64,000 bases of DNA from Arenicellales bacterium (GTDB lineage: Bacteria > Pseudomonadota > Gammaproteobacteria > Arenicellales > JAJDZL01). The translations under genes were made by a program, and so were the position numbers. The notes below the pieces were generated by a model. The model made no database searches. It had not been told where the DNA came from and was given only the letters and a program-made list of their open reading frames with translations. The stretch spans positions 1,652,933-1,716,932 of the forward strand of contig CBDCPT010000001.1 of assembly GCA_965220395.1 (NCBI GenBank). Reading direction: 5' to 3'. Shown here in pieces: positions 1 to 64,000 of this stretch (position 1 is the first letter of the stretch; every line of letters begins with the position of its first letter).

Positions 1-1946
1 GGCGGTTTTCACCAAATGCCAGTGCCTCACTCCACGCCATATTACCCGTTTCCAGTAGCCGCTCATCAAACCGGACGTGCGGTTTTCCCGCATCCGGCTT
101 TCAGACGAAATCATGCCTTCGCCCACGGAAAGCTCGTAGTCGTACTTGCAAGACGAGTCAAGCCGTACTGCTCGTACAGCCGAGCATCGGGAAAAAGCAC
201 GTATTTCCCGCTTCTCACCTTGTGTTTACGACATAGCCACTGACGAAGCCGTCGCATCGTGTGCATATCCACTGCGGTATAGGCTGGCAAAACTTGTCCC
301 AGGTAAAAATAATTCCCCCATCCAGTTAACATCTGGTTGAGGCGCTTTACCATTTGTTCAGATTCCACAGTCCCATAACAACTCGCGGTTTGCTCACTGA
401 TTTTGCGGCATATACCTTGAACGCTCGACTTGCTCGGACGAGTGCCGATGTAAGCGCCTTTTCCGTTGTGTCGATAATTCGTTCCAATACGGTAGCCCAA
501 AAATTCCAAAGCCTCATCCGGACAACGCAAGCATCGGGTCTTTTGCATATTCACTGGCAATTTCAGATGCTCCATGATTCGGGTAAACGCTGACAGCATT
601 TGTGCCGCCGGCGCTTTGCCCAAGATACAGATGTCATCTGCATAATTGACAATCTGTGCCTGAAACTTACGGGCAAAGCCCAATTGTTTCCAACCCAGAA
701 TGAAGCGCCTCATGTAGATATTGCTTATCAGCGGCGAAATTGGACAACCCTGCGGGATGCCCTTACGCTGCTTCTTCGCCCGGTTCGTACGGCGTCTGCC
801 ACCCTTGCCGTCATCCTGTTCTACCGGCATTTCCAGCCACGACTTGATGAGTCCGAGCATTGCGCCATCGCTGATGCGACGCGCCAAACTCTTCATCAGT
901 TCAGCATGGGGAATTTCACCAAAATAGTTGGATAAATCTGCATCTGCCACTTCATGATGCCCGCTGTTCAGCAGCGAATGAACACGAATAACCGCATCAT
1001 TCGCACTCCTGCCCGCCCGATAGGCATATTGCTCCTCGCCCAGATCGGCTTCAAAGATCGGCGATAAAACTAACATCGCCGAGGTTTGCACCACCCGATC
1101 GCGCAAGCAGGGAATGCCCAATGGACGAAACTTGCCTTTCTGTTTCTTCGGAATTAATACCTCTCGCACCGCTCGCGGTGTATAGGTCTTGTCTTTGAGT
1201 TCCCGCGCCAGTTCCCCAAGCCACCTCTCCACGCCATATGCCTCGATGTCGCTGATTGTCTCACCGTCCACGCCAGCTGCACCGCCATTGCGGCGCACCT
1301 GCCGATACGCTTCTGTAAGAAAATCTGCTCGATACAACTTGTCATACAATGCATGAAACCTCAACTCAGGTTCTTCCTTCGCTTTGGCATGTAGTATGCG
1401 CTGTAGCCTCTGAACCTTATCTGACCCTGTTAGATTTATATCAGTTGTCATGTCCTTTCTTCCTTTACATACTGCTTTCGACTCAAGGCTCCTTTCCTAC
1501 ACAGGCATTACCCTGTATCTTCGGTACTACGAGCCTATCCGCCACCCTGACAACCCAGTCTCGTCCTCACGGATTACCGGTTTGGTGTGTGCTGCATCAT
1601 TGTCAGGGCTTCCCGTGTTGCCACTTTACTCATCTTCCATGCGTGCCAGCGCCATTACCCCGACGGAAATACATCGGTGCTCGTATCGCTCACTTCCCCA
1701 TGTATCGTCGGTCTTCTTCCAAATCGCGACAGAATCGACTTCCGCATTAAATGTTTCGAGGCCTGTTCGACGTTCACTCGCGTTCCAGCCCGCATGTTCG
1801 CTGAATTGCCTTACGCAATCCTTCTAGCCAAAGTGCTTCAAACCATTTCGTTACCTCCTTGATCCGCTTTAGCCGCTACCAACCGGAGCGACAGTTGTTG
1901 GGTGGGATTTGCACCCACCAGAGTAAAGCGCCTTTCCACGGCGCAC
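1..1946 (-). mobile_element. Group II intron (ribozyme domains plus intron-encoded protein). The 5' end is at 1946. The 3' boundary is unresolved and lies within the first ~40 nt or beyond the window edge.
   Basis: The minus strand reads GTGCGCC starting at 1946, the typical intron 5' consensus. A domain V-like hairpin on the minus strand at ~66-100 reads AAGCCGGATGCGG-GAAA-ACCGCACGTCCGGTTT and includes the AGC triad. An RT/maturase ORF lies between them. Confidence 0.8.
111..1451 (-). CDS. Group II intron reverse transcriptase/maturase
   Basis: 446-aa ORF. RT motifs include GVDGETI, RPLGIPCLRDRVVQ, GIPQGCPISPLISNIYM and YADD. A C-terminal maturase-like region (GYRIG...LTGWGNYF) follows. Confidence 0.92.
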   Translation of the reverse strand: MTTDINLTGSDKVQRLQRILHAKAKEEPELRFHALYDKLYRADFLTEAYRQVRRNGGAAGVDGETISDIEAYGVERWLGELARELKDKTYTPRAVREVLIPKKQKGKFRPLGIPCLRDRVVQTSAMLVLSPIFEADLGEEQYAYRAGRSANDAVIRVHSLLNSGHHEVADADLSNYFGEIPHAELMKSLARRISDGAMLGLIKSWLEMPVEQDDGKGGRRRTNRAKKQRKGIPQGCPISPLISNIYMRRFILGWKQLGFARKFQAQIVNYADDICILGKAPAAQMLSAFTRIMEHLKLPVNMQKTRCLRCPDEALEFLGYRIGTNYRHNGKGAYIGTRPSKSSVQGICRKISEQTASCYGTVESEQMVKRLNQMLTGWGNYFYLGQVLPAYTAVDMHTMRRLRQWLCRKHKVRSGKYVLFPDARLYEQYGLTRLASTTTSFPWAKA

Positions 1947-2206
1947 GAGATTCGAATATTTACCGTTTGACGAAATTTCTATAAATGATGCTGGATAGTT
2001 CATTGATTACACACCACTTGTACGTTAGAGTCAATTATGATTCAACTCGTGACCATAGAAATCATGGTCATTATTCCGATTGACAATCGAACAGTTTCAT
2101 CAGCTCAATCACGATCAACAAAGACAATGTAATGGAACTCGTCGGAAAATCGAAAATGAAACCTTTAGTGTGCTGCAAAAGACGGTCATCGCATATCTTG
2201 GAATCT

Positions 2207-2599
2207 CTAGAATTGCAGAATAACATCCTGTTGATTCATGAGGTCGGACAGAGTATGAGAGGATACAACCGTCACGCAGTTGCTGTCATCCTCTCGCGGC
2301 ACGTCCATCAAGTCTTCGGCAGTCATGCCGCGCTGTTTCAAAGACTCTTCCTCGACGAACAGATTCGTAATATCAAAGTCTCGTAATGCTCTGAAGGTTC
2401 TGGTGAAGTGCTTCATTCCAAGTACTGAGGGATCTTGGTTTCGTATCAACTGATAAACACCGTCATCCAAGAAAACAACACTAATATCCTGCTCAAAGGC
2501 AGAGCCTGCCAACATTGCGTCTAGTGCCTCCAATCCATAGATGGTGCCATAAGGCGCACGACGATTGATGAACATGAAACGTTTTTTGGCTTCAACCAT
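2207..2599 (-). CDS. tusC: Sulfur-relay protein TusC/DsrF family
   Basis: 130 aa in the DsrE/F fold (FMFINRRAPYGT...LDALLAGSAF). It sits directly downstream of a TusD/DsrE-like gene. Confidence 0.7.
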   Translation of the reverse strand: MVEAKKRFMFINRRAPYGTIYGLEALDAMLAGSAFEQDISVVFLDDGVYQLIRNQDPSVLGMKHFTRTFRALRDFDITNLFVEEESLKQRGMTAEDLMDVPREDDSNCVTVVSSHTLSDLMNQQDVILQF

Positions 2600-2618
2600 T
2601 GTCTATACCTAAATTCAG

Positions 2619-3011
2619 TCAGTCACCGAATATTACTGTTCGATCGGCGATAATGCTTCCTTCAATGAAATAGCCAATGCCAGCAACCTGAAATTGGCTG
2701 TCAATATTGGCGATATCCTTTCCGTATTGCTCGGCGGATTCAGAACTCAATATGCCTCTTCTAAGCGATGCCGCGATGCAGACTGCCAGATCGATGTCGT
2801 GGTCACGAGATAATTTGGTCCATTGATTGACGATATCCCGGTCATCACTAGGAGGCGCGCTCAGTGCTGTGCCGTTGTATACACCGTCGTGATAAAAGAA
2901 CACACGAACGATTTCATGTCCGATGCGCAATGCAGCATTCACAAACTGATAGGCAGAATCGGAGGCCTGATGGGTATAGGGACCTTCACAAACTAGAATA
3001 TTGAATTTCAT
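2619..3011 (-). CDS. tusD: Sulfur-relay protein TusD/DsrE family. Start reassigned to the internal Met (MKFNILV).
   Basis: MKFNILVCEGPY...FFYHDGV...LAVCIAASLRRGI is the typical DsrE/TusD pattern with the conserved Cys. The upstream 27 codons of the tracked ORF look like read-through. Confidence 0.7.
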   Translation of the reverse strand: MKFNILVCEGPYTHQASDSAYQFVNAALRIGHEIVRVFFYHDGVYNGTALSAPPSDDRDIVNQWTKLSRDHDIDLAVCIAASLRRGILSSESAEQYGKDIANIDSQFQVAGIGYFIEGSIIADRTVIFGD

Positions 3012-3207
3012 GAGCTGATGAATTGAGGCATAGTGCACCACAGCATAGTGTTTAGTTATCCAATCTATAGAAGTGTGTCCATTGGATTGCATCTATAAAG
3101 GCGGACACTACTAGTCTAAATTTTTTTCGTCATGCATTTTCACTGCCGCCTTGGCAATGCGAAATGATGCCTAGGGGAACAGCCAAAGACACAGAAAATA
3201 GTTGAGT

Positions 3208-3432
3208 CTATCGTAATTTGACGAATTCTCTTGTCACCATACCCGCATCCGAAGAAATTTTATGAAGTAAACCAGGTGTTATATCTTGGCCGAAATGCAC
3301 CGGTACGGTAACAATCCGGCCATCGGAATGTCGAAATTGCTTATGCGACCTTTTTTGCCTCACTTCCTCAAAACCCAGTTTGTTCAGTATTCGAATGACT
3401 TCTCTAGGTTTTAATACAGGAATATTTGACAT
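3208..3432 (-). CDS. hicA: HicA-family mRNA interferase toxin
   Basis: 74 aa. The pattern LKPREVIRILNKLGFEEVRQKRSHKQFRH...VTVPVH matches the YcfA/HicA family. Confidence 0.8.
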   Translation of the reverse strand: MSNIPVLKPREVIRILNKLGFEEVRQKRSHKQFRHSDGRIVTVPVHFGQDITPGLLHKISSDAGMVTREFVKLR

Positions 3433-3581
3433 GTGTTACACCTTAATTTGCTCATAAAATGTTCCTATCAAGTAAACGTATGAAACTCCTATTTCCCCTA
3501 TAGCATGCGCGTATAGTGGAAATACTTCTACCAATCAAGGTAGAAGCAGATGATCAATAAAGAAGATGTAAAGATTGAGAA

Positions 3582-3836
3582 TTAAGCGGCCACTTCCAGA
3601 TGATCGGTTTCAACAACAACCGTTTTTGTGCCTACATACTGTGTCTGCATCTCAGGCTCACCATCTTCGAGTAGCATTGTGATGACTTCTTTCATATGCC
3701 GATCTAGTTCGTCGATTGTTTTTCCTTGACTGTATGCACCTGGAAAACTAGGCACACTTCCAATATACAGACCTGTCTCCAAGCATCGCTCGATGATGAT
3801 TGTGTAAGTTTGTGTTGCGTTTTTTTCCCTTGACAT
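3582..3836 (-). CDS. hicB: HicB-family antitoxin (N-terminal fold only, no obvious DNA-binding domain)
   Basis: 84 aa. YTIIIERCLETGLYIGSVPSFPGAYSQGKTIDELDRHMKEVI matches the UPF0150/HicB pattern. It lies upstream of hicA, separated by a 150-bp spacer containing a hairpin. Confidence 0.7.
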   Translation of the reverse strand: MSREKNATQTYTIIIERCLETGLYIGSVPSFPGAYSQGKTIDELDRHMKEVITMLLEDGEPEMQTQYVGTKTVVVETDHLEVAA

Positions 3837-4286
3837 TTCTTTTCCTACAGATTCAGCTTAAATTCGGGGATTCCTTTGAATTTTGCGTAGACCCCTAGTC
3901 ATATCTAACATACATTTTAACGCAACCGGTGACCAGTATGGATGGGAAACCAGAGAATTCGCCGTAGTTTGGTGGAATAGAAAATCGTGTTGCCAATCAC
4001 TGGGCTCTGGCAACGGAAGTTACAACGTTACATCAGTTTTCGGATATCGAACGAACAATTGATTGCTAGAAATGTTGTTATTGAAAATCCGCTCTTGCCG
4101 AAAGAATTTCTTCCGAAAATCGTTGTATTGTATTTTTCATCTCTACTGCATTTAATGCATCAAGCAATACAACACCCCCGTAAATATTTGGGAATTACAT
4201 ACTTGTGTACATTTTTATTCGCATTACCATCAATAATAATGTACAATACTACCATAAATCAATAACACATTTCTAGATTGAAACTT

Positions 4287-5234
4287 ATGACTAGCAAAGG
4301 AAAGGGACCAGGTAAATACAACCGAAAAGGCATTAGCCTAATCGAAGCCGTTCAAAAGTTCGGAGACGAAGAAACAGCAGAGAAATGGTTTGTAGAACGT
4401 CGCTGGTCAAACGGAATCATCTGTCCAAAGTGCAATAGTGATAAGATCAAACCAAGAAGAACTGCTAGAAAAACTCCTGTGTATCACTGTAATTCCTGTA
4501 AATTCGATTTTACAGTAAAGACTGGAACCATAATGCACGACTCCAAGCTGCCCTTGAGTAAATGGGCTTTGGCATTCTATCTGTATTCAACTAACTTGAA
4601 AGGTGTGTCCAGCATGAAACTGCATCGTGATCTAGGTATCACTCAAAAGTCTGCATGGCACTTGGCACATCGAATCAGAGAGACTTGGAACGATGAAACA
4701 CAGAAACTGTCAGGCACAGTAGAAGTGGATGAAACCTATATGGGTGGTTTGGAAAGGAACAAGCACAACGATAAGAAACTCAAATCAGGTAGGGGTGCAG
4801 TAGGCAAGACTGCCGTTATTGGAGTCAAGGAAAGAGAATCAAAGAAAGTCAAAGCGGAAGTTATAGAAAATACGAAACGACCAACACTTCATGGATTCAT
4901 TGATAAGAACATTGAAGCTGGTTCAGCAGTCTATACGGATGATTTCAAGAGTTACGAAAAACTTGATGGGTATGAACACAGTACCGTAAAACACAGCGTA
5001 GGACAATACGTAGACGAACAAATCCATATCAATGGCATGGAGTCGTTCTGGTCTATGCTGAAACGGGCACATAAGGGAACTTACCATAAAATGTCAAAGA
5101 AACACCTAACTAGGTATTTACAGGAATTTGCTGGCAGGCACAATATCCGTGAACAGGATACCATCAACCAGATGCAACATATCGTTGCTAGTATGATTGG
5201 GAAGAGATTGAGATATTCAGAACTAGTGAAGTGA
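4287..5234 (+). CDS. IS1595-family (ISXO2-like) transposase, apparently intact
   Basis: N-terminal zinc ribbon (CPKCNS...YHCNSCKFDF), then LKGVSSMKLHRDLGITQKSAWHLAHRIR and VEVDETYMGG, with a DDE-type C-terminal half. ATG 4287 aligns with the start of the second copy. Confidence 0.9.
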   Translation: MTSKGKGPGKYNRKGISLIEAVQKFGDEETAEKWFVERRWSNGIICPKCNSDKIKPRRTARKTPVYHCNSCKFDFTVKTGTIMHDSKLPLSKWALAFYLYSTNLKGVSSMKLHRDLGITQKSAWHLAHRIRETWNDETQKLSGTVEVDETYMGGLERNKHNDKKLKSGRGAVGKTAVIGVKERESKKVKAEVIENTKRPTLHGFIDKNIEAGSAVYTDDFKSYEKLDGYEHSTVKHSVGQYVDEQIHINGMESFWSMLKRAHKGTYHKMSKKHLTRYLQEFAGRHNIREQDTINQMQHIVASMIGKRLRYSELVK

Positions 5235-5636
5235 ATGGAGGTCTACATAAAGCTAAATGGGCATTCTGATGCTGGTAAGAAACCAGCTTGGCAGGCTGCA
5301 TCGATAATCAGTGCAAACTCAACAATCATTCATACCATAAACACGGCTATACCGATTCTAAGAATATAGTCAATGGTTTTATAGAGGTTACTTTTCCTTT
5401 TCATAATCTATCACCTTTCCGTCACATGCCAGCACGCCAGAATAAATAATCTAGCACGACATTAAAGTAAGGAAAAAGGATAAAGAAAATGATGAAAAAA
5501 AGTATCAACGAGATTATTTTCACCCATTTAGGGTATCCTGGATTGTCCAAATTCAGAACTCGTGACATAGTCAGGATTGATATGCGACAATTGGCCTTTC
5601 GTAGACCATTCTCAAATCAGTTCCGGGGTAAATTGT

Positions 5637-5936
5637 TCACTGTAGAGTCGCACACTCGCATAGATCATGCAACGCTTTATTGAAGCGTGGCTGAGCCATG
5701 CAGTGAAAGCGTACCACCAGTCGTTTGCGTTGTCTACACGGCAGCAGGCCAATCGCCATGCGCTGCCCATAATCATCGGATTCAAGATACGACAGCATCA
5801 CGCCACTGGCGTTGTGAATCGCCACGCGGCCGTTTTCGCATACCTTGGCGCAGCGCTCGTTGATGAATTCGGCATGTTCCGGGAGGAAGTTCAGGCACGA
5901 TTGAAGCATGGCATAGGTTCGGCTTTGGAGAGACAA
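5637..5936 (-). CDS. Hypothetical protein or gene fragment in a locally GC-rich patch; function unknown
   Basis: 99-aa ORF with protein-like composition (FLPEHAEFINERCAKV...). An overlapping opposite-strand ORF looks less protein-like. No family was recognised. Confidence 0.3.
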   Translation of the reverse strand: MSLQSRTYAMLQSCLNFLPEHAEFINERCAKVCENGRVAIHNASGVMLSYLESDDYGQRMAIGLLPCRQRKRLVVRFHCMAQPRFNKALHDLCECATLQ

Positions 5937-6093
5937 TCGCCGTTATTCGATTTATGCCACATTTTTCCAAAAAAAGCAGGCCGAACCGCATGTTTATTGA
6001 TATTCTCTTCACCTATGTCACGTGTTCTGAAGTTAGGTTTGGAAGGTTCCTCTTTCTCTTTTATTTTCTCCAACAATCTTGCTAGCTCGGCAT

Positions 6094-6205
6094 GGGTGCC
6101 GGGCTATTGCAAACATCTTGAAAAAAGAAATCCTTGCCTATTCACCTTGACGGTTGTTATATTTGGCAAGTAACCCGACCTGCGGGAATTTCAAAATGTT
6201 TGCAG
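6094..6205 (+). repeat. Conserved ~110-bp internal module of the IS1595 cargo elements (copy 1), bounded by 17-bp inverted arms
   Basis: Near-identical to the reverse complement of 14727-14839. The arms TTGCAAACATCTTGAAA (6107-6123) and TTTCAAAATGTTTGCAG (6189-6205) are inverted. The module contains TTGCCT, a 17-nt spacer, then TTATAT (6134-6162). Confidence 0.85.
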
Positions 6206-6314
6206 TAAAGATTCGATACCAGTTGTATTTCACTTGTAAACAAATATTCACTAAATGATCTACAATGAATTTTCATAGCAAAAAGTAAAGACGATTTCAC
6301 AAGAAGGACTAGAT

Positions 6315-6638
6315 ATGAAGAAGACTGGTGCAGTTGGCATTAAAGGCACAATCACATGGCATGTGTTTCAAAGTGAACATGGTAATTGGATTGGAATTTG
6401 TGACACTCTAGGGTTAACAATGGAGGGTCCTACTATTGACGAATTGAATCTCAATATTCAAGATGCAGTGCAGTCAATTCTTAATCGACTTTTGAAAAAA
6501 GGAGAACTGGAGAAATTCTTTAGTGATCGTGGATGGGGTTCACAGCAATACGCAATGGAGAACGATATAGGAGCAAGTGTCCCAATTGATCTTTTAGTGC
6601 ATTCAAATTATGCCTATTCCACGTCAGCAGTTCATTAA
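6315..6638 (+). CDS. HicB-like / DUF1902-like antitoxin candidate (IS cargo)
   Basis: 107 aa. WIGICDTLGLTMEGPTIDELNLNIQDAVQSIL resembles the HicB/UPF0150 N-terminal fold. It overlaps the next ORF by 29 nt. Confidence 0.5.
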   Translation: MKKTGAVGIKGTITWHVFQSEHGNWIGICDTLGLTMEGPTIDELNLNIQDAVQSILNRLLKKGELEKFFSDRGWGSQQYAMENDIGASVPIDLLVHSNYAYSTSAVH

Positions 6639-6834
6639 GTCTTTAAGAGAACTAGGCTACAAATTCGACCATCAAGCAAAGCGGACTTTTGTCTATAGGA
6701 AAATTGGTGGCACTCATCATGTGGCAGTTCCCCAACAGGAGTTACTGGATGAACGTAATATTCATTCTATTTTGAGACAGTGCGGATGCACTGATTCCAA
6801 AATCAGAGAGATTATGGAATCACTCCATGAATAA
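6610..6834 (+). CDS. HicA-like small protein (IS cargo); the canonical G-S-H catalytic motif is not evident
   Basis: 74 aa. FIKSLRELGYKFDH...HHVAVPQQELLDERNIHSILRQCG parallels the HicA layout. Confidence 0.45.
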   Translation: MPIPRQQFIKSLRELGYKFDHQAKRTFVYRKIGGTHHVAVPQQELLDERNIHSILRQCGCTDSKIREIMESLHE

Positions 6835-6877
6835 CTCTACACGCCAAGCAACGTGATAATCAAACAGAGAGGTTGAA

Positions 6878-7024
6878 ATGTCAAAGAAACCCAAAAGAGG
6901 CAGACCCATAACAAAACCCCTCCCAGAACGAATCAACGCCTCTCCAGAAACAATAGCTGAAGTGGTGTTGCGAGCCAAGCCAAAGAAGTCATGGGACTAC
7001 ATGAAAAAACAGGAATCACAATAG
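6878..7024 (+). CDS. Small basic protein (48 aa) at the distal end of IS element 1
   Basis: ATG preceded by AGAGAGG. Sequence MSKKPKRGRPITKPLPERINASPETIAEVVLRAKPKK.... It is the positional and weak sequence counterpart of 14505-14657. Confidence 0.45.
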   Translation: MSKKPKRGRPITKPLPERINASPETIAEVVLRAKPKKSWDYMKKQESQ

Positions 7025-7111
7025 GGGATTTAGTACACAAGTATGTAATTCCAAAAATTTAGATTACCTCCGAGCCAAATCCTCATACTGATAAAATTGA
7101 GTGCATGAAAT

Positions 7112-8608
7112 TTGCTATTTCGTGCATGGCCTTGTGTTGTTCTGATTGTCGGATGCGGACTGGGAGGTTCAATTAAATCCAGAATTAACTTGCTAGAGCG
7201 TTTGTTGTGTGCATTATGCATCGGCGTCTTGTTCGTTATTCTTTCCGGTCAGCCTGCAAGCGCCCAAACGCAAAACCCGATTAAATCACTCGTTCTGGAG
7301 CGGCAGGCCCGACATTTTCTCTCTCTGATTCGGGAAAACTCAAGTTTATCTGAAGATCTTCAGATCAATAACTATGTATCAGATTTGGCAAAGGAAATAG
7401 CGAAAAATGCGAGAATGGACTCTGACCCATTGCACTATTTCGTCGTCAACGATTCCAGCATAAACGCATTTGCAGGCCCCGGTGCCACATTTTTCATCAA
7501 TACGGGGATTATTGAACTTGCAAAAACGGAAGGAGAACTGGCTTCGGTCATCACGCACGAACTCGCACACTACAAACAGAAGCATTTGTCCCGTTTGTTC
7601 AGCGACTACAAAGCTACGCAATTACCGGCTCTGGTTGCAATTCTTGCAGGAATTGTAGTAGGAGGAGATACTGGAATTGCTGCGATAGCCGGCGCGCAGG
7701 CAGCTCAGACAGAGGCACTGATCGACTACACGCTGGCTTACGAACGGGAAGCAGACGCAGTTGGGCTTCAGATATTGACGACATCCGGCTACAGCCCAAT
7801 CCACGCAAGGAATTTTATGCTGGTACTGGAACAGGCCATTCGTGAACAAGGAGTAGTTCAATCAAATATTCACAACACGCATCCCGTAACACCTGAAAGA
7901 ATTGCAAGTTTTGAAGCTCGTGTAAATCGATACAAACAGACCGTTGATAAGCCAGTTCCCCCTGATTTCCATTTCGTCAAGGCACGATCACGCGTTCTAT
8001 TCAATTGGGAACCGACCAGAACCAGTAAATTTTTCGAGGACAATTTGTCTGTGGGGAGCGAGATGGAGCAATTTGCAACTCGTTATGGATTTGCGCTTTC
8101 ACTCGCCAGAGATACTCAAATCGATTCTGCCCGCGAGGAGCTGAACAATCTCCGGGCAATTGAGCCTGATAATCTATGGTTTATGCTTGCAGCAGCAGAA
8201 ATTGAACTGAATCAAAACAACCCAAATTCTGCAAGAGAGCTGTTAGCTGATTCAGCATTGTCTGAAAATGCCGATTCAGCCGTTGTTGAATTTTATACAC
8301 TCGCGCTGATTCGTTCTGGCAACCTTGAGGAGGCCAATCGATATATTAAAAAGCATCTCAACCTCAATTCAGAGCAGATAAAGTATTACAAACTACACGG
8401 AGAAACGGCTACAAAAAGCGGCGAGGTGTTAAATGGTTACATTTCAGAGTCCGAATATCACTTTCGACTTGGCGAATTGAAACTCGCGTTGCAGCAACTC
8501 AAAATTGCTGAACAACATGGGGATGATTTTTACTCTACGGAAGTTATTCGTGAGAAAAAACGAGTTATTGAAGAGGAAATTGCCTGGAGGGGTACGCACA
8601 ATTACTGA
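7112..8608 (+). CDS. bepA: M48-family zinc metalloprotease with C-terminal TPR-like region (BepA/YfgC-like); exact start uncertain
   Basis: HELAHYKQKH (HExxH) and EREADAVGLQIL motifs, a signal-like N-terminus (...SGQPASAQ) and a helical repeat C-terminus. Confidence 0.7.
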   Translation: MLFRAWPCVVLIVGCGLGGSIKSRINLLERLLCALCIGVLFVILSGQPASAQTQNPIKSLVLERQARHFLSLIRENSSLSEDLQINNYVSDLAKEIAKNARMDSDPLHYFVVNDSSINAFAGPGATFFINTGIIELAKTEGELASVITHELAHYKQKHLSRLFSDYKATQLPALVAILAGIVVGGDTGIAAIAGAQAAQTEALIDYTLAYEREADAVGLQILTTSGYSPIHARNFMLVLEQAIREQGVVQSNIHNTHPVTPERIASFEARVNRYKQTVDKPVPPDFHFVKARSRVLFNWEPTRTSKFFEDNLSVGSEMEQFATRYGFALSLARDTQIDSAREELNNLRAIEPDNLWFMLAAAEIELNQNNPNSARELLADSALSENADSAVVEFYTLALIRSGNLEEANRYIKKHLNLNSEQIKYYKLHGETATKSGEVLNGYISESEYHFRLGELKLALQQLKIAEQHGDDFYSTEVIREKKRVIEEEIAWRGTHNY

Positions 8609-8644
8609 CGGCTTTGCAACACCAGTACGCTAGATTGACTAATC

Positions 8645-9205
8645 ATGGCAAAAAAATATGAAACAACACGATTCGCATGGGCGTTAACCGGTTCAGGTCA
8701 TGATCTAAAGGAATGTCTCGATTTCATTCTCGAACTGGATGGTATTGACATATTCCTGAGTCGAGCTGTAGAGGAGGTGCTGGTTATGTACAAATATATC
8801 GGGCGATTGCGCGAAGCCGGAATACGTATGTTCCATGATTCCACCGCCAGTGCCGTACCGGTAGGCCAGTTCTACGAAAACAACTACCATACTTTGATCG
8901 TCGCACCCGCCACGTCGAACACCGTCGCCAAGTGTGTAGCGGGTATTTCCGATACGCTTGTGACAAATGTATTCGCTCAGGCCGGAAAGTGCCAAATTCC
9001 GATAATCGTCTATGCCTGCGATACGGAGCCAGTCGTAGTCACACCGGCTCCAGGGAAAATGGTGACAGTTTATCCCAGAGAAATTGATCTCAAGTGCACT
9101 AGAAAAATCGGTGAATTCGAGAATACTACTTTGACGACCGACATGAACGGACTGCGAGACGCAGTTCTACAACGAATGCAATGTCTGAAAGAATCCTGTT
9201 CGTGA
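8645..9205 (+). CDS. Flavoprotein of the AfpA/dihydromethanopterin-reductase-like family
   Basis: 186 aa. WALTGSGH...LIVAPATSNTVAKCVAGISDTLV is the flavoprotein (CoaC-like fold) pattern. It sits among pterin/H4MPT-type genes. Confidence 0.55.
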   Translation: MAKKYETTRFAWALTGSGHDLKECLDFILELDGIDIFLSRAVEEVLVMYKYIGRLREAGIRMFHDSTASAVPVGQFYENNYHTLIVAPATSNTVAKCVAGISDTLVTNVFAQAGKCQIPIIVYACDTEPVVVTPAPGKMVTVYPREIDLKCTRKIGEFENTTLTTDMNGLRDAVLQRMQCLKESCS

Positions 9206-10569
9206 CGGGGCGTTTGGCGGAAGCTAGCCTGAAACGAACGCTTGATCATATCGAATCGAGAGATTTTTCCTGTGAAATCCATCAAATCGGTGTCAGCGTC
9301 GCAGCGCTGATCACCGTAGAGATGGTCAAACGGCGACTGAAAGGCGTAGACCAATTTGATCGCATCATACTACCAGGGCTTTGTGCCGGAAATACTGAGA
9401 GTCTTTCAGAACATTTCGGTGTAGAAGTTCTCAAGGGACCAGCAGATCTCAAAGATTTGCCCGAATTCTTTGGATCCGCTTCCAGGAAAGTAGATTTAGA
9501 AAACTATTCGGTCTCAATCTTCGCTGAAATTGTCGATGCTCCCAATATGCGTGTGGATCAAATCATTGAAACCGCACAGGCATACCGAAATTCGGGGGCG
9601 GATGTGATTGACATCGGTTGCCTGCCGGGACAGGATTTTCCGCATCTTGAAGAAACCATTCAGGATCTCAAGCGTAACGGATTTCAAACCAGCATTGATT
9701 CTCTTGAAGAGGATGATCTTCTACGTGGCGGACAGGCAGGTGCTGACTATCTCCTCAGTCTGTCTGAGCGATCACTTTGGATCGCAGACGAAGTAGAAAG
9801 CACTCCGGTATTGATTCCAGATGATGAATCGGATTTCAATTCTTTGTACAGAGCCATTGACGCAATGACAGACAAAGGACGCGAATTTTTTGTCGACCCA
9901 ATCTTGAATCCAATCCATTTTGGATTCACCAAGTCCATCACGCGGTATTACGAACTACGCCATCGATACCCGGATATCCAAATGATGATCGGCACTGGAA
10001 ACATCACCGAACTTACCGACGCAGACACAATGGGAATTACTGCAATTATGATGGGCGTTGCTTCCGAACTCAATGCCAGTGCAATATTGACTACCGAAGT
10101 GAGCGGGCACGCTAAAACGGCAGTTGCAGAGGCGGACCGCGCTCGTCGAATCATGTATGCAGCCAAGAGTGACTCAAGTCTGCCAAGAGGCTATGATGCA
10201 GGATTGCTGGCTCTGCACGAAAAAAAACCGTTTCCTCATTCAGTCGATGAAATTCGGCAATTGGCAGACATGATTCGAGATCCAAGTTTCCGAATTCAGG
10301 TGAGCGACAAAGGCATTCACATCTTCAATCGAGATGGAATGCATGAATCAATGGACCCATATCAGCTCTTTCCAAATCTCAAAGTCGAACAAGATGGATC
10401 GCATGCGTTCTATCTTGGTATGGAACTTGCCAAAGCGCAAATTGCCTGGCTGCTTGGAAAGCGATATGTTCAGGATCGCCCTCTGAGCTGGGGTTGTATC
10501 ACACCAGTGAACTCTCCGGGTGAAGAATATCAGCAGGAAGGTACAACGTTGAAACAATCAAAAAAATGA
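9181..10569 (+). CDS. Dihydropteroate synthase-like protein (H4MPT-pathway type)
   Basis: 462 aa. An N-terminal domain typical of methylotroph DHPS-like proteins is followed by a pterin-binding-like region (GADVIDIGCLPG). Gene context supports the call. Confidence 0.6.
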   Translation: MSERILFVTGRLAEASLKRTLDHIESRDFSCEIHQIGVSVAALITVEMVKRRLKGVDQFDRIILPGLCAGNTESLSEHFGVEVLKGPADLKDLPEFFGSASRKVDLENYSVSIFAEIVDAPNMRVDQIIETAQAYRNSGADVIDIGCLPGQDFPHLEETIQDLKRNGFQTSIDSLEEDDLLRGGQAGADYLLSLSERSLWIADEVESTPVLIPDDESDFNSLYRAIDAMTDKGREFFVDPILNPIHFGFTKSITRYYELRHRYPDIQMMIGTGNITELTDADTMGITAIMMGVASELNASAILTTEVSGHAKTAVAEADRARRIMYAAKSDSSLPRGYDAGLLALHEKKPFPHSVDEIRQLADMIRDPSFRIQVSDKGIHIFNRDGMHESMDPYQLFPNLKVEQDGSHAFYLGMELAKAQIAWLLGKRYVQDRPLSWGCITPVNSPGEEYQQEGTTLKQSKK

Positions 10570-10576
10570 AAAAATA

Positions 10577-11137
10577 ATGATTTACGAAGTCGTCGTAACT
10601 ACGGTCGACAAAATGAACACAGTTCATATCGCACCGATGGGAATTCGACAGGAAGGCGAATGGGTTGTCATTGCACCTTTCAAGCCTTCCCAAACGCTCA
10701 ATAATCTGCAAACCAGCGGCACTGCAGTTGTGAATATAACCGATGACGTTCGCGTATATGCGGGGTGTTTGACGGGAAAAACCAACTGGCCGACGTATTC
10801 CACTTCTGAGGTGAATGGCCACGCGCTTGAAGCGGCCCTGTCTTATCGGGAGCTAAAAGTTGTCAGACAAGTCGACGATTCGCTGCGTCCCAAAATCTAT
10901 CTGTCGGAAGTGTGCAGCACCTTCATAAAGCCTTTTCCAGGATTCAACCGGGCACAAGCGGCTGTAATCGAAGCAGCAATATTGGTGAGCCGACTTCATA
11001 TGCTGTCGGCAGAAAAAGTTGATTCTGAAATGGAGTATCTGGCGATAGCAATCGAAAAGACAGCCGGTGATAGGGAACTCGAAGCCTGGCAGTGGATTGT
11101 TGACGCAATAACCGAATTTCGCAGACGACCGGGTTGA
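10577..11137 (+). CDS. DUF447-family protein (FMN-binding split-barrel-like, H4MPT-cluster associated)
   Basis: MIYEVVVTT...NTVHIAPMG N-terminus, protein size, and its position after the DHPS-like gene. Confidence 0.5.
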   Translation: MIYEVVVTTVDKMNTVHIAPMGIRQEGEWVVIAPFKPSQTLNNLQTSGTAVVNITDDVRVYAGCLTGKTNWPTYSTSEVNGHALEAALSYRELKVVRQVDDSLRPKIYLSEVCSTFIKPFPGFNRAQAAVIEAAILVSRLHMLSAEKVDSEMEYLAIAIEKTAGDRELEAWQWIVDAITEFRRRPG

Positions 11138-11162
11138 CTATTGTGAGTGTAGCGCAAGTACG

Positions 11163-12467
11163 CTAGGCGCGATTTTTAAGAAGATGCGCCCAGCTCAGAT
11201 AGGCCCTAGTGTGAGCCTCCACATCATGGACGCGAAGAATATCAACAGATTGCGAACACATCTGCAGTGATGCGCCGATCGTCTCAATATCAAGATCTGC
11301 ACTTGCGTGATCAGAGAAGGAGCGAAGAAATCGTTTTCTGGAATGTCCCACCACCAATCGATGTCCAAGTTTCCGAAATCGTTTTGTCGAACGCATGAGA
11401 TCCAGAGACTGAAGACTGCTTTTTCCGAATCCAATGCCTGGGTCCACAATAATTCGATGTAAATCCAATCCGTTCGCATCCCATAGTTCCCGTCCCTCTC
11501 GAATCCAGTTTTCGAACACGGCACAAGCATCGGCAGCAGGTTCAAGACTGATTTTGGAATCGACTGGAACCGTAACGCTATGCATGGCAATGAAAATCTT
11601 ATCGCAGGACCGGGCAAGCGCCATCATGTCATTTGACCGCAGGCCGCCCACATCGTTAATCATGTCAACGTTTAGTTCAAGACATTTTTCAGCTGTTGCC
11701 GAATGATAAGTATCCACACTGATTTGCGGAGGGAGTACGGTTTCTTTGACTATTTCCTGAACAAGTTCGAGAGCCGGCTTCAGGCGAGTCCACTCCTCAT
11801 CCGCCGTAAGTGGTGTTGCATTGGGTCGTGTCGATTCGGCACCGATATCAATGATATTGACACCGTTTGAAATCATGTTTTCGACAACGGCGTGCATGTT
11901 TTCGAGATGAGCAAATCTACCTCCATCTGAAAACGAATCCGGGGTAATATTCAGTATTCCCATCCACAAGGGGATATGGAATTCTGATTTGGAAGCACAA
12001 CTGAAATCCAATGCGCTTACACCCTCAGAGCCCGCAATTTTCCACTGCGGTGCCATATGAACAAGCGGTGACAAAACGTAAGGTCTGGAGTAAACGGCTG
12101 AGTCAGGTATCAGTTTGCCATTCAATTTAGTGACAACGCTACCCCAGAAAACGATGTCGATATCCAGATTTCTCGGTTGCCACTTGTTTTCAACTGCCTT
12201 TCCAAGATCGGTTTGAATTTGTTTACTGACTCGATAGAATTTTTCGATGCCCAAGTTGCATTTTCCTTGCACCACCACATTCAAAAAAGGCCGGTTCCAC
12301 GCTGACGGTGAGTTAGGTGGCAATTGTGCTGGCGACTCCACAGCGGGTGAAATTTGCTGAATGGAACAGCCGGCTTTGGATAGATGCTTCAGTCCGGTAC
12401 TGAGATTGTCTCGACGATTGCCAAGATTGGATCCTAGACTGATTACGACATCAGTACTGTCAGCCAT
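11163..12467 (-). CDS. Fused HPPK (FolK-like) and dihydropteroate synthase (FolP-like) protein
   Basis: The N-terminus VISLGSNLGNRRDNL is HPPK-like. The C-terminal half has GILNITPDSFSDGGRF and IIDIGAESTRP, which are DHPS motifs. Confidence 0.8.
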   Translation of the reverse strand: MADSTDVVISLGSNLGNRRDNLSTGLKHLSKAGCSIQQISPAVESPAQLPPNSPSAWNRPFLNVVVQGKCNLGIEKFYRVSKQIQTDLGKAVENKWQPRNLDIDIVFWGSVVTKLNGKLIPDSAVYSRPYVLSPLVHMAPQWKIAGSEGVSALDFSCASKSEFHIPLWMGILNITPDSFSDGGRFAHLENMHAVVENMISNGVNIIDIGAESTRPNATPLTADEEWTRLKPALELVQEIVKETVLPPQISVDTYHSATAEKCLELNVDMINDVGGLRSNDMMALARSCDKIFIAMHSVTVPVDSKISLEPAADACAVFENWIREGRELWDANGLDLHRIIVDPGIGFGKSSLQSLDLMRSTKRFRKLGHRLVVGHSRKRFLRSFSDHASADLDIETIGASLQMCSQSVDILRVHDVEAHTRAYLSWAHLLKNRA

Positions 12468-12498
12468 TGGGGTGATTCGTAATCAACTGACTCAGAAA

Positions 12499-12888
12499 TT
12501 AGTCGTAGCGAATGTAGCGAAATCGCTGATCGGTAGGCGTACCCTCCAAAGAACCGCCTTCAAGACCCGGTTGCCAGTGCACAAATTCTTCAATCTTCTT
12601 GGCCAACTCAAAATCTTTTTCCGTAATGCCTTTCGCCGCATGATTCATCAACTTTACAATTACAAAAGCATACGACGCGGAAATATCAGGATGGTGCCAC
12701 GCCGCTTCAGCTAGATGGCCGACCGCGTTGATCACCATTAGCGTGCCTTTCCAGCCCATGGTTTTGTATTTTCGACGAATCCAGCCATTTTCGTAATACC
12801 AATGAGGTAATTCTTCGGCTAATCTTTTTTCGACAGTTGCCTGATCGAACGTCTCTTCAAGTCTTCGGTCGGTTGTTTCTTCAGACAT
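12499..12888 (-). CDS. Pterin-4-alpha-carbinolamine dehydratase
   Basis: W...KYKTMGWKGTLMVINAVGHLAEAAWHHPDI matches the PCD/DCoH signature. Confidence 0.8.
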   Translation of the reverse strand: MSEETTDRRLEETFDQATVEKRLAEELPHWYYENGWIRRKYKTMGWKGTLMVINAVGHLAEAAWHHPDISASYAFVIVKLMNHAAKGITEKDFELAKKIEEFVHWQPGLEGGSLEGTPTDQRFRYIRYD

Positions 12889-13308
12889 CCCTATTCTCCA
12901 GACGAATAATTTTCATATTGACAGCTTGATTCGTGCAAACTGATGTTTTTACTATAGTCCAGTAGTCTTATTATTACACGAAACCCTTTCGCTATCTGCA
13001 ATTTGCACGCAAACCGGCCACTGTACGAGTCCACTGAAGATGATCAATCCTGTTTCCGAATTCTCCCCTGCCGCAGGGAATACAACCTACTTTCATTGCC
13101 TGAACAAATTAGATAGTGTATACAATCAATATTGGTGGCTGGGTTAAAGCGACAGACGAACCTTGTCCACTGCTTTCACAAGAAATTTTGACTCTTTGCT
13201 CGAACTATCTGTTCTTGTAGACATTTCTTCACACTTGTACTGTAAGTGCAAAGCCGGTTGTAATTGGAACAGACACCTGAATTACGCACACTAGAATTTC
13301 GTGGCTGC

Positions 13309-14145
13309 ATGGCAAACTTAAAATTGAAAATCAACGATCCCGTACGCTTCTATAGTCAACGTGGTCTGGAAAAAGGATTTATCGCATCAGTCTATGGTAC
13401 TAAAGCGACAGTAGTTGCCGAGGACGGCGCCGAATTCGACGTGCCGGTTCTCATACTCAAACCAAGGGAAGGTGTCAAGCCCAAGCGGGTGTATACACAC
13501 AATCAGATGCAACGAACGAAATTCAGTATCGGCGATTCCGTTTTCTTTTGTTCATCGAATGGAAAAATTAACAATGGCACAATTACTCGCATGAATCCCA
13601 AACGCGCACGACTGGAATGTGCGGGAGAAACTTGGGATGTGCCGTACGAAATGCTTGAAAAAGAAACACCTGACCAGCTGGGCATTGAAAATATGCAACA
13701 GCTGGATACAGTAGCCCAGCAAGCAGACGAACTGCTACAGAAGCATCAGCTCACCGACTGGCGATTCACTTATGATGATGCAACGAAGAGAGGTGGAGTC
13801 TGTTTGTACACAGACAAGACAATTAGCATTTCACAGCAATTCTGTCTTAGAGCGGATGAAGTCGAAATCACTGATACGCTATTGCATGAAATTGCACATG
13901 CACTAGTCGGTCCCAATCACGGGCACGACGCCGTCTGGAAGGCCAAAGCGCTGGAGATTGGATGTAGTGGCAACCGAACGCACAATATCCACTTTACACC
14001 ACCAAAATATATTGTTTCCTGTTTCCAGTGCGACTGGCATATCGGACGTGAGAAACGCTCAAGAGGACTTGTCTGCAAACATTGTGGACAGAATGTCACA
14101 TTTGAGCACTATACAAAGGACTTGTGGAATTCGTATCGACTGTAG
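13309..14145 (+). CDS. SprT-like zinc metalloprotease-domain protein with two N-terminal ~50-aa repeats and a C-terminal zinc ribbon
   Basis: LLHEIAHALVGPNHGHDAVW (HExxH) and CFQCDW...CKHCG. ATG 13309 is preferred over the upstream TTG at 13264. Confidence 0.65.
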   Translation: MANLKLKINDPVRFYSQRGLEKGFIASVYGTKATVVAEDGAEFDVPVLILKPREGVKPKRVYTHNQMQRTKFSIGDSVFFCSSNGKINNGTITRMNPKRARLECAGETWDVPYEMLEKETPDQLGIENMQQLDTVAQQADELLQKHQLTDWRFTYDDATKRGGVCLYTDKTISISQQFCLRADEVEITDTLLHEIAHALVGPNHGHDAVWKAKALEIGCSGNRTHNIHFTPPKYIVSCFQCDWHIGREKRSRGLVCKHCGQNVTFEHYTKDLWNSYRL

Positions 14146-14284
14146 ACGGCAACTGCAATTCCGCCACAACTGAAAAATGGGCTTGACTCCAAGCGGTTGA
14201 AGGATTGTCAATGCGCCGGCTTCATTCAAAATTTGGGAATTATATACAATAGTCACAAAACCCTGCCGAATCCGCCTATAATCC

Positions 14285-14316
14285 AAAAAGTGAAGGGGAG
14301 TTATTCACTCCCCTTC
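14285..14316 (-). terminator. Rho-independent terminator-like hairpin between the IS end and the tRNA
   Basis: A 9-bp perfect stem GAAGGGGAG/CTCCCCTTC (14292-14316) with a 7-nt loop. On the minus strand it is followed by CTTTTTGG. Confidence 0.5.
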
Positions 14317-14325
14317 GATAATATT

Positions 14326-14419
14326 GGGCTTGTAGCGGAACGGTATACGCAGGACACTCGGAATGTCCCACTTAGTTGCACAAACAACTAGGTTGTGGGT
14401 TCGAATCCCACCAAGCCTA
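14326..14419 (+). tRNA. Type-II (long variable arm) tRNA with anticodon CGG (Pro codon CCG). Leu-like D arm, A73, no encoded CCA.
   Basis: Manual fold. Acceptor GGGCTTG/CAAGCCT with G1-U72. D arm GCG-GAACGGTATA-CGC. Anticodon arm GGACA-CTCGGAA-TGTCC. 26-nt variable region with an 8-bp stem. T arm GTGGG-TTCGAAT-CCCAC. Discriminator A. Confidence 0.75.
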
Positions 14420-14504
14420 CACCCATTCCGTCATACCGACAAGAAAGACGGACAGTCCAACATTAAACGGTTTCTTGTGTTACAGAATTTTAACACAAGG
14501 ATAT

Positions 14505-14657
14505 TCATTTCTGCGTATTGACGACAACAGGTTGGACTGCTGCTTTTGCAAGTTGCTCAGGTGTAGTCGGGATGTGTATTTTTTCTCTCAATTCAGAGCG
14601 GGACGGCTGGTAAGATTTCGGCTTGACCTTCACAACCGAATCTTTTGAGTGTTTCAT
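14505..14657 (-). CDS. Small basic protein (50 aa) at the distal end of IS element 2
   Basis: ATG 14657 is preceded by GGAG. Sequence MKHSKDSVVKVKPKSYQPSRSELREKIHIPTTPEQLAKAAV.... It occupies the same relative position as 6878-7024 in element 1. Confidence 0.45.
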   Translation of the reverse strand: MKHSKDSVVKVKPKSYQPSRSELREKIHIPTTPEQLAKAAVQPVVVNTQK

Positions 14658-14726
14658 ATTGCTAATCTCCAATTTAGTTGTTGTCGTTGGATTATACAAA
14701 AATAGACAAATATAGTAGAATTCTTA

Positions 14727-14839
14727 TTGCAAACATTTTGAAATCCCCGTAGGTCGGGTTACTTGCCGAATATAACAGCCGTCAAGGTGAATAGGCAAGG
14801 ATTTCTTTTTTTCAAGATATTTGCAACTGCCCGGCACCC
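14727..14839 (-). repeat. Conserved ~110-bp internal module of the IS1595 cargo elements (copy 2)
   Basis: The reverse complement is near-identical to 6094-6205. The inverted arms are TTGCAAACATTTTGAAA (14727-14743) and TTTCAAGATATTTGCAA (14810-14826). Confidence 0.85.
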
Positions 14840-14874
14840 TTTTTACCGAGTCGCAACAACTTGAAGAGAAATCT

Positions 14875-15315
14875 ATGAAGTGCCTGATTATTTTATGCTT
14901 TGTCGGTTTGGTGGCGTTACTGCCACATGTAACTCTCGCCCAGTTTTTTGTGGAAGTCACACCTGAAGAATATGAACAAATGTCGGAGGAGGAACAGGAG
15001 ACATATCGATACAATTTCAAGCAGCACTTTTACAGAATGGAAAGGATAAAAACTGAGGAGGAAATGGAGTACTGGACCGAAGAACAAAAGAAGGCTTGGA
15101 AGACGTTTCAACAAGAGTTATATGGAGGACTTACAATTCAAGAATTAGCGTTTGAGATCCAATATGAAATGCTCGAAAGGTGCAGGCGCATACTTCTTAA
15201 AAATCTAATTGCTATTCGGGCAAATGATAAAGCGAAACAGAAGGAGACGATGGACGATTACTTTCTGTATTCTTGCAGTGAAACAATAGATAGAGCCAGT
15301 GCAACAGAGGATTAA
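14875..15315 (+). CDS. Hypothetical secreted acidic protein (IS cargo)
   Basis: Signal-peptide-like MKCLIILCFVGLVALLPHVTLAQ followed by a Glu-rich helical sequence. No family was recognised. Confidence 0.5.
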   Translation: MKCLIILCFVGLVALLPHVTLAQFFVEVTPEEYEQMSEEEQETYRYNFKQHFYRMERIKTEEEMEYWTEEQKKAWKTFQQELYGGLTIQELAFEIQYEMLERCRRILLKNLIAIRANDKAKQKETMDDYFLYSCSETIDRASATED

Positions 15316-15327
15316 GATGCAGGTAAT

Positions 15328-15975
15328 TTATTGCGCTTCTTGGGGGTTCTGTCCTTTGTCCCACAGAGTCGGGTCTTTCGGCTGACTCTTCCCCGGGTAG
15401 TCCAGTAGGATGTACTGTACTTGTTCCCTCAGGCCGTCGTGGTTTATCGTCTTGTAATACTCCTGCAGTCTCATCGCTGCGTCCACCTGTTCCTTCACGA
15501 ACAGTTCCAGTTCCTGCTGTGCTCTCAATTTCTCCAGCAGTTTCGGGCTTTGTTCCCTCATCGTCTCCAGTAACATCTCCCTCATCGTGCTCTCGGTCAT
15601 CCAGAACGCCCCGCAATCTATCGCTTTCGGTTTCTTTTGCTGCTTCTTCATCGGATTTTGGGACAGAAGCTCGTCCAGTTCCGCAAGCCTTCTCTGAAGG
15701 TGGCGCCAATCCTTCAATGTTTGTGCAAGCTCTTCTCTGGAAGGAAAGGGGCGATCCTTTTCAAGACCCATCGCACCCGGAACTGAAAGTACAGTAAATT
15801 CATCGGAGTTGTCAGAAAAACTGAATCCATCCGTATCTCTTATTGAAAATGAGGCCTGTTCAAGTGTTGTTTTGTAGCGTTCCAGTTTGTTCTTAGTGCA
15901 GACGAGGCTATTCTTGATCTCACGGCGCTCTTGCACCATCAAGCCGAGTTCTACTTGTTCTTGGGTTGCGTTCAT
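15328..15975 (-). CDS. Hypothetical coiled-coil protein (IS cargo)
   Basis: 215-aa ORF with heptad-like charged helical segments. It is co-directional with the transposase. No family was recognised. Confidence 0.5.
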   Translation of the reverse strand: MNATQEQVELGLMVQERREIKNSLVCTKNKLERYKTTLEQASFSIRDTDGFSFSDNSDEFTVLSVPGAMGLEKDRPFPSREELAQTLKDWRHLQRRLAELDELLSQNPMKKQQKKPKAIDCGAFWMTESTMREMLLETMREQSPKLLEKLRAQQELELFVKEQVDAAMRLQEYYKTINHDGLREQVQYILLDYPGKSQPKDPTLWDKGQNPQEAQ

Positions 15976-16033
15976 TGAGAAATACCTATCGGAATCATAT
16001 AGGAATGCTGGTTCCCGTTTATAGAGCCAAACT

Positions 16034-17188
16034 TCATTTCACCAGTTCCGAATACTTCAATCGCTTTCCGACCATTCCAGATGCAACACGTTGTAGCTGA
16101 TTGGCTGTATCTTGTTCGCGGATGTTATTCCGTCCAGCAAATTCCTGGACATACCGCCCTAAATGCTTCTTGGACATTTTATGGTATGTGCCTTTGTGCG
16201 CTCGTTTGAGCATTGCCCAGAAACTCTCGATTCCGTTGATATGCGCCTGTTCTTTCACATACTCGCCAACTGAGTGTTTGACCGAATCGTGATCGAAGTC
16301 TGTCAGCTTCTCATAACTCTTGAAGTCGTCTGTATAGACAGTTGAGCCAGGATCAATGTTTTCATCAATGAAGCCGTGCAGTGTCGGACGCTTTGTATTT
16401 TCGATCACTTTTGCCTTGATCTGCTTGGTCTCTCGCTCCTTTGCGCCGATAACAGTAGTCTTTCCAACTCCACCGCGTCCGGCGTTCAGTTTCTTGTCAG
16501 CGTGCTTGTTCTTCTCCAATCCGCCTATATAGTGTCTGCCAGAAAACGTTTAACACATTGATAATAATGATTAATCATGTCATTCTATAAAGTGAAGATT
16601 TTGCTGGTTTGTGGTATTTGGCAACGAAATTCGCCTTTGAACCCGTTAATCCGCCAAAACCGAAATTTCTTCGTTTGAAAATATCGGATGATTGTTCTTT
16701 ATTATCAATGTGATGTAGAGTTTTCTGACGAACACTATATAGGTTTCGTCTACTTCGATTGTGCCATCAAATTTAATGGATTGAGATTCAAAGGTTTTTC
16801 GTAGACGATGAGCCAAGTGCCAAGCTGATTTTTGAGTGATACCCAAATCTCGATGAAGTTTCATACTGGACACACCCTTGAGATTTGTAGTCAACAGGTA
16901 AATTGCAATCGCCCAAACCTGATAGTTCAGATTTGACCCTTCCATTACCGTACCTGTTTTTAGCGAAAACATCTTCCTGTCTTCGCAATTCCTACAGCGA
17001 TGCGTCATCGTTTTGTGTTTGATATTGGACTGCACATTGTCAGAATTGCAATATGGACAATGCGCGCCATCAGGCCATCGGTGTTCTTCGAACCATTGTC
17101 GAGCAACCTCATTGCTCGAAAACTTGTTCATCAGTTCGATTAAAGTGATACCCTTTCGGTGAGATTTGCCTGGGGCTTTTTGAGTCAT
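16034..17188 (-). pseudogene. IS1595-family transposase split by a ~200-bp insertion
   Basis: The N-terminal part (17188 down to ~16743) ends ...IEVDETYI. The C-terminal part resumes GGLEKNKHADKK... (16524 down to 16034). Both halves align with the intact copy at 4287-5234. Confidence 0.9.
16525..16742. mobile_element. MITE-like non-autonomous insertion (about 202 bp plus a duplicated CTATATAG)
   Basis: The ends TGTCTGCCAGAAAAC (16533-16547) and GTTTTCTGACGAACA (16720-16734) are inverted, matching 12/15. CTATATAG occurs at both junctions (16525-16532 and 16735-16742). There is no ORF inside. Confidence 0.75.
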
Positions 17189-17327
17189 CTTTAGTTACCA
17201 TCCATTTTTGAAATTGTGACTAAAGTATAAACTATCAATTAGGTAATGTCAAGGGTTTTGTGACTATTGTATATAATTCCCCAAAATTTATATGGATTTT
17301 CAACTCCTTGGTTTATTCGGATGCTCA

Positions 17328-17363
17328 CAAAAAAGCCAGGCGACATAGCCACCTGGCTTTTTC
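17328..17363 (-). terminator. Rho-independent terminator downstream of fae (sequence is symmetric, so potentially bidirectional)
   Basis: AAAAAAGCCAGG-cgacatagcca-CCTGGCTTTTT is a GC stem flanked by an A-run and a T-run. Confidence 0.7.
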
Positions 17364-17377
17364 CAAGGAAACATGAA

Positions 17378-17881
17378 TTAGTCTGCTCCGAACGGGTGCG
17401 CTATACCCTTTTGAGCAATGACTTCTTGAGCATTAGGATGACCTGTGACAGCTCGACGAATCGCCTCACGTGTCGCCTCGTAGTTGTACTCCTGGATCTT
17501 ACTGTCATTTTCGGCATCCCAATGAATGAAAACACCAACACAAATGAACAGATCATCTGCTTCATCCGCTGGAATAGTGCCATCTTCAACGCTGTCGATG
17601 ACTGCCAATGACACAGCACGTTGGGCAGGGCCAAACATTTGCACCGCCTGTTTCGCGCCTTTCATGGTTACTTTATTGAACATGACAGTGTTTGGCTTCG
17701 CGGGAATATTGGGCGAAGCAACAGCCAGCAAGCTGGTAAAGCCGTCTTTGTTGTTGCACAGAGAATTACAAAACGCTGCTTCCACAGCAGACCCACGTGG
17801 TCCTATTAGCAAGTCAATGTGTGCAACTTCATTGCCTTCTCCAACTAATGATTCTCCGACCCTTACATTGTCAATCGCCAT
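17378..17881 (-). CDS. fae: Formaldehyde-activating enzyme
   Basis: 167 aa. [24 protein letters not shown]...MFNKVT...VGVFIHW closely follows the Fae sequences of methylotrophs, from memory. Confidence 0.9.
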
Positions 17882-17970
17882 CTCATTACCTCCAACTTGG
17901 TTGAAAAAGAATTAATTTCTTTAGTAAATATAGTTAATTACTGTAAAACCGTAAACATCAAATTACACAC

Positions 17971-18903
17971 TTAATTTACTCTACTTTCAATACTGTGTGC
18001 AAAGAGAGTCGCGACAGTTAAATCTGCGCTCGTCCCTGGATTAATATGCCGTCGTTTCCATTCCGTATCATAATACATCAGTTCATCGTGCATATCACTT
18101 ATTGAATTTGCTCTCTTACAATGAGCATATAGCTTTTCAGCAACTGATTTGATCTCCTCGGCCACGTTAATGCCATGCTGTCGTAGAACATGCGAGTCGT
18201 GAAATCTCGAAAGATACGTCAGATAAACGGCCGTCGTAATTTCGTTTCTTCCAAACTTTTTAGCTTGTACTTCCTCAATCGCAGGAAATCCAGTTTCGAA
18301 AATATCCAAGAATCCGCTTGAGTACTGGCGTGCTAGCAGGTCTCGTGATTCCGCGACTTTCATGATTGTTTGAATATCGGCGGCAGCGTGCTCAAATACA
18401 TCATGCTCGGAAGATTCTCCAAGACCGGAAGGCGAGGCTATTCTGATCGCGTTTAAAATCAGTTCAGCATCTTCGACACCCGATTCAGTGATTCCCTTTT
18501 GTATCGACTGTCGCAAGCCCACTTGTGAGATATTTCGATATCCGTGTACGATAGGTACGCACAACAAAATGATCCCCAAGTTGGTATTGGTGGCAACGGC
18601 TTCCTGTGTTGCTCGTACCGATTGAATGACTCTTTGTCCCAGACCCAAAGCTGGGTGAGCAATAATTGAAGCAGAGGCAAAAGCGCTTGCAAGAAAGTGT
18701 TCAGTCGTCAAGTCATGTCCATCAGCATAGCAGTGAACATTTCCGGGTTTCAGTGCGGTTAGGTCGCGTACGCAAGCGGACCAGTATAGCAACGCGATGG
18801 GGTCATGGAGTCGGTGCCGTATTTTTGTGCTCCAACTCTCAAAAATATGTGAAGCCTCTGTTGCAAACTCAGTCAGAAATTCTTCTTCATTTAGTGTTCT
18901 CAC
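17971..18903 (-). CDS. Triphosphoribosyl-dephospho-CoA synthase (CitG/MdcB) family protein, H4MPT/methanofuran-cluster type
   Basis: 310 aa with LKPGNVH and NPGTSADLTVATLF motifs. It is adjacent to fae. Confidence 0.6.
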   Translation of the reverse strand: MRTLNEEEFLTEFATEASHIFESWSTKIRHRLHDPIALLYWSACVRDLTALKPGNVHCYADGHDLTTEHFLASAFASASIIAHPALGLGQRVIQSVRATQEAVATNTNLGIILLCVPIVHGYRNISQVGLRQSIQKGITESGVEDAELILNAIRIASPSGLGESSEHDVFEHAAADIQTIMKVAESRDLLARQYSSGFLDIFETGFPAIEEVQAKKFGRNEITTAVYLTYLSRFHDSHVLRQHGINVAEEIKSVAEKLYAHCKRANSISDMHDELMYYDTEWKRRHINPGTSADLTVATLFAHSIESRVN

Positions 18904-20308
18904 GAGAAGTCCTGGCCGCTGCGGCTGCGGCTGCTTTATATTGACGAAAATAGCCTAGAGTAGCTTTGAGCCCGGGATTGTTCTGGTCATCCGGATGAGT
19001 CTTCTCGAACTTGAGTTCCGCATTGTGCCTTTTAGCCACTTCATCCGCACAATAGAGGCCCAATCCTTCACCTGGCATCAATTTGTCACGGTCCAGTCGA
19101 AAATTCAGCTTTCGAACCTCCTCGTGTTTTTCAGGTGGAATTCCCGGTCCGGTATCGGCAATGACAAACTCAAATCCTTCCGGTTTGCTGATGCCTGCCA
19201 CTTTAACAGTGCCTTCTTTCGGCGTGTATTTGATTGCATTCTTCAATAAATTTTCAAGCGCTAGATATATGGCATTTTGGTAACCAGGAATCTCTATTCG
19301 CTCAGCCTCTAACACATAGTTCAATTTGATTTTTTTGTTCTCTGCCATCTCCAGATGATCTCTATAGAGTTTGTCAATGACTTCAATCGGATTGAATTTA
19401 CTGTGTTCTTCCTCAGAGATCTTGTTCTCGAATTCTGCAACAGACACCACCACACCAACCGCACTGTCTATCAATCCCACTTCTGAAAGCAATTGGCTCT
19501 TTTCTTCATCATTTAGATTTGCACTGTGCACAAGTTGCTCTTTCAGTCGATACAGAGGCGACAATATATTATGTTCAATTTTATTGGATACCTTTCTAAG
19601 GTGGCCTACTTGATAATCTATTCGCTCCAGCATATTGTTGATATTCTCCGCCAACTGGTCAAAATTATCACCGCTCCTGTTTCTCTTAATTCTTTCGCCG
19701 AAATTTCCTGTCAATACAGCTTCACTAGTATTGTTAAATACTTGCAGACGTCGCGAAATCAGTTTTGTAAACAAATACGCCGCACCTAGTGCGACAAAGG
19801 TCGCAATGATTGTGCCCCACACCAGTACATCAAAAACAAATTCACGTAGCTCGCTCACGTTTCTGCCTACCAGCAGAATGAACTGGTCATTTAACCTAAC
19901 GGCACGAGCGCGCACAGCATAGCGCGTTTCATTGCCGGGCAAATCAAAATCAACTATGCCCTCGTCATCGAAGCCGGATGTTGGCAATTCTTCTATATTG
20001 CCGTAAATTTTTTGACCAGTTATGCTCGTTAGCAAATAGATTTTGTGTGGATTTTCAGGTGATTGTGCCGATACTTTATTTGCTATCGTTTCAAAGAATA
20101 AAAATGTTCTTCCAGGGTGGACGATGTAGGAACGTTGAATTGACTCGAATATGTAAATCAGCTCTCGGTCGATATCTTCAAGTCGGGAGTGCAATGATGC
20201 ATTGCGTGCGATTACGATAGCTCCGGCAATTGATAACCAGATCACCAGAGTGAAAACAACAGCCAGAACGAACGAAAATCCTTTGAAATAATTTTTCATG
20301 CTGAACAC
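18887..20308 (-). CDS. Sensor histidine kinase (two TM segments, HAMP-like, HisKA, HATPase_c)
   Basis: An N-terminal TM segment and a second TM at ~aa 160, then LKNAIKYTP, DTGPGIP and GEGLGL (N, G1 and G2 boxes). Confidence 0.8.
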   Translation of the reverse strand: MFSMKNYFKGFSFVLAVVFTLVIWLSIAGAIVIARNASLHSRLEDIDRELIYIFESIQRSYIVHPGRTFLFFETIANKVSAQSPENPHKIYLLTSITGQKIYGNIEELPTSGFDDEGIVDFDLPGNETRYAVRARAVRLNDQFILLVGRNVSELREFVFDVLVWGTIIATFVALGAAYLFTKLISRRLQVFNNTSEAVLTGNFGERIKRNRSGDNFDQLAENINNMLERIDYQVGHLRKVSNKIEHNILSPLYRLKEQLVHSANLNDEEKSQLLSEVGLIDSAVGVVVSVAEFENKISEEEHSKFNPIEVIDKLYRDHLEMAENKKIKLNYVLEAERIEIPGYQNAIYLALENLLKNAIKYTPKEGTVKVAGISKPEGFEFVIADTGPGIPPEKHEEVRKLNFRLDRDKLMPGEGLGLYCADEVAKRHNAELKFEKTHPDDQNNPGLKATLGYFRQYKAAAAAAARTSRENTK

Positions 20309-20356
20309 GCGCTAAAACGGGTTTCAGCTTTTTCTCAAAAGTTGAAATCCATCTGT

Positions 20357-21118
20357 TTATTTGATTGAGGCTTTTCTCTTGCTTTTCTCACGCAGTGCAT
20401 AGCCGACTTTGTGAACGGTAAAAATCATTTTTTCTGAACCTTCGTGGGGTTCTATAGCCTTTCTTAATCCATGCACTTGAACTGATACATTATTGCTATT
20501 CTTGTTGCTCTTGTTTTTCCGACCGCTATTGGATTTCTCAATTAATTGGGTAATCTTCTCATACTTTACAACTTCATTTTTGGATTTTATCAATAATGCA
20601 AGAATATCAAACTGTGTAGGAGACAGATGCACTGGCTTGCCCTTAATTGTCACCGTTCTTTGGCTGCAGTCGAGTTTTAGTTGGTCGACTTGGAGGACCA
20701 TCCTTTCTGCCTTCAATTTTTCAGAAACTGCTTCTACCCCTTGCATGGTCTGCATCAAATGGCTAACCCCATCCTTCTTGGACACGTAGAAGTGGCAACC
20801 GGCATCATATCCTTCTTGTGATTTCCACATGTAATTCAATTTCCCGACGGCGCTAAATCCAACCACTAAAGTATCAATTTTCTCCTCCTTAATGGTCTTT
20901 ACAATATTTAACCCAGAATCGTCATCATCCAAGACAGGACTGCTCTTATCTAATGGAAGCACCCGGTCAACTATAGTTACATCAAATTCTCCATTCCGAA
21001 CGAGTGCTAAGCCGTCTTGAAAATTTTCGGCTACTTCGACATGATGCTCCTGCTCCACAAGTTTCCGAACGATTGCATCTCTCCAAAATTCATCATCCTC
21101 AATGAGCAGTATTTTCAT
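20357..21118 (-). CDS. Response regulator with winged-helix DNA-binding output (atypical receiver with an insertion)
   Basis: MKILLIEDDE...VTIVDRVLP receiver start. The C-terminal LSPTQFDILALL...VHKVGYAL is OmpR-type. Confidence 0.7.
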   Translation of the reverse strand: MKILLIEDDEFWRDAIVRKLVEQEHHVEVAENFQDGLALVRNGEFDVTIVDRVLPLDKSSPVLDDDDSGLNIVKTIKEEKIDTLVVGFSAVGKLNYMWKSQEGYDAGCHFYVSKKDGVSHLMQTMQGVEAVSEKLKAERMVLQVDQLKLDCSQRTVTIKGKPVHLSPTQFDILALLIKSKNEVVKYEKITQLIEKSNSGRKNKSNKNSNNVSVQVHGLRKAIEPHEGSEKMIFTVHKVGYALREKSKRKASIK

Positions 21119-21310
21119 CGAATATTCACCATCGAATACAGTTTCAATCTAATTCAGAATTTTCCTGCATTGTGCTCGCTTCGCATTTTTATATCTATTT
21201 TGCGCCCAACAGTATCCTTGCGCCAATGAATTGAATATGCGTCAAATAGCAGCAGGATATCGCTGCTACTTGACGCGTTTTCTCTAACGAGTAAGTTAGG
21301 GAAGAGAGAA

Positions 21311-22885
21311 TTATCCAAGGTCTACTACAATGAATTGGCTGTTGCTGCCTCTCTCAATTAGCATTAGAGTTCTAGTTTTTTCAGACAAACGCAAAGAGGC
21401 AAAAGTTTCAATAACAGCATTCACGGTTGAAGTGTCCTTTCGATCTATCGATTTGATAACATCACCCATACGAAGTCCGGATTTATCTGCAGGACTGTCA
21501 GGAACCACATCAAGGATGATCACACCGACAACATTTTCATCAATTCCATATCTCGAACGCAAATCCGAATTCAGTTCCGCTAATGTGACACCGAATTGAG
21601 TATTGGCACTTTCGTTCTGTGCCATATCTTTTTTAGCGTTTCTCATTTCTGTGTCTGCACCCGCAAGAACCTTAATTCTTGTATTCAGTGAAATGGTTTC
21701 ACTTCCTCGAATTACGTTGATTGCGACTTCACTGCCGGGTTTTGTCTTTTTCACCAGTCCCGAGAGATCCTGAACAGTTCCGATAGTCTGCCCATCGAAT
21801 TCCACGATGAGATCACCCGGTTGTATACCCGCAACATCGGCCGGACTATTTGCTTGAACTTCCGAAACCAACGCACCATATTGACCATCAGGCTTATCCG
21901 AAAGATTCAGTGCCTGAGCAATTTCACTCGTAACCGTTTGAATCACGACTCCAAGCCAACCTCTTCTGACAATGCCATCATAGATCAAACTGTTGGAAAT
22001 ATCGTCGACAACGCTCGAAGGAATCGCAAAACCAACACCGGCATTAACTCCAGTGGGTGAAAAAATCAGAGTATTGATCCCGATCACCTGTCCTTCGGTA
22101 TTGAACAATGGACCACCCGAATTCCCCTTGTTTACTGCCGCATCAATCTGAAGTAATGGAACGTTTGGCGAGTTTTGAATCAAGTTGCGACCCTTGGCCG
22201 AGACTATGCCAAGAGAAACCGACTGGGTTAGTCCGAACGGGTCGCCAATTGCAATAACCCAGTCTCCAACCCGAGCATTTTCAGAATTTCCAAACTCTGC
22301 ATACGGCAAGGGAGTCTCGGTATCTATCTTCAAAACTGCCATGTCCGTCAGCCTATCGCTACCGACGAGTTCAGCAGAGTATTCAGTTTGATCAGAAAGC
22401 GTAATCTTGATTGTTTCTGCATCTTCAACAACATGCAAATTGGTCACAATGTATCCGTCGGGATTGATGATTACTCCAGATCCTGTGTTGGACATTTGTC
22501 TGCCATACTGCTTAGAAGGAGGTTGTTTTCCAGGTTCGAATCTCTTGAAGAATTCCCACATCCTTGGGTCTAAATTCCTAAATGTTTCAGCATCAAAATC
22601 CGGCGGCCAACGAAAATAATTTATGCCGTCAACATTGTTTTTTCGAGTAGCCTCAATTGAAATGACAGCAGGTGAAACCGCTTCAACAAGTTCTGCGAAT
22701 CCGGAATTCACAACATTTTCTTCAAGATTAGCATTAACCGGCTTGCCGCCTTCGACCGCGTGAACCAAAGACTCAGGGCGAAACGCCATCACAGCGAATA
22801 CAATTGAGACAAACAGAATCAACGCCCACCCAACTTTACGCGCTGGCAGATTGCCGATATTTGAAAACGAATTTGATTTTTGCAT
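21311..22885 (-). CDS. HtrA/DegP/DegQ-family periplasmic serine protease with two PDZ domains
   Basis: TNLHVV, DMAVLKI and GNSGGPLFN form the catalytic triad context. Two PDZ-like segments are present, along with an N-terminal signal/anchor. Confidence 0.88.
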   Translation of the reverse strand: MQKSNSFSNIGNLPARKVGWALILFVSIVFAVMAFRPESLVHAVEGGKPVNANLEENVVNSGFAELVEAVSPAVISIEATRKNNVDGINYFRWPPDFDAETFRNLDPRMWEFFKRFEPGKQPPSKQYGRQMSNTGSGVIINPDGYIVTNLHVVEDAETIKITLSDQTEYSAELVGSDRLTDMAVLKIDTETPLPYAEFGNSENARVGDWVIAIGDPFGLTQSVSLGIVSAKGRNLIQNSPNVPLLQIDAAVNKGNSGGPLFNTEGQVIGINTLIFSPTGVNAGVGFAIPSSVVDDISNSLIYDGIVRRGWLGVVIQTVTSEIAQALNLSDKPDGQYGALVSEVQANSPADVAGIQPGDLIVEFDGQTIGTVQDLSGLVKKTKPGSEVAINVIRGSETISLNTRIKVLAGADTEMRNAKKDMAQNESANTQFGVTLAELNSDLRSRYGIDENVVGVIILDVVPDSPADKSGLRMGDVIKSIDRKDTSTVNAVIETFASLRLSEKTRTLMLIERGSNSQFIVVDLG

Positions 22886-22971
22886 TGAGTTCTCCTAATG
22901 CGAAATTAAACTTTCCAATATTCTAACGAATATTTCCTAAAAAAATATTAACAAGCATTAATAGTTACGCG

Positions 22972-24177
22972 ATGGAAGTGCATAATAGAAATTCAAAACT
23001 TTCCACTTGTGAAATTCTCATAGTTGGGGGCGGAATAATGGGAAGTTCCATCGCCTATTTTCTAGCATCAAACTCTGACTACGACGGATCAATCGCCGTC
23101 ATCGAGAAGGATTCCACTTATTCTGCATGCGCAACCACACGGTCTGTGGGTTCAATTCGTCAACAGTTTTCTACTCCAGAAAATGTGTTGATTTCACAGT
23201 TTGGCTATGAGTTTCTCTCGAATGCTGACGAGCTTCTCAAGGTGGGTGACAACTCCCCTGATATCGGCTTGATTCGTTCAGCGTATCTGCTTTTGGCAAC
23301 TCACGCAGGACAGGATGAACTTCGTCGAGGGCATGACATGCAAACCGTTTGCGGTTCGCAAGTTGAGTATCTAGACACCGCTTCACTGGCTAGAACATTT
23401 CACTGGCTGAATGTAGATGATTTAGCTGCCGGATGTAGAGGGCTGCAGGAAGAAGGCTGGTTTGACCCCTACAGTCTGCTGATCGCACTCAAGCAGAAAG
23501 CGATTTCACTCGGTGTCCGTTATATTGAAGATGAAGTAATGTATGTCCATCTTCAGTCTGATCGTGTTACCGGAGCTGACTTGAAGTCTTACGGTCACCT
23601 TCGCTGTGAATCCATGGTCAACGCCGCGGGACCTTATGCGGGCGACTTGGCTTTGCAAGCCGGAATTTCTTTGCCTGTTTCACCACGCAGACGCAACGTG
23701 TTCGTTTTTCGCACCAAGTCACCAATTGAAGATATGCCGCTGGTTGTCGATCCGTCAGGATTTTATGTGAGACCAGAGGGTGATCGCTATATATGTGGAT
23801 ACTCTCCTTTAAGTCATGAAGAAGACCCGATCGACTACACATTGAATGTCGATCATGAATTATTTGACGATTTGATCTGGCCCAAACTGGCACACCGTAT
23901 TCCACAATTCGAAACACTTCGAGTGGTCAATTCCTGGGCGGGACACTACGACTACAACTCGTTTGATCGAAATGGCATCGTAGGCTTTCATCCGGAAATC
24001 TCCAATTTTTACTTCGCGAATGGATTCAGCGGGCATGGCCTACAGCAGGCACCGGCGATTGGCAGAGCGATTTCGGAACTCGTCGTCGATGGCCAGTACA
24101 AATCATTGGATTTGACCAGACTGAGTTACGAAAGAATTCTGGCAGAAAAAAAATATGGTGAATCTGTCATTATCTAG
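22972..24177 (+). CDS. FAD-dependent oxidoreductase (DAO family)
   Basis: ILIVGGGIMGSSIAYFLA is the dinucleotide-binding motif. The protein is 401 aa. Confidence 0.7.
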   Translation: MEVHNRNSKLSTCEILIVGGGIMGSSIAYFLASNSDYDGSIAVIEKDSTYSACATTRSVGSIRQQFSTPENVLISQFGYEFLSNADELLKVGDNSPDIGLIRSAYLLLATHAGQDELRRGHDMQTVCGSQVEYLDTASLARTFHWLNVDDLAAGCRGLQEEGWFDPYSLLIALKQKAISLGVRYIEDEVMYVHLQSDRVTGADLKSYGHLRCESMVNAAGPYAGDLALQAGISLPVSPRRRNVFVFRTKSPIEDMPLVVDPSGFYVRPEGDRYICGYSPLSHEEDPIDYTLNVDHELFDDLIWPKLAHRIPQFETLRVVNSWAGHYDYNSFDRNGIVGFHPEISNFYFANGFSGHGLQQAPAIGRAISELVVDGQYKSLDLTRLSYERILAEKKYGESVII

Positions 24178-24250
24178 AAATCTGACCGACCTTCGGAAGT
24201 ATCAATCCGTTATGCCATTAAGGTCAAACAAGTAAATCAATTGACAACTT

Positions 24251-24907
24251 TTAGCAGTTTTTCACAGACTCATCAAATTCTCCATCAACAATCCCTAATT
24301 CACCAAGCAAGCCGGCTGGAATGGGACGTATTGTTCCTGTACTGCCCGGAAGCAGCGTCTTCAGGTCGGACAAGGCTGCATCAAATTGATCGTTGAGTAC
24401 CAGGTGATCGTAATCAAAACAATTTCTTATGTCATATACCGCTACTGCAAGCCGGGCTTCAATCGTGTCGCCGGAGTCGCGTCCCCTGCTGCGCAATCGA
24501 TTTCGCAAACTTTGAATTGAAGGAGGCAGCAAGAACACTCGCACCGCAGACGGAAACAGTTCCACTACCTGTTTGGCACCCTGCCACTCTATTTCGAGCA
24601 ATACATTCTCACCCGAATTCAAGTGTTGTTCGATTGATGTTCTGGAAGTGCCGTAATAGTGACCATAAACCTTTGCATGTTCAACAAAATCTCGCGCCTC
24701 AATCATTCGTTGAAATTCATCGTCACTAATGAAATGGTAGTCTTTTCCATCGACTTCATTTCGCCGAATCTCACGGGTTGTATGTGAAACTGAAAGAACG
24801 GTTCTCTCTGAGGATTCAACCAAGGCACGCGACAGGCTTGACTTTCCCGTACCAGAAGCAGCGGAAATGATCAACAATACTGATTCTTCTTTCTGCGTTG
24901 GCGTCAT
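24251..24907 (-). CDS. gmk: Guanylate kinase
   Basis: ISAASGTGKSSL P-loop, TTREIRRNEVDGKDYHF, and conserved synteny with yicC. Confidence 0.9.
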   Translation of the reverse strand: MTPTQKEESVLLIISAASGTGKSSLSRALVESSERTVLSVSHTTREIRRNEVDGKDYHFISDDEFQRMIEARDFVEHAKVYGHYYGTSRTSIEQHLNSGENVLLEIEWQGAKQVVELFPSAVRVFLLPPSIQSLRNRLRSRGRDSGDTIEARLAVAVYDIRNCFDYDHLVLNDQFDAALSDLKTLLPGSTGTIRPIPAGLLGELGIVDGEFDESVKNC

Positions 24908-25770
24908 GCGACGTTTTGTACTTGTTCGCGAATCTGTTCCAGCACGACTTTCATATCGACCATCAGCGAATTCAGCGGATAGTGAGCCGACTTGGACGAG
25001 AATGTATTCACTTCACGCCCCAATTCCTGAAGAACAAATCCTAACCGTTTTCCTGCTTCTTGGTCTTCTGATAGCACCCGCTCGAGTTCAGCAATGTGCA
25101 ATCCAATACGCTCCATTTCCTCACACACATCTGCCTTCACCAGAATCAGCGCTATTTCCTGCTCAAACCTTTCCGCATCAATTTCGAGTTTCATTTCCTC
25201 AAGCTTGTTTGCGATCCGGTTGCGCAGGTATTCCTGTGCCTCAGGGAGCAGATCCATCGCACTCGTTTTAAATTCCTTGAATTCCTTGATTTTTTCACTC
25301 AGCAAAGATTGGATTGCCTGCCCCTCTCTACGCCGGTCTAGATCCAGCTCTTCGACAAGCTTCTCGAAAAGCTTGAGAATTTCTTCATTCAGTTCTGAAT
25401 CATCCAAATCTGTTGAAGTCAGAACGCCTGGCCACTTTAATATGTCGCATATGGTTAGCGGCGATGACTGGGAGACCAAATCCATTACCCTTTGAGAATG
25501 GGCAATAAGATTTTCAACGCAAGTCTGATTGAATTGCTGAATTGCGTTGCCTCCCTTAATAGATTTAAATTTGAGCACTACTTCAATTCTGCCACGATTG
25601 AATTGAACGGCAAGCCGCTGACGACAAGCAGCTTCCAGCGGGCGGAAAATTTCAGGCAACTGAATGTTGAGGTCCAAAGCTCGGTGATTCAATGAGCGCG
25701 CCTCCCACTGTATCTCACCCCAATTGGTTGTTGAAGCCTGTCTGGCAAATCCGGTCATGCTGGAAATCAT
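24904..25770 (-). CDS. yicC: YicC-family stress-induced protein
   Basis: MISSMTGFA N-terminus and a C-terminal EQIREQVQNVA-type ending. 288 aa. Confidence 0.85.
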   Translation of the reverse strand: MISSMTGFARQASTTNWGEIQWEARSLNHRALDLNIQLPEIFRPLEAACRQRLAVQFNRGRIEVVLKFKSIKGGNAIQQFNQTCVENLIAHSQRVMDLVSQSSPLTICDILKWPGVLTSTDLDDSELNEEILKLFEKLVEELDLDRRREGQAIQSLLSEKIKEFKEFKTSAMDLLPEAQEYLRNRIANKLEEMKLEIDAERFEQEIALILVKADVCEEMERIGLHIAELERVLSEDQEAGKRLGFVLQELGREVNTFSSKSAHYPLNSLMVDMKVVLEQIREQVQNVA

Positions 25771-25881
25771 GTCAACTGTAAATCCCTTATAATTTGTAGC
25801 AACTCAATCGGCATCATGAAACGACATCACTATTGGCTGATTGGCAATGTCATTCAACCGATAAAATAGGAAAATTCAATT

Positions 25882-26205
25882 ATGAATGATTTCAACTTGG
25901 AAAGCAGTCACTGTGTCGCAAGTGTGTCCGAACTGGAAGATCGTGTGCCCTACCCGGTTGATGTCGCAGGAGAAGAAATCGCACTCATCCTGATGGACGG
26001 TGAAATCCACGCAATCGATAATATTTGCACACACGAATACGCCTGTCTTTCAGACGGTTACGTTGAGGAAGACCGCATAGTCTGCCCACTTCATCTCGCT
26101 GAATTTAACATTACAACCGGTGCCGTCGTTGAAGATCCGGCCGAAGAGGATTTGAAGACTTATCCAGTCCAAGTTGTCGAGGATAACGTTTATATTCAGA
26201 TTTGA
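25882..26205 (+). CDS. Rieske [2Fe-2S] ferredoxin-type protein
   Basis: CTHEYACLSDG ... CPLHLAEFN are the CxH/CxxH Rieske motifs. Confidence 0.8.
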   Translation: MNDFNLESSHCVASVSELEDRVPYPVDVAGEEIALILMDGEIHAIDNICTHEYACLSDGYVEEDRIVCPLHLAEFNITTGAVVEDPAEEDLKTYPVQVVEDNVYIQI

Positions 26206-26258
26206 CGAATTAAAAACATCATTCCAGATTGCCAGCGAGCAGCCAAATGACCGGTAAC

Positions 26259-27542
26259 TTACGAATTGATCAATTCCTCGATAATTCTGGCGGCTTTCTG
26301 GCGCCCGTCGGCGGCTTTCATGTGGGTGCTGGTGCGCTTCAGCCGAACATGCATCTCGTTATCTGTCAACAGAGTTTTCAAGGCTGAAATAAACTGTTCG
26401 CCGCTCCAGTTGGATCGATGCATTTTAAGTCCATGACCGGTTTCCTGAACTCTGGTGGCGTTGTCATGACCATCCCACACATAAGGCATGATCAATGCTG
26501 GCTTTCCAAAATAAAGGCACTCGGTAAAACTGTTGTTACCACCATGATGAATCACCGCATCCGACTGTTTAATGACCGAAGGTTGAGGGTACCATGACGA
26601 TATTCGAACATTGTCCGGAATCGAGTTGTATTGCTCTTCGTAGTCTCCGATATTGACCAACACTCGATAATCCTGTTTTCCCAAAACATCAATCATGCGT
26701 TTCAGCAAATCGGTATCACCCGAACCCAGTGATCCGAAGCTGAGATAGATCAACGGCAATTCGTTTCTGCTTCCGAAATCAGGTACTTCATACTCTTTTT
26801 CTGAACGTACGCAGCCTTCCAGATATTGATATTGCTGTGGATCTAGCGAATTCTTTCTTGAGTATTGAAGCGGTTCTGGATAGAGCAGAAGATTCATGTA
26901 TGGCGAGGGTTCAAAAAATTCACCAATCGGATATGGCGACTCGCTGCAAGACTCAAGAAATGCATTGAAGTCATCGTGGATGGGCCGGATAACTTGGTTG
27001 AAATGGCTTCGATAAGCTTCAAAACCCTCGCGATCATTTTCCCCACATCCTGATAGATGCGGCGGGATCCATGGATCGGCGATTTCGTTTTCGCTACAGG
27101 AAATGATTCGAATCCACGGCACACCGTATCTCTTGACGGCTGGAAACAGAATTACATTGTCAATGCAAATCAAGCCCGGTTTCAGATCACCCAGTACATT
27201 CGGTAAATCTTTTTCTGCCCATTTTGAAGTATCGACAATGGCTTCCCAGCATTCTTTCACATAATTGTCGATCTGCTCGTACGGTGAAAGGTTGAAATTC
27301 GGAATATGTCCATTAATGAAACTTGACCAGTACTTGGCCATCTCTTCGGATGACATGGGTTCTGACAGATTGACGATTCTCACTTCAAACCCGTAATCCT
27401 CGAAAACTTCTGCGAATCCTGGATCCGACAGGAATACGCACCGATAGCCCCGGTCTGCGCAGGCCTGTGCAATTCCTACGGAATTCAGTGCCGGTCCAAA
27501 TGCGCCTTCTGGAAAAAAAGCGATTACTTTGCGTTCATCCAT
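26259..27542 (-). CDS. Glycosyltransferase, GT1 (UDP-glycosyltransferase/MGT-like) family
   Basis: HHGGNNSFTECLYFGKPALIMPYVWDGHDNA is the C-terminal nucleotide-sugar binding signature. Confidence 0.7.
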   Translation of the reverse strand: MDERKVIAFFPEGAFGPALNSVGIAQACADRGYRCVFLSDPGFAEVFEDYGFEVRIVNLSEPMSSEEMAKYWSSFINGHIPNFNLSPYEQIDNYVKECWEAIVDTSKWAEKDLPNVLGDLKPGLICIDNVILFPAVKRYGVPWIRIISCSENEIADPWIPPHLSGCGENDREGFEAYRSHFNQVIRPIHDDFNAFLESCSESPYPIGEFFEPSPYMNLLLYPEPLQYSRKNSLDPQQYQYLEGCVRSEKEYEVPDFGSRNELPLIYLSFGSLGSGDTDLLKRMIDVLGKQDYRVLVNIGDYEEQYNSIPDNVRISSWYPQPSVIKQSDAVIHHGGNNSFTECLYFGKPALIMPYVWDGHDNATRVQETGHGLKMHRSNWSGEQFISALKTLLTDNEMHVRLKRTSTHMKAADGRQKAARIIEELINS

Positions 27543-27984
27543 AATGTGATTTCTCAGTGCTTTGGGTTAAAGATTCATCGACTGCTGGTACGACTAGAAT
27601 CGAATCCATCTGAATTTCTTGAACTATTCCAGAGTCCGGCTTCGTCAATATCTGAAATTGAATTGGTCAGGCTTATATACTTAACCAAATGTATATTCAA
27701 GTATCTGATTGATTCCATCGACCTGATGAATTTTCCTTCCTGCAACACCAGAATCGACAGCAAACTCTGTACGATGAGCGCACCAGCTCTCAATGCAACG
27801 CCAGATGTCCAAAGCGTAAGTGATCCCACTCCAAAACCGCAACCGAATACTTTTCCGGTTCTGCGAAATAGTGTGAGTGCATGAGTAGAGTTCATCGCTG
27901 TTATAAAATGAACGCCTATATGAAATTGTTCCAGCATCGCTGGTATTCCGCTATTCCTGAATGATCAGGCGCTGATAAATTAAA

Positions 27985-29238
27985 TTGTCCAAACTGCACA
28001 AACTATTCATTCGCCTACTTTTGCCAATGGCGATAGTCGGAGCCGGGGTGGTCGGATTCAAACTTCTCGCACTCGATGAGCCGGAAGCGGTATTTGAACT
28101 ACCCGAGCAACGTGCATGGCTGATTGATACCCAGCAAATTACAAAAGAAATCCTCATTCCTACAGTCGAACTGTTTGGACGAGTCGTCTCTCCTACTCAT
28201 TCCCGACTGACTTCCATACTGGACGCAGAAGTTATTGAAGTCAATGTCATGACCGGGCAGACCGTTGAAGCGGGGGAAGTGCTGATTTGTCTTGATTCAC
28301 GAACCATTCAAACTCAATTGCGTCTGCTGCAAGCCGATGTCGCAGGAATCAACGCGTCGCTTGAAAGAGAGCATCAAAGAGTGACAGCAGATAGGGAAAT
28401 TCTGCGACATGAAAACCGATTGCTCAAACTTGCCACAGATGCGATGGGAAGATCCAGAACTCTCAAGAATAGAAATCTAATAAGCCAATCCGAATTTGAT
28501 GTTACCGAAAGAGTGGAACAGCAAGCACGCCTCGCAGTGACAGCTCGCGAAGCTGCAATCAGAGAATATGACAGTCGAGCTGCCGTTCTGAAAGCAGAAC
28601 TTCAAAGAGCACAGGCATCACTTGAAAAAGCGATGCAGGATTTGGAAGATACTGAAATTATCGCTCCATATGCAGGGCGAATCACTGAAGTTCATGTCGC
28701 TGCCGGAAATCATGTAAGGAACGCTAGCCCGCTTGTCGACATGTTCGACCACACCACAACAGAAATTCGAACGTTAGTTCCAAATCGTCATCTCGCTCAG
28801 GTGCGCAAGTCGATTGCGGGCGAGATTGAACTTGAAGCTATCGCTGAACTGGATGACGAGCAACTGCAGTTGAAATTGGACCGATTGGCGTCAACCGTCG
28901 GTACAGGTCACGGCGGAGTGGATGCTTACTTCCGTATGTCTTCGAATTCCATCTATCCCGAATTAGGGCGATCCGTTACAGTTCTCCTATCACTAGTCCC
29001 GGTAGAGGAAGCCTTAGCCATACCTTATCAGGCCGTTTATGGATCCAATCAGGTCTTCAAAGTGGATTCAGATTCCTTGAAGTCGGCGACAATCAAAAGA
29101 CATGGACAAGTAGTGCGTAACGACAAGACCTACATCGTTGCAACCAGTTCTGATCTAGAGGCTGACGACTTAATCGTCACCACACAGTTGAATAATGCTG
29201 TTGACGGTTTGAAAGTAGAAATCTCTGATTCAAAGTGA
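27985..29238 (+). CDS. Efflux RND periplasmic adaptor (HlyD/MFP family)
   Basis: An N-terminal anchor, coiled-coil hairpin region and beta-barrel C-terminus. It lies immediately upstream of the RND pump gene. Confidence 0.8.
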   Translation: MSKLHKLFIRLLLPMAIVGAGVVGFKLLALDEPEAVFELPEQRAWLIDTQQITKEILIPTVELFGRVVSPTHSRLTSILDAEVIEVNVMTGQTVEAGEVLICLDSRTIQTQLRLLQADVAGINASLEREHQRVTADREILRHENRLLKLATDAMGRSRTLKNRNLISQSEFDVTERVEQQARLAVTAREAAIREYDSRAAVLKAELQRAQASLEKAMQDLEDTEIIAPYAGRITEVHVAAGNHVRNASPLVDMFDHTTTEIRTLVPNRHLAQVRKSIAGEIELEAIAELDDEQLQLKLDRLASTVGTGHGGVDAYFRMSSNSIYPELGRSVTVLLSLVPVEEALAIPYQAVYGSNQVFKVDSDSLKSATIKRHGQVVRNDKTYIVATSSDLEADDLIVTTQLNNAVDGLKVEISDSK

Positions 29239-29278
29239 TATTTAGCCGGACGAGTGATCGCCCGGCAGTCGTGTAAAG

Positions 29279-32200
29279 ATGGAAAAAAAGGGCATTCTGG
29301 AAATATTCGCTACACATCCGGTAGCCATGAATATTCTCATGGTGGTCATTCTAATTGCTGGTGGATACGTCGTTTTTAATATAAACGTTCAGTTTTTTCC
29401 AGCCTTTAATCTCCAGTTCGTCAATGTTTCAACCGAATGGCCTGGGGCTGCTGCTGAGGACGTCGAAATATCCGTCACAAATCGACTGGAACTCGACCTA
29501 AAAAATCTCGATCATCTAAAAAATATGACTTCCACTTCCTATTTAGGCGGCTCGCGTATTTTACTGGAGTTTGAGCAGGGAGCGGATCTCAGAGTCGCGA
29601 GTGACGATACACAAGCCTTGGTTGATCTAGTCATTCCGGATCTGCCAGACAACGCAAAACGTCCAGAAGTATCCCAAGTCAAGCGATATGAACTCATCGT
29701 AAGAATGATCGTTACCGGTCAGTCTTTGGATCAGCTACGTGTTCTGGCAAACCAATATCGAGATGAACTATTGTCTCGGGGCATTGGAAAGATCAGTATT
29801 GTCGGCTTGCCAAATGAAGAAATCGCCATCCAGATTCCCAGGCAAGTACAAAGGGATTTGGGGTTGTCTCTGAATCAATTCGGGCAGCAAATTCGGTCGC
29901 AATCTCAAGATACGTCAATTGGCCTTTCCGGTCGAAATGATGCAGCGAGACAGCTTCGCATTCTTGACCAAAGGCGAGATGAGATCGCATTTGAGGATTT
30001 ACCAGTCATCGCCGACACGGATGGGCGCTTGATCACGCTTGGCGATATTGCAACCATAGAACAAAGACCAAAGTCTGACCAGGTTTTCCTCAGCTACAAA
30101 AACAAGCCCGCAGTTGAGCTGCAGCTCAGCCGGCAGGAATCAGGTGACACCCTGAAGAGCGCCGCGATTGTGTACGAATGGTTGGAAGAAACTCGACCTC
30201 TCATACCACCAGACGTAGAACTGAACCTCTTTGAAGATAAATCCATTGCTCTACGCGACCGAATCAAAGTACTGGTTGACAACGGAATCATCGGATTAAT
30301 TCTCGTGTTGGGCGTACTGTATCTGTTCTTGAATACGCGAATTGCTTTCTGGGTAGCCATCGGAATTCCTGTAGCACTAATGGGCGGGATAAGTCTGCTT
30401 TATGTTACAGGCGGAACGCTTAACATGATTACGCTGTTCGGATTCATCATGACAATCGGAATCGTCGTGGATGATGCGATTGTCGTCGGTGAAGAGGCAA
30501 TGACGAGATTCATAGAAAATCCATCACCCGCAGATGCAGTAATCAAGGCATCCAAGCGCCTATTTTTGCCTATTCTAGCAGCATCGCTGACAACCATATT
30601 TGCATTTGTGCCTGTAATGATCCTGTCCGGTATTATCGGTGCTGTGTTGTATTACATCGGGCTCGTGGTGATCTGTGTAGTCGCTACTTCTTTGGTCGAG
30701 GCGTTTCTGATACTGCCCGGTCACTTGCGATCTAGTTTTGAGAAAATTTCAACAAAATCAAGCGCGATAAATGCGCCCCTAGTCGATCGGTGGTTTTTAA
30801 CCTTTCGAGATCGTTGGTACCGCAACATGCTCAGTTTCGCAACTGACAACCCAAGCATCCCAATTTCCGTCGGATTCGCATTATTGATTCTAACTGTAGG
30901 TCTGTTCGGATCGGGGCGATTGCACTACAGTTTCTTTCCGACACCGGAGCTGGACCTTGTGTATACCAACCTCAGCTTCAATGCCGGCACGCCAAGAAAA
31001 GTTGTTGACGAATACCTCGTAAGCGTAGAGGAAGCACTATTCGAAACAGAAGCCGAACTCGGAGGCAATCTGGTTACTACTTCCCTAGTGATACATGGGG
31101 CGAAGTTTGCCGCTGAGTCAGAAGCACCCGCTGTTGGCGGTGCAAATCATGGAGCTGTTGTCGCAGAACTCAAGCAGTCAGATACACGGGAGGTGCGCAT
31201 AACCAAATTTCTTCGTACTTGGCGTAGCAAACTGGAATATGTACCCGGGCTTGAAACCGCGGTAACAATCAGTCCAACCCCAGGGCCTCCCGGACGAGAC
31301 ATTGAAGTCAAGTTCAGCGGTGCAGCAAAGCACATCACAAAAGACGCGGCACTTGCTTTAACCGAACATTTGCGCCAGATTCCAGGCGTATATGCCATTG
31401 AGGATGACACCAGCTATGGACGTCAGCAGCAGATTTATTCGCTGACGTCACTAGGACAGGCACTAGGACTATCAGCCGCTGAAATAAGTCGACAACTTCG
31501 TTCTTCAATTGAAGGTGAATTACTGCAATCTTTTACTGCTCAGTACCACGATATCGAAGTGACTCTGATGTTGCCTGACGAGGAAAGGCATCAACTCAGT
31601 GAACTCGAGAATGTCCATATGATACTGCCATCAGGGGATTCGATCCCTTTACTGGATGTTGTCGAAATTCAATCCAACAGAGGATTTGACGTATTACGTC
31701 ATTCTGAAGGTGTATTCTCCGTTCAAGTCAGTGCCAGCGTAGATAGTTCGGTCGCAAATACTGCTGAAACCATGAATCGGCTGGAAGCTGAAGTTCTGCC
31801 GAAGATTGCCAACGAATATGGTGTCAGTTGGTCAGTTGGCGCACGTCAAACTGACCAGGAACAAACCGAGCAGTCCATGAAAACAGGTGCGCTAATCGCC
31901 GTTGCGTTAATCTATCTGACGTTGGCGTGGATTTTTGGGTCCTATAGTTGGCCTTTATTCGTTATACTCGCCATTCCATTTGGAGTCGTCGGTGCAGCCT
32001 GGGGGCATCTGTTTTTAGGACTCTCGTTTACGATCATCACGATACTTGGATTGATTGGATTGTCTGGAATCGTGGTAAATAACGCGATCGTACTGGTGGT
32101 TTTCTATAAACAGAACCGCGATGCCGGCATGGACGTCAAGCAAGCAATGGTCGAAGCGGGTTGCCAGAGACTACGGCCCGTCATTCTCTCTAGTCTGACT

Positions 32201-32416
32201 ACAATCGCGGGGCTGTTACCGCTGCTGTTCGAAAAATCGACTCAGGCACAATTTCTCATACCTATGGCCGTGACACTGATTTTCGGACTTGCATTTTCAA
32301 CTGTACTGGTGCTGTTTTTCATACCGGCGGTACTGGCACTCTACGAACGAATTGCGGCGCGATTGCGCACGGATGAGGAAGAGATTGTATTGGATGAGCA
32401 AGGCGAACGGATTTGA
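29279..32416 (+). CDS. RND efflux permease (AcrB/AcrD/AcrF family)
   Basis: 1045 aa with a 12-TM architecture and two large periplasmic loops. Motifs typical of the family include GIVVDDAIVV and GIVVNNAIVLV. Confidence 0.9.
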   Translation: MEKKGILEIFATHPVAMNILMVVILIAGGYVVFNINVQFFPAFNLQFVNVSTEWPGAAAEDVEISVTNRLELDLKNLDHLKNMTSTSYLGGSRILLEFEQGADLRVASDDTQALVDLVIPDLPDNAKRPEVSQVKRYELIVRMIVTGQSLDQLRVLANQYRDELLSRGIGKISIVGLPNEEIAIQIPRQVQRDLGLSLNQFGQQIRSQSQDTSIGLSGRNDAARQLRILDQRRDEIAFEDLPVIADTDGRLITLGDIATIEQRPKSDQVFLSYKNKPAVELQLSRQESGDTLKSAAIVYEWLEETRPLIPPDVELNLFEDKSIALRDRIKVLVDNGIIGLILVLGVLYLFLNTRIAFWVAIGIPVALMGGISLLYVTGGTLNMITLFGFIMTIGIVVDDAIVVGEEAMTRFIENPSPADAVIKASKRLFLPILAASLTTIFAFVPVMILSGIIGAVLYYIGLVVICVVATSLVEAFLILPGHLRSSFEKISTKSSAINAPLVDRWFLTFRDRWYRNMLSFATDNPSIPISVGFALLILTVGLFGSGRLHYSFFPTPELDLVYTNLSFNAGTPRKVVDEYLVSVEEALFETEAELGGNLVTTSLVIHGAKFAAESEAPAVGGANHGAVVAELKQSDTREVRITKFLRTWRSKLEYVPGLETAVTISPTPGPPGRDIEVKFSGAAKHITKDAALALTEHLRQIPGVYAIEDDTSYGRQQQIYSLTSLGQALGLSAAEISRQLRSSIEGELLQSFTAQYHDIEVTLMLPDEERHQLSELENVHMILPSGDSIPLLDVVEIQSNRGFDVLRHSEGVFSVQVSASVDSSVANTAETMNRLEAEVLPKIANEYGVSWSVGARQTDQEQTEQSMKTGALIAVALIYLTLAWIFGSYSWPLFVILAIPFGVVGAAWGHLFLGLSFTIITILGLIGLSGIVVNNAIVLVVFYKQNRDAGMDVKQAMVEAGCQRLRPVILSSLTTIAGLLPLLFEKSTQAQFLIPMAVTLIFGLAFSTVLVLFFIPAVLALYERIAARLRTDEEEIVLDEQGERI

Positions 32417-32450
32417 GCATCCGTTTGACACTATAAATTTGTTGAGACGA

Positions 32451-33323
32451 TCAGAAATTAAAGACTACCGACATGGGTTTATGATCCGAACCGTCTGCCT
32501 GTGAATCAATTCTTGCTGAACGAATCTTATCGCTGAGGGTTTGACGCACGAAACAATAATCCATACGAACTGCCTTACCACCCCTTTCTGCGGTAACTCC
32601 CGACATTAACCTGTTTCCGGCCGCGACCCAAGCATCCACAAATCCTTCGGGGCTGACGACTCGTCCTCCGTAATCGGACATTGGTCCTACGATGCGGCTG
32701 TATTCGACCGAATCAGGAGTGAAATTGAAATCGCCTAGCAGGATCGACTCCCGCGGCAATGATGAAGCGTCTGACTGTTTGGAAAAATCGGTGCCTTTTG
32801 CTACGCCGGAAATCGGACCACCTTCTCTCACCGCTTTGCGATCGATTTCAAGAATTCTTTTGATCTGCTTCAGGCGGACTTCAGCGCTGATGTGAGTAAG
32901 ATGGATCGAATACACCCGGACTTTCTTGCCACCGATGGAGATTACACCTTCCAGCGCGCTTCGTTGAATACTGAGCGGCCTGCCGGTAGAAGCCACCTTA
33001 GGCAACAAGTGATTTCTTGAAGTGAGTATTGGACTGCGCGACAGCAACATATTCCCAAACTGCTGCCGGCAATGCCTGATTTTGTTATTTGGAAGAAGCC
33101 TGTCCGCATGAATATCCACCCCTGCACCATAAACCCAGTGATGAAAATTTAATCGGTACGCAAGCTCTTCAACCTGATCCGTGCTGCCGGAACGGGGGAA
33201 AAATCGTTCAACTTCCTGCAATGCAATGACATCGGCGTCTTGCACCGTTCCAGCAATTCGGCCCAGATCTATTTTCCCGTCAAGACCGCGTCCATACTGA
33301 ATGTTGTACGTCGTGAACTTCAA
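32451..33323 (-). CDS. Endonuclease/exonuclease/phosphatase (EEP) family protein
   Basis: MKFTTYNIQYG..., ALQEV, GDFNF and SDHKP motifs. Confidence 0.8.
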   Translation of the reverse strand: MKFTTYNIQYGRGLDGKIDLGRIAGTVQDADVIALQEVERFFPRSGSTDQVEELAYRLNFHHWVYGAGVDIHADRLLPNNKIRHCRQQFGNMLLSRSPILTSRNHLLPKVASTGRPLSIQRSALEGVISIGGKKVRVYSIHLTHISAEVRLKQIKRILEIDRKAVREGGPISGVAKGTDFSKQSDASSLPRESILLGDFNFTPDSVEYSRIVGPMSDYGGRVVSPEGFVDAWVAAGNRLMSGVTAERGGKAVRMDYCFVRQTLSDKIRSARIDSQADGSDHKPMSVVFNF

Positions 33324-33351
33324 AACAATTTTTCCAGATTTTCCAAATCAA

Positions 33352-34143
33352 CTAGTGTGGTGTAAATTCTGCGATGCCCAGCATGTTTTCTCCCGGGTCC
33401 GCAATTACTGCATAGCGACCAACTCCGGGTTCGTCGACGGGACCGAACACTACAGAACCTTTGAGACGACTACACTTTGCCAAACTGTCATCGACGCTTT
33501 CTACTCTGATATAGGGTGTCCACAATTCTTGACCAGCTGTTTCTTCAACTCTCGAATGCATGCTGCCAACTGGAAAATCATTCAACTTGAAAAGGAAATA
33601 GGGAATATCACCTGACGACATTTCCTCAACTTTCCAGCCAAAAACAGAGCCATAGAAGCGGGTTGCCGCTTTGGTGTCGGAGGTAGTCAACTCGAACCAA
33701 TTCAGCGAACCAGGTACATTTGTGATTCGAGCGCCTGAATGCTTCATGGGCTGCCACAAATGAAAGGCGATGCCTCGTGTATCCATGCACTGTGCCAGCC
33801 TGCCAGCCTGTCCGACATCCATCGGTTCCATTCTGACCCTGCCACCAGATTCAACAGTTTTTTCAACAGCCTTGTCAACACTTTGAACAATAACATAGGA
33901 ATACCAATTGCCTGGCATTCCCTCCTCAAGGGGCTCGACTTTCGGTGCTATGCCTGCTACGCTGGTTGCTTCAGGCGGATTAGCAGACTCATCCAGGCAA
34001 GCGAGTGAGTACACCATTTCACCATCAATGAACTGGTCAATAAAATGCCAGTCGAACATTCCAGAATAAAATTTCTTTGCCAACTCCCAATCCAGTACGA
34101 AGACATCGGCCCAATTGAAACGATCAAATTTCATAGTGCTCAT
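33352..34143 (-). CDS. VOC (glyoxalase/bleomycin-resistance/dioxygenase) family protein, two tandem domains
   Basis: Two repeats of the beta-alpha-beta-beta-beta module pattern (FYSGMFDW... and FYGSVFGW...). Confidence 0.7.
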   Translation of the reverse strand: MSTMKFDRFNWADVFVLDWELAKKFYSGMFDWHFIDQFIDGEMVYSLACLDESANPPEATSVAGIAPKVEPLEEGMPGNWYSYVIVQSVDKAVEKTVESGGRVRMEPMDVGQAGRLAQCMDTRGIAFHLWQPMKHSGARITNVPGSLNWFELTTSDTKAATRFYGSVFGWKVEEMSSGDIPYFLFKLNDFPVGSMHSRVEETAGQELWTPYIRVESVDDSLAKCSRLKGSVVFGPVDEPGVGRYAVIADPGENMLGIAEFTPH

Positions 34144-34224
34144 TTGTTACGATTGTTTACGCAATTGAATCTGGCATGAGCTCTTGATCTACAGTCAAAT
34201 TCCAGATTTCGAGTTCGCTGCAAT

Positions 34225-34575
34225 TTGCAAAAAGCAGTATACAGAATAAATAGAGCGCTCCGCATTGGCTTTCGATTTGACTGTCAAGTTGCTGGGGAAG
34301 ACACCAATATTTATCTGTCACTAGGAGAAACGGCATATGTCGATAATGAACCATCCCCATCCCGGTGCCTGTTTGAACGTTACGATTGTCTTGAGCCTTG
34401 GGGTATAAGTGTGATCCAATTCGCACAAAAACTCGGCATATGCTGTAAACAACTTTCGGTTATCGAAAATTATCGTTCAAGAATCTCACCGGAGATGGCA
34501 ATTCGTCTTGACAAGGGGTTCGGTGGTGATACAGAATCTTGGTACCGACTGCAAGCCACTTTCAAGTTAGCCTAG
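34225..34575 (+). pseudogene. higA: Decayed higBA locus: a HigB C-terminal remnant fused by frame changes to a HigA-type HTH antitoxin
   Basis: AVYRINRALRIGFRFD resembles the C-terminal strand of HigB/RelE. An AGGAG-ATG start (34337) gives MSIMNHPHPGACL (canonical HigA N-terminus), then stops. The HTH part (LEPWGISVIQFAQKLG...ISPEMAIRLDKGFG...W) is in another frame. Confidence 0.6.
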
Positions 34576-34845
34576 GCGATGAAATATACCATTTAAAACA
34601 TGGTCACGCGACTATCGCCAGTGTCGTGATAGTCGACCTGAAACTAAGCACCTAAGAAAAGATGAGCAGAGAAAGTCTCTATTCTGGCTACATTTTACAC
34701 TTCATCTTCCGAATAACAAAAAAATACCATGTTGAATACATTGTGGAATTAGAATCTACAAAGACATACTGTAAAATGTTCCAACAATAAAATTACATAA
34801 TTTGCGGGAATTTATTACTATCCCATCTATTAAAGGAACAGTAAT

Positions 34846-35589
34846 ATGCTCAGTCAACAACTCCCCATTTTTCATGAAGAAAAATTTAAATGCCCTTACT
34901 GTAAAGTGTTCGCAAAGCAAGAATGGACGGATGCCGGAAAATTGTCAGCGGGTTTTAAATGGATTGTCGGGCAAACGTACCTTAGCTACCGAGAAAATTT
35001 TTCTGACTACGCCCAACCGACCGTCACAAAATTTTGCGAAATTCTAACTAACAGTCTAACTAAACATGTGAACAGCCTCATTACCAATAAATTGAGTTTT
35101 TCAGTTTGCCAAAGTTGTTCCGAAACATCAGTCTGGCACAATAAAGATAGGATCTACCCCAGACTGACGTCTTTCCCGGACCCTAATGGAGATATGAATG
35201 ACGAAATTCAACAATATTATCGAGAAGCTGCGCTGATATATAAAGATTCCCCGAGAACTTCAGCCGCCTTATTGCGTTTGTGCGTTGAAAAATTGTGCAG
35301 GCAGGTCGGAGAGAAAGGCAACCTAAATCAGTGCATAAGTAATATGGTGAAAAATAAAGGGTTGAGTAAGCAAATTCAGCAAGCTTTAGATTACTGTCGA
35401 GTTATTGGTAATAATGCCCTACATCCAGGCGAAATGAAATTGAAGAAGATATCGACAAAGTTTCAAGTCTCTTTTCTCTTAATTAATGACATTGCTTACG
35501 AAATGTTAACCAAACCTAAAGAAATGAACGAAAAATATTCTTCTCTCCCTCCAAATACTCTACAACAAATTCAAAATAGAGACAAGTAA
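34846..35589 (+). CDS. Zinc-ribbon plus DUF4145-domain protein
   Basis: CPYCKV ... CQSCSE are four Cys in two CxxC pairs. The C-terminal helical domain carries AALLRLCVEKLC...YCRVIGNNALHPG, the DUF4145-type signature. Confidence 0.65.
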   Translation: MLSQQLPIFHEEKFKCPYCKVFAKQEWTDAGKLSAGFKWIVGQTYLSYRENFSDYAQPTVTKFCEILTNSLTKHVNSLITNKLSFSVCQSCSETSVWHNKDRIYPRLTSFPDPNGDMNDEIQQYYREAALIYKDSPRTSAALLRLCVEKLCRQVGEKGNLNQCISNMVKNKGLSKQIQQALDYCRVIGNNALHPGEMKLKKISTKFQVSFLLINDIAYEMLTKPKEMNEKYSSLPPNTLQQIQNRDK

Positions 35590-35669
35590 TAAAATCGAGT
35601 ATTGAAAAGTTTGGTAGTCAACGGATACCGTTAAATCGGAAAAAACATGCGGCTGAAGCCAGCCTGGAT

Positions 35670-37268
35670 GTGTTTCCAGCAGTACCAAATCCAAATGTAG
35701 GAGAGCGGCCTACGGAATATGCTGACCGAGTTGGTATGTGGTATGTCGAACAGAAATCCAATGAACACCGTAAGGAACACGGTCTTTATTTGACATCTGT
35801 AATCGTCGCTGACTACATGGCAGAAAAAATTCAGGTAAACGAACCAAAGCTTCGGATTCTGGATCCAGCCGCTGGTAGTGGAATTCTCTGTTGCGCGGCA
35901 GTTGAGTCGCTTATTTCTCGTAATCCCAAACCCACTACAATCGAGTTGGTCGTCTATGAGGTTGACAAAGGCATAATTAATTATCTTCAAGTCGTTCTCA
36001 AATATCTCACCGACTGGTGTGAACGTAACTATAGAGTTAAAGTTTCTGTTAGCGTGAAAGCGGTTGACTTTATCATTGCAAACGCCGAGGTGTTACAACT
36101 CCAAACTGAACAAACCTCCGATAGAACAGCGAAGTTGGGATTTGATGTTGTTATCTCTAACCCTCCATATTTTAAGATCAATAAAGGCGATCCTCGAGCA
36201 TCTGTCGTATCCACTGTAGTTCATGGTCAGCCAAATATATATGCGCTATTCATGGCGGTAAGTGCGGTGCTTTTGCGCAAGCGTGGCGATTTCATCTTCA
36301 TCACGCCTCGGAGTTTTACATCCGGGTTTTACTTTCAACAATTTCGCGCATTTTTCTTCAATTTAATTTGTCCGATCGCGGTGCATGTGTTTGGATCTCG
36401 GCGAGAAGCATTCAGTCGAGATGATGTTCTACAGGAAAATATCATTCTCTTCGGCAAACGTCAGGAGAACTGGTATCGAACCGAGAGGAATTTTAAAATC
36501 AACATTTCGTCTAGTCGTGGTGTATGCGACATTAATGAACGGACTTGTTCAAATGTTTCGATCAACTTGGTTCTTGATCTGAATTCACAGGACATGGTGC
36601 TTCGTTTACCTCTCAGTGGAGAAGAAGATGTGTTGAATTTGGTAGATTCTTGGCCGTGCACAATTCACAGTCTCGGTCTAAAAATTTCAACCGGACCCGT
36701 CGTACCCTTTCGAGCAGCGACGCTTGTCGATAGGGAAGGAGACGTTCCGGTCAGTCATGTGCCTCTATTATGGATGAACCATATACAAGCAATGAAGACC
36801 ACTTGGCCACTTTTTCGACACAAGCCAGAGTATATAAAGCGATTGGGAGCCGAAGCACTTTTACTGCCAAACAAGAATTACGTGCTCCTGCGTCGTTTCA
36901 GTTCCAAAGAACAGCCGCGCCGACTGACTGCGGCTCCATATCTGGCAAAGGCCTTAAATACTCCGGAAGTGGGATTTGAGAATCACCTGAACTATATACA
37001 CCGACCGGACGGTCAACTCTCCTACGAAGAAACCCTTGGTTTGGCAATTCTGTACAACAGCCGCCTGCTTGACACGTACTTCCGAGCCGTAAACGGCAAC
37101 ACTCAAGTGAGCGCCACTGAACTGCGATCTATCCCATTGCCTGCCCACAAGACAATTGTCGAACTTGGTCGACGAGTGAAGCACCTTTCTGACCCCACAC
37201 AAGATATCGACCTACATGTCATGACATTATTGGGGCAACCGGAGTTAAAGGAGGTATCCCTTGGCTAG
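35670..37268 (+). CDS. N6-adenine DNA methyltransferase (gamma class; PstI/BsuBI-type partner); start uncertain
   Basis: ILDPAAGSGIL (motif I) and VISNPPYFKI (motif IV, NPPY). It overlaps the REase gene by 8 nt. Confidence 0.85.
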   Translation: MFPAVPNPNVGERPTEYADRVGMWYVEQKSNEHRKEHGLYLTSVIVADYMAEKIQVNEPKLRILDPAAGSGILCCAAVESLISRNPKPTTIELVVYEVDKGIINYLQVVLKYLTDWCERNYRVKVSVSVKAVDFIIANAEVLQLQTEQTSDRTAKLGFDVVISNPPYFKINKGDPRASVVSTVVHGQPNIYALFMAVSAVLLRKRGDFIFITPRSFTSGFYFQQFRAFFFNLICPIAVHVFGSRREAFSRDDVLQENIILFGKRQENWYRTERNFKINISSSRGVCDINERTCSNVSINLVLDLNSQDMVLRLPLSGEEDVLNLVDSWPCTIHSLGLKISTGPVVPFRAATLVDREGDVPVSHVPLLWMNHIQAMKTTWPLFRHKPEYIKRLGAEALLLPNKNYVLLRRFSSKEQPRRLTAAPYLAKALNTPEVGFENHLNYIHRPDGQLSYEETLGLAILYNSRLLDTYFRAVNGNTQVSATELRSIPLPAHKTIVELGRRVKHLSDPTQDIDLHVMTLLGQPELKEVSLG

Positions 37269-38208
37269 CCCTAAAGAAGCTCAGGCAATCCTGAAATCTC
37301 TAGGGATGCCACCAGCTCAGCACAATAGAATGTCCGGTCTGACACTTATCGCTCTGTGCGGAATGACACCTGAGTCCTCATGGTCTGAAGCAGAACGGAA
37401 ACGATGCACAGTAACCAAGGGAATTATGGATTATCTTAAGGATAACTACGGTACTGAATACGCACCCAACACTAGGGAGACATTCCGTCGGCACGTGCTC
37501 CATCAATTCATTCAAGGACGAATTGCGGACCTAAACCCATTTGAGCCTGGACTTTCGACAAACAGTCCGAATGCCCACTATGCTGTAACCGAGGCTGCAT
37601 TACGGGTTGTTCAGTCTTATGGCACGAAGAACTGGAATACGGAGGTAGAAAATTTTCTCCACATTCAAGGTTCCCTGTTAAAAAATTATCAGCAACAAAG
37701 GGACTATATCATGGTTCCTATACGGCTGCCTGAAAATCAGGAACTTCGGTTATCTCCCGGCCCGCACAATGAGTTACAGAAATCTATTGTTGAGGAGTTC
37801 GGTCCTCGTTTCGCACCGGGTGCACAACTTCTGTATTTGGGGGATACAGCAAAGAAAGATCTATTAGTTGCTAGGGAAATTTTGACTAGTATTGGTATAT
37901 CGATAACAAGTCATGACAAGGTACCAGATGTTGTGCTCTTTGATGATGCTCGGAATTGGCTATTTTTAATTGAAGCGGTCACGTCACACGGCCCCATGTC
38001 GCCAATGCGCGTAGCCGAGCTGAAGCGAATGTTGGGTGAGTGTTCCGCGAGCGTTGTCTACGTCAGTGCCTTTCCGGATATTTCCGAGTTCCGGAGGCAT
38101 TTGCTTGATATCGCTTGGGAGACGGAGGTTTGGATCAGCGATTCACCAGACCACATGATTCATTACGATGGAGATCGATTTCTGGGGCCGACGAGTGAGT
38201 TTGAATAA
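37261..38208 (+). CDS. BsuBI/PstI-family type II restriction endonuclease
   Basis: ILKSLGMPPAQHN..., YAPNTRETFRRHVLHQF and NPFEPGLSTNSPNAHY follow the BsuBI/PstI family pattern as I recall it. Confidence 0.75.
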   Translation: MASPKEAQAILKSLGMPPAQHNRMSGLTLIALCGMTPESSWSEAERKRCTVTKGIMDYLKDNYGTEYAPNTRETFRRHVLHQFIQGRIADLNPFEPGLSTNSPNAHYAVTEAALRVVQSYGTKNWNTEVENFLHIQGSLLKNYQQQRDYIMVPIRLPENQELRLSPGPHNELQKSIVEEFGPRFAPGAQLLYLGDTAKKDLLVAREILTSIGISITSHDKVPDVVLFDDARNWLFLIEAVTSHGPMSPMRVAELKRMLGECSASVVYVSAFPDISEFRRHLLDIAWETEVWISDSPDHMIHYDGDRFLGPTSEFE

Positions 38209-38248
38209 TCTACTCATGCTGTAAAAAAATCAGAAAAAATCTCCATAG

Positions 38249-39484
38249 TTATCGAATGTTCCAGTCACGAGTCAGCGGGGGGGGGGGGGGGGCAACAACT
38301 TCAACCCAATGCTTGACCGGTACTGCTGAACTTGAGGCCAAATGCATCAAGCACCCAATATTCGCCGTTACAATCTGATCCGGTTGCCCACGTTCCAACG
38401 CAGCAATCTTGTTCTTCAATAACTGGCCTGACAGCTCACTCTGTAAAACCGAGTAAACTCCAGCAGACCCACAACACATATGCGCATCTTCCACGTAAGT
38501 GGTTTCAATCCCATATTCACTCAATATTTTTTCTACCGAATTGACTATTTTTTGTCCATGCTGAAGTGTGCAGGGTGAATGAATCGCCACTTTAGTGGGC
38601 AGGTCGTGAGTCGTTGATACCTCGGCACTTCTCTCGACTTCCGAAATATCGATCGCGAGCGATGCAATTTTATCCGCTTTTTCAGCATAGTCCTGATCCT
38701 CTTTCAACAACGTGCCATACTCCTTTATCGTCACGCCACATCCGCTTGCGGTAGAAACAATCGCTTCCGCTCCCTTTTGTATATGCGGCCACCATGCGTC
38801 GATGTTTTTTTGAGCTTGCCCGGCAAAAAAATCGCGATTGCCCAGATGCAGGCCCAAGGCACCACAACAGGCATCGTTCGTACGAATCGCAGAAATTGAC
38901 TGACCGTTCAAATAGCGGGCCGCCGCAACGTTGATTGCCGGCTTTGTGACTCTTTGGATGCAACCCTGATGAATGATCATTTTTCGGCTGTGCTTGACCT
39001 TTGGCCAAGGCTTGCTTTTTTCCTTCGGTGGAATTTTCCCACCGAGGGCCGCCGGTAACAACGACCGCAATAAACGTGCCAGACACAGGGAAATTCGTGT
39101 CAGCAATTCATTCGGTACAATTAGAAGGATTGAATTTCTGACCAATCGTTCTGAAAACGTACGCGGTACACGCTGTTCGACGACTTCCCGTCCGATTTCC
39201 AATAATTGTCCGTAGCGAACTCCAGAAGGACAGGTTGTCTCGCATGATCTGCAAGTCAGACACCGGTCCAGGTGCAGTTGAGTACGCTGAGTAGGTTCAG
39301 AGCCTTCCAAAACCTGCTTGATGAGATAAATACGCCCTCGCGGACCATCCAATTCATTGCCAAGCAACTGGTATGTCGGGCACGTAGCGGAGCAAAAGCC
39401 GCAATGAACGCACTTGCGCAGAATGGAATCTGCGATTTGTCCATTCGGTGTTTCACGGATGAAATCGGCTAGTTCTGTCTGCAT
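38249..39484 (-). CDS. glcF: Glycolate oxidase iron-sulfur subunit GlcF (start reassigned to MQTELADF)
   Basis: CVHCGFCSATCPTY and CLTCRSCETTCPSG ferredoxin-type clusters, plus two CCG-type Cys-rich regions. It follows glcD and glcE. Confidence 0.88.
   Translation of the reverse strand: MQTELADFIRETPNGQIADSILRKCVHCGFCSATCPTYQLLGNELDGPRGRIYLIKQVLEGSEPTQRTQLHLDRCLTCRSCETTCPSGVRYGQLLEIGREVVEQRVPRTFSERLVRNSILLIVPNELLTRISLCLARLLRSLLPAALGGKIPPKEKSKPWPKVKHSRKMIIHQGCIQRVTKPAINVAAARYLNGQSISAIRTNDACCGALGLHLGNRDFFAGQAQKNIDAWWPHIQKGAEAIVSTASGCGVTIKEYGTLLKEDQDYAEKADKIASLAIDISEVERSAEVSTTHDLPTKVAIHSPCTLQHGQKIVNSVEKILSEYGIETTYVEDAHMCCGSAGVYSVLQSELSGQLLKNKIAALERGQPDQIVTANIGCLMHLASSSAVPVKHWVEVVAPPPPPLTRDWNIR
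38277..38292. repeat. Homopolymeric G16 tract (C16 on the glcF coding strand)
   Basis: Counted directly: G at 38277-38292. It encodes the APPPPP tail of the glcF ORF and lies 69 nt past the REase stop. Confidence 0.95.
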
Positions 39485-39507
39485 CCTATTAGAGGCTTTG
39501 GGATAAA

Positions 39508-40617
39508 TTAGACATCGGCATACATAATTCCTGGATTTAGAATTCCTGCTGGGTCGAACGCCGACTTGAGACGAGCATGGATGCCTGCCACTGGATCGAA
39601 GAGCTGACTGAACCGATCTGTCGGCCAGTGCGCATCGGAACGAAACATGGTTGCGTGACCACCGGCCTGCTTTGCAGCCATAAAGACCGAGTCTGTGGGC
39701 TGGTCCGTATAAACCCATCGCAATGCGCCGCCCCAATCGATCAGGCAGTCATCTGCAAATGGCAGACGAGGGGTTGTCGCAGGCACGGACAGTCGCCACA
39801 ACGGCTGGTTGCGATTGAAATATCTGAGCTGCTGCTCTCTCAGCTGAAGCCAGTATTCTTCACCGCTGCCATCAATTTCTCCGCCGACTACTGCCTGCGC
39901 AGCCTGAATTCCGTTTTCGGTTCCTGACAGACGCACTCGCAACAGACCTTGGCAATAACTCATTGCGGAAATAGGCAAGGAAAATCCAGCTAACCTCACC
40001 ATTTCCTGGCATGCGCCTGTTTCATCCATCTCGCGCATTCGCGTCATCTCAAGCTCGAATTTCGGCAGCACTTTCAAGGAAATTTCGCATAGAACACCGA
40101 GCGACCCAAGCGCCCCGACCATCAGCCGCGAAACATCATATCCGGCAACATTCTTGATGACTTGCCCGCCAAATGCCAGAAATTCACCCTTTCCGTTGAC
40201 GCATTTGATGCCTAACACAAAATCTCGAGCGGATCCCGCAAAAGGCCGTCGAGGACCGGAGAAACCACAGGCGATTGTGCCGCCCAAAGTTGCATCCTTG
40301 CCGAAAAACGGAGGCTCGAACCCGAGCATCTGTTCGGATTCAGATAGCGTCTCGGTAATTTCGGAAAGTCTAGTCCCGGCTCTCGCCGTGAGCACAAGTT
40401 CAGACGGCTCGTATGACAGAATTCCTGCATGCTTCGATACATCCAGCACCGTAGCCACGATTGAATGTCCGAAAAAGAACTTGCTTCCGGAACCCCTTAT
40501 TCTGAGAGGCTGTGAGTTTCCATGGGCAAACTGGATGGCTTCAACAAGTTGCCCGGTTTCGTCAGCACCAGTCAACTCAGAATCTCTCCAGATTGCTGAA
40601 CGGCAAGTTGCCTCCAT
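39508..40617 (-). CDS. glcE: Glycolate oxidase FAD-binding subunit GlcE (start approximate)
   Basis: LRIRGSGSKFFFG, VLDVSKHAGILSYEPSELVLTARAGT, FAD-binding PCMH-type pattern. It lies between glcD and glcF. Confidence 0.8.
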   Translation of the reverse strand: MEATCRSAIWRDSELTGADETGQLVEAIQFAHGNSQPLRIRGSGSKFFFGHSIVATVLDVSKHAGILSYEPSELVLTARAGTRLSEITETLSESEQMLGFEPPFFGKDATLGGTIACGFSGPRRPFAGSARDFVLGIKCVNGKGEFLAFGGQVIKNVAGYDVSRLMVGALGSLGVLCEISLKVLPKFELEMTRMREMDETGACQEMVRLAGFSLPISAMSYCQGLLRVRLSGTENGIQAAQAVVGGEIDGSGEEYWLQLREQQLRYFNRNQPLWRLSVPATTPRLPFADDCLIDWGGALRWVYTDQPTDSVFMAAKQAGGHATMFRSDAHWPTDRFSQLFDPVAGIHARLKSAFDPAGILNPGIMYADV

Positions 40618-42109
40618 GGACGTGCATCGAGTTGAACTCGGCACAACGAGCCAGAGTTGGAACCGCTTTGCCTGGATTCAGCAGTGTTTCTGGATCCCAG
40701 GCAGCCTTCACTGCATGAAACTGATCTAACACGGCATCCTCGAACTGCAAACACATCGGACGCAGTTTTTCCACACCTACACCGTGTTCTCCGGTTACCG
40801 TACCCCCGACTTCAACACACAGTTCAAGGATGCGATTGCCCAGTTCTTCTGTTTGCTCCAGCTCTCCGGGTTTGTTTGCATCGTAAAGAATAAGCGGATG
40901 CAGATTGCCGTCTCCTGCATGAAATACATTCGCCACACGTAGCTTGTATTGATTAGACAACTCATTGATTTTAATCAGAACCTCACCGAGCTCGCGGCGT
41001 GGAATGGTTCCGTCAATGCAATAGTAATCGGGGGAAATCCGCCCAACTGCCGGAAAAGCGGCCTTTCGGCCTGACCAGAATCGCTGACGCGCCTGTTCAT
41101 CTCTGGCCACCCAGGTATTCGCCGCACCCTGATCACGCAAGATTCGCTCAACTTTGTCAATCTGATCTCGCACTTCTTCCGCTGTTCCGTCCAGTTCACA
41201 CAGCAAAATTGCAGCAGCATCCACCGGATATCCCGCATGAACGAAGTCTTCAGCCGCCTGTATCGCGTAGCGATCCATCATTTCCAGACCGGCGGGCAGA
41301 ATTCCGGCACCGATGATGGCTGCAACGGACTGCCCTGCTCTTTCAATATCGTCAAAAGACGCCATTACGACTTGTGCCGATGGCGGAATTGGAAGCAATT
41401 TGACCAGAACTTCAACGACGACGCCCAACATGCCTTCCGAACCGGTCATCAAGGCGAGCAGATCATATCCGGGCGAATCAAGCGCCTCACCACCGACGGT
41501 CAACAATTCACCGTCAATCGTCACCACCTGCAGCTGTAGAATATTGTGCACTGTCAGACCGTATTTCAGACAATGAACGCCGCCGGAGTTTTCGGCGACA
41601 TTGCCACCGATGGAACATGCAATCTGCGAAGATGGATCCGGAGCATAGTACAAACCCAGGTGCCGAACTGCTTCGGAAATAGCAAGATTTCTTACGCCTG
41701 GCTGAACGCGAGCGGTTCTTGCGGGAGCATTGATCTCTAAAATTTTGCTCATGCGAGTGAGGCTCAGCAAAACACCGTCCGGCAATGGCAATGCTCCGCC
41801 GGAAAGACCGGTTCCGGCACCTCGCGTCACGACCGGTACCGAGTTCTCTGAACACGCTTTCATAATTCTCTGCACTTCCTCAATTGTGGACGGCAGAACA
41901 ACCATCAGCGGCAGTTCTCGATAGGCGGTAAGACCGTCACATTCAAACGGGCGTAACGCCTCTTCTTCGGTGATCACCGCATCCGCACCGACAATGCTGC
42001 GCAGCTCCTGCGCGAGCTTGATGTTTGAACTTTTTTCCCCTTTTTTAGGTGTCATTTCAGCATAGAGTTCTCTTAAGATGGATGCCTTACCATTATAGCC
42101 AACCATCAA
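40577..42109 (-). CDS. glcD: Glycolate oxidase subunit GlcD (FAD-linked oxidase)
   Basis: Long stretches match E. coli GlcD from memory (VVTRGAGTGLSGGALP, YYAPDPSSQIACSIGGNVAENSGGVHCLKYGLTVHN, NVFHAGDGNLHPLIL). Confidence 0.92.
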   Translation of the reverse strand: MMVGYNGKASILRELYAEMTPKKGEKSSNIKLAQELRSIVGADAVITEEEALRPFECDGLTAYRELPLMVVLPSTIEEVQRIMKACSENSVPVVTRGAGTGLSGGALPLPDGVLLSLTRMSKILEINAPARTARVQPGVRNLAISEAVRHLGLYYAPDPSSQIACSIGGNVAENSGGVHCLKYGLTVHNILQLQVVTIDGELLTVGGEALDSPGYDLLALMTGSEGMLGVVVEVLVKLLPIPPSAQVVMASFDDIERAGQSVAAIIGAGILPAGLEMMDRYAIQAAEDFVHAGYPVDAAAILLCELDGTAEEVRDQIDKVERILRDQGAANTWVARDEQARQRFWSGRKAAFPAVGRISPDYYCIDGTIPRRELGEVLIKINELSNQYKLRVANVFHAGDGNLHPLILYDANKPGELEQTEELGNRILELCVEVGGTVTGEHGVGVEKLRPMCLQFEDAVLDQFHAVKAAWDPETLLNPGKAVPTLARCAEFNSMHVHGGNLPFSNLERF

Positions 42110-42131
42110 GTATCATAGTGTTGTCGGACAG

Positions 42132-42785
42132 ATGGATGAACAAAAGATGAATCGACAATACACCTTAGCAGATCAGTTGATTTCGCATGCAGACAATATG
42201 TTGCGTACCCTGTTCGCATCGGCCGAACCCTCTAGGCCTTCTCCTGCCGATGAATCTAAAAAGCAGAATCTCTCCAACTGGGAGGAAGATGAAGCCAGGC
42301 GCTTGATGAGAGTCAATCATACTGGCGAAGTCTGCGCGCAGGCACTTTATCAAGGGCAGTCTCTGACTGCGCGTAATTCGGATCTGCGCCAAACTTTTCA
42401 GCAAGCGGCCGATGAAGAAAACGACCATCTGGCATGGTGTGAAGACCGAATCAAATCATTGAACGGCAGAACCAGCAGACTCAATCCAATTTTCTATGTC
42501 AGCTCTTACGCGATTGGTGCAATTGCCGGACTGCTGGGAGATCGAACCAGTGCAGCTTTCTTGGCTGAAACAGAATATCAGGTAGCCGAACACTTGGACC
42601 GGCATCTTCAGCGTCTGCCGGTATCGGATCGCAGCAGCCAAAAAGTTCTGAAACAAATGCGCGAGGACGAACTCAAGCATGCCAAATCAGCAGAACAAAG
42701 CGGAGCCGGGATATTGTCCGAACCCGCAAAGGGGCTCATGCGAGCCCTGTCGAAAGTGATGACTCGCTCGAGTTACTGGATCTAA
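42132..42785 (+). CDS. coq7: Demethoxyubiquinone hydroxylase Coq7 (di-iron carboxylate)
   Basis: RVNHTGEVCAQALYQGQ and EENDHLAWC are the repeated EXXH-type motifs. Confidence 0.85.
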   Translation: MDEQKMNRQYTLADQLISHADNMLRTLFASAEPSRPSPADESKKQNLSNWEEDEARRLMRVNHTGEVCAQALYQGQSLTARNSDLRQTFQQAADEENDHLAWCEDRIKSLNGRTSRLNPIFYVSSYAIGAIAGLLGDRTSAAFLAETEYQVAEHLDRHLQRLPVSDRSSQKVLKQMREDELKHAKSAEQSGAGILSEPAKGLMRALSKVMTRSSYWI

Positions 42786-42845
42786 ATCAGCCGAAAATTC
42801 CTGTCACTCGCAACAACGGTTCAGAATCTTTCCGAAAATTCGTTT

Positions 42846-44156
42846 CTACTCCTGTGGGACAGCGTGCAGATTTCCGTCTGTGCCAACATATTGCGCCCCA
42901 TCACTGCTATAAAAGCTTGTCAAGCCACTAGACTGAAGTGTCTCCAGCATGCAAGGAATTTTACGGTTCTCGGACCTGAGTCTAGCGACTACGTCGTCCG
43001 TTCCTAATGCATCGAGTAGCTCAAATGGTCCTTTGTTCCAGTTGAAACCCCAGCGCATGGCACGATCAACGTTGACGATATCGTTCGAGATATCGGGCAC
43101 TAGGTCAGCTGCATAGCATAGGGTTTCCGAAATCAGGCTCCAGGTGAATTTGCCTTCCGCGCCCGAATCAAACACCACAGAACGGGCATCTCCGCTAACC
43201 GATGCCCCGAGCGCCGACAGCCACGAACCGGATTCCGGTTCATACATTTCCTTGCGTCGAGTGCCGTCTTCATTTTTTAGCATGCGATAGAATCCCCCGC
43301 CACTTTTTCGTCCGAGCTGGCCCGCATCAAACATCGCCTGTTCTTCCAGCGGAAATTCGAGATAGTCTCTTCCAGCATCATTGTCGGGTAGATTTTCATT
43401 CAGATTGGCGGCAACCAGTTTCATCACATCCAGTCCGACCAGATCAATCAATCCATAGAGCCCGGTAGAGGGAATTCCGAGTGCGGCACTCATTAGCGCA
43501 TCCATTTTTTCAATCGACATTCCGTCAGCGCGCGCTTGACGGCCTTTGTGAAACCCCGCCAACATCCAGAAACATCCGATTCTATTGCCAATAAAATTCA
43601 CAGTATCCTTGGCATAGACAACACCTTTGCCAAGGCTGTTTCGGGCAAATGATCCCAAGGATTCGATGACATCAGCGGTAGTGTCTTCACCCGCAACCAG
43701 TTCCAGCAGTCGCATGACTTTAACGGGATTGAAGAAATGTGTGACCGCGACATCCTTGCGGAATTGCTCGGACATTCCTTCACAGATTGATCGAAGCGGA
43801 ATCCCGGAGGTGTTGGACGTTATGATTGAGTTCGGCCTTCGCACTTGATCCAGTCTGGAGAAAATCTGGCGCTTTGATTCAAGATTTTCGACAATCGCTT
43901 CGCATATCCAATCGGACTCTGCCGCAAGCGCGAGAGATTCATCAAATCCTCCAGTTGTAATTCGTTCTGCCGATTCAGGGTTGTCGAGCATGGGTGCTCT
44001 GCCGACCAGCATATTCTGCTTGCCGCGTTCCGCTAATTCCGGCGTAACATCCAGCAGATTCGTCTTGCAGCCTGCTTCGGCACAAACCGCTGCAATGCCG
44101 CTGCCCATGGTACCCGCACCTAGAACCGTTACTGATTGAATTTCTCGATTACTCAC
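42846..44156 (-). CDS. 3-hydroxyacyl-CoA dehydrogenase family protein
   Basis: VTVLGAGTMGSGIAAVCAEAG Rossmann motif, NTS...I and HFFNPV motifs. Confidence 0.8.
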   Translation of the reverse strand: MSNREIQSVTVLGAGTMGSGIAAVCAEAGCKTNLLDVTPELAERGKQNMLVGRAPMLDNPESAERITTGGFDESLALAAESDWICEAIVENLESKRQIFSRLDQVRRPNSIITSNTSGIPLRSICEGMSEQFRKDVAVTHFFNPVKVMRLLELVAGEDTTADVIESLGSFARNSLGKGVVYAKDTVNFIGNRIGCFWMLAGFHKGRQARADGMSIEKMDALMSAALGIPSTGLYGLIDLVGLDVMKLVAANLNENLPDNDAGRDYLEFPLEEQAMFDAGQLGRKSGGGFYRMLKNEDGTRRKEMYEPESGSWLSALGASVSGDARSVVFDSGAEGKFTWSLISETLCYAADLVPDISNDIVNVDRAMRWGFNWNKGPFELLDALGTDDVVARLRSENRKIPCMLETLQSSGLTSFYSSDGAQYVGTDGNLHAVPQE

Positions 44157-44202
44157 ATTTCACCCCATGAGTTATTAAGGCCTGCTAAACAGATACTGTC
44201 GT

Positions 44203-45426
44203 TTATGCCGATTCGGAGACAGGCCTCAGTGTTTCCCGAATCGGACTTTCGTTGATAGGCCAATGCAAAAGTGCCGCAATGATTCCAAGCGCCACGCAAA
44301 TCCACCAGACAACTTCATAAGACTGAGTGGCGTCAAACAGAATACCACCCATCCAAACACCCAGAAAACTGCCGATCTGGTGACCTAAGAATACAAATCC
44401 GAACAAAGTGCCAAGATAACGCGCACCAAAGACCTGACTGACAATGCCTGATGTCAAGGGTATGGTTGCGAGCCAGAGTATGCCCATACAGCTGGCAAAG
44501 ATCAATGCACTCGGCACCGAGGGTGGCAACATCACAAATACGGCGATGACAATCGCTCGTCCTAGATAAATAAAACTCAATATGCTCTTCTTTTTGAATA
44601 TGTTTCCCATATAGCCTGCAAGCAGCGTGCCCACGAGATTGAACAATCCAACCAACGACAATGCCCAAGCTCCAACGTTGCTCGACAGACCTATGTCCGT
44701 CAAGTAGGCAGGCAAGTGAATACCGATGAATGTAACTTGAAAACCACAAACGAAAAATCCGCTTGTTAAGAGAACGTAACCGGGATGCCGGGCGGCTTGG
44801 GACACGGCTGCCTTGAGCGTTTGTTCGGGTCCAGAAATTTTTGGTTTCCCAGACAGTACGAAAGATAACGGAATTACAAGCAGCATCACGCAACTTAGCA
44901 TGGCTATCGTACTGACCCAGCCGAACTGCAGTATCAGCGAATTGCCCAGCGGCACGAGAACAAACTGGCCTAATGAACCAGCTGCTGCACCGATTCCCAA
45001 AGCCATGGATCGCTGTCTTTCCGGTACCGCCCTGGCGATGACCGCCAAGACAATTGCAAATGTGGTGCCAGATAGTCCAAACCCGATCAAGGCGCCGTTG
45101 GCGATATAGAAGCCGAGCGGTGTTGATGAGACAATCATCAGTGCCAGACCAGCTACATAACAGATTCCACCGAGTAGAATGACTCTTCCGGAACCGAAAC
45201 GATCTGCAACCGCCCCGAAAATCGGCTGCGAGAATCCCCAGAACAGATTTTGGAGGGCTGCGGCAAAAGCGAATATACTTCGTCCCCAATCATACTGTTC
45301 GGTGATCGGTACGAGGAAAACACCCATCGTAGACCGAATACCAAAGCCAATAAATATGACGAGACACCCACAAACCACAATGATGAATGGATGAAGCCAA
45401 TTAAATCTCGGTTGATCTGAATCCAT
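44203..45426 (-). CDS. MFS transporter
   Basis: 407 aa, about 12 predicted TM helices, and DRFGSGRVIL-type loop 2-3 motif. Confidence 0.8.
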   Translation of the reverse strand: MDSDQPRFNWLHPFIIVVCGCLVIFIGFGIRSTMGVFLVPITEQYDWGRSIFAFAAALQNLFWGFSQPIFGAVADRFGSGRVILLGGICYVAGLALMIVSSTPLGFYIANGALIGFGLSGTTFAIVLAVIARAVPERQRSMALGIGAAAGSLGQFVLVPLGNSLILQFGWVSTIAMLSCVMLLVIPLSFVLSGKPKISGPEQTLKAAVSQAARHPGYVLLTSGFFVCGFQVTFIGIHLPAYLTDIGLSSNVGAWALSLVGLFNLVGTLLAGYMGNIFKKKSILSFIYLGRAIVIAVFVMLPPSVPSALIFASCMGILWLATIPLTSGIVSQVFGARYLGTLFGFVFLGHQIGSFLGVWMGGILFDATQSYEVVWWICVALGIIAALLHWPINESPIRETLRPVSESA

Positions 45427-45718
45427 CGAAAATACGTAAGAATCTGTTAATCAAGACTTCGTGAAGTCGCTCTCCAATTCTACTTGACGGTGGCAGACAG
45501 TGCAGAAATCAAAGCGAGTTCAATCGAAAGAGAATCTAGACGAAGGAGACAAACGGATTATATTCACCTTTCACAAATGCGGTTTGTGGAACTGAGGAAT
45601 TTGCACTAAAGAGATACTCTGGCAACGATTCCTGTCGAATCCTCGCCACAGGGTCAATCACCAGAATTACTGCGGTTTGCGCTCTTGATCCCTATCCTCT
45701 GGCCATGAGAAGCTTGAC

Positions 45719-46498
45719 TTATTCTATTGCATCCATCCACACTTTTTCTTCAATCCGTTTTGCCTCACCTTCCCTCACCCTGAAGAACATCAATTCTTCA
45801 TACAGGCAACCAGATGGACAATCACCCCAGGCTTTTCGAAACACAACAAACCATTCATTGTCGGATTTCACCATTCTGATATCGGAATGATCTCCCAACC
45901 ATGAATTCAGTTCCGCATATTCAACACCTGCGATCATGGAGTATTCAATTTGTGCCTGCAGAAGATTTACGGGAAACTTGAAGTACAAAATCACGGAATC
46001 AAACATTTTGTAGGGAAGTATTGCATGCACACCAAGCCTGCTGTTCAATGCATCAAATTCTTCGTTGCCAGTATGCAGTGTGATATATCGATTTCCGTCA
46101 TCAATCATTTCCGAGACTGACTCCAGCAATTCCGACGTCAATCCGATGATGAGCGTTGTCGGCTGATGACCTTCTTTCGCCGAGATTTCAACAGTGGCAG
46201 GGTGCATCTCTCGAACCAACTTTAGAACCTGCTCGATTTCAGAAATCAGAATGTTGCGCTTCTCGATATCAAATAGTAGGGCATCGCTTTGGTTGGTCAG
46301 GATCCGATCAGCTAAGACAGCTGATTCGGATTGTCCCGGAAATTCCAATGGTGACGACAGCACTTCAACCGATAGTCGGGTGTCGTCACTCGCAACAGAT
46401 ACGAAATTAATGCTGGCGATAGTACCAGCGAACAAAATCAGACAGCACAAGGCTGTCAAAAAAGTCGATCTATTCCAATCGTTTGCAATCACTCGCAT
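45719..46498 (-). CDS. Hypothetical exported or membrane-anchored protein
   Basis: An N-terminal hydrophobic segment (FLTALCCLILFAGTIASINFV). No family was recognised. Confidence 0.5.
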   Translation of the reverse strand: MRVIANDWNRSTFLTALCCLILFAGTIASINFVSVASDDTRLSVEVLSSPLEFPGQSESAVLADRILTNQSDALLFDIEKRNILISEIEQVLKLVREMHPATVEISAKEGHQPTTLIIGLTSELLESVSEMIDDGNRYITLHTGNEEFDALNSRLGVHAILPYKMFDSVILYFKFPVNLLQAQIEYSMIAGVEYAELNSWLGDHSDIRMVKSDNEWFVVFRKAWGDCPSGCLYEELMFFRVREGEAKRIEEKVWMDAIE

Positions 46499-46703
46499 TC
46501 CAATCCCTTCAGTTCCTTGAATACGCCGGCTTTCTTGATCGAATGTGTTTCAGCAACGCTGACTGAAACCGACCGCTCATCAGGATGCCTCGCCAATGGC
46601 AAAATCAGGCTTCACAAAATAAATAATTTCAACAAGGTCTGTAACCACGAACAGCCAATTCCAAAAAAATTGACAGGACTTGAAATATTGGCTTTCGCAA
46701 TAC

Positions 46704-46994
46704 TCACTCGCCATCTGTTGCTTCCCGGGCAACATGTTTGCGCAGTGCACGGTTAATATCGGTCTGGTAACCGCGTCCGTTACGGGCATGTATCCTGAAC
46801 CAATGCAATATGTCCGCATCCAGACGCAAAGTGATTTGTTGCTTCACCGGACGGTAGAATACACCTCGTTCAGCGTTTGACCATTCCAAATTTTCGAGGG
46901 CATCAGCAGTATCGATGTATTCATCGGGTAATGCTTCAAGCGCCTTCAACTCGATTTTTTGATTTTTCGTCAGTTTAGTACTTTCCTTCTTCAT
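46704..46994 (-). CDS. brnA: BrnA-family antitoxin (start reassigned to MKKEST)
   Basis: IDTADALENLEWSNAERGVFYRPVKQQITLRLDADILHWFR...GYQTDINRALRKHV matches the BrnA pattern. Its ATG overlaps the end of the brnT remnant. Confidence 0.75.
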   Translation of the reverse strand: MKKESTKLTKNQKIELKALEALPDEYIDTADALENLEWSNAERGVFYRPVKQQITLRLDADILHWFRIHARNGRGYQTDINRALRKHVAREATDGE

Positions 46995-47267
46995 AAGCTT
47001 CTCTTTCGTGTTTAGTAGCTTTCCTGGCACTGATGACTCGACCGAACTCGTTACCGCTTTCATCGTAATATTCAGGCCAAGTGTGAATGACCACGACAAC
47101 GACTATGCCTATCATTCCCATCGTACGCCACCGTTGTTCATCTCAATACTGGTCTTCCAGCGTTGCTGCATATCGATCATCAAATACATGTACTGCAGTC
47201 TCAAAGCTAATCCCATGAGATCGAATATTTCTCTTACTCTTATTTTCGTCCCATGTCCAAAGTGCAT
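46975..47267 (-). pseudogene. brnT: BrnT (DUF497) toxin gene inactivated by a frameshift near the start and an in-frame TGA
   Basis: RBS AAGGAGG then ATG at 47267 gives MHFG. The family-like sequence WTWDENKSKRNIRSHGISFETAVHVFDD...LEDQY-TGA-DEQRW...GRVISARKATKHEREAYE is in another frame and is interrupted by TGA. Confidence 0.7.
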
Positions 47268-47435
47268 TCCAACCTCCTTGTAACTACATAATTGTAATTA
47301 TATAGTACGCTCTACCATTGGCAATTCTTCGCAACTTAGTGGCATTGATTTGAACAATTTCGGCTAGAATATCCGTTTTGTTCAAGTGATTCAGCATTAC
47401 CGCAATCACTACGACCCGACGATCTAATTCTGTCC

Positions 47436-48734
47436 ATGACCAATTCCGGATTCATGAAATTTGACACGCTGTCCCTGCATGCAGGACAGCGACCAGATGC
47501 CGCCACCCGTGCCCGGGCAACGCCAATCTATCAGACTGCCTCGTACGTGTTTGAGGATGTCGATCATGCCGCTTCCATCTTCAATATTGAACGCACAGGG
47601 CATGTATATTCTCGCATCTCGAATCCGACCAATGCGGTATTAGAAGAACGGATTTCGGCATTGGAAGGAGGTGTGGGAGCCATCGCAACCGCCAGTGGGC
47701 AAGCTGCCTTTCATCTAGCCATTGCCACCATTTTGGGAGCGGGTTCTCATATTGTGTCTTCCCAATCAATCTATGGCGGCTCGCACAACCTGCTCTCTTA
47801 TACTCTGCCGAGATTTGGCATAGAAACGACGTTTGTGCACCCCCGTGATCATGACGCGATCCGCAATGCTTTTCGCCCGAATACTCGCTTGTTGTTCGGA
47901 GAGGTGATCGGCAATCCGAGTTGCGAACTGTTGGACATCGAATCAGTTTCTGAAATCGCACACGAGCACGGCGTCCCTTTGTTGATCGACTCGACCTTTA
48001 CGACACCCTATCTGTGCAGACCTTTCGATCTAGGCGCGGACCTGGTCTTTCACTCGGCAACAAAATTCTTGAGCGGACATGGTGTAGTCATTGGTGGGGT
48101 ATTGGTAGACAGCGGCAAATTCGACTGGATTGCATCCGGCAAGTTTCCGACACTTACGGAGCCGTACGATGGGTTCCACGGGCTCAATTTTGCTGAAGAG
48201 TTCGGGCCCGCCGCCTACATTACCCGTGCACGCAAGGAAGGCGCCCGAGATTTTGGTGCCTGCATGAGCCCAATGACGGCATTTCTGGTACTGCAAGGCT
48301 TGGAGACGTTACCCCTCAGAATGGAACGGCATGTTTCCAACACTCGAAAAATTATTGAATTTCTTCGATCTCATTCCGCAGTCGAATGGGTGAGCTATCC
48401 TGAAGTTGCAGATCATCCGGATCATGAACTGGCAAAGCGCCAGTTGCCGAAAGGCGCAGGTGCGGTCTTTTCTTTCGGCATCAAAGGCGGCCGCGAAGCC
48501 GGTCATCGCTTGATTGAAAAATTGAAATTGTTTTCTCATCTGGCAAACGTCGGAGATGCCAAATCCTTGGTCATTCACCCTGCCTCGACGACGCATCATC
48601 GCATGGATGCACAGGCACTGCAAAATGCTGGTATTTCCGAGGGTCTGGTTCGACTTTCAGTTGGACTGGAAGATGCAAACGACCTCATCTCCGATCTTGA
48701 TTTAGGTCTGAAGTCTTCGCAGCGCACTCGTTGA
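47436..48734 (+). CDS. metY: O-acetylhomoserine aminocarboxypropyltransferase/sulfhydrylase (PLP-dependent)
   Basis: [18 protein letters not shown] and [11 protein letters not shown] (PLP lysine context). 432 aa. Confidence 0.85.
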
Positions 48735-48768
48735 ATAAATTCAACGAAATAGGAAGCTCTCGGCATTC

Positions 48769-49557
48769 ATGAAAATTCCGCTCCACGGCTATGACGCATA
48801 CGCATTCACTGGCGGAAAAGATATTGACCCAACCAAACCGTCTGCTTTGTTCGTCCATGGCGCGTCGTTGGACCACACCGTGTGGACGTTACCGGCTCGT
48901 TACTTCGCACGTCACGGCTGGAACGTGCTCGCAGTTGATTTGCCAGGTCATGGACTGTCCGAAGGAAAAATCCTTGCTGAGATTTCACAGTATGCAGACT
49001 GGCTCGTCGAAGTGCTCAACGCCGTCGGTATCGAACAAACCGCCATCATCGGACATAGCATGGGTTCGCTCATTACGCTCGACTGCGCAGCCCGACATCC
49101 GAGTCGCATTCGTGCTCTGGTTCTGGTCGGTACCGCGGTACCGATGCCGGTAACCGATCAGTTGCTGAACGCAGCAAACGCCAACGACCATATTGCAATT
49201 GATATGCTTACTGCTTGGGGGCACAGTCCAGCTGCACATTTCGGAGGCAACGAAACACCGGGTATGTGGATGATTGGAGGTTTGATGCGACTGTTTGAGC
49301 GCGGCAAGGCGGGTGTTTTATACAATGACCTCAATGCTTGCAACAACTACACATCGGGAATGGAAGCTGCACGCAACATCCAGTGTCTTACGATGCTGAT
49401 ACTGGGGGAGCACGACATGCTCACGCCGAGTCGAGCAGCACGTGAGCTAGCCAAGGAAATTAGCAATTCGCAAACTGTTGTCCTGCCGCGCACTGGACAT
49501 ACGATAATGTCGGAACGACCCGACGCATTGCTGGACTCACTGATCCAGATTGTTTGA
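48769..49557 (+). CDS. Alpha/beta hydrolase
   Basis: LFVHGAS...IIGHSMGS (GxSxG nucleophile elbow) and a C-terminal GH motif. Confidence 0.7.
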   Translation: MKIPLHGYDAYAFTGGKDIDPTKPSALFVHGASLDHTVWTLPARYFARHGWNVLAVDLPGHGLSEGKILAEISQYADWLVEVLNAVGIEQTAIIGHSMGSLITLDCAARHPSRIRALVLVGTAVPMPVTDQLLNAANANDHIAIDMLTAWGHSPAAHFGGNETPGMWMIGGLMRLFERGKAGVLYNDLNACNNYTSGMEAARNIQCLTMLILGEHDMLTPSRAARELAKEISNSQTVVLPRTGHTIMSERPDALLDSLIQIV

Positions 49558-49590
49558 TGATCCTTCCTACTTTATGATCGGACGCTGAAA

Positions 49591-50715
49591 ATGAACGAAA
49601 ACATTAAGCTCACTACAGACCTGATTCAAGCGAATTTGTGGGCGTTCCAAATTCTCATTGTCTTGGTCACCACTTTCATTGTCAGCCGAGTTCGACACTT
49701 CACACTGCTTCGCGTCGAAAAACGCCTGGCCCAAACCAATCTGATCTGGGGCCGATCGACTGTTGAAGCGATTCGAAAGCCGGCAGCTGTGCTGATTTGG
49801 GTGGCGGGCGTATCGTTCGCAATCGAAATTGCCCGTATCGAATTCCAGACAGCAATTTTTGAAGCTGTACCGGCATTGCGATCAACAGCAGCAATTGCAG
49901 CGATAACCTGGTTCGGCTTCAAATTTGTTGAAATCTACGAACGCAGTTACGTCGCCAAACAAGCAGAATCAGATTCGACTTTTGATCGTACGACTGTGTT
50001 CATCACATCAAAAATACTGCGAGTGGTCATTATTATTCTTGGCATTCTCGTCGCCATGCAGACGCTCGGCTTGAATATTGCCGGAATTCTGGCGTTCGGA
50101 GGCGTTGGGGGAATTGCGATTGGTTTTGCCGCACGCGAACTCATCGCCAACTACTTCGGTGGATTGATGCTGTTCATGGATCGACCATTCAAAGTTGGAG
50201 AAACAATCACATCATCCGATCGAGATATCGAAGGAACCGTCCAAGAGATAGGCTGGCGTCAAACCATTATTGTGCGATACGACACAAGAACTCTGTTTGT
50301 GCCAAATTCTGTTTTTGCAACTATTGTCGTTCGCAACTTGACGCGCCAGAAAAATCGTCGAATTTTCGAGTATGTCGGCATTCGCTACGATGACGCAGAT
50401 CAACTCACCGCCATTGTGTCTGATACCAAAGACATGCTATCGAATCATCCGGAAATCGATCAGGTAAATTCCACCATCGTAAACTTCGACCGATTTGCCG
50501 CTTCCTCACTTGATATCTTGATCTACTGTTTCACCAAGACGATCGTATGGGCTGAATACCATGAAGTGAAGCAGGATGTTCTGGTCAAAACCATGGAAGT
50601 CATCACAAGTCACGGCGCTGAAATCGCATTCCCAACCTCCACGGTCTATCTGATGAATGAGCCCGATATAGAGAAAATTGCGGAAGGAATCGTACAAGCC
50701 GATCAGTCGAATTGA
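49591..50715 (+). CDS. Mechanosensitive ion channel (MscS family)
   Basis: TM helices followed by NYFGGLMLFMDRPFKVGE and a beta-domain pattern. Confidence 0.8.
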   Translation: MNENIKLTTDLIQANLWAFQILIVLVTTFIVSRVRHFTLLRVEKRLAQTNLIWGRSTVEAIRKPAAVLIWVAGVSFAIEIARIEFQTAIFEAVPALRSTAAIAAITWFGFKFVEIYERSYVAKQAESDSTFDRTTVFITSKILRVVIIILGILVAMQTLGLNIAGILAFGGVGGIAIGFAARELIANYFGGLMLFMDRPFKVGETITSSDRDIEGTVQEIGWRQTIIVRYDTRTLFVPNSVFATIVVRNLTRQKNRRIFEYVGIRYDDADQLTAIVSDTKDMLSNHPEIDQVNSTIVNFDRFAASSLDILIYCFTKTIVWAEYHEVKQDVLVKTMEVITSHGAEIAFPTSTVYLMNEPDIEKIAEGIVQADQSN

Positions 50716-50716
50716 C

Positions 50717-51589
50717 CTAAGCGGATCCTTTGTTTCTGACCATCTCACGGTGGAGTATGTAAAGCATACTGAGTGTGATGATCAGTGCCCCACCAAGCGC
50801 GGACGCAGTCGGAACTTCCTGAAACAAGATATATCCTACAATAACCATAAATATCATTCTGGTGTATAGAAACGGTGCGACGAATTGAGCATCGCCCAAA
50901 GCGTAGCCCCTGACATCCATATAGTTTCGCAGCGATGACATGGCCGCCACCATTATGAGCAATAGCCACTCCCGCACTGTCGGTGTTTCCCACACGATTA
51001 ACGCTGGGGGAAAACTGCCGACAGCCAGAATGGTGCTGAAGTAGAATACGATCGTTCCCGGATGTTCTGTGACAGACAGCTTCTTCCCTAGTATCAACGT
51101 CAGAGAAAATGCAATCGAGGCAAATATCGGTGCAAACCAGCGAATTTCCATTGGCTCAGGCAGATAGCCTATGACCATTACGGCACCAAAGAGTCCGAGC
51201 ATGGATGCGATTGCTCGTCGCAGTCCGACTTTCTCCCCCAGCAGTGGAACGCTGAACGCAGTCACGAACAATGGAGTCGTGAAAAACAAAGCTGTAACTG
51301 TGGCAAGTGGAAGAATTGTCAGCGAATAAAATCCGAGATTGATCGCAACAACGCCGATGATTCCACGCACCAGGTGCAGTTTCATGCGATTGGTTCTAAT
51401 TTTCAATCCGGACTGCGGGAGAATGAATGCAAGAATCATCACCGAACCGACTGCACCGCGTACGAATACGGTCTGTGCTGAATGAATAAAGCCAGCGAGT
51501 TCGTGAACACCGGCACTCATTACAGTTGCTACGACCGCGGACCCAGCAATCCAGGCAGCACCTCGAATATTATTCGCAGCAGTAGCCAA
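50717..51589 (-). CDS. DMT-superfamily (EamA-like) transporter
   Basis: 290 aa, ten predicted TM helices, two-repeat architecture. Confidence 0.75.
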   Translation of the reverse strand: MATAANNIRGAAWIAGSAVVATVMSAGVHELAGFIHSAQTVFVRGAVGSVMILAFILPQSGLKIRTNRMKLHLVRGIIGVVAINLGFYSLTILPLATVTALFFTTPLFVTAFSVPLLGEKVGLRRAIASMLGLFGAVMVIGYLPEPMEIRWFAPIFASIAFSLTLILGKKLSVTEHPGTIVFYFSTILAVGSFPPALIVWETPTVREWLLLIMVAAMSSLRNYMDVRGYALGDAQFVAPFLYTRMIFMVIVGYILFQEVPTASALGGALIITLSMLYILHREMVRNKGSA

Positions 51590-51635
51590 TTATTCTTTTA
51601 TCTTAATATTTGACAAGTTCAGGAGGAAACTCGGA

Positions 51636-52415
51636 ATGGAACTAGGACTCAAGGGTAAAAACGCCCTAATCTGCGCATCAAGCAGAGGGCTCGGCAAGGG
51701 CTGTGCAAAGGCACTTGCTGCTGAAGGTGTCAATGTGTGGCTGAATGGACGAGATCCCAACACTCTGGACTCCGCAGTTTCTGAAATCCGCGATATCGCA
51801 GGCGGCAGCGTCAACGCAATTGCGTGCGACATCACCACCGAAGCCGGCCGAAGCATGACTCTTGCTGAAACTCCGCAGTTGGATATTCTCGTCAACAATG
51901 CCGGCGGCCCGCCAGTCGGTAACTTTCGAGGCTGGAAATTGGAAGACTGGCAATCAGCATTGAACAACAATATGCTCACTCCAATCGAGCTGTTCCGCCA
52001 GGTTATTGACGGAATGATTGAACGCCGTTTCGGACGCATCATCAACATCACGTCTTCTTCCGTAAAGTCTCCAATTCAAAACCTAGACCTGTCCAATGGC
52101 GCCCGGTCGGGACTGACTGGATACTTTGCTGGAGCTTCCCGTCAGATTGCACAGTACAACGTCACTGTGAACGCAATCCTGCCCGGTCGATTTGATACCG
52201 ATAGGCTGCGAAGCAGCATGCAGTTCTCCGCGGAGAAGACCGGTGAACCCATTAATCTGCTACTGGAAAAAGGCAAAGAAGCAATTCCATCAAAACGCTT
52301 TGGCTCACCCGATGAGTTCGGAGCTCTTTGCGCGTTTTTGTGCAGCAGGCACGCAAGTTACATTACCGGGCAAAATATTCTAATTGACGGTGGGCTCGTA
52401 CCGCTCAACCCGTAA
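51636..52415 (+). CDS. SDR-family oxidoreductase
   Basis: ASSRGLGKG (TGxxxGxG variant), NNAG, and the S...YxxxK region inferred. 259 aa. Confidence 0.75.
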   Translation: MELGLKGKNALICASSRGLGKGCAKALAAEGVNVWLNGRDPNTLDSAVSEIRDIAGGSVNAIACDITTEAGRSMTLAETPQLDILVNNAGGPPVGNFRGWKLEDWQSALNNNMLTPIELFRQVIDGMIERRFGRIINITSSSVKSPIQNLDLSNGARSGLTGYFAGASRQIAQYNVTVNAILPGRFDTDRLRSSMQFSAEKTGEPINLLLEKGKEAIPSKRFGSPDEFGALCAFLCSRHASYITGQNILIDGGLVPLNP

Positions 52416-54825
52416 TCAATTTTCTCGGAATTTCGAGCCTGACTGTTTCAGGCAACAAGCATAACTTTTCATCACACGCCTGAAGGCGAACATCCACAGC
52501 TGTCGCTACAGCAGTCGGGCCTTTAGGCGCCAGCTCAATCGGTATCCGAATTTTTCCCGAAAACACTGATAACGGATCACTCTGAAATGACGTTGACAAT
52601 AATTTCGCGGGCGGATACACCGCATTTACAAGCACCCAGTCGTCAGTGGAGATGTCAATTTGGGTGGCAAACAGATTGTCAGCTGCAGGTTTATCGGATT
52701 GAACATGCCAGCCGTCGTCAAGTTCTAATTCCACCACTGCATGAATACGGTCGATATCCGCCTCAGTCACTGACACCGACACCTTTGCATGCCCGGAGGC
52801 TGCGTATTCCTTTTCATCGCTTGAGCCGCCGCGGTGTTCTTCCAGTGCCAGTAACGCATAAGTAAAACTAGTCGGACTTTGTAAAATTTCGACACCGAAT
52901 GCTTGAAACAACTGTTCCACGCGAAGGCTGTAGGATCGCTTTCCAGTTCTGTAGAACAGTCTGGATAAAGCATGTGCTGCAATAGAATTTCCTGAAGGTA
53001 TCGCCCTATCGAAACGATCTTTCTGGCGGGCAATCAAACCCTGCGCATCATTATTGGATACCGAATAAAAACCACCGCGCTCCTGGTCCCAGAATGCTTC
53101 GAGCATCTGCTCCGCAAGCTGCTCGCTTCGTTCCAACCAGACTCGGTTGCCGGTCTCATCAAACAGTGTCAGGAATGCCAGCGATAGATACGCATAGTCG
53201 CGAAGCTTTGCCGGCTCAGTCAATTGGCCGTCAATTTGAATGCGATACAGTTGTCCGTGCTCATCTCGCGCGCTATTCCAAAGATGCTCGCCAGCTGTGA
53301 TGGCGGCTTGCAGATATCGATCATTTTCCAAATTGCGTCCGGCTTCAGCCAACGTCGTAACCATCATGGCATTCCATGCAGTAATAATCTTGGTATCCAG
53401 GAAAGGTTTAGCACGCCGGTCACGGTAAATTCGCAGTTTTTCTTTTGTCTGCGCTAGAATTTCCAAATACTGTGATGTGCTCAATTCAGATTCTGCTGCG
53501 CGCGATTCCGGTGTTGTGCTCATGTAAAGAATGTTTTTACCCTCGAAATTCCCCTGCTCGGAAATATCGAAGGTATCCATCACGATTTCGGAGTTTTCGC
53601 CTGCAATCTGCCGGATTTCTTCCAGCGTCCATAGAAAGAATTCCCCTTCTTCACCTTCACTGTCCGCATCGGTGGCAGAATAGAACACTCCATTCTCATT
53701 CATCATGTCGCGTAGCACGTAGTCCAGTGCTTGTTCAGCTACGCGACGATAGAGTTCGCCTCCCGCAATCCGATAAAAATAAAGATAGGCTCGAGTGATG
53801 TGCGCCTGGTTGTAGAGCATTTTTTCAAAATGCGGAATTCGCCACTCGCTATCTACCGTGTAGCGATGAAATCCGCCGCCAACGTGATCTCGGATACCGC
53901 CAAGCGCCATGTCTGTCAAGCGATTTTCAACCAGCAAAAGAGCAGCTTCATTTTGATATCTGACTGCCGTATCAAGCAACATAAGCAGCTCTGATTCACT
54001 TGGAAAACTCGCAGTCGGTTGTGAAAATTCATTTTTGGCCTGTTCTCGCTGCGTCATAACGTCAACAATCCAATCGACCTGTTCTCTTTCGAGGTTAACC
54101 TTCATGGATTGAGTCATTCCAAATTTCCGAATGACTTGGGTAATTTCTTCTGCCAGCATTTCAACCCGCGATCGGTTGGAACTCCAGGCTGACTCTACAG
54201 CGTCCAGCACTCGCTGGAATTCATCCGGTGGAAGATAAGTCATACCCAGAAAGGGTTTCCCCTCCGGAGTTAGAAATACATTCAGAGGCCAGCCTCCGGG
54301 CCTGCCCATGACCTGCATTGCCAGAAGATAGAGTTCGTCCACATCAGGATTGGTTTCCCGGTCGACTTTGACCGCGACGAAGTTCTCGTTCAGGACGCGA
54401 GCGATTTCCACGTTGTCATAACTCTGCTCTTCCATGACGTGGCACCAGTGGCAGGAGGAATAACCGATAGAAAGCAGTATCGGTCTCTGTAAATTCGCAG
54501 CCGCGGAGAATTTATCCCCACTCCAGGAATACCAGTTGACTGGATTGTGTGCATGCTGCCTTAGATAAGGCGAGTTTTCCAGAAGAAGTCGATTTGCAAA
54601 TAACGGCGTACCATCCTCTTGTCGATGTTGAGAGCGGACGTCATGTCTTGATGATCTGCCATCCCAAGCATTTTGAATTTCTGCCTGTACATCGACAGGC
54701 ATTTCAACTGCGCCGGGCAGCGCTTGAAAATCGAAAGCCAATACAGAGTTCATACTGCACAAGCCAAGTACAGCACCCAGCATTACAATAAACCCGTAGG
54801 TTGTCCGATTCGATGCTTTATTCAT
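52405..54825 (-). CDS. Secreted thioredoxin-domain (DUF255/YyaL-like) protein with an alpha/alpha-toroid middle part and a C-terminal DsbD-N-like domain
   Basis: Signal peptide, NPVNWYSW...SCHWCHVME (DUF255), and C-terminal DDGWHVQS...LQACDEKLCLLP. Confidence 0.7.
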   Translation of the reverse strand: MNKASNRTTYGFIVMLGAVLGLCSMNSVLAFDFQALPGAVEMPVDVQAEIQNAWDGRSSRHDVRSQHRQEDGTPLFANRLLLENSPYLRQHAHNPVNWYSWSGDKFSAAANLQRPILLSIGYSSCHWCHVMEEQSYDNVEIARVLNENFVAVKVDRETNPDVDELYLLAMQVMGRPGGWPLNVFLTPEGKPFLGMTYLPPDEFQRVLDAVESAWSSNRSRVEMLAEEITQVIRKFGMTQSMKVNLEREQVDWIVDVMTQREQAKNEFSQPTASFPSESELLMLLDTAVRYQNEAALLLVENRLTDMALGGIRDHVGGGFHRYTVDSEWRIPHFEKMLYNQAHITRAYLYFYRIAGGELYRRVAEQALDYVLRDMMNENGVFYSATDADSEGEEGEFFLWTLEEIRQIAGENSEIVMDTFDISEQGNFEGKNILYMSTTPESRAAESELSTSQYLEILAQTKEKLRIYRDRRAKPFLDTKIITAWNAMMVTTLAEAGRNLENDRYLQAAITAGEHLWNSARDEHGQLYRIQIDGQLTEPAKLRDYAYLSLAFLTLFDETGNRVWLERSEQLAEQMLEAFWDQERGGFYSVSNNDAQGLIARQKDRFDRAIPSGNSIAAHALSRLFYRTGKRSYSLRVEQLFQAFGVEILQSPTSFTYALLALEEHRGGSSDEKEYAASGHAKVSVSVTEADIDRIHAVVELELDDGWHVQSDKPAADNLFATQIDISTDDWVLVNAVYPPAKLLSTSFQSDPLSVFSGKIRIPIELAPKGPTAVATAVDVRLQACDEKLCLLPETVRLEIPRKLITG

Positions 54826-54826
54826 G

Positions 54827-55405
54827 CTAAGTGCGTCTAGAAAGCCTTAAAGTGTGGGCTCGTCCCCAAACTAGTCCGATGATCAACCCAGTCGTATGCG
54901 CCACATTGGCAATGTTTCCAATGATTCCAGTCCAGCATAAAGCAAACCAAATCAGCATAATCGGCACAACCGCCGGAGGCATGACCCTGCCGAACATCCT
55001 CGGGTTGAAGATAGATTGCATCCAGACATATCCAAAAAACGCATAAACAACGCCGGACATTCCGCCAAACAAGGGACCAGAGACATAAAACTCCCCAATA
55101 TTGGACAGTGCAGCGGAAACTGCGAAAATCATCAACAGCAGTCGTTTACCCTGAATACGTTCGATCGCACCACCCAATACCCATACCCACAACAAATTGA
55201 ATGCGAGGTGGTAGATACTAAAGTGAACAAATGCCGGAGTGAACAGACGATACAGTTCACCACTGAATATCTCTTCCAAGGTGCCTGCCTTGGTTGAAAT
55301 AACAGTGGCGGCCAAAATTGTGTAGTTGTCGCCAAATTTGGCTAGCAGGGTGATGACAACCGACAAGCCGACCAGGGAATAAGTAACTGGAAGCTTCTCT
55401 TTCAT
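54827..55405 (-). CDS. Rhomboid-family intramembrane serine protease
   Basis: HFSIYHLAFNLLW and GMSGVVYAFFG motifs (catalytic Ser context), with a His in a later TM. Confidence 0.8.
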   Translation of the reverse strand: MKEKLPVTYSLVGLSVVITLLAKFGDNYTILAATVISTKAGTLEEIFSGELYRLFTPAFVHFSIYHLAFNLLWVWVLGGAIERIQGKRLLLMIFAVSAALSNIGEFYVSGPLFGGMSGVVYAFFGYVWMQSIFNPRMFGRVMPPAVVPIMLIWFALCWTGIIGNIANVAHTTGLIIGLVWGRAHTLRLSRRT

Positions 55406-55429
55406 TGGACGCGATCGGGCACAGAGAGC

Positions 55430-55855
55430 TTAGTCTTCAAGCAGTTCGATTCGGTCCGCACCGCCAAGTGTAACAAGCCGTCCATCAAGTGTTGTGAAGG
55501 TGCGTCCCTTGATGTCTTTCTGACGTGCTTTGTACGTAGTTGCCTGTTCTTCCTGCGTACTGACTACACGAATGTTAATTACGGTATTGTCAGCCTGCCA
55601 TTTGAAGAAATAAACGACACCAGAGGCGACGGCCAGTACTCCTGCTATGGAATAAATCAGCCACTTAGAAGGCTTGAACGGCGAAAGCTCAGGAGTCTTT
55701 ACTCTTTTGTTGGATTGAATGGTTTGTTTGAATCTGGATTGATATACGAACAGAACAACAATGATGACTGCAATTGTGAACAGAATCTTGGTTAGCATTG
55801 ACTTGATAGTCAGGTTTTTCGCAGAATCAGAGAGATCGATTTGGTTGGTTTCCAT
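55430..55855 (-). CDS. Hypothetical membrane protein
   Basis: Two hydrophobic segments. No family was recognised. Confidence 0.45.
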   Translation of the reverse strand: METNQIDLSDSAKNLTIKSMLTKILFTIAVIIVVLFVYQSRFKQTIQSNKRVKTPELSPFKPSKWLIYSIAGVLAVASGVVYFFKWQADNTVINIRVVSTQEEQATTYKARQKDIKGRTFTTLDGRLVTLGGADRIELLED

Positions 55856-56002
55856 CTATTGTACGACAAAAGAGTAATTCAGATGTTCAGCCCTGTCCGG
55901 TTCATGTGGACTCCATTCACTATCAACTATGGATACTGAGTGTGGTTTAATTCTGTTCTTGATTCCATACATTGATCCTGAATCTCCTTTCTTGCACTAA
56001 CC

Positions 56003-57211
56003 ATGCGGAACACTAAACTAACTCTCGCAATCATCTGCACTGCGCATATTCTGGGAATGATTCCATTCTCGATGTATCCCACCTTGATACCGACTCTGCA
56101 AGTCGAATGGGGGGCGAATAACACAGAAATCGGCTGGGTTGCGGGAATTTATTTCGGTGGATATCTGCTTGCTGTCACAATACTCGTCCCGCTGACCGAC
56201 CGAATTGACTCTCGCTGGATTTATCTGTGCTCAATGGCTTTGACCGCCATCATTCCGTTGTTATTCGGATTATTGACTTCAGGAATCATCAGCGCCAGTG
56301 TGTGGCGGTTTCTTCAAGGAGTCGGGCTTGCAGGAACCTATATGCCTGGATTGAAGGCAATGGTTGACGCAGTTCCTGATCGAATGCAAAGCCGGACGGT
56401 AGCGATGTATACCATGTGTTTCGGATTAGGTGTCGCAGTTTCATTTCTGGTAGCGGGAGTTCTTGCAAAAATTTTGCCTTGGCAATGGGTTTTCGCGGCA
56501 TCAGCGCTCGGCCCGCTGGTCGCTTACATTCTCACCTACTTGTTTCTCCCGCATGCACAACCAGCCAAATCTGAAGAACGGTTCAGACTGATTCCGAATT
56601 TCAGGCCGGTTTTCCAAAATCGCAAAGCGCTTGGATTCAGCATTGCATACAGTGTCCATAATGCGGAATTGTTCGTGTTCCGATCATGGGCGGTCACTTT
56701 TCTGGTATTCGCCTTGACCCAACGAGAGCCGGGGGCGTTCGGTGGCAACTGGAATCCGGCATTCATTGTTGCTTGTGCAACCCTGATCGCGCAGCCATTC
56801 AGCGTTTTTACCAATGAACTGGCTGAGCGCTTGAATCGCGTAAAGGTCATACTGGTTGTCATGGCTCTATCGGCAATTTCTGGAATCGCACTCGGATTCT
56901 CAAGCCAGATGTCGATGATCGTCATCGTATGCCTGGTTTGCATCTATGCCATTTTGTCCATTTCCGACTCGGCCTCAATCACCTCTGCGGTTGTGAGAAA
57001 CGCTGAATCTCGCGTACGCGGGACTACTATGGCGTTTCACACCCTAGTCGGGTTTGTGGGTGCCTTCGTGGGGCCGATCTTATTTGGAGTGGTTCTTGAT
57101 CTGGCAAGTGGAGGCGACAGGCCAGCCGCTTGGGGGATTGCGTTCATCGGAGTCGCGGTATTGGTTTTGATTGGGCCTTTTGCCATAAAGCGAACAGGCA
57201 ATACCAATTGA
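56003..57211 (+). CDS. MFS transporter
   Basis: 402 aa, about 12 TM helices, and PLTDRIDSRWI loop motif. Confidence 0.8.
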   Translation: MRNTKLTLAIICTAHILGMIPFSMYPTLIPTLQVEWGANNTEIGWVAGIYFGGYLLAVTILVPLTDRIDSRWIYLCSMALTAIIPLLFGLLTSGIISASVWRFLQGVGLAGTYMPGLKAMVDAVPDRMQSRTVAMYTMCFGLGVAVSFLVAGVLAKILPWQWVFAASALGPLVAYILTYLFLPHAQPAKSEERFRLIPNFRPVFQNRKALGFSIAYSVHNAELFVFRSWAVTFLVFALTQREPGAFGGNWNPAFIVACATLIAQPFSVFTNELAERLNRVKVILVVMALSAISGIALGFSSQMSMIVIVCLVCIYAILSISDSASITSAVVRNAESRVRGTTMAFHTLVGFVGAFVGPILFGVVLDLASGGDRPAAWGIAFIGVAVLVLIGPFAIKRTGNTN

Positions 57212-57274
57212 AGCAACTCCGTCGAGTCTGTCTTCCGTCACCAGATTACTCAATTTTCAGTTCATACTAGTGTC

Positions 57275-57740
57275 TTGTCATTCGTCAAGTGTCGGATCAA
57301 GACATTTCAGTTTGATACGCGCATCATCGGATGTGAATTGCCAGCCAACTTTGCCTCCAATCCGTCTCTTTGCGACTGCCACGCAGCAACTTCCCGACTC
57401 ATGGTGACCGTTGCATCGATTCTCCGATTCCGGCACAACTGGGCCATGACTCGAATCTCAACCTCCGCAACATTGAGCCAACTGCCGTCCATAGATATGG
57501 TTTCGTAGCTAAACTAAACATCTCCGCAAAAATTCAAGCGAAGTTCAGGTGTGCTGTTTAGAGTTGCACGAGGCAAAGCAGTTTGACGTCGCTATCATGG
57601 GAATTCTTCCGACCCTCGCATCGGACTGTCGCTGGATCATTGAGACGCTGTTGGCCAGAAGTGATTACCACCACGGAGTACTGGTTACTCAATCGATTCG
57701 ATTGCGAATCCCCAGTCGGCAAGAGATACGGTCTGGATCG
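57275..57740 (-). pseudogene. IS630-family transposase remnant (C-terminal part, multiple frame disruptions)
   Basis: GSWLNVAEVEIRVMAQLCRNRRI...REVAAWQ is the conserved IS630 C-terminus. The final ...WQFTSDDARIKLK segment is in a different frame. Upstream pieces contain stops. Confidence 0.65.
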
Positions 57741-57750
57741 GAATTCTTAT

Positions 57751-58860
57751 TCAATGTCGCTGTAGATTGTTCTGAATCTGCTCGACTTGTTTGCGACTCA
57801 TTCCGGTATATTGACAAATCTTACGGATTTCCATCCCATCGCGAATCAAATTTTCGGCGAATTTTTCCGAAGCTTTTTTCTCTCCCTCTTTCACGCCTTT
57901 TTTCAGCCCTTGTTCCAAACCTTGTTCCAAGCCTTGTTCCAAGCTCTCATTTTTGATTTCGTCAAAATAAGATAACATCGATCGTTTCCTCTTCGGTAGT
58001 GTTTGCTCTTCAATGCGAGCTATGGTTTCGTAGCTAATGCGCTTGCTATGTGTCAAGTGGGACTGCAAATAGTTTACCACCATTGGCAGCAGCCGATTCC
58101 GTTTTTCATCGCTCAAGCCTTTTGCCAGTCGAAACACCTTTTCGAACGTTCGCTCATCGGCGTCCCACACCTTCGACAGCGCATAAAGCACCACCTCAGA
58201 ATCCATGCCGGCGGCGAGTCCTTGTGCAATGACCTCATGCAAATTCACCATCTTGCACCTGAAATTCAAAAAATACCCGCCCCATTCACCCTGCAGACGA
58301 TCGGAAACCGGCTGCAAGCTCTGTTGGAACTCCAAGGGTCCTGACCAATTGGGCTTTTCGCCGTTATAGATGATCATCGGCAGCACCCGGCATTGTTTGC
58401 CTTCTCGTAAATACAGGGACGTCTGATAGCCCAGCAGTTGCATCAGCGCGTTGGAGTCCGAGGCGCTTTTGTGCTCCAGCAGAAAAATGAACTTGGTCGC
58501 GGAGTGGTCCTCCCTGGTGTGGACCGAAAAGATCAAGTCGGCGAACTTCTCGCGCCCGGCTTGATTGATCAGAGAACTGGAATCCATATCCAGGGTCTGC
58601 CAGTTGAACTCGTTGATGGTGGCCTCGTCAAAGGCGATTGCGAACAGTTCCCGACTCAAGTCGCCCACCCCATCCTCACGATGATAGGTGAACTTGAACA
58701 GATTGTCGTGAGTCGGTTCGATAGAAAGGTCTGGGGGTGATTGGGATGTCTGTTTGGCCATGGTTGCCACTCCGGGTGTACGTTGCATAGGTTGATCGAG
58801 TGTCCTGAACCGCTTCACGATTCGAACGACTTGACCCTGATCTGAACTCGTCGGCCGCAC
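57751..58860 (-). CDS. Rpn-family recombination-promoting nuclease / putative transposase (PD-(D/E)XK, YhgA-like); start uncertain
   Basis: DNLFKFTY..., ADLIFSV, FIFLLEHKS and LPMIIYNG follow the Rpn/Transposase_31 pattern. The C-terminal repeat is EQGLEQGLEQGL. Confidence 0.75.
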   Translation of the reverse strand: MRPTSSDQGQVVRIVKRFRTLDQPMQRTPGVATMAKQTSQSPPDLSIEPTHDNLFKFTYHREDGVGDLSRELFAIAFDEATINEFNWQTLDMDSSSLINQAGREKFADLIFSVHTREDHSATKFIFLLEHKSASDSNALMQLLGYQTSLYLREGKQCRVLPMIIYNGEKPNWSGPLEFQQSLQPVSDRLQGEWGGYFLNFRCKMVNLHEVIAQGLAAGMDSEVVLYALSKVWDADERTFEKVFRLAKGLSDEKRNRLLPMVVNYLQSHLTHSKRISYETIARIEEQTLPKRKRSMLSYFDEIKNESLEQGLEQGLEQGLKKGVKEGEKKASEKFAENLIRDGMEIRKICQYTGMSRKQVEQIQNNLQRH

Positions 58861-59113
58861 AATCCGTGCGGGTCGGGGTTCCGACTTCTCGGGTTAACTT
58901 AGCCAATTCGCATGAAAAGTCAAGCGAAAACTCGAAATTGCTCGTGATGAGTTTTTTGTGCCCGTGTAGTTTCCCAAATTAAACCAGTGAAAACCCCCGC
59001 AAATTTCCTACAATAATTCGCAGCCGAAACGAGACTTTTCCAAAATAAGCCGAAACGGCAACTAGCTCATTTTCGCGGTCTCGAACATAGCCAAAGACAG
59101 GCTTTCATAAAAA

Positions 59114-59145
59114 GAATCGCACCGTGTATGAACACGGTGCGATTC
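59114..59145 (-). terminator. Strong hairpin (14-bp perfect stem, 4-nt loop) with a T-run on the minus strand. It is either a terminator-like structure or a structure at the end of the transposon.
   Basis: GAATCGCACCGTGT-atga-ACACGGTGCGATTC. The minus strand continues TTTTTA. Confidence 0.4.
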
Positions 59146-59201
59146 CCTATCACAACCGAACAAAACGGGCGAACGGCCCGCAAGTACGCCGGAGCGGAAC
59201 A

Positions 59202-59759
59202 ATGCAAATTCTTCATCCAACGACTTTGAACGATCATGATTATGTTATCAGAAAAGGGCACAGGGACGCAACCCTGTCGTGGTGTCCGAATCATCCTGAC
59301 GGGGGCTGCGCATTCCATCGTCACGGCACTTATTCGCGCAAGACCCGCTACGGCGAGGCGCTGATAGTGCGCTATTACTGCCGTGAAAACCATCAGACAT
59401 TCAGCCTGCTGCCCGAATTTTTTGCAGCCCGCATGCCGGGCACCTTGGCACAGGTCGAGCGTGCGGCGGCGCAACTCGAAAGGGATGACGCAGATCTGCA
59501 GGCGGTGAGGAAGGTACACGGCAATGGTTACATAGACGATTCGGGCGTGTGGCGCTGGGCGCGACGCCGTCAACTCCATGTGCAAGTGTTTCTGACGTTG
59601 CTGATCGCTCTGTTCCCGCTGCGCTTCGAGGGCTGTCAGCCAAGGCTTGAATGCGTGCGCGACCGGCTCCGCGGGGATTGCTTTCTGGTGTCGGCCCGCG
59701 CCTTGTGCTGCGAGCATCTGCAAAGCCTTCCAACGCCTGTGGGAGTGAGGCCTCCATAG
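59202..59759 (+). CDS. Hypothetical Cys/His-rich protein upstream of a DDE integrase (GC-rich element)
   Basis: CPNHPDGGCAFHRHG...YYCRENH. It is co-directional with the integrase gene. The opposite-strand ORF looks spurious. Confidence 0.5.
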   Translation: MQILHPTTLNDHDYVIRKGHRDATLSWCPNHPDGGCAFHRHGTYSRKTRYGEALIVRYYCRENHQTFSLLPEFFAARMPGTLAQVERAAAQLERDDADLQAVRKVHGNGYIDDSGVWRWARRRQLHVQVFLTLLIALFPLRFEGCQPRLECVRDRLRGDCFLVSARALCCEHLQSLPTPVGVRPP

Positions 59760-59768
59760 CAGAAAACA

Positions 59769-60692
59769 GTGGGAAAAATCCGCTTTTCCCATTCCAACAC
59801 GGATTGGAATTGCAAACCGCGGTCGAGGATGGCTATCGTGTCATTTTCAGCCATGATTGGAGACCTGGTGAGCGATATGCCAACCCCCGACGAAGAATAC
59901 CGACAGCGAGTTGCGTTGTTTCGCTACGGCGTGATCGCCGATCTTTTGCATGCCCCGCCGGATGCCGGGTCGCTGGCGGCGCGGATTCACGCCAAGACTG
60001 AACAGTCGTATGTGATTCCGTATTCGAGTCGCACCCGGATTGGCAAGGCGACTGTGTATGGCTGGCTGCAGCAGCATCAGCAAGGTGGCTTTGACGCCTT
60101 GATGCCGAAACGCCGCAGTGACCGAGGTCGTGCGCGGCGGATGCCGGTGGAACTCATCGAGGCCTTGCTGGAGCACAAGCGCGACCACCCGAAGTCGAGT
60201 GTGCGCGAAGTGATTGCGGCGGTGCGCGAAGCCGAGCGGCTCGGCGCCGAGGTGCCGATGCCGGCCTCCACGGTGCATCGGCTGTTCGAGCGCGAGGGAC
60301 TGATGCAGGCGGTGGCACCGGTGCCCCAGGATCGGCGGCGTTTTGCGTATCGCTATGCCGGCGAGTTATGGATGAGTGATGTCATGCACGGACCGGCGGT
60401 GATTCACCACGGGCGAAGACGGCAAAAAACCTATCTGATCGCCTTCATCGATGACGCGACCCGGGTGCTTCCCTATGCGGCGTTTGATTTTTCAGAAAAC
60501 ACCGCCGCGTTCCAGCAGGTGATGAAACAGGCGATGATCCGTCGTGGCCTGCCACAGCGGCTCTACGTCGACAACGGTGCCTGCTATCGTTCGCACCAGC
60601 TGTCGGTGGTATGTGCCAAACTGAACATCGCGCTCGTTCACGCCCGGCCGTTCAGCCCAGCTGGAAAAGGCAAGATCGAGCGCTATATGTAA
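59769..60692 (+). pseudogene. DDE (rve) Mu/TniA-like integrase-transposase, truncated at its 3' end by insertion of the RIT element
   Basis: HTH region (ATVYGWLQQHQQGGFDAL), then WMSDVMHG..., IAFIDDATR, YVDNGACYRS and GKGKIER. The ORF then breaks off (..RYM-stop) exactly where the RIT terminal repeats begin. Confidence 0.8.
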
Positions 60693-60792
60693 AGCTTTAC
60701 ATATAGCGCTTTATGTAAAGTCTATTGTTATGTAAAGTCGGATTTGAATTTGCCCGAAAATCAAGAACTTCCGGGCAAATCGCTTTACATAA
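60679..60792. repeat. RIT terminal region: 32-bp perfect palindrome, three direct TATGTAAAG copies, two inverted CTTTACATA copies, and one hairpin
   Basis: The palindrome AGCGCTATATGTAAAG/CTTTACATATAGCGCT is at 60679-60710. TATGTAAAG occurs at 60686, 60712 and 60729. CTTTACATA occurs at 60695 and 60783. The hairpin is TTTGCCCG...CGGGCAAA. Confidence 0.85.
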
Positions 60793-61797
60793 TTATTGCC
60801 TTGCCATGTCGCTCAGAATCGCGATTAGCCGGTCTGGGGCATCTTTAAAGGAACCCTTGCGAATGCCAGGAGGAAAGCCGGCAGCGATGATGTCATGCTT
60901 TTCCGACGGGTCAACCCTGAGGTAAATCTCGGTGCTCTGGATGCTTGCATGTCCCAACCACAGGGACACCTTGCGGATGTCGCCTGTAGTTTCCAGGATA
61001 TGTAGCGCACAGGCATGCCTCAGGGTGTGCGGCGAAACTCGCTTGTTTGATAAAGACGGCTGCTGTTTGCGTGCGGTTTCAAGATGCACGGCGACGCGAT
61101 GATTGAACCCCTGCCGGGTCATAGCTGTTGCACGCGCATTCAAGAAAAAATGTGTATCGGCGCTGTCGGGGCGAATCGCGAGCCAATGCCTAAGCAGTGG
61201 CTTGGTTTCTTTCCACAGTGGCATAATCCGCATTCGGCGTCCTTTGCCCATTACATGCACAGTGTCGAGATTCGGCTTGCGAAGATCGTCCAGAGTCAGA
61301 CCCACCAGTTCGGACACTCGCAGTCCGGCGGCATAGGTAAGATGAAGCATTGCCCGGTCGCGGATGCCAGAGAACGAGTTCGTCTGAGGTGCGTCCAGCA
61401 GCGCGGTCAGCTCTTCGCGGCTCAATGTGTCGATGAGTGGTTCGTCGACACGCTTAAGCGGAATGGCGCGTACCTGCCCAGCCAGATCAAGGCGATGTGT
61501 TTCGCGAAATTCCAGATAGCGGAAAAAACTCTTGATCGCGGCCAGGCGGTTATTGCGAGTACGCACGCTGTTGCCGCATTCGTTTTCCAGATGCTCGAGG
61601 AAGTCCAGAATCAGCTCCACGCCGAGATCATCGGTTTCTAAGAGACACGGCCTGACGTCGAGTCTTTCGGACACAAATCCAACGAACAGCTTAAAGCACA
61701 AGGCGTAGCTGGAGACCGTATGCGGACTGGCGCCGCTGTCGCGCGGCAGATATTCCCTAAGGAAAGCCCCCAAATGTTTAGCCAGATCAGTCATCAT
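60793..61797 (-). CDS. Tyrosine recombinase, third gene of the RIT trio (RitC position)
   Basis: XerC/D-like. RAMLHLTYAAGLRVSEL, HTLRHACALH and LGHASIQSTEIYLRV supply the R, HxxR and Y residues. Confidence 0.85.
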   Translation of the reverse strand: MMTDLAKHLGAFLREYLPRDSGASPHTVSSYALCFKLFVGFVSERLDVRPCLLETDDLGVELILDFLEHLENECGNSVRTRNNRLAAIKSFFRYLEFRETHRLDLAGQVRAIPLKRVDEPLIDTLSREELTALLDAPQTNSFSGIRDRAMLHLTYAAGLRVSELVGLTLDDLRKPNLDTVHVMGKGRRMRIMPLWKETKPLLRHWLAIRPDSADTHFFLNARATAMTRQGFNHRVAVHLETARKQQPSLSNKRVSPHTLRHACALHILETTGDIRKVSLWLGHASIQSTEIYLRVDPSEKHDIIAAGFPPGIRKGSFKDAPDRLIAILSDMARQ

Positions 61798-62738
61798 TCA
61801 GCCCTCCCGTCCCGGGGTGCCGATTGCGCAACATCCGCGATCTGGCGAAGCAGCACGGGTGTCGCCTCAAGGTACCAGTATGTGGATGACACATCAACGT
61901 GCCCCATGTAGGTACTCAACGCGAGCATGTGGCGGCTGACGCGGTCGCGGTCAGAGGCAATTGCGGCTTCGAGACTGCGCACGGCAAAGGCATGACGCAG
62001 GTCGTGAAGTCGAGTTCCTGGCTCATTCGGGCCGCCACGCAGCCCGACTTTGCGGGCCAACTTGATGAACGTTCGGGTCAGCAAGTCGGGGTATAGCGCA
62101 TTGCCTGTCGAAAGGACAAACAAATGCTCGCTGGCGGCTGCGCAGCGGGCGCGGATAACCAGATAGCGTTCGATTGCCTGGCGGGTGGTCGGGTGCAGGA
62201 CAACCAGTCGACTTTTACCGAACTTGGTGCGCCTGATGTTCAGTCCGTCCGGGACCAGATCGCTCAGTTTCAGCGAACAGGCTTCTGATGCACGCAATCC
62301 CGTTGAAGCGACCAGGCCGATACTGTAATGATAGGTATGTCGATTGATCGAATCGGCGGGGGACAGACAAAGTGCAGCATCCATAATCAGCCGGATCTCA
62401 TCTGGCTTGAGCAGATGCGGTGTCGGTCGCCGCGCGATGTTGACCCGGCCGAGCGCGTCCGGATTCGGAATTTCATGACGGTCATCTTCCGCATGCAGCC
62501 ACACTGCCAGCTTGCGCACTGAACGCAGCCGCACACATTTTTCCCGCGGCGATGATGCCAGCGACGCCCATACCACTGCACTGGACACCAGAACATGGCG
62601 ATCGCCCTGGCTCATGGCCCAGACGGCGAAGGCATGCAGCCGGCCCGATTCAGTCGCAAAATTGAGACCGAGTTTCTGCTTGAACGCAACAAATCGTTCA
62701 ACATCTCGCAGCAATGTCATTGCCCACCTCCTAGCCAT
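61794..62738 (-). CDS. Tyrosine recombinase, second gene of the RIT trio (RitB position)
   Basis: GLRASEACSL, LHDLRHAFAV and MGHVDVSSTYWYL. It overlaps both neighbours by a few nt. Confidence 0.85.
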   Translation of the reverse strand: MARRWAMTLLRDVERFVAFKQKLGLNFATESGRLHAFAVWAMSQGDRHVLVSSAVVWASLASSPREKCVRLRSVRKLAVWLHAEDDRHEIPNPDALGRVNIARRPTPHLLKPDEIRLIMDAALCLSPADSINRHTYHYSIGLVASTGLRASEACSLKLSDLVPDGLNIRRTKFGKSRLVVLHPTTRQAIERYLVIRARCAAASEHLFVLSTGNALYPDLLTRTFIKLARKVGLRGGPNEPGTRLHDLRHAFAVRSLEAAIASDRDRVSRHMLALSTYMGHVDVSSTYWYLEATPVLLRQIADVAQSAPRDGRAE

Positions 62739-63964
62739 GGCTGTGCGACCGTTTCCAGCATGGGCCGGTCAACCTTGGCATAGATTGCGGTCGTTGTCGA
62801 GGACCGGTGGCGCAGCAATGTCTGAATTTCATCAAGTGTCGCCCCACCCCTAAGCAGGGCGGTTGCCGCCGAGTGACGAAAAAGATGCGCGCCTCGGGGA
62901 CCGGTTTTTTCAATGCCTGCGCGCCGCAAAGCCCTCGCGACGATATTGCTGATCGTGCAGACGTTGCCGATCGGTCGGTACGGCGCCACTGCGGTCAGAA
63001 ACAGCCGTTGGCGATCGCTTCGCGGACGCGCCTTTTCCAAATACTCCAACACTGCATCACCCGCATCCTGCGGCAGCGGCAGTGCCACGGCCCGTCTGGA
63101 TTTGCCGCACACCTGAATCCGTGCATTGATCCAGTCAAGGTGGTCGAACCTCAGTGCCGTAATGTCGCCGGCGCGCAAGCCCAGCCGGGCCATCAACAGA
63201 AACATGGCCCGATCCCGCAGCCCTGCCGGATTGGCAGGGTCGCAGGTGGCGATGACCCGTTCTATCTCATCGGCTTCCAAGTACCGGGGCACCGAAGACA
63301 GCCGCCATTTCGTTACCGACATTACGCTCCCGACCAGTCCCGGCGGACACAGTCCGCGAGTGCTCAGAAACCGAAGATACATGCGAGTCGAACCGGCCAC
63401 GGCTTGAGCTAACGACACCGACGATCCTTGAAAGCGACGCAATAGCGCATCTCGAATCTGCTGTGCGTTATACTCCTCCGCAGTGCCGAGGTGCGGTAGC
63501 AAACTGCAAACCTGCCGCACATGCTGATTGACAGTTGATTCCTGAATACCCCGGTGGCGGCGAAGCCAGTGTGCAAATTCCGGCAGCCTCGGCTGGCGCT
63601 TCTCGCACGGCATCAGGCTTGCATCTGAAACCGCGCCTCGCGACACCAAAAACTCGACGAAACGATTCACCGCGGCACGAGTCTTTTCATTATCGGAAAT
63701 CCCCCTATGGAAGCCTCCGCACCAGCAATCGTGTCCGATGAACCGATGCACAGCACCCACATCCAGTGCTGCAATCGAAATTCTCGACTGATGAAGCCAG
63801 ACCAGCAGGTGTGTGCTTACACCCCGGTAGCTCTTTCGTGTAGACGCACTGTAGGCGTTTTCAGACAGGTGATTCAAGAACGCGTTCAGCAGGCAGCGAG
63901 CCCGTTCTTGCTCACCTGGATGGCGGGTTCTGCCGATCTGCTCGAAAAAACCGACCAGCCTCAA
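62717..63964 (-). CDS. Tyrosine recombinase, first gene of the RIT trio (RitA position)
   Basis: RAMFLLMARLGLRAGDI, AHLFRHSAAT and LRHRSSTTTAIYAKV. 415 aa. Confidence 0.85.
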   Translation of the reverse strand: MRLVGFFEQIGRTRHPGEQERARCLLNAFLNHLSENAYSASTRKSYRGVSTHLLVWLHQSRISIAALDVGAVHRFIGHDCWCGGFHRGISDNEKTRAAVNRFVEFLVSRGAVSDASLMPCEKRQPRLPEFAHWLRRHRGIQESTVNQHVRQVCSLLPHLGTAEEYNAQQIRDALLRRFQGSSVSLAQAVAGSTRMYLRFLSTRGLCPPGLVGSVMSVTKWRLSSVPRYLEADEIERVIATCDPANPAGLRDRAMFLLMARLGLRAGDITALRFDHLDWINARIQVCGKSRRAVALPLPQDAGDAVLEYLEKARPRSDRQRLFLTAVAPYRPIGNVCTISNIVARALRRAGIEKTGPRGAHLFRHSAATALLRGGATLDEIQTLLRHRSSTTTAIYAKVDRPMLETVAQPWLGGGQ

Positions 63965-64000
63965 TACGCCTGACAGCCTATTGCGGAGGCGCCGACCCTG

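Follow-up and report, generated by a model that had tools for sequence, protein, structure and literature searches.

Transporter insertion sequences (tIS) are a described type within the IS1595 family (Siguier, Gagnevin and Chandler 2009, as cited in PMC3129680). We compared this type with a 2.86-kb element (element 1), delimited by a perfect 20-nt inverted repeat (IR) at positions 4190–7052 of the window, by which we mean the whole stretch of 64,000 nucleotides that was analysed. Element 1 and its relatives share with tIS a DDE_Tnp_IS1595 transposase with a zinc ribbon, short IRs, passenger genes positioned inside the IRs and downstream of the transposase, and 8-bp target duplications, which are perfect in a second element of the same window (element 2, AAATTTTG) and AT-rich and perfect in 37 of 46 relatives, the other nine having no matching duplication, while the flanks of element 1 agree at 7 of 8 positions. 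The clade differs from tIS in a conserved second small ORF at the right end and in its passengers, among them tRNA genes and a cassette with a structured RNA; its spread over metagenome-assembled genomes (MAGs) of Chloroflexota, Binatia, Arenicellales, Poribacteria and Gemmatimonadota is counted as a further difference. The segment 4190–7052 is very probably a transporter IS, that is, an IS1595-family IS with passenger DNA between its own ends.

Two other described systems resemble its passengers. sRNA-Xcc1 (Rfam RF02221) is a small RNA of Xanthomonas borne on integrons, transposons and plasmids; the gene downstream of it is symE in Xanthomonas integrons (10.1101/2025.06.18.660453) and an ORF6N gene in APSE phages (10.1101/2020.03.17.996009). 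The RNA in the window has a similar closing stem, a hairpin with AAUAYAA / GAAUAG internal loops and a second hairpin, and RNAs of its type are likewise borne on mobile elements upstream of a gene. A trans-acting role is described for sRNA-Xcc1, whereas the window RNA looks arranged like a 5′ leader, and RNAs of the window type precede mostly genes coding for proteins with signal peptides. The second system is HicAB, with which a gene pair of element 1 shares the small overlapping two-gene operon and a 107-aa partner whose beta-beta-alpha pattern is HicB-N-like and whose DUF1902 match is weak; in the window pair the hicB-like gene comes first, the reverse of classical hicAB.

Table 1. Coordinates of the features of element 1 in the window
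Feature	Position	Strand	Basis or remark
Left flank AAATATTT	4182–4189		Candidate target duplication, 7/8 against right flank
Left terminal IR GGGAATTACATACTTGTGTAC	4190–4210	+	20/20 repeat search; GGGAATTAT/CATAC start in 49 related elements
IS1595-family DDE transposase, 315 aa, intact	4287–5234	+	PF12762, Zn ribbon, NF033547, invariant columns
AT-rich spacer	5235–5548		Nothing similar in the other loci
Nested remnant of a different IS	5549–6034	-	22-nt inverted ends, 5549–5570 and 6013–6034
Structured RNA resembling sRNA-Xcc1, core of the conserved module	6094–6182	-	RF02221, 36.5 bits; own model R1, 87 bits
Conserved region upstream of the RNA	6183–6264		Common to element 2 up to 6215 and to L083 up to 6264
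HicB-N-like ORF, 107 aa (weak call)	6315–6638	+	DUF1902 E=0.006, under cut-off
HicA-fold ORF, 74 aa	6610–6834	+	AF2 and Foldseek
Small basic ORF, 48 aa	6878–7024	+	Scaffold gene conserved across the family
Right terminal IR	7033–7052	-	Family-expected terminal C missing
Right flank AAAAATTT	7053–7060		7/8 against left flank

Transposase and family scaffold

The transposase of element 1 is intact, as the initial annotation had proposed, with a correction to its length: instead of 318 aa, the likely start at the ATG at 4287 gives a product of 315 aa. This exact product is on record, the sole other record being the same locus, and a look-up of the 318-aa product, which has an uncertain TTG start, gave no match. 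The protein scores well above the cut-offs for PF12762 (DDE_Tnp_IS1595; 148 bits against 27), NF033547 (196 against 75) and the N-terminal zinc ribbon PF12760 (31.2 against 25.4). The four zinc-ribbon cysteines are invariant among its homologues, and all 80 columns that are invariant across 32 homologues are kept. The transposase genes of elements 1 and 2 are 72% identical and the proteins 66%; the element-1 transposase may mobilise element 2, as initially proposed. Plasmid matches are annotated only as ‘IS1595 family transposase’. An ORF at 13264–14145, considered as a third transposase, was rejected as SprT-like.

The comparison set consisted of 80 fetched related loci from many phyla, 49 of which have GGGAATTATATAC-type ends spaced 1.3–5.9 kb apart (median 2.97 kb), and 47 of these 49 elements are longer than 1.5 kb. 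Among their passengers are DNA methyltransferases, regulators, HicA-like genes, tRNA genes and a cassette in which the RNA leads an exported-protein gene. A 3192-bp member is present, 100% identical and with different duplications, at two unrelated sites on one chromosome (L008 and L009); compared with another member (L012), it is 93% identical in the transposase gene and 96.5% in the last 200 bp, and carries different cargo. The shortest members (L036, 1284 bp; L039, 1358 bp) contain the transposase and a small basic ORF only. Isolate and contig names of the MAGs that hold the clade suggest marine sponge microbiomes.

The family-wide scaffold is composed of the left IR, the transposase, the small basic ORF and the right IR, and in element 1 a stretch of 1.8 kb separates the stop codon of the transposase from the right IR. 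That elements 1 and 2 belong to one family with a constant scaffold and exchangeable cargo, as initially annotated, is upheld, but the contents then assigned to the scaffold are not. The 48-aa basic ORF does lie next to the right IR, where it had been listed as cargo; it is instead a scaffold gene, which 41 of 51 elements have, as a rule 29–65 bp from the right end. Its product carries RGRP (AT-hook-like), followed by PERInASPEtIAeVVL and KPKKsWdY, and forms 98 representative clusters, and searches of Pfam and NCBIfam assigned it to no family. We know of no description of a conserved second small ORF at the right end of IS1595-type elements. For annotation, this ORF together with the right IR defines the true end of the element.

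The ends (GGGAATTAC/TAT, type GGnnaTTAT) fit the ISNwi1 consensus of the ISfinder tables, ggnnatTAT; on this end consensus, the closest IS1595 subgroup is probably ISNwi1 with its passenger-carrying variants. Target duplications of the relatives are 83% A+T, compared with 42% in the flanks, with A or T at positions 2 and 7 in every case. A fixed AAA(A/T)ATTT target preference, proposed earlier, is not borne out; the target is AT-rich in general, with several duplications of the AAAATTT type.

Ends and flanks of element 1

The annotated repeat, GGAATTACATACTTGTGTAC at 4191–4210 with a perfect inverted copy at 7033–7052, was recovered, as was the 7/8 identity of the flanks. The 12-nt core GGAATTAYATAC occurs five times in the window at no more than one mismatch, compared with 0.37 occurrences expected, and four of the five are the ends of elements 1 and 2, whose IRs do agree as noted earlier, over the first 13 nt only. 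Because the family register of the ends is GGG...CCC, the left end of element 1 is placed at 4190 and its right end is left without the terminal C, reading TTCC with an A directly beyond it in place of the family form TTCCC. A CCC terminus is found in 48 of the 49 relatives with mapped ends and in the close relative L083, whose right end is 92% identical to that of element 1 and has TTCCC. There is no clean target duplication at element 1 to prove its insertion as a 2.86-kb unit, and both a second copy and an empty site were looked for and neither was found.

The missing base and the 7/8 flanks indicate that this copy may be old or impaired, and its current mobility is uncertain. It is quite possible, if short of probable, that element 1 arrived as a transporter IS and has been immobile since the loss of the base at its right end, the similar flanks then being a decayed duplication; a cargo with a dead nested IS, an RNA without its gene and the lack of a second copy all fit such a history, but the transposase ORF shows no damage and keeps every invariant residue, and the 20/20 identity of the two IRs argues against long decay. 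It is improbable that element 1 was recombined from two copies at different AT-rich sites, with the 7/8 match reflecting target preference alone. Insertion into AT-rich 8-mers, several of them of the AAAATTT type, allows partial flank matches to arise without a shared origin, and the relatives without a matching duplication agree with this, but 7/8 is high even among AT-rich 8-mers, and a shallow look at the flanking genes revealed no rearrangement. A solo right IR at 7033–7052 from another insertion, with the true element a ~1.1-kb IS whose end lies close behind the transposase gene, is the refuting case that the initial annotation had named and is hardly credible: we found nothing in its support, no IR-like sequence occurs in 5235–7032 even with 7/20 mismatches allowed, the right IR is identical at 20/20 positions to the left IR but unlike that of element 2 after position 13, and a small ORF beside the right IR is the standard arrangement of the family.

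Passenger DNA

The reading of element 1 as a transporter IS places three kinds of passenger between its transposase and small basic genes, beginning beyond the AT-rich spacer with a dead nested IS. The GC-rich ORF fragment of the initial annotation is present at 5637–5909, and its identity is corrected to a truncated N-terminal transposase fragment enclosed in the remnant of another IS; its homologues are 91–99% identical, and the longer one (P0125) carries HTH_23/28/29. A Logan contig breaks at this remnant, and 5235–6093, searched against the fetched loci by tblastx and blastn, matched nothing beyond the identical L001. Within the spacer, the tail of a minus-strand ORF (5422–5548) includes a transmembrane-like segment; this tail may be what is left of a gene once led by the structured RNA.

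The conserved 110-bp module was rightly recognised as real and common to both elements (6094–6215 is 91–92% identical to 14718–14839 in element 2). It is not part of the scaffold but a structured RNA carried as a passenger, whose direction is opposite to that of the transposase; of the 82 loci searched that contain a transposase (the two elements of the window and the 80 fetched loci), only about 12 have it, in either orientation. Its RF02221 scores, 36.5 and 32.7 bits, are under the Rfam gathering score of 53, with an alignment that spans model positions 1–87. In 60 distinct relatives P1, P2 and P3 are supported by covariation (98.3% of cells paired; 9 of 18 pairs covary). An ORF starts 25–50 nt downstream of the RNA, and a hydrophobic N-terminus is found in 41 of 66 such ORFs, compared with 61 of 405 background ORFs. 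The region upstream of the RNA (Table 1) is, from its sequence, probably a divergent promoter region; the promoter-like TTGCCT-18-TGnTATATT at 6134–6163 on the plus strand matches the consensus no better than chance.

Viral and metagenome contigs searched for exact occurrences of the module pattern, and the 80 loci searched with the module by blastn, gave no match, and relatives were recovered with nhmmer and a covariance model; the commoner relatives with a long hairpin have no Rfam match at E ≤ 0.1. An integron attC-like site was rejected because the arms depart from the attC core-site consensus, and a MITE present in both elements was rejected in view of RNA-type covariation, of G-U pairs that occur on one strand but not the other, and of a constant placement ahead of an ORF. 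We tentatively propose, as a possibility that falls short of the probable, that the module represents an undescribed class of cis-acting structured RNA, distantly akin to sRNA-Xcc1 and located 25–50 nt upstream of genes for secreted proteins or lipoproteins, in which the 3′ strand of P1 would alternatively pair with a downstream GCCGGG in a switch-like manner. In the sampled host lineages, IS1595-type transporter elements would carry the RNA together with its gene as a cassette, and the conserved AT-hook-like accessory protein of these elements may direct AT-rich insertion.

The third passenger is the hicBA-like pair of the initial annotation, in which the hicA-like assignment is borne out by fold and the hicB-like assignment is weak, with a sub-threshold Pfam match. 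The AF2 model of the 74-aa protein (pLDDT 91) has the alpha-beta-beta-beta-alpha fold of the HicA toxin, and in Foldseek it is closest to 1whz and to HicA chains from 6g26 (6g26_E/F), 4c26 and 5yrz (5yrz_B), with probability 0.99–1.00 and TM 0.53–0.79; its score for Pfam HicA_toxin (PF07927), 15.9 bits, is under the cut-off of 27. His21, a candidate catalytic residue, is positioned in predicted strand 1, where HicA has its catalytic histidine, and is kept in the DNA-derived homologue from L082. The model of the 107-aa protein is of low confidence (pLDDT 58), so the fold search, which gave no structural match, is uninformative; the protein has no significant family match and no recognisable DNA-binding domain. 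PDB sequence searches with both proteins returned nothing, and look-ups of the HicB-like ORF and a neighbouring protease, both with uncertain start codons, gave no match. Among 5.8 billion proteins, the Hic comparison found one homologue besides the identical sequence. The cassette (6305–6830) recurs at 90.5% identity in L082, where it sits behind a transposase gene merely 78% identical and beside different genes. The two genes are possibly a toxin-antitoxin pair, which may, as initially proposed, stabilise the element.

Discussion

By analogy with known systems, the transposase of element 1 would bind the ~20–30-nt ends and then move all DNA between them into AT-rich sites with an 8-bp duplication; this chemistry and the role of the small basic protein are what we infer. 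Related elements probably swap passengers by recombining within conserved parts of the scaffold. The RNA would serve in relatives as the 5′ leader of an exported-protein gene, which in element 1 was apparently ruined when the nested IS inserted. The putative passengers of element 1 are the dead IS, the sRNA-Xcc1-like RNA and the HicB-N-like/HicA-fold cassette.

Element 1 is a further member of the known tIS type, with a small ORF and an RNA that lack database annotation. Passenger-carrying IS elements are poorly annotated and blur the line between insertion sequence and transposon, and in this clade cargo carriage is the rule (47 of 49 elements). Both the RNA and the conserved small ORF offer concrete leads that can be tested, and with its many phyla and varied passengers the clade looks like a small, promiscuous gene shuttle.

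Ends and transposase of element 1

The 20-nt sequence GGAATTACATACTTGTGTAC at the left end of element 1, the cargo-carrying IS1595-family unit, has a perfect inverted copy at the right end, as the initial annotation had stated. At up to one mismatch, chance predicts 0.37 copies of its 12-nt core GGAATTAYATAC in the window; there are five, and four of these form the ends of element 1 and those of element 2, a related element in the same window. The rival right end that the initial annotation had named as its refuting condition is absent: no IR-like sequence was found 3′ of the transposase stop, even at 7 mismatches in 20. The ends presumably fit the ISNwi1 subgroup consensus. The first ORF between the repeats encodes an IS1595-family transposase (PF12762, 148 bits; NF033547, 196 bits; IS1595 zinc ribbon matched). 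It was rightly called intact: it spans the full length of its homologues, and none of the 80 columns that are invariant among 32 aligned sequences is altered. Its length becomes 315 rather than 318 aa from the likely ATG start at 4287, and this product is the one recorded, in a Logan contig whose sequence is the same as that of the locus.

The flanking 8-mers AAATATTT and AAAAATTT do match at 7 of 8 positions. The sequence at the right end is TTCC and then A; the family register of ends is GGG...CCC, and the right end of the relative locus L083, 92% identical to that of element 1, has TTCCC. With these two small changes at its right junction, this copy may be old, impaired or recombinant.

Mobility across the family

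We fetched 80 loci encoding transposase relatives at 52-67% identity from species-representative genomes, all MAGs (Chloroflexota/Dehalococcoidia, Binatia, Arenicellales, Poribacteria, Gemmatimonadota, Myxococcota and alphaproteobacteria). At 49 of them a GGGAATTATATAC-type sequence precedes the transposase gene and an inverted copy lies 1.3-5.9 kb away, with a median end-to-end distance of 2965 bp (above 1.5 kb in 47/49). A perfect 8-bp direct repeat borders 37 of the 46 elements with both flanks; the repeats are 83% A+T, versus 42% in surrounding DNA, with only A or T at positions 2 and 7. Several short contigs start and stop exactly at the IRs. L008 and L009, 3192-bp elements that are 100% identical, occupy two unrelated sites of one chromosome (OZ242329.1) with different target duplications, and so give direct evidence for movement of a member together with its passengers.

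MAGs from at least eight phyla or classes contain this transposase clade, a hint of wide horizontal spread, and the names of isolates and contigs point to marine sponge microbiomes as its setting.

A fixed scaffold with exchangeable passengers

When ORFs downstream of the transposase were clustered across all elements, the largest cluster was a small basic protein of 45-107 aa, K/R-rich with RGRP, then P-E-x-I-D-A-T-P-E-E-I-A-x-V-V-L, then KPKK-x-W-x-Y. The 48-aa ORF of element 1 is a typical member and the 50-aa ORF of element 2 a divergent one. By profile search the ORF is present in 41/51 elements; it almost always shares the strand of the transposase, and its stop codon mostly falls 29-65 bp short of the right end. 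In L036 (1284 bp) and L039 (1358 bp), the two smallest elements, there are no genes besides the transposase and this ORF. The protein matches no family in Pfam or NCBIfam, and a single-sequence search returned 98 representative clusters. RGRP is reminiscent of an AT hook, and insertion is into AT-rich DNA; our guess is a putative role in target choice or end binding. Going by this distribution and position, four parts make up the fixed scaffold, in the order IRL, transposase, small ORF, IRR, and passengers lie between the two genes.

L008 and L012 share 93% identity in the transposase gene and 96.5% in the last 200 bp, with different DNA between, the pattern expected if recombination in conserved segments exchanges cargo; we infer that cargo may be swapped in this way. 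A second, independent case of cassette exchange is a 526-bp cassette in L082, 90.5% identical and comprising exactly both Hic-like genes of element 1, in an element with a transposase gene of 78% identity, a different upstream gene, a small ORF of the element 2 type and a methyltransferase gene. The proposal of a fixed scaffold with swappable cargo thus stands, its content redefined.

The Hic-like pair is rare, the L082 cassette being its one homologue besides the identical sequence. The right-hand part of L083 follows the order of element 1 (module, cassette, small ORF, IRR), except that a DUF1640-like gene replaces the pair. Of the two genes annotated as hicBA-like, the hicA-like one is supported by its fold: the 74-aa protein falls below the Pfam HicA_toxin cut-off, and its model (pLDDT 91) has an alpha-beta-beta-beta-alpha fold that is structurally closest to 1whz and the HicA chains of 6g26, 4c26 and 5yrz. 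The hicB assignment is weak, the 107-aa partner having a weak DUF1902 match alone and a low-confidence model. A role of the pair in stabilising element 1 is plausible.

Some 350 bp to the left of element 1 there is a chromosomal HicB_lk_antitox gene that scores 27.8 bits, right at the cut-off. Only short broken ORFs fill the interval, which may include a decayed hicA partner.

In 13 elements the cargo includes DNA methyltransferases, frequently as fusions with HNH or nuclease-like domains, the HNH fusions being the commonest family cargo; several carry XRE-type regulators. Element 2, L026, L044 and L074 carry tRNA genes: tRNA-Pro(CGG) in element 2, with a long variable arm unusual among proline tRNAs, and elsewhere Gly(GCC) twice, Ser(GCT) and one 99-nt tRNA-like sequence.

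A proposed RNA-led cassette and a nested insertion

The module was correctly recognised as common to both elements: its copies are 91-92% identical, against only 72% for the transposase genes. Read against the direction of the transposase, both match Rfam sRNA-Xcc1 from one end of the model to the other, but at 36.5 and 32.7 bits they stay under its gathering score of 53. An nhmmer search added weakly related sequences among the passengers of other elements, and their alignment gave three helices with compensatory changes, G-U pairs fixing the strand. A covariance model from eight sequences found 12 copies in 1 Mb of loci, mostly within or beside IS1595-type elements in either orientation, and a pattern scan found 67 metagenome loci (L086-L152), about 18 of which also encode an IS1595-type transposase. 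Among 60 distinct sequences, in a model-fitted alignment that somewhat favours structure, 98.3% of cells are paired and 9/18 pairs change on both sides; no shuffled or slid control came near these values. The common long-hairpin forms had no Rfam match at E <= 0.1.

An ORF with a ribosome-binding site begins 25-50 nt past the RNA. A strongly hydrophobic N-terminus, often with a lipoprotein-type Cys, is found in 41/66 of these ORFs versus 61/405 other ORFs of the same loci; some loci are near-duplicates, which lowers the effective sample size. We read the module as part of a passenger cassette of leader RNA plus exported-protein gene. That gene is present in element 2 (signal peptide MKCLIILCFVGLVALL...) and L084 (MSISKMILALSAIFAVSAYG...).

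The RNA class has conserved segments GUCGGGU...AAUACAAC...GAAUAGG...GCCCGGC and a variable hairpin with loop GGAGUAGCUNCC, and also occurs at L032, L033, L044, L049, L064, L069, L070, L071, L080 and L084. The downstream genes encode secreted proteins, lipoproteins and also GT25-like glycosyltransferases. The 3′ P1 strand could pair alternatively with a downstream GCCGGG segment.

In element 1 a nested IS lies 60 nt past the RNA, at the expected gene start, bounded by 22-nt inverted repeats. The annotated GC-rich ORF fragment is present and belongs to it. A few proteins have N-termini with 91-99% identity to its minus-strand ORF. One of them extends into HTH_23/28/29 domains, typical of transposases; others pass directly into sequence resembling the translated repeat arm, MSRVLNL. 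The insertion is what remains of another IS after internal deletion, and a Logan assembly break falls within it. The adjoining ORF tail, with a transmembrane segment, may be left over from the RNA-led gene.

Positions of features (window, unless a relative locus is named)
Feature	Location	Position	Strand	Size
Left and right IRs	element 1	4191-4210, 7033-7052		20 nt
ORF tail	element 1	5422-5548	-	
Nested IS remnant	element 1	5549-6034		
Module	element 1	6094-6215		
Hic-like pair	element 1	6315-6638, 6610-6834		107 aa, 74 aa
Small basic ORF	element 1	6878-7024		48 aa
tRNA-Pro(CGG)	element 2	14326-14420	+	95 nt
MITE-like insertion	element 2	16527-16736		210 bp
tRNA genes	L044	7343-7416, 9015-9113		
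tRNA gene	L074	7055-7128		
tRNA gene	L026	7763-7837		
Group II intron	chromosome	111-1920	-	
Intron-region ORF	chromosome	111-1451	-	446 aa
group-II-D1D4-4 (Rfam, 77.6 bits)	chromosome	1778-1920	-	
Two DsrE/DsrF-like genes	chromosome	2207-3092	-	
HicB_lk_antitox gene	chromosome	3582-3836	-	

Element 2 and the surroundings

Element 2 has a perfect target duplication, AAATTTTG, and its transposase is 66% identical to that of element 1 at the protein level; the element 1 transposase might, as the initial annotation proposed, mobilise element 2. The reported near-identity of the first 13 IR nt is confirmed at 12/13, after which the IRs diverge, the inner parts being matched within each element and different between lineages. 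The transposase gene of element 2 is split by a MITE-like insertion with inverted ends AGTGTTCGTCAGAAAAC and GTTTTCTGGCAGACACT and an ATAT-type duplication; it is otherwise intact, giving a 315-aa ORF once the insertion is removed. No further copies of the insertion were found in the window or fetched loci.

Left of element 1 are a group II intron and two DsrE/DsrF-like genes, the latter suggesting a sulfur-oxidising host. Further IS1595-type transposase fragments occur elsewhere on the source contig (~1.89 Mb).

Place among known systems

IS1595-family insertion sequences that carry passenger genes are the transporter IS of Siguier, Gagnevin and Chandler (2009, as cited in PMC3129680). Element 1 likewise carries passengers inside its IRs and so belongs to this already-described kind. 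No descriptions of the conserved small ORF, the RNA-led cassette or the breadth of the clade across phyla were found. The element is real and was correctly classified, with some details now corrected; it is ordinary in type, and the side leads are more interesting than the element itself.

Follow-up and report, generated by a model that had tools for sequence, protein, structure and literature searches.

The question raised by the DNA between the sprT-like and fae genes of this Arenicellales bacterium is whether it constitutes a single transposable unit that arrived together with its passengers, and which of the loci inside it belong to the element itself. A preliminary description of the window (the whole stretch analysed, 64,000 nucleotides, to which all positions refer) had proposed a passenger-carrying IS1595-family transposon with perfect 30-bp inverted repeats and an 8-bp target duplication, inserted between these two genes inside a C1-metabolism cluster. 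Each of these features was recovered upon re-examination. Positions 14235-17281 form a unit of 3,047 bp (E1 hereafter), in which GGGAATTATATACAATAGTCACAAAACCCT at 14235-14264, the transposase-distal repeat IR-L on the plus strand with the start GGGAATTAT, is the exact reverse complement (30/30 matches) of the transposase-proximal repeat IR-R at 17252-17281 on the minus strand, and identical copies of CAAAATTT directly abut the two ends (14227-14234 and 17282-17289). With up to three mismatches allowed, the 30-mer occurs at only two sites in 64 kb, both of them ends of E1, and it was matched in 0 of 100 shuffles; the likeness between IR-L and IR-R breaks off after the 30th base. The flanking genes encode SprT-like and Fae proteins, adjoining CitG-like and pterin/H4MPT-type genes. 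IS1595 members are mostly about 1 kb long with a single gene and make 8-bp duplications, and relatives of E1 likewise give duplications of 8 bp. The GGGAATTAT ends fit the ISfinder consensus of the ISNwi1 group (ggnnatTAT), a putative subgroup placement.

The transposase gene lies on the minus strand and is split in two. Its N-terminal part, the zinc ribbon as far as the DETY motif, occupies 16743-17188 (PF12760, match 16646-17188, E-value 6.3e-8), and its C-terminal part 16034-16532 (DDE_Tnp_IS1595, PF12762, match 16034-16519, E-value 6.5e-36), the two halves together providing the IS1595/ISXO2-type DDE domain and the N-terminal zinc ribbon of the family. They are separated by 210 bp (16533-16742), comprising a 202-bp body and one copy of an 8-bp duplication. 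This insert has inverted repeats of about 35 nt at its termini (TGTYYGYCAGAAAAC...CACATTGATAATAA), is bounded by the 8-bp direct repeat CTATATAG, has 34% GC and no ORF of its own, and is thus short, non-coding and equipped with terminal repeats and a target duplication in the manner of a MITE. Its excision joins the two halves in frame and gives back an intact transposase ORF of 314 aa, which is 66% identical to the intact copy at 4278-5234 and 78% identical to a copy from an Arenicellales MAG, while the transposase of the close relative L013 represents the empty site. The proposal that a MITE-like insertion broke the element's own transposase accordingly holds, with this insertion as the single lesion. 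No second copy of the insert was found in the 64-kb window or in the 27 fetched loci. Because the transposase carries a single lesion, it may fairly be inferred that E1 could now move only in trans; within the 64 kb, no compatible intact transposase was found besides the 66%-identical one, nor a second copy of the exact element. A transposase promoter is predicted at 17214-17252 on the minus strand (TTGACA-17-TATACT, 11/12), with a -35 box that begins at the inner edge of IR-R and a -10 box that overlaps a subterminal copy of the IR core (17214-17229), a repeat also present in L013 and L002.

Relatives support the proposal that a loaded IS1595 unit moved as one piece. L013, located at a different genomic site, shares with E1 the ends and the segment of IR, hairpin, tRNA and small ORF (89% nucleotide identity), is flanked by an 8-bp duplication of its own (ATTAATTT) and encodes an intact transposase; it thus has the backbone of E1 but carries different cargo. 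The same IR-hairpin-tRNA-small-ORF end is joined to this IS at other sites in L013, L016, L017 and L019, and IR-L itself is also found in L013, L017 and L019. In other phyla, IS1595 relatives of 2.9-5.3 kb are cargo-bearing as well and show clean 8-bp duplications, which are exact in L001 (GATTCAGG), L002 (ATTTCTTG) and L004 (CTTGAAAT). In addition, the window contains a second IS1595-type element of the same kind (4190-7053), the intact transposase of which (4278-5234) matches NCBIfam NF033547 at 195.6 bits. With cargo inside the inverted repeats and the duplication outside them, E1 is very probably one transposable unit, namely an IS1595-family transporter insertion sequence (tIS) whose GGGAATTAT-type ends are presumably active.

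Two other accounts of the whole unit were weighed. A collapse or misjoining of repeats in a metagenome-assembled genome is very improbable in our view. The source is apparently an environmental genome, and assemblers can be misled when one window contains two related elements whose common module is 91-93% identical, but an independent Logan assembly (contig L011) reproduces 14751-16169 at 100%, that interval only, with both junctions resting on one assembly; moreover, the order, orientation and ends recur in independent contigs of other samples, and a chimeric join would not yield a matching 8-bp duplication. Fainter still is the prospect that another IS supplied the left repeat as a solo end, so that a plain 1.1-kb IS1595 would lie beside host DNA (a host tRNA with its neighbours) and the 3-kb unit would never have moved whole, as the small size typical of the family and the usually chromosomal location of tRNA genes could suggest, for this reading is already contradicted by the identical duplication outside the outer ends, by a window-wide scan that found no IR-like sequence between transposase and cargo and only four ends of the GGGAATTAT type (two for E1 and two for the 4190-7053 element), and by the recurrence of the tRNA-bearing end on the same IS elsewhere.

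The preliminary description had further regarded the carriage of passengers as unusual for this family. The cargo is indeed there, but since IS1595 is the textbook tIS family its carriage is not exceptional, and the claim is less novel than it had seemed. Transporter IS of this family, for example ISNha5 and passenger-carrying members of the ISNwi1/ISPna2 groups, were described by Siguier, Gagnevin & Chandler (2009; cited in PMC7986276, PMC11891212 and bioRxiv 10.1101/2021.05.26.445724). E1 resembles these tIS in that one DDE transposase of IS1595 type, equipped with a zinc ribbon at its N-terminus, is combined with short inverted repeats, an 8-bp duplication, passengers and a kilobase size. 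It differs from them in a conserved small basic gene at the far end of the backbone, in a covariation-supported RNA leader ahead of the cargo and, in its own sublineage, in a tRNA gene of class II shape whose anticodon changes; our literature search found no description of a tIS with a small basic gene, an anticodon-switching tRNA or an RNA leader.

Four passenger loci had been counted earlier, and all of them were located, but only two, the cassette of leader and acidic-protein gene and the gene of the helical protein, vary between copies of the element; the small basic ORF and the tRNA are part of the backbone. The 50-aa small basic protein (pI 10.1) is encoded at 14505-14657 on the minus strand and reads toward the transposase-distal IR. 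Its homologue in L013 is 96% identical, and its family includes 47 homologous clusters, all fetched contexts of which are ordered transposase, cargo, small ORF and IR, with the small ORF invariably at the transposase-distal end; a profile search extended the family to 732 clusters at 50% identity, whereas searches against Pfam, NCBIfam, PADLOC and PHROG gave no match. Judged from these contexts, the ORF is the conserved second backbone gene of these elements, and its product may have a role in DNA or end binding. An intrinsic-terminator-like hairpin on the minus strand (14292-14316; 10 bp, 6 GC, T-run) is kept in L013, L016 and L017 with changes in the loop only, and would terminate the small-ORF transcript after its antisense crossing of the tRNA.

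The two cargo proteins belong to no known family, and homologues of both sit within other IS1595 elements. The gene that had been read as encoding a secreted acidic protein is present at 14875-15315 on the plus strand; its 146-aa product has a pI of 4.8, an N-terminus that looks signal-peptide-like by eye and an all-helical AF2 model with a pLDDT of 52, and a 72% homologue with the same leader occurs inside another IS1595 element, L012. The coiled-coil protein gene corresponds to 15328-15975 on the minus strand and encodes 215 aa with three long predicted helices; the L013 element contains a partial homologue of this protein, P0002, with 69% identity.

Upstream of the acidic-protein gene, the module previously noted as a conserved stretch of about 110 bp is delimited here as 14718-14843 on the plus strand and turns out to be a structured leader with a -10 box of its own. 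Its fold comprises an outer stem (~14728-14744 paired with ~14810-14826) and inner helices, and a promoter-like site for the leader RNA is predicted at 14693-14721 on the same strand (TATACA-17-TAGAAT), with the -10 box TAGAAT kept in all module copies. A second copy in the 4190-7053 element (6094-6214) is 91-93% identical, and further copies precede differing cargo genes in L012, L013, L014, L017, L018 and L019. Analysis of the alignment with RNAalifold and pair counts revealed 93% pairing and eight compensatory pairs, a number reached in 8 of 500 shuffles, while none of the 500 reached the observed pairing or covariation score. The structure is thus supported by covariation, and the leader may act as a cis-regulator of cargo expression. 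The sole Rfam family that it resembles, and weakly so, is sRNA-Xcc1 (RF02221), an RNA borne by integron cassettes, transposons and plasmids upstream of symE in Xanthomonas. Both copies in the window match over the full model length, at 32.7 bits (14753-14843) and 36.5 bits (6090-6179), well under the gathering score of 53, and the leader is not assigned to this family. The leader and sRNA-Xcc1 are both mobile-element-borne structured RNAs of ~90-125 nt directly upstream of a same-strand cargo or toxin gene, but the outer stem of the leader, an additional 16-bp helix, crosses P1 of the Rfam model, and the genes that follow it are not symE.

The tRNA, already singled out as odd in the preliminary description, is the most unusual part of the backbone. 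ARAGORN annotates 14326-14420 on the plus strand as a 95-nt tRNA-Pro (CGG), Rfam scores it as a tRNA at 54.4 bits against a threshold of 29, and it folds into a cloverleaf at minimum free energy (z = -3.8). It has 7/5 acceptor/T stems, a 3-bp D stem, a 9-bp variable-arm stem, A73 and G1:U72, hence a class II shape, with CUCGGAA as its anticodon loop; the gene in E1 ends without an encoded 3' CCA (...CCUA-CAC), and a weak terminator-like hairpin (11 pairs, 3 GC) lies downstream at 14472-14501 on the same strand. Five copies share one class-II cloverleaf and bear three anticodons, CGG in E1, CUC in L013 and GUC in L016, L017 and L019, although these copies represent four distinct sequences, several of them from low-coverage metagenome contigs and possibly from related hosts. 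Since tRNAs for Pro, Glu and Asp belong to class I and have a short variable loop, the body does not fit any of the three anticodons. From its occurrence at the shared end, the tRNA is a backbone component in this element sublineage.

Comparison of the copies revealed where the tRNA changes. Variable columns make up 5 of 7 positions in the anticodon loop versus 16 of 90 elsewhere (p = 0.005), and six of the eight differences between the E1 and L017 tRNAs fall within the 17-nt anticodon arm, the stem of which stays paired through compensatory change. U33 and A37 are invariant nonetheless, the bases of tertiary interactions (U8, A14, G18G19 and the TTCGAAT T-loop) are intact, and the cloverleaf is 98% paired across copies with two compensatory pairs (30:40 and 48:66), while the flanking DNA diverges by 8-17%. 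Our working view is that the tRNA is a folded RNA kept by selection, and it most probably takes part in decoding, with an identity that would be fixed by the body instead of the anticodon. In its full form, which we put forward tentatively, this view would make the RNA a working class-II tRNA whose identity is set by A73, a Leu-like D arm and the long variable arm, whose anticodon is free to change, and which lets these elements spread sense-codon missense suppressors. A given suppressor tRNA would then answer Asp, Glu or Pro codons with a single amino acid, and diversifying selection would act on its anticodon. For decoding with a non-cognate amino acid as such, we see a real possibility that nonetheless falls short of an even chance; charging according to the anticodon appears unlikely.

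We also consider it doubtful that the tRNA-shaped RNA is a non-decoding regulatory or protective RNA, either a cis-antisense partner of the small-ORF mRNA or a tRNA-mimicking decoy for host tRNA-targeting nucleases. Such roles would suit the convergent arrangement of the small ORF and the tRNA with the strong minus-strand terminator past the tRNA (14316-14292), the shorter tRNA-like fold that L015 holds at the same place, and the proposal that allo-tRNAs with odd anticodons serve transposons or toxin-antitoxin loci and not translation (PMC5389517). A cis-antisense role, however, leaves the clustering of changes in the anticodon loop, the retention of U33 and A37 and the full set of canonical L-shape features unexplained, and a PADLOC scan gave no matches, with no direct evidence for a nuclease or toxin partner. 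Quite unlikely is a functionless relic captured from a host and now decaying, in which the anticodons would have come to differ by neutral drift or by gene conversion of small patches, and the element would be a tIS of the ordinary sort carrying junk. The region upstream of the tRNA showed no sigma-70-type promoter, the T stem has a bulge in L013 and a mismatch in L017/L019, the tRNA is replaced or lost in L014 and L015, codon usage of the element genes has no link to the anticodons, and only four distinct sequences are at hand, all of which would agree with decay; yet all five helices still pair between more divergent flanks, and substitutions gather in the anticodon loop without touching U33, A37 or the tertiary contacts.

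Known mobile or aberrant tRNAs offer partial parallels. In the tRNAs of phages and integrative elements, body and anticodon agree, and their presumed role is to supply codons or to replace cleaved host tRNAs. The tRNA of E1 likewise resides on a mobile element, but it combines a class II body with Pro, Glu or Asp anticodons and showed no link to codon usage, and BLAST comparison with phage, plasmid and E. coli records matched only the generic T arm. Allo-tRNAs possess a 12-bp acceptor branch with 8/4 or 9/3 acceptor/T stems, are sometimes found near transposon or toxin-antitoxin genes, and in E. coli can in some cases suppress in the missense or nonsense mode (Mukai et al., 2017, PMC5389517). 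With a 7-bp acceptor stem and a 5-bp T stem the element tRNA is not an allo-tRNA; besides, it carries A73, its D arm is Leu-like and not Ser-like in a crude comparison, and it is integral to a DDE transposon.

Taken as a model, the IS1595 DDE transposase would bind both 30-nt terminal repeats, in all probability together with the subterminal repeat overlapping its own promoter, and would move all DNA between the terminal repeats while duplicating 8 bp of AT-rich target. On this model E1 inserted into the spacer of the convergent sprT-like and fae genes, breaking neither. Its fixed backbone consists of the transposase at one end and, at the other, the small basic gene, the convergent class-II-shaped tRNA and the terminator hairpin, enclosing a variable cargo bay that here contains the helical protein gene and a cassette of promoter, structured leader and gene for an exported-looking acidic protein. 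After this insertion, the 202-bp MITE-like element hit the transposase at the DETY motif, so that any further movement of the present copy would depend on a compatible transposase acting in trans.

As an IS1595 element with passengers, E1 is one further member of a class described in 2009. The anatomy of these elements goes further, with two backbone genes and a promoter-plus-leader cassette that is reused for cargo, to which one sublineage adds a tRNA gene whose class II body is intact and whose anticodon switches from copy to copy. The small protein, with its 732 clusters devoid of annotation, is a candidate new accessory transposition factor, and the leader is a candidate new RNA family. 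If the tRNA is charged and used, it would provide a natural, horizontally mobile route to altered reading of sense codons, and would extend the natural mistranslating tRNAs, a small group so far (allo-tRNAs, tRNAProX-type), to DDE transposons.

The IS1595-family element studied here (14235-17281; 3,047 bp) is bounded by GGGAATTATATACAATAGTCACAAAACCCT at 14235-14264 (IR-L), which is the exact reverse complement of 17252-17281 (IR-R), and the 8-mer CAAAATTT directly flanks the element on both outer sides; the perfect 30-bp inverted repeats and the 8-bp duplication named in the preliminary description were thus both seen exactly, and every item listed there as content was found at or near its assigned position. 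The likeness of IR-L and IR-R ends at base 30, the window holds no further site matching the 30-mer with up to three mismatches, and none of 100 shuffles gave a match. Joined without the element, the flanks would read ...GCCGGCTTCATT-CAAAATTT-ATATGGATTTTCAAC.... The insertion is intergenic, with the neighbouring SprT-like gene (13264-14145) and fae (17378-17881) convergent and both unbroken. The element also adjoins a CitG-like gene, and pterin/H4MPT-type genes (flavoprotein, DUF6513, DUF447, HPPK plus pterin-binding, pterin-4a dehydratase) lie upstream of it, neighbours that together with fae uphold the proposed location inside a C1-metabolism cluster. A bidirectional terminator-like hairpin at 17333-17365 (AAAAAAGCCAGG...CCTGGCTTTTT) directly follows the fae stop codon; since the element inserted beyond it, termination of fae should be unaffected.

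We built a profile from the two transposases of the window, which led to nine loci among GTDB genomes, and three of these are long IR-bounded units with exact 8-bp duplications: L001 (Chloroflexota, 5.25 kb, GATTCAGG), L002 (Ca. Poriferihabitans, 3.25 kb, ATTTCTTG), whose IR is almost identical to that of the studied element, and L004 (Chloroflexota, 2.87 kb, CTTGAAAT). Two further elements were reached through homologues of the acidic and helical cargo proteins, namely L012, with a 7/8 duplication, in which the cassette of leader and acidic protein recurs at 80% nucleotide identity, and L013 (4.26 kb, duplication ATTAATTT), with the same IR as the studied element. A metagenome scan with the IR returned one decayed relative only, and neither the IR nor the tRNA body nor the leader was found in scans of viral contigs. 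The window contains exactly four ends of this IS1595 type, none between a transposase and its cargo, and a proximal IR beside the transposase, raised earlier as the scenario that would speak against a single unit, was looked for and is not there. The reading of the studied element as a passenger-carrying transposon is supported: it was moved in one piece, and elements of this kind are common. It came out as a member in all tests of IS1595-family and transporter IS (tIS) membership that were run. The earlier characterization of IS1595 elements as about 1 kb long with a single gene is valid for plain members only; carrying passengers is already known for the family, and the studied element adds to the tIS class, described in 2009. 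In related loci (L002, L003, L015, L016, L020-L022), the recurrent cargo is a DNA methyltransferase, often fused to or beside an HNH nuclease domain (PF01555 with PF01844) and placed with the transposase on one side and the small ORF on the other. The closest relatives also carry a 76-81-aa ORF that begins at or directly after the transposase stop codon (L013, 5704-5934; L014, 3754-3999; L015, 1868-2107; L018, 963-1202; L019, 739-978) and overlaps the stop in L014, L015, L018, and L019; this ORF has no family match and is absent from the studied element.

The IS1595-type transposase of the studied element, with a Zn ribbon (PF12760) and a DDE domain (PF12762), lies in two halves on the minus strand (16034-17188), and the segment splitting them has CTATATAG at either edge (16525-16532 and 16735-16742). 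Removal of 210 bp (the 202-bp body and one copy of the 8-mer) yields an uninterrupted 314-aa ORF, ...EVDETYIGGLEKNKH..., with 66% identity to the intact 318-aa transposase at 4278-5234. The L013 transposase, from another metagenome and 89-95% identical in nucleotides, is without the insert exactly at the 8-mer and thus represents the empty site of the insertion. The insert has terminal inverted repeats of ~35 nt and 34% GC, and is self-folding; no second copy of it was found in the window or the fetched loci. With no second copy among these, "MITE-like" is a structural description only; the claim that such an insertion killed the transposase is retained as far as one insert splits the ORF. A near-consensus promoter for the transposase, TTGACA-17-TATACT, starts at the inner edge of IR-R and has a -10 box that shares bases with a subterminal repeat of the IR core.

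The intact transposase (plus strand) belongs to a second cargo-carrying IS1595 element at 4190-7053 (IR GGGAATTACATACTTGTGTAC, right tip TGGAATT), the ends of which begin GGGAATTACATAC... and the flanks of which, AAATATTT and AAAAATTT, agree at 7/8 positions. Its own cargo comprises a DUF1902/HicB-like ORF (6315-6638) and a weakly HicA-toxin-like ORF (6610-6834), accompanied by a copy of the leader module (6090-6214, minus strand) and a small RGRP-motif ORF (6878-7024) that adjoins IR-R. Directly left of this element, the minus strand carries a HicB-like gene paired with a canonical HicA (3208-3836; PF07927, E = 2.5e-19). Group II intron RNA domains are found on the minus strand at 1-102 and 1778-1920, with RF02003 scoring 77.6 bits and RF00029 truncated where the window ends.

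The leader module, at 14718-14843 in the studied element, was found in eight elements with differing cargo ORFs, always on the same strand as the ORF and 30-120 nt upstream of it, and a conserved TAGAAT -10 box directly precedes it. RNAalifold places a 16-bp outer stem (TTGCAAACAT.../...ATGTTTGCAA) around inner helices. Overall, 93% of cells are paired, and eight pairs are maintained by two-sided changes, such as CUUGCC/GGCAAG versus CCCGUG/CAUGGG. The observed compensatory-pair count was reached in 8 of 500 shuffles and the pairing or covariation score in none of the 500, and the structure collapses in slid controls; since the module sequences form about three groups, the compensatory events that are independent are few. 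We read the module as a putative portable promoter and structured 5' leader for cargo genes. Rfam sRNA-Xcc1, an RNA of integron cassettes located upstream of symE, was matched with 32.7 and 36.5 bits, short of its threshold of 53, which makes the module an analogue of that family rather than a demonstrated member, and no other Rfam family resembled it. The outer stem and an Rfam-type P1 helix (GUCGGG/CCCGGC) are interleaved at 14728-14839 and 6094-6205 (outer 5', P1 5', outer 3', P1 3'), so that they would either build a pseudoknot or exclude each other in the manner of a switch; P1 is invariant, and covariation therefore favours neither. The modules of the two window elements are 91-93% identical despite only 66% amino acid identity between their transposases, which suggests exchange of the module between elements.

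The acidic protein (14875-15315; pI 4.8), with an N-terminus that looks signal-peptide-like by eye, and the 215-aa helical protein (15328-15975, minus strand) have no significant matches in Pfam, NCBIfam, PADLOC or PHROGs, and the handful of homologues are all inside IS1595 elements. AlphaFold models of both are all-helical and of low confidence (pLDDT 52 and 61). Matches of the helical protein to IS110 and TPR_NAA35 were weak, far under the cut-offs, and were discounted. The preliminary description had counted four passenger loci; variable cargo is indeed present, but the 50-aa basic ORF (14505-14657, minus strand) is part of the backbone, as a homologue lies beside the transposase-distal IR, reading outward, in every element examined. 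One form of this protein reads KPKRGRP...P(E)xI(D/N)A(S/T)PEEIA..VV..PKK (second window element, L001, L004, L010) and the other ...SYQPS(R/K)xELxExIxI..TPEQLAKAxVQPV (studied element, L013, L002), and the two align via their central motif. A profile search gave 47 clusters at 90% identity and an exhaustive HMM search 732 clusters at 50% identity, with lengths of 50-100 aa in almost all; in every fetched context the transposase is followed by the cargo, then the small ORF and then the IR, and no named family was matched in Pfam, NCBIfam, PADLOC or PHROGs. We infer that the small protein may serve as an accessory factor, at the end of the element or in choosing the target; AT-rich sequences prevail among the duplicated targets (CAAAATTT, ATTAATTT, AAAATTTA), and in one of the two forms there is an AT-hook-type RGRP motif.

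The tRNA of the studied element (14326-14420) folds into a 7/5 cloverleaf with a 3-bp D stem, a 9-bp variable-arm stem, A73 and G1:U72. Its anticodon loop is CUCGGAA, so that a proline anticodon sits on a class-II body. The stretch IR-hairpin-tRNA-small ORF is common to L013, L016, L017, and L019 at 83-92% identity, while the anticodon loop is GUCUCAU (CUC, Glu) in L013 and CUGUCAU (GUC, Asp) in the other three. Over these five copies (four distinct sequences), the cloverleaf is 98% paired, with compensatory switches in the anticodon stem (G:C to C:G) and the variable stem (U:A to C:G), and U33, A37, U8, A14, G18G19 and the TTCGAAT T-loop are invariant. Variable columns make up 5/7 of the anticodon loop compared with 16/90 elsewhere (Fisher p = 0.005), and six of the eight differences from the nearest relative fall within the 17-nt anticodon arm. 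As judged from these alignments, the pattern is that of a maintained fold with a changing anticodon, through selection or patch conversion, unlike a decaying relic. A73 and the D arm (GCGGAA...ACGC) resemble those of Leu tRNAs, which is only suggestive, the comparison with class-II tRNAs being a crude one. LeuRS and SerRS do not read anticodons. Allo-tRNAs with long arms and non-cognate anticodons are able to mistranslate (Mukai et al., PMC5389517), but they are 8/4 or 9/3 and the present tRNA is neither.

A decoding role is argued against, or left open, by several observations: where the tRNA would sit, L014/L015 of the sister lineage have a shorter sequence of weak tRNA likeness, RGRP-type lineages have no space for a tRNA, and codon usage lends no support to a codon-supply role. 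In addition, the search for a promoter in front of the tRNA was negative, and a strong minus-strand terminator-like hairpin lies beyond it, so that the small-ORF transcript probably runs antisense over the tRNA. A role of the tRNA in serving the codons that element genes prefer was not supported, as CCG accounts for 11/22 Pro codons in the studied element versus 51/169 in host genes (p = 0.09) and L013 has no GAG enrichment. The tRNA-like fold of L015 (5713-5781, minus strand; sister lineage IR GGGGATTATATACAATAGTCAC), with an acceptor stem GCGGGUG/CACCCGC and a T arm, scores ~21 bits against tRNA-Sec and mascRNA and is truncated in L014. In L006, a Proteobacteria MAG, a 98-nt tRNA-SeC (TCA) gene (4236-4333) is found ~1.7 kb upstream of an IS1595 transposase that is only distantly related (35% identity). 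In BLAST searches, E. coli, phage, and plasmid records matched the tRNA of the studied element in the T arm only, weak, sub-threshold Rfam sroE matches over the hairpin/tRNA region are accounted for by the hairpin, and a literature search on IS-borne tRNAs with variable anticodons found nothing specific. The main interest of the studied element is a transposon-borne class-II tRNA with anticodon switching, followed by an unannotated small-protein family and a structured cargo leader.

Follow-up and report, generated by a model that had tools for sequence, protein, structure and literature searches.

A transposon-borne class II tRNA with a proline (CGG) anticodon on a leucine-like body, a candidate mistranslator of proline codons

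The 64-kb stretch of DNA analysed here (the window) has a bacterial setting, with Fae and H4MPT-pathway genes in a MAG of gammaproteobacterial type, and it harbours a clean, genuine class II tRNA that presents a proline (CGG) anticodon on a leucine-like body. The gene is located within an IS1595-family transposon and appears to be a mobile means of misreading proline codons rather than a broken gene. We assume, with a probability of roughly 0.55, that it is functional and under selection, that its product is charged mainly by LeuRS and that it misreads CCG as leucine, i.e. that it acts as a transposon-borne mistranslator. To judge from sequence and comparison, a role as mistranslator for the element or its host is the most likely one; a housekeeping decoder role is unlikely. 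It is rare for a natural tRNA to have an anticodon at odds with its amino-acid identity, and such mismatches are central to the questions of the rigidity of the genetic code and of whether mistranslation is put to purposeful use by cells or selfish elements. The features of the element are as follows.

14227..14234: left copy of the 8-bp target-site duplication, CAAAATTT
14235..14264, plus strand: left terminal inverted repeat GGGAATTATATACAATAGTCACAAAACCCT, a perfect 30-nt match to the right end
14277..14282, plus strand: TATAAT hexamer read from the sequence, candidate promoter 43 nt upstream of the tRNA
14292..14316, minus strand: predicted intrinsic terminator for minus-strand transcripts, a GC-rich hairpin followed by a T run
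14326..14419, plus strand: class II tRNA with CGG, A37, A73, G1-U72 and a Leu-type D arm, no encoded CCA
14472..14501, plus strand: consensus-only match to a terminator-like hairpin with a T-rich tail, 53 nt past the tRNA
14505..14699, minus strand: small ORF of 64 aa, the last minus-strand ORF before the tRNA
14821..15315, plus strand: passenger ORF of 164 aa with a signal-peptide-like N terminus
15328..15975, minus strand: passenger ORF of 215 aa
16034..16532, minus strand: C-terminal part of the IS1595 transposase (DDE_Tnp_IS1595, Pfam PF12762, E = 6.5e-36)
16533..16734: MITE-like insertion of 202 bp that has inverted ends of its own and is accompanied by an 8-bp duplication, CTATATAG
16735..17188, minus strand: N-terminal part of the IS1595 transposase (Zn_ribbon_IS1595, Pfam PF12760, E = 6.3e-8)
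17224..17252, minus strand: near-consensus sigma-70 promoter for the transposase (TTGACA, 17-nt spacer, TATACT; 11 of 12 positions)
17252..17281, minus strand: right terminal inverted repeat
17282..17289: right copy of the target-site duplication, CAAAATTT

An earlier note, made from the sequence alone, had described a cloverleaf tRNA with a CGG anticodon at 14326-14419, and this description is borne out. ARAGORN, which the note had proposed to run on this segment, reports a sole tRNA for the entire window, at 14326-14420 on the plus strand with anticodon cgg. The Rfam family RF00005 (gathering score 29; a full-length match above this score together with a cloverleaf fold was taken as membership) aligns end to end with 14326-14419, covering model positions 1-71 of 71 with 54.4 bits and E = 6e-9. 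At minimum energy the sequence adopts the cloverleaf (-35.3 kcal/mol, z = -3.4), and among 200 shuffled sequences there is none that folds equally well. It consists of a 7-bp acceptor stem closed by G1-U72, a 3-bp D stem, a 5-bp anticodon stem with the loop CUCGGAA and a 5-bp T stem with the loop UUCGAAU. The variable region, with 26 nt and a stem-loop of its own, exceeds the 10 nt beyond which a tRNA is counted as class II; its length is that given before, whereas its stem comprises 9 bp, including one G-U pair, and not 8. The discriminator is A73 (the A at 14419) and CCA is not encoded, the next bases being CAC, both as noted previously. A model of the tRNA class described below (R1), in the training set of which the window sequence was included, scores the tRNA with 66.3 bits.

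Bacterial LeuRS ignores the anticodon and reads A73 together with the D/T-loop hinge. The D arm of the window tRNA (GCGGAACGGTATACGC) is one base off the canonical leucine D arm (GCGGAACGGTAGACGC), and A73, A14/A15, G18G19, the A after U20 and U48 are all kept, the last base of the variable region being the U that allows for the A15:U48 Levitt pair. These elements are leucine determinants in E. coli (PMC9976931), and A73 was present in 60 of 60 canonical leucine tRNAs sampled. The leucine anticodon (NAG or YAA) is replaced by CGG. Bacterial proline determinants are C1-G72, G15-C48 and G37, with G35, G36 and A73 as strong ones (PMC9976931). The window tRNA has C34, G35, G36 and A73 and thereby the combination of NGG with A73 that is expected of a proline tRNA; the last three had been listed before as features read by ProRS and are indeed genuine ProRS determinants. 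It lacks C1-G72, G15-C48, G37 and the class I shape, and has G1-U72, A15:U48, A37 and the 26-nt arm instead. Serine charging, which the note had also considered, is unlikely because the discriminator is A73 rather than G73: in tRNA-Ser of E. coli, G73 acts as a block to LeuRS and TyrRS, and A73 is an antideterminant against SerRS in human tRNA-Leu (PMC9976931). The serine tRNAs in the compared loci end with ...CCG-CCA and have different D arms. Among the three roles that had been offered for the tRNA, namely a leucine-charged decoder of CCG, an aberrantly shaped proline tRNA and a non-translational element, the identity elements thus favour the first over the second.

The carrier is an IS1595-family element of 3047 bp (14235-17281) that is bounded by perfect 30-nt terminal inverted repeats, of which 0 matches are expected by chance; ends of the type GGGAAyTAT... 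are also found in L001-L003, L152 and L188. With the inverted repeats, the 8-bp duplication and both Pfam domains the assignment of the tRNA to the inside of a 3-kb IS1595 element holds. The element had been called potentially mobile, and its target duplication together with the empty sites of relatives documents an actual transposition. In ten related genomes the region between SprT and Fae is free of the insertion and contains CAAAATTT only once (relatives L007, L011 and L015 among those with the single copy), which means that the element transposed with the tRNA inside. The rejoined transposase is 95% identical to P0001 across its full length. Its ORF is not intact, as would be required of an autonomous element, since the 202-bp MITE-like insertion, which the earlier note had missed, splits it at the DETYIGG motif; the alignment to L001 skips exactly 16533..16734. 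Because the MITE breaks the transposase, the window element may be a relic.

The main result, which goes beyond the earlier note, comes from comparison with other genomes and indicates that the tRNA belongs to a selected, recurrent IS1595-associated class and is not an isolated accident or a product of decay. A pattern scan for tRNAs of the Leu type with an NGG anticodon returned 37, of which 31 come from genomes and 6 from viral contigs, and about 30 of them are well formed when the window copy is counted (UGG 23, CGG 5, AGG 2). Across 35 relatives, 96.4% of the cells are paired and compensatory changes are found at 20 of 24 pairs, a level that was reached by 0 of 500 shuffles, and slid controls were about 40-45% paired. 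CGG and UGG anticodons occur on the same backbone in the pairs L142/L155 (one MAG) and L143/L144. Class-wide, position 1:72 is G-C or G-U, 15:48 is A:U and position 37 is mostly A (28 of 30), and the tRNA tertiary and T-loop/D-loop invariants are conserved in full, as is a canonical 7-nt anticodon loop containing U33. Many relatives of the window tRNA come from Acidobacteriota. Plasmids yielded no match to the window tRNA and phages short T-arm matches only, and the literature searched contained no prior description of such tRNAs.

The class travels with IS1595 transposases, and some of its members also with RosmerTA toxin-antitoxin defence genes. An IS1595 transposase lies within 33-2400 bp of the tRNA in 20 of the 37 NGG-type loci versus 0 of 60 canonical leucine tRNAs (p = 6e-11). 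Conversely, 160 IS1595 loci that were picked by their transposase alone include 11 with a Leu-type class II tRNA, with 7 Pro, 2 Ala, 1 Ser and 1 ochre anticodons and none for leucine. For membership in the class we ask for a Leu-type body ending in A73, an anticodon other than a leucine one (in most cases NGG) that is combined with A37, and an IS1595 transposase no more than a few kb away; all three features are found in the window tRNA. The tRNA is also inside inverted-repeat-bounded elements in L188, where a near-consensus promoter abuts it, and in L178, and it lies about 800 bp outside the IS in L152. RmrT-RmrA-tRNA operons are present in L143, L142, L151 and L155. Members with a tRNA are concentrated in one transposase sub-clade, the association being strongest in the sub-clade neighbouring the window-type transposase; among the 80 viral loci closest to the latter, only 1 has the tRNA. 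The idea that the tRNA is a fixed part of the exact IS lineage was discarded, as it is missing from all four loci with the most similar transposases (95% and about 77% identity). No dedicated synthetase was found among the recurrent neighbours of the class tRNAs. To our knowledge, tRNA genes have not been described as recurrent components of the IS1595 family, and the literature searched contained no such description.

These data bear on the possibility of a functionless hitch-hiker, a leucine tRNA copy that was picked up by the transposon, mutated in its anticodon and is now decaying. The earlier note had proposed that homologs uniformly carrying CAG would mark the window copy as a decayed leucine tRNA; the outcome was the opposite, with 0 leucine anticodons among the IS1595-linked relatives and with NGG plus A37 recurring in 28 of 30 divergent relatives. 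A perfect cloverleaf, and stems that are all preserved through compensatory changes in divergent relatives, likewise speak against decay and make such a copy very improbable, even though the window transposase is inactivated, its nearest relatives lack the tRNA and no near-identical second copy was retrieved by a D-arm plus T-loop pattern from 185,579 species genomes (0 matches). An origin by a single A35G change from Leu(CAG), as previously suggested, does not agree with the loop, which has A37 and not the G37 that accompanies G36; any leucine anticodon loop is at least two changes away from CUCGGAA.

The same comparison helps to assess whether the tRNA is a faithful but oddly shaped proline tRNA that is charged with proline by ProRS and reads CCG correctly. 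Its leucine-like body might then evade something that targets normal tRNA-Pro, or might add decoding capacity. Such a tRNA would explain the strong proline determinants G35, G36 and A73 (PMC9976931), and the conservation of GG at positions 35-36 with U, C or A at position 34 is as expected if the whole CCN box is decoded. The other proline determinants of the E. coli type are missing class-wide while all leucine determinants are kept, and in IS1595-linked relatives the same body is also combined with Ala, Ser and ochre anticodons. Neither AlaRS nor SerRS reads the anticodon, so the relatives with Ala and Ser anticodons cannot be faithful. We therefore regard a faithful proline tRNA as unlikely; some or all of the molecules could still be charged with proline via G35, G36 and A73, especially in a host with an anticodon-driven ProRS.

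The surroundings of the tRNA contain candidate transcription signals. The TATAAT at 14277..14282 is a weak, consensus-poor candidate for its promoter: GTCACA is located 19 nt further upstream, within the inverted repeat, and the promoter scan made no call, the spacer being outside 16-18 nt. The antisense hairpin at 14292..14316 has 10 pairs, 6 of them G-C, and the tail ACTTTTTGGA, and its distance to the 5' end of the tRNA is 10 nt. The same arrangement is found directly 5' of the tRNA in L141, L143, L144, L150, L152, L164, L166, L147 and L178; it is clear in about 10 loci, and loose criteria give a contrast of only 28 versus 17 of 39, so that the upstream antisense terminator is regarded as suggestive. 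The C-terminal 35 aa of the 64-aa ORF are kept in the tRNA-less relatives L002 and L004, and since the L002 homologue lies just inside the right inverted repeat, the segment of hairpin and tRNA is extra DNA between this ORF and the element end.

The window tRNA and those of about 10 relatives are placed in antisense between the last convergent gene and the terminator of that gene, and therefore within its 3' UTR. This would suit a non-translational role for the transposon: the RNA or its gene might serve in antisense to the convergent transcript or in its processing, might be a structural signal, or might yield a tRNA that is charged without being used on the ribosome; irregular tRNAs near toxin-antitoxin and transposon genes were found to be charged and yet unused in translation (Mukai et al., PMC5389517). 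We consider such a role improbable. The orientation is fixed neither to the transposase (8 convergent, 8 same-strand, 4 divergent) nor to the element end (L178 and L188 differ), which argues for a trans-acting product, and tertiary invariants and a 7-nt anticodon loop with U33 would be needless for a mere antisense or structural element.

A leucine-charged mistranslator would presumably start as a transcript initiated inside the end of the transposon and be processed by RNase P and the CCA-adding enzyme; it would be charged mainly by LeuRS and delivered by EF-Tu to CCG codons, where a fraction of prolines would be replaced by leucine. CCG is the commonest proline codon here (in long ORFs it makes up 37% of proline codons and 1.6% of the total), and strong expression of the tRNA should for this reason be very harmful. 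The most likely role of the product would be that of a trans-acting, dose-dependent toxic or stress-inducing mistranslator that lets the element persist via addiction or abortive-defence effects; alternatively, mistranslation may confer a conditional benefit on the host. A benefit to the transposon was not identified, and its transposase does not need recoding: the five prolines are proline in 40 homologs, and no alignment column has proline in tRNA-bearing and leucine in tRNA-less transposases. More tentatively, and in our opinion rather doubtful, the tRNA may be a long-standing, co-inherited 'code-bending' module of an IS1595 sub-lineage, deliberately misreading proline codons as leucine and serving in trans as an RNA toxin or stress inducer for the maintenance of the element, or contributing to abortive anti-phage defence together with cargo of the RosmerTA kind. 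Sister elements of such a module would misread alanine, serine or stop codons.

The closest precedent for leucine charging is given by the nev-tRNAs, which are likewise Leu-derived class II tRNAs with the anticodon of another amino acid and which accept only leucine in vitro and decode a non-Leu codon as leucine in a cell-free system (2012, PMC3333845). The window tRNA shares the Leu-derived class II body with a non-Leu, non-Ser anticodon, but it is not a nematode nuclear gene: nev-tRNAs are eukaryotic, chromosomal and nematode-specific with no known link to mobile elements, whereas the window tRNA is bacterial and transposon-borne. Their anticodons, mainly Gly CCC and Ile UAU, match rare codons, in contrast to the most used proline codon here. 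The allo-tRNAs and other irregular tRNAs of Acidobacteria and soil metagenomes (Mukai et al. 2017, PMC5389517) are bacterial too, with a long variable arm and a mismatch of anticodon and identity. Some of them are active missense suppressors in E. coli, and they have been noted near toxin-antitoxin genes, one overlapping a transposon-related ORF (PMC5389517). They differ by an 8/4 or 9/3 arrangement of acceptor and T stem and by a mostly serine identity, while the present class is 7/5 and leucine-type, as seen in the 7-bp acceptor and 5-bp T stem of the window tRNA, and a systematic link to IS1595 is not described in that study. Natural bacterial disagreement of anticodon and identity is also known from tRNAProX/ProRSx of Streptomyces (Schuntermann et al. 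2023, PMC10404621), for which mistranslation was shown and which is toxic in E. coli. It runs in the opposite direction, with a class I proline body bearing Ala, Thr or Asn anticodons, and it is paired with a dedicated synthetase gene, whereas no dedicated synthetase was found beside the tRNAs of the present class and the carrier is a transposon.

The window tRNA would represent a bacterial counterpart of the nematode nev-tRNAs with two new properties, namely its mobility and its bond to a single transposase family, which is seen across several phyla and on viral contigs. If the tRNA is leucine-charged, horizontal transfer of one 3-kb element would make the recipient read its commonest proline codon differently. 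Synthetic biology would be supplied with a naturally evolved, anticodon-independent suppressor chassis. Standard pipelines call these genes 'tRNA-Pro', which leads to wrong tRNA inventories and codon-capacity estimates in affected genomes.

Apart from the tRNA, the window element resembles IS1595 insertion sequences with passengers in its Zn-ribbon and DDE transposase, repeats starting with GGG, 8-bp duplication and variable cargo, examples of the latter being a methyltransferase-HNH gene in L002 and RosmerTA in L143. The 164-aa ORF had no match in Pfam and PADLOC; its 5' region resembles DNA near an IS1595 relative in L003. The 215-aa ORF gave only one Pfam match, below threshold, and no PADLOC match, and its first 105 aa are 71% identical to the ORF that follows the 95%-identical transposase of L001. 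A need of this ORF for recoding found no support, as its prolines align with proline or alanine, never leucine, in the L001 homologue. CCG accounts for 7 of its 10 proline codons.

The ARAGORN check proposed in the earlier note gave a single tRNA call in the whole window (14326-14420, forward strand, anticodon CGG), and the Rfam tRNA model matches over the full length of 14326-14419 with 54.4 bits (E = 6e-9; gathering score 29). The minimum-energy structure of the isolated 94-nt sequence is the cloverleaf (-35.3 kcal/mol, z = -3.4), and none of 200 shuffled sequences folds as well. It comprises a 7-bp acceptor stem including G1-U72, a 3-bp D stem, a 5-bp anticodon stem with the loop C-U-C-G-G-A-A, a 26-nt variable region with a 9-bp stem and a 5-bp T stem with the loop UUCGAAU; the discriminator is A73 and CCA is not encoded. 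These details had been read correctly from the sequence, including the length of the variable region, except that its stem had been given as 8 bp. The molecule is a real tRNA and very probably the product of a functional tRNA gene.

A perfect 30-nt inverted repeat, GGGAATTATATACAATAGTCACAAAACCCT, is present at 14235-14264 and 17252-17281, with no further copy in the window, and the identical 8 bp CAAAATTT stand just outside both ends. The flanking genes, for a SprT-like protein and a formaldehyde-activating enzyme, are directly adjacent in 10 related assemblies, whose intergenic DNA can be aligned straight through the junction and contains one copy of CAAAATTT. Inverted repeats, duplication and empty sites together mean that the tRNA was already inside a 3047-bp IS1595-family element when the element inserted at this site, which bears out the earlier suggestion of a potentially mobile, IS1595-borne gene. 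Two minus-strand ORFs (16646-17188 and 16034-16519) with Zn_ribbon_IS1595 and DDE_Tnp_IS1595 domains are halves of one transposase, split at its DETYIGG motif by a 202-bp insert; once rejoined, they share 95% identity with a metagenomic transposase. The host MAG is suggested to be of gammaproteobacterial type with H4MPT-pathway genes. Starting at its left end, the element contains:

14277-14282, TATAAT hexamer between the left inverted repeat and the GC-rich hairpin
14292-14316, minus strand, GC-rich hairpin, predicted intrinsic terminator
14326-14419, plus strand, the tRNA, after the GC-rich hairpin
14472-14501, plus strand, terminator-like hairpin downstream of the tRNA
passenger ORFs, in order: 64 aa (minus strand), 164 aa (plus strand), 215 aa (minus strand)
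transposase, minus strand, with a near-consensus promoter within the right element end
16533-16734, 202-bp MITE-like insert with its own inverted ends and 8-bp duplication CTATATAG, splitting the transposase; the only copy within the window

None of the three passenger ORFs has a family match in Pfam or PADLOC. The 64-aa ORF is kept in tRNA-less relatives, and at the related locus L002 it is found at the inner edge of the right inverted repeat; the segment of ~240 bp with hairpin and tRNA is therefore extra end DNA. Relatives carry different cargo, such as the methyltransferase-HNH gene of L002; cargo carriage is a trait of this IS1595 group. A short-read contig from Logan ERR13605531 (L334) is 100% identical to mid-element positions 14751-16169, with one end within the transposase and the other a little upstream of the 164-aa ORF, breakpoints one would expect if the outer element parts were repeated in that sample.

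A single genome from each of 185,579 species was scanned for tRNAs combining NGG at positions 34-36 with a Leu-type D arm, a long variable arm and a T loop. The 31 loci recovered belong to Acidobacteriota, Gemmatimonadota, Chloroflexota, Myxococcota, Binatus, Verrucomicrobiota and Proteobacteria; viral contigs, scanned likewise, contributed 6 more, for a total of 37. Well-formed members, with 6-7 of 7 acceptor pairs, A73 and a mostly complete anticodon stem, number 29 of the 37, or 30 with the window tRNA (UGG 23, CGG 5, AGG 2). Given this recurrent class, the reading of the window tRNA as a one-off mutant is out. In canonical tRNAs G36 is normally accompanied by G37; A37 is found in 28 of the 30, and sampled NAG Leu tRNAs have G37 (two of three) or C37 (one of three). 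An alignment of 35 members took in the window tRNA, 26 NGG-selected loci and 8 others, 4 of them with non-NGG anticodons. Pairing holds in 96.4% of its cells, and both sides have changed in 20 of 24 pairs, a result reached by 0 of 500 shuffles; when the 3' partners are slid by 1-3 columns, pairing falls to 40-45%. The pattern fixed the D arm, two bases of the anticodon and the T loop and nothing else, so that the covariation seen in the acceptor, anticodon and variable stems provides independent evidence for a selected tRNA fold. A decaying passenger, here in an element with an interrupted transposase, is a very improbable reading of a tRNA from a class under such structural selection. The same backbone occurs with both C34 and U34 in two pairs of loci, L142/L155 (a single MAG) and L143/L144, which look like isoacceptor sets for the CCN box. 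Long variable arms (26-45 nt) resembling that of the window are found at L139, L152, L160, L176, L182 and L190, and ARAGORN missed the tRNA at all six. One pattern match is accidental only: at Kosakonia oryziphila L149 (4229-4314), a tandem trio of tRNA-Leu(CAG) genes includes one that has lost an anticodon-loop base and is left with a 6-nt loop.

When ORFs up to 3.5 kb from each of the 37 NGG-type tRNAs were clustered, one dominant family emerged, present at 20 loci at distances of 33-2400 bp in mixed orientations. Fifteen of its members were aligned, 14 from these loci and the rejoined window transposase, and every one matches DDE_Tnp_IS1595. Among 60 canonical Leu tRNAs, not one has an IS1595 gene within 3.5 kb (Fisher's p = 6e-11), with comparable flanking DNA (233 kb versus 192 kb for the NGG type). 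In a reverse test blind to the tRNA, 80 viral-contig loci were chosen by transposase similarity and searched with R1, a covariance model of Leu-type tRNAs with non-Leu anticodons that had the window tRNA in its training set. High-scoring Leu-type class II tRNAs (72-88 bits) were found in 10, with the anticodons UGG (Pro, six), AGG (Pro), UGC (Ala), GGA (Ser) and UUA (ochre stop; one each). A second set, the 80 loci closest to the window-type transposase, gave one such tRNA (UGC), so that none of the 11 Leu-type tRNAs at 160 IS1595 loci has a Leu anticodon. As in the window, the tRNA lies between the element ends at L188 (26-nt inverted repeats, also beginning GGGAATTAT) and L178 (24-nt); at L188 a near-consensus promoter directly precedes it. 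In a neighbour-joining tree, tRNA-bearing transposases occupy 9 of 21 viral-set leaves of one sub-clade versus 1 of ~55 elsewhere, a concentration that suggests long co-inheritance with losses. The window transposase belongs to a neighbouring clade; its nearest tRNA-associated relative (61% identity) is at L152 in a Gammaproteobacteria MAG, where the tRNA (CGG, A37, 29-nt variable arm) lies ~800 bp outside the IS. At this locus (100-190, minus strand), an isolated 3' fragment of another tRNA (T arm and 3' acceptor strand) follows that tRNA at a distance of ~60 nt downstream and looks like an integration-site remnant. The ochre suppressor tRNA(UUA) is on viral contig L216 (5621-5702, minus strand), ~700 bp from the transposase, with a class I tRNA (anticodon ACC) in between.

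When metagenomes were scanned for the D-arm and T-loop pattern with unrestricted anticodon, the matches were mainly canonical Leu tRNAs (CAA, UAA), whose D arm, GCGGAAYGGTAGACGC, differs by one base from that of the window tRNA, in line with the Leu-like D arm noted earlier. The E. coli Leu determinants are A73, the A15:U48 Levitt pair, G18G19 and A20a, and neither anticodon nor variable arm is among them (PMC9976931); the window tRNA has every one. The bacterial Pro determinants G35, G36 and A73 are present, but C1-G72, G15-C48 and G37 are replaced by G1-U72, A15-U48 and A37. From established identity rules, the complete Leu set and partial Pro set predict Leu as main identity, with possible competition by ProRS; a faithful Pro tRNA, for which G35, G36 and A73 speak, is unlikely given the three determinants that differ. 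Ser identity is also unlikely, given A73: G73 of tRNA-Ser blocks LeuRS and TyrRS, and A73 is a reported antideterminant against SerRS (PMC9976931). In the same scan, 43 of 121 matches belong to a large tRNA-like gene family, mostly from freshwater metagenomes (L017, L022, L041, L044, L062, L079, L082, L084, L085, L094, L119 and ~30 more loci; viral L005). Its acceptor, D and T arms are near-constant (AGTCAGGTGGCGGAATGGTAGACGC ... ACAGGTTCGAATCCTGTCCTGACTAC), a hypervariable 45-60-nt region replaces the anticodon and variable arms, and ARAGORN assigns odd anticodons to many members, or none.

The best-supported reading is a tRNA that would accept leucine and decode CCG as Leu while carried by a mobile element; to the whole explanation, in which it also serves that element, we give a probability of roughly 55%, and expression, leucylation and ribosomal use are presumed in it. 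CCG is the commonest Pro codon of the window (37% of Pro codons), so high expression of a Leu-charged tRNA would be damaging. A toxin-like role, or one that is tightly limited or conditional, agrees with this; housekeeping decoding does not. Alignments with homologs show no need for Pro-to-Leu recoding in the transposase or the 215-aa ORF, and for the transposase that proposal was rejected. No synthetase partner was found among the neighbours of the class, and no gain to the transposon was identified. In the window and at about ten other loci, an opposite-strand predicted intrinsic terminator abuts the tRNA 5' end, placing the tRNA antisense within the 3' UTR of a convergent gene. A non-translational RNA, conceivable in such a position, is an unlikely reading of a molecule whose class conserves the tRNA tertiary and loop invariants.

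At four loci the tRNA follows an operon for RosmerTA, a toxin-antitoxin defence pair of RmrT and RmrA, as a compact block of IS1595 transposase, RmrT, RmrA and Leu-type tRNA with a Pro anticodon:

L143, 1-3056
L142, 3055-5887
L155 and L151, same block

The operon adjoins the transposase in L143 and L142. At L143 (PADLOC: RmrT 5.5e-46, RmrA 2e-118) a gap of ~39 nt separates antitoxin gene and tRNA, on the same strand. In two Terriglobia MAGs without an IS1595 gene at the locus, an NYN-domain (PIN-like nuclease) gene adjoins a Leu-type tRNA(UGG) (L137, 4838-5557; L156, 7061-7651).

Natural tRNAs with mismatched identity and anticodon are a known kind. The closest analogue is the nematode nev-tRNA, a Leu-derived class II tRNA with Gly or Ile anticodons that is charged only with leucine (PMC3333845). 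The nearest bacterial systems, allo-tRNAs, are mostly of Ser identity and have been noted near toxin-antitoxin and transposon genes (PMC5389517), but the window tRNA lacks their defining 8/4 or 9/3 geometry; Streptomyces tRNAProX, with a Pro body and other anticodons (PMC10404621), shows the reverse arrangement. A 2024 review of mistranslating tRNAs mentions neither Leu-type Pro-anticodon tRNAs nor transposon carriage, and we found no description of an IS1595-tRNA association in a literature of which our coverage was incomplete, so an earlier report may exist. The window tRNA belongs to an apparently undescribed, recurrent association of IS1595 with anticodon-swapped Leu-type tRNAs. Elsewhere in the window, Rfam places group II intron domains D1-D4 at 1778-1920 on the minus strand (RF02003, 77.6 bits); downstream on the same strand, a 446-aa ORF (111-1451) possibly codes for the intron-encoded protein.
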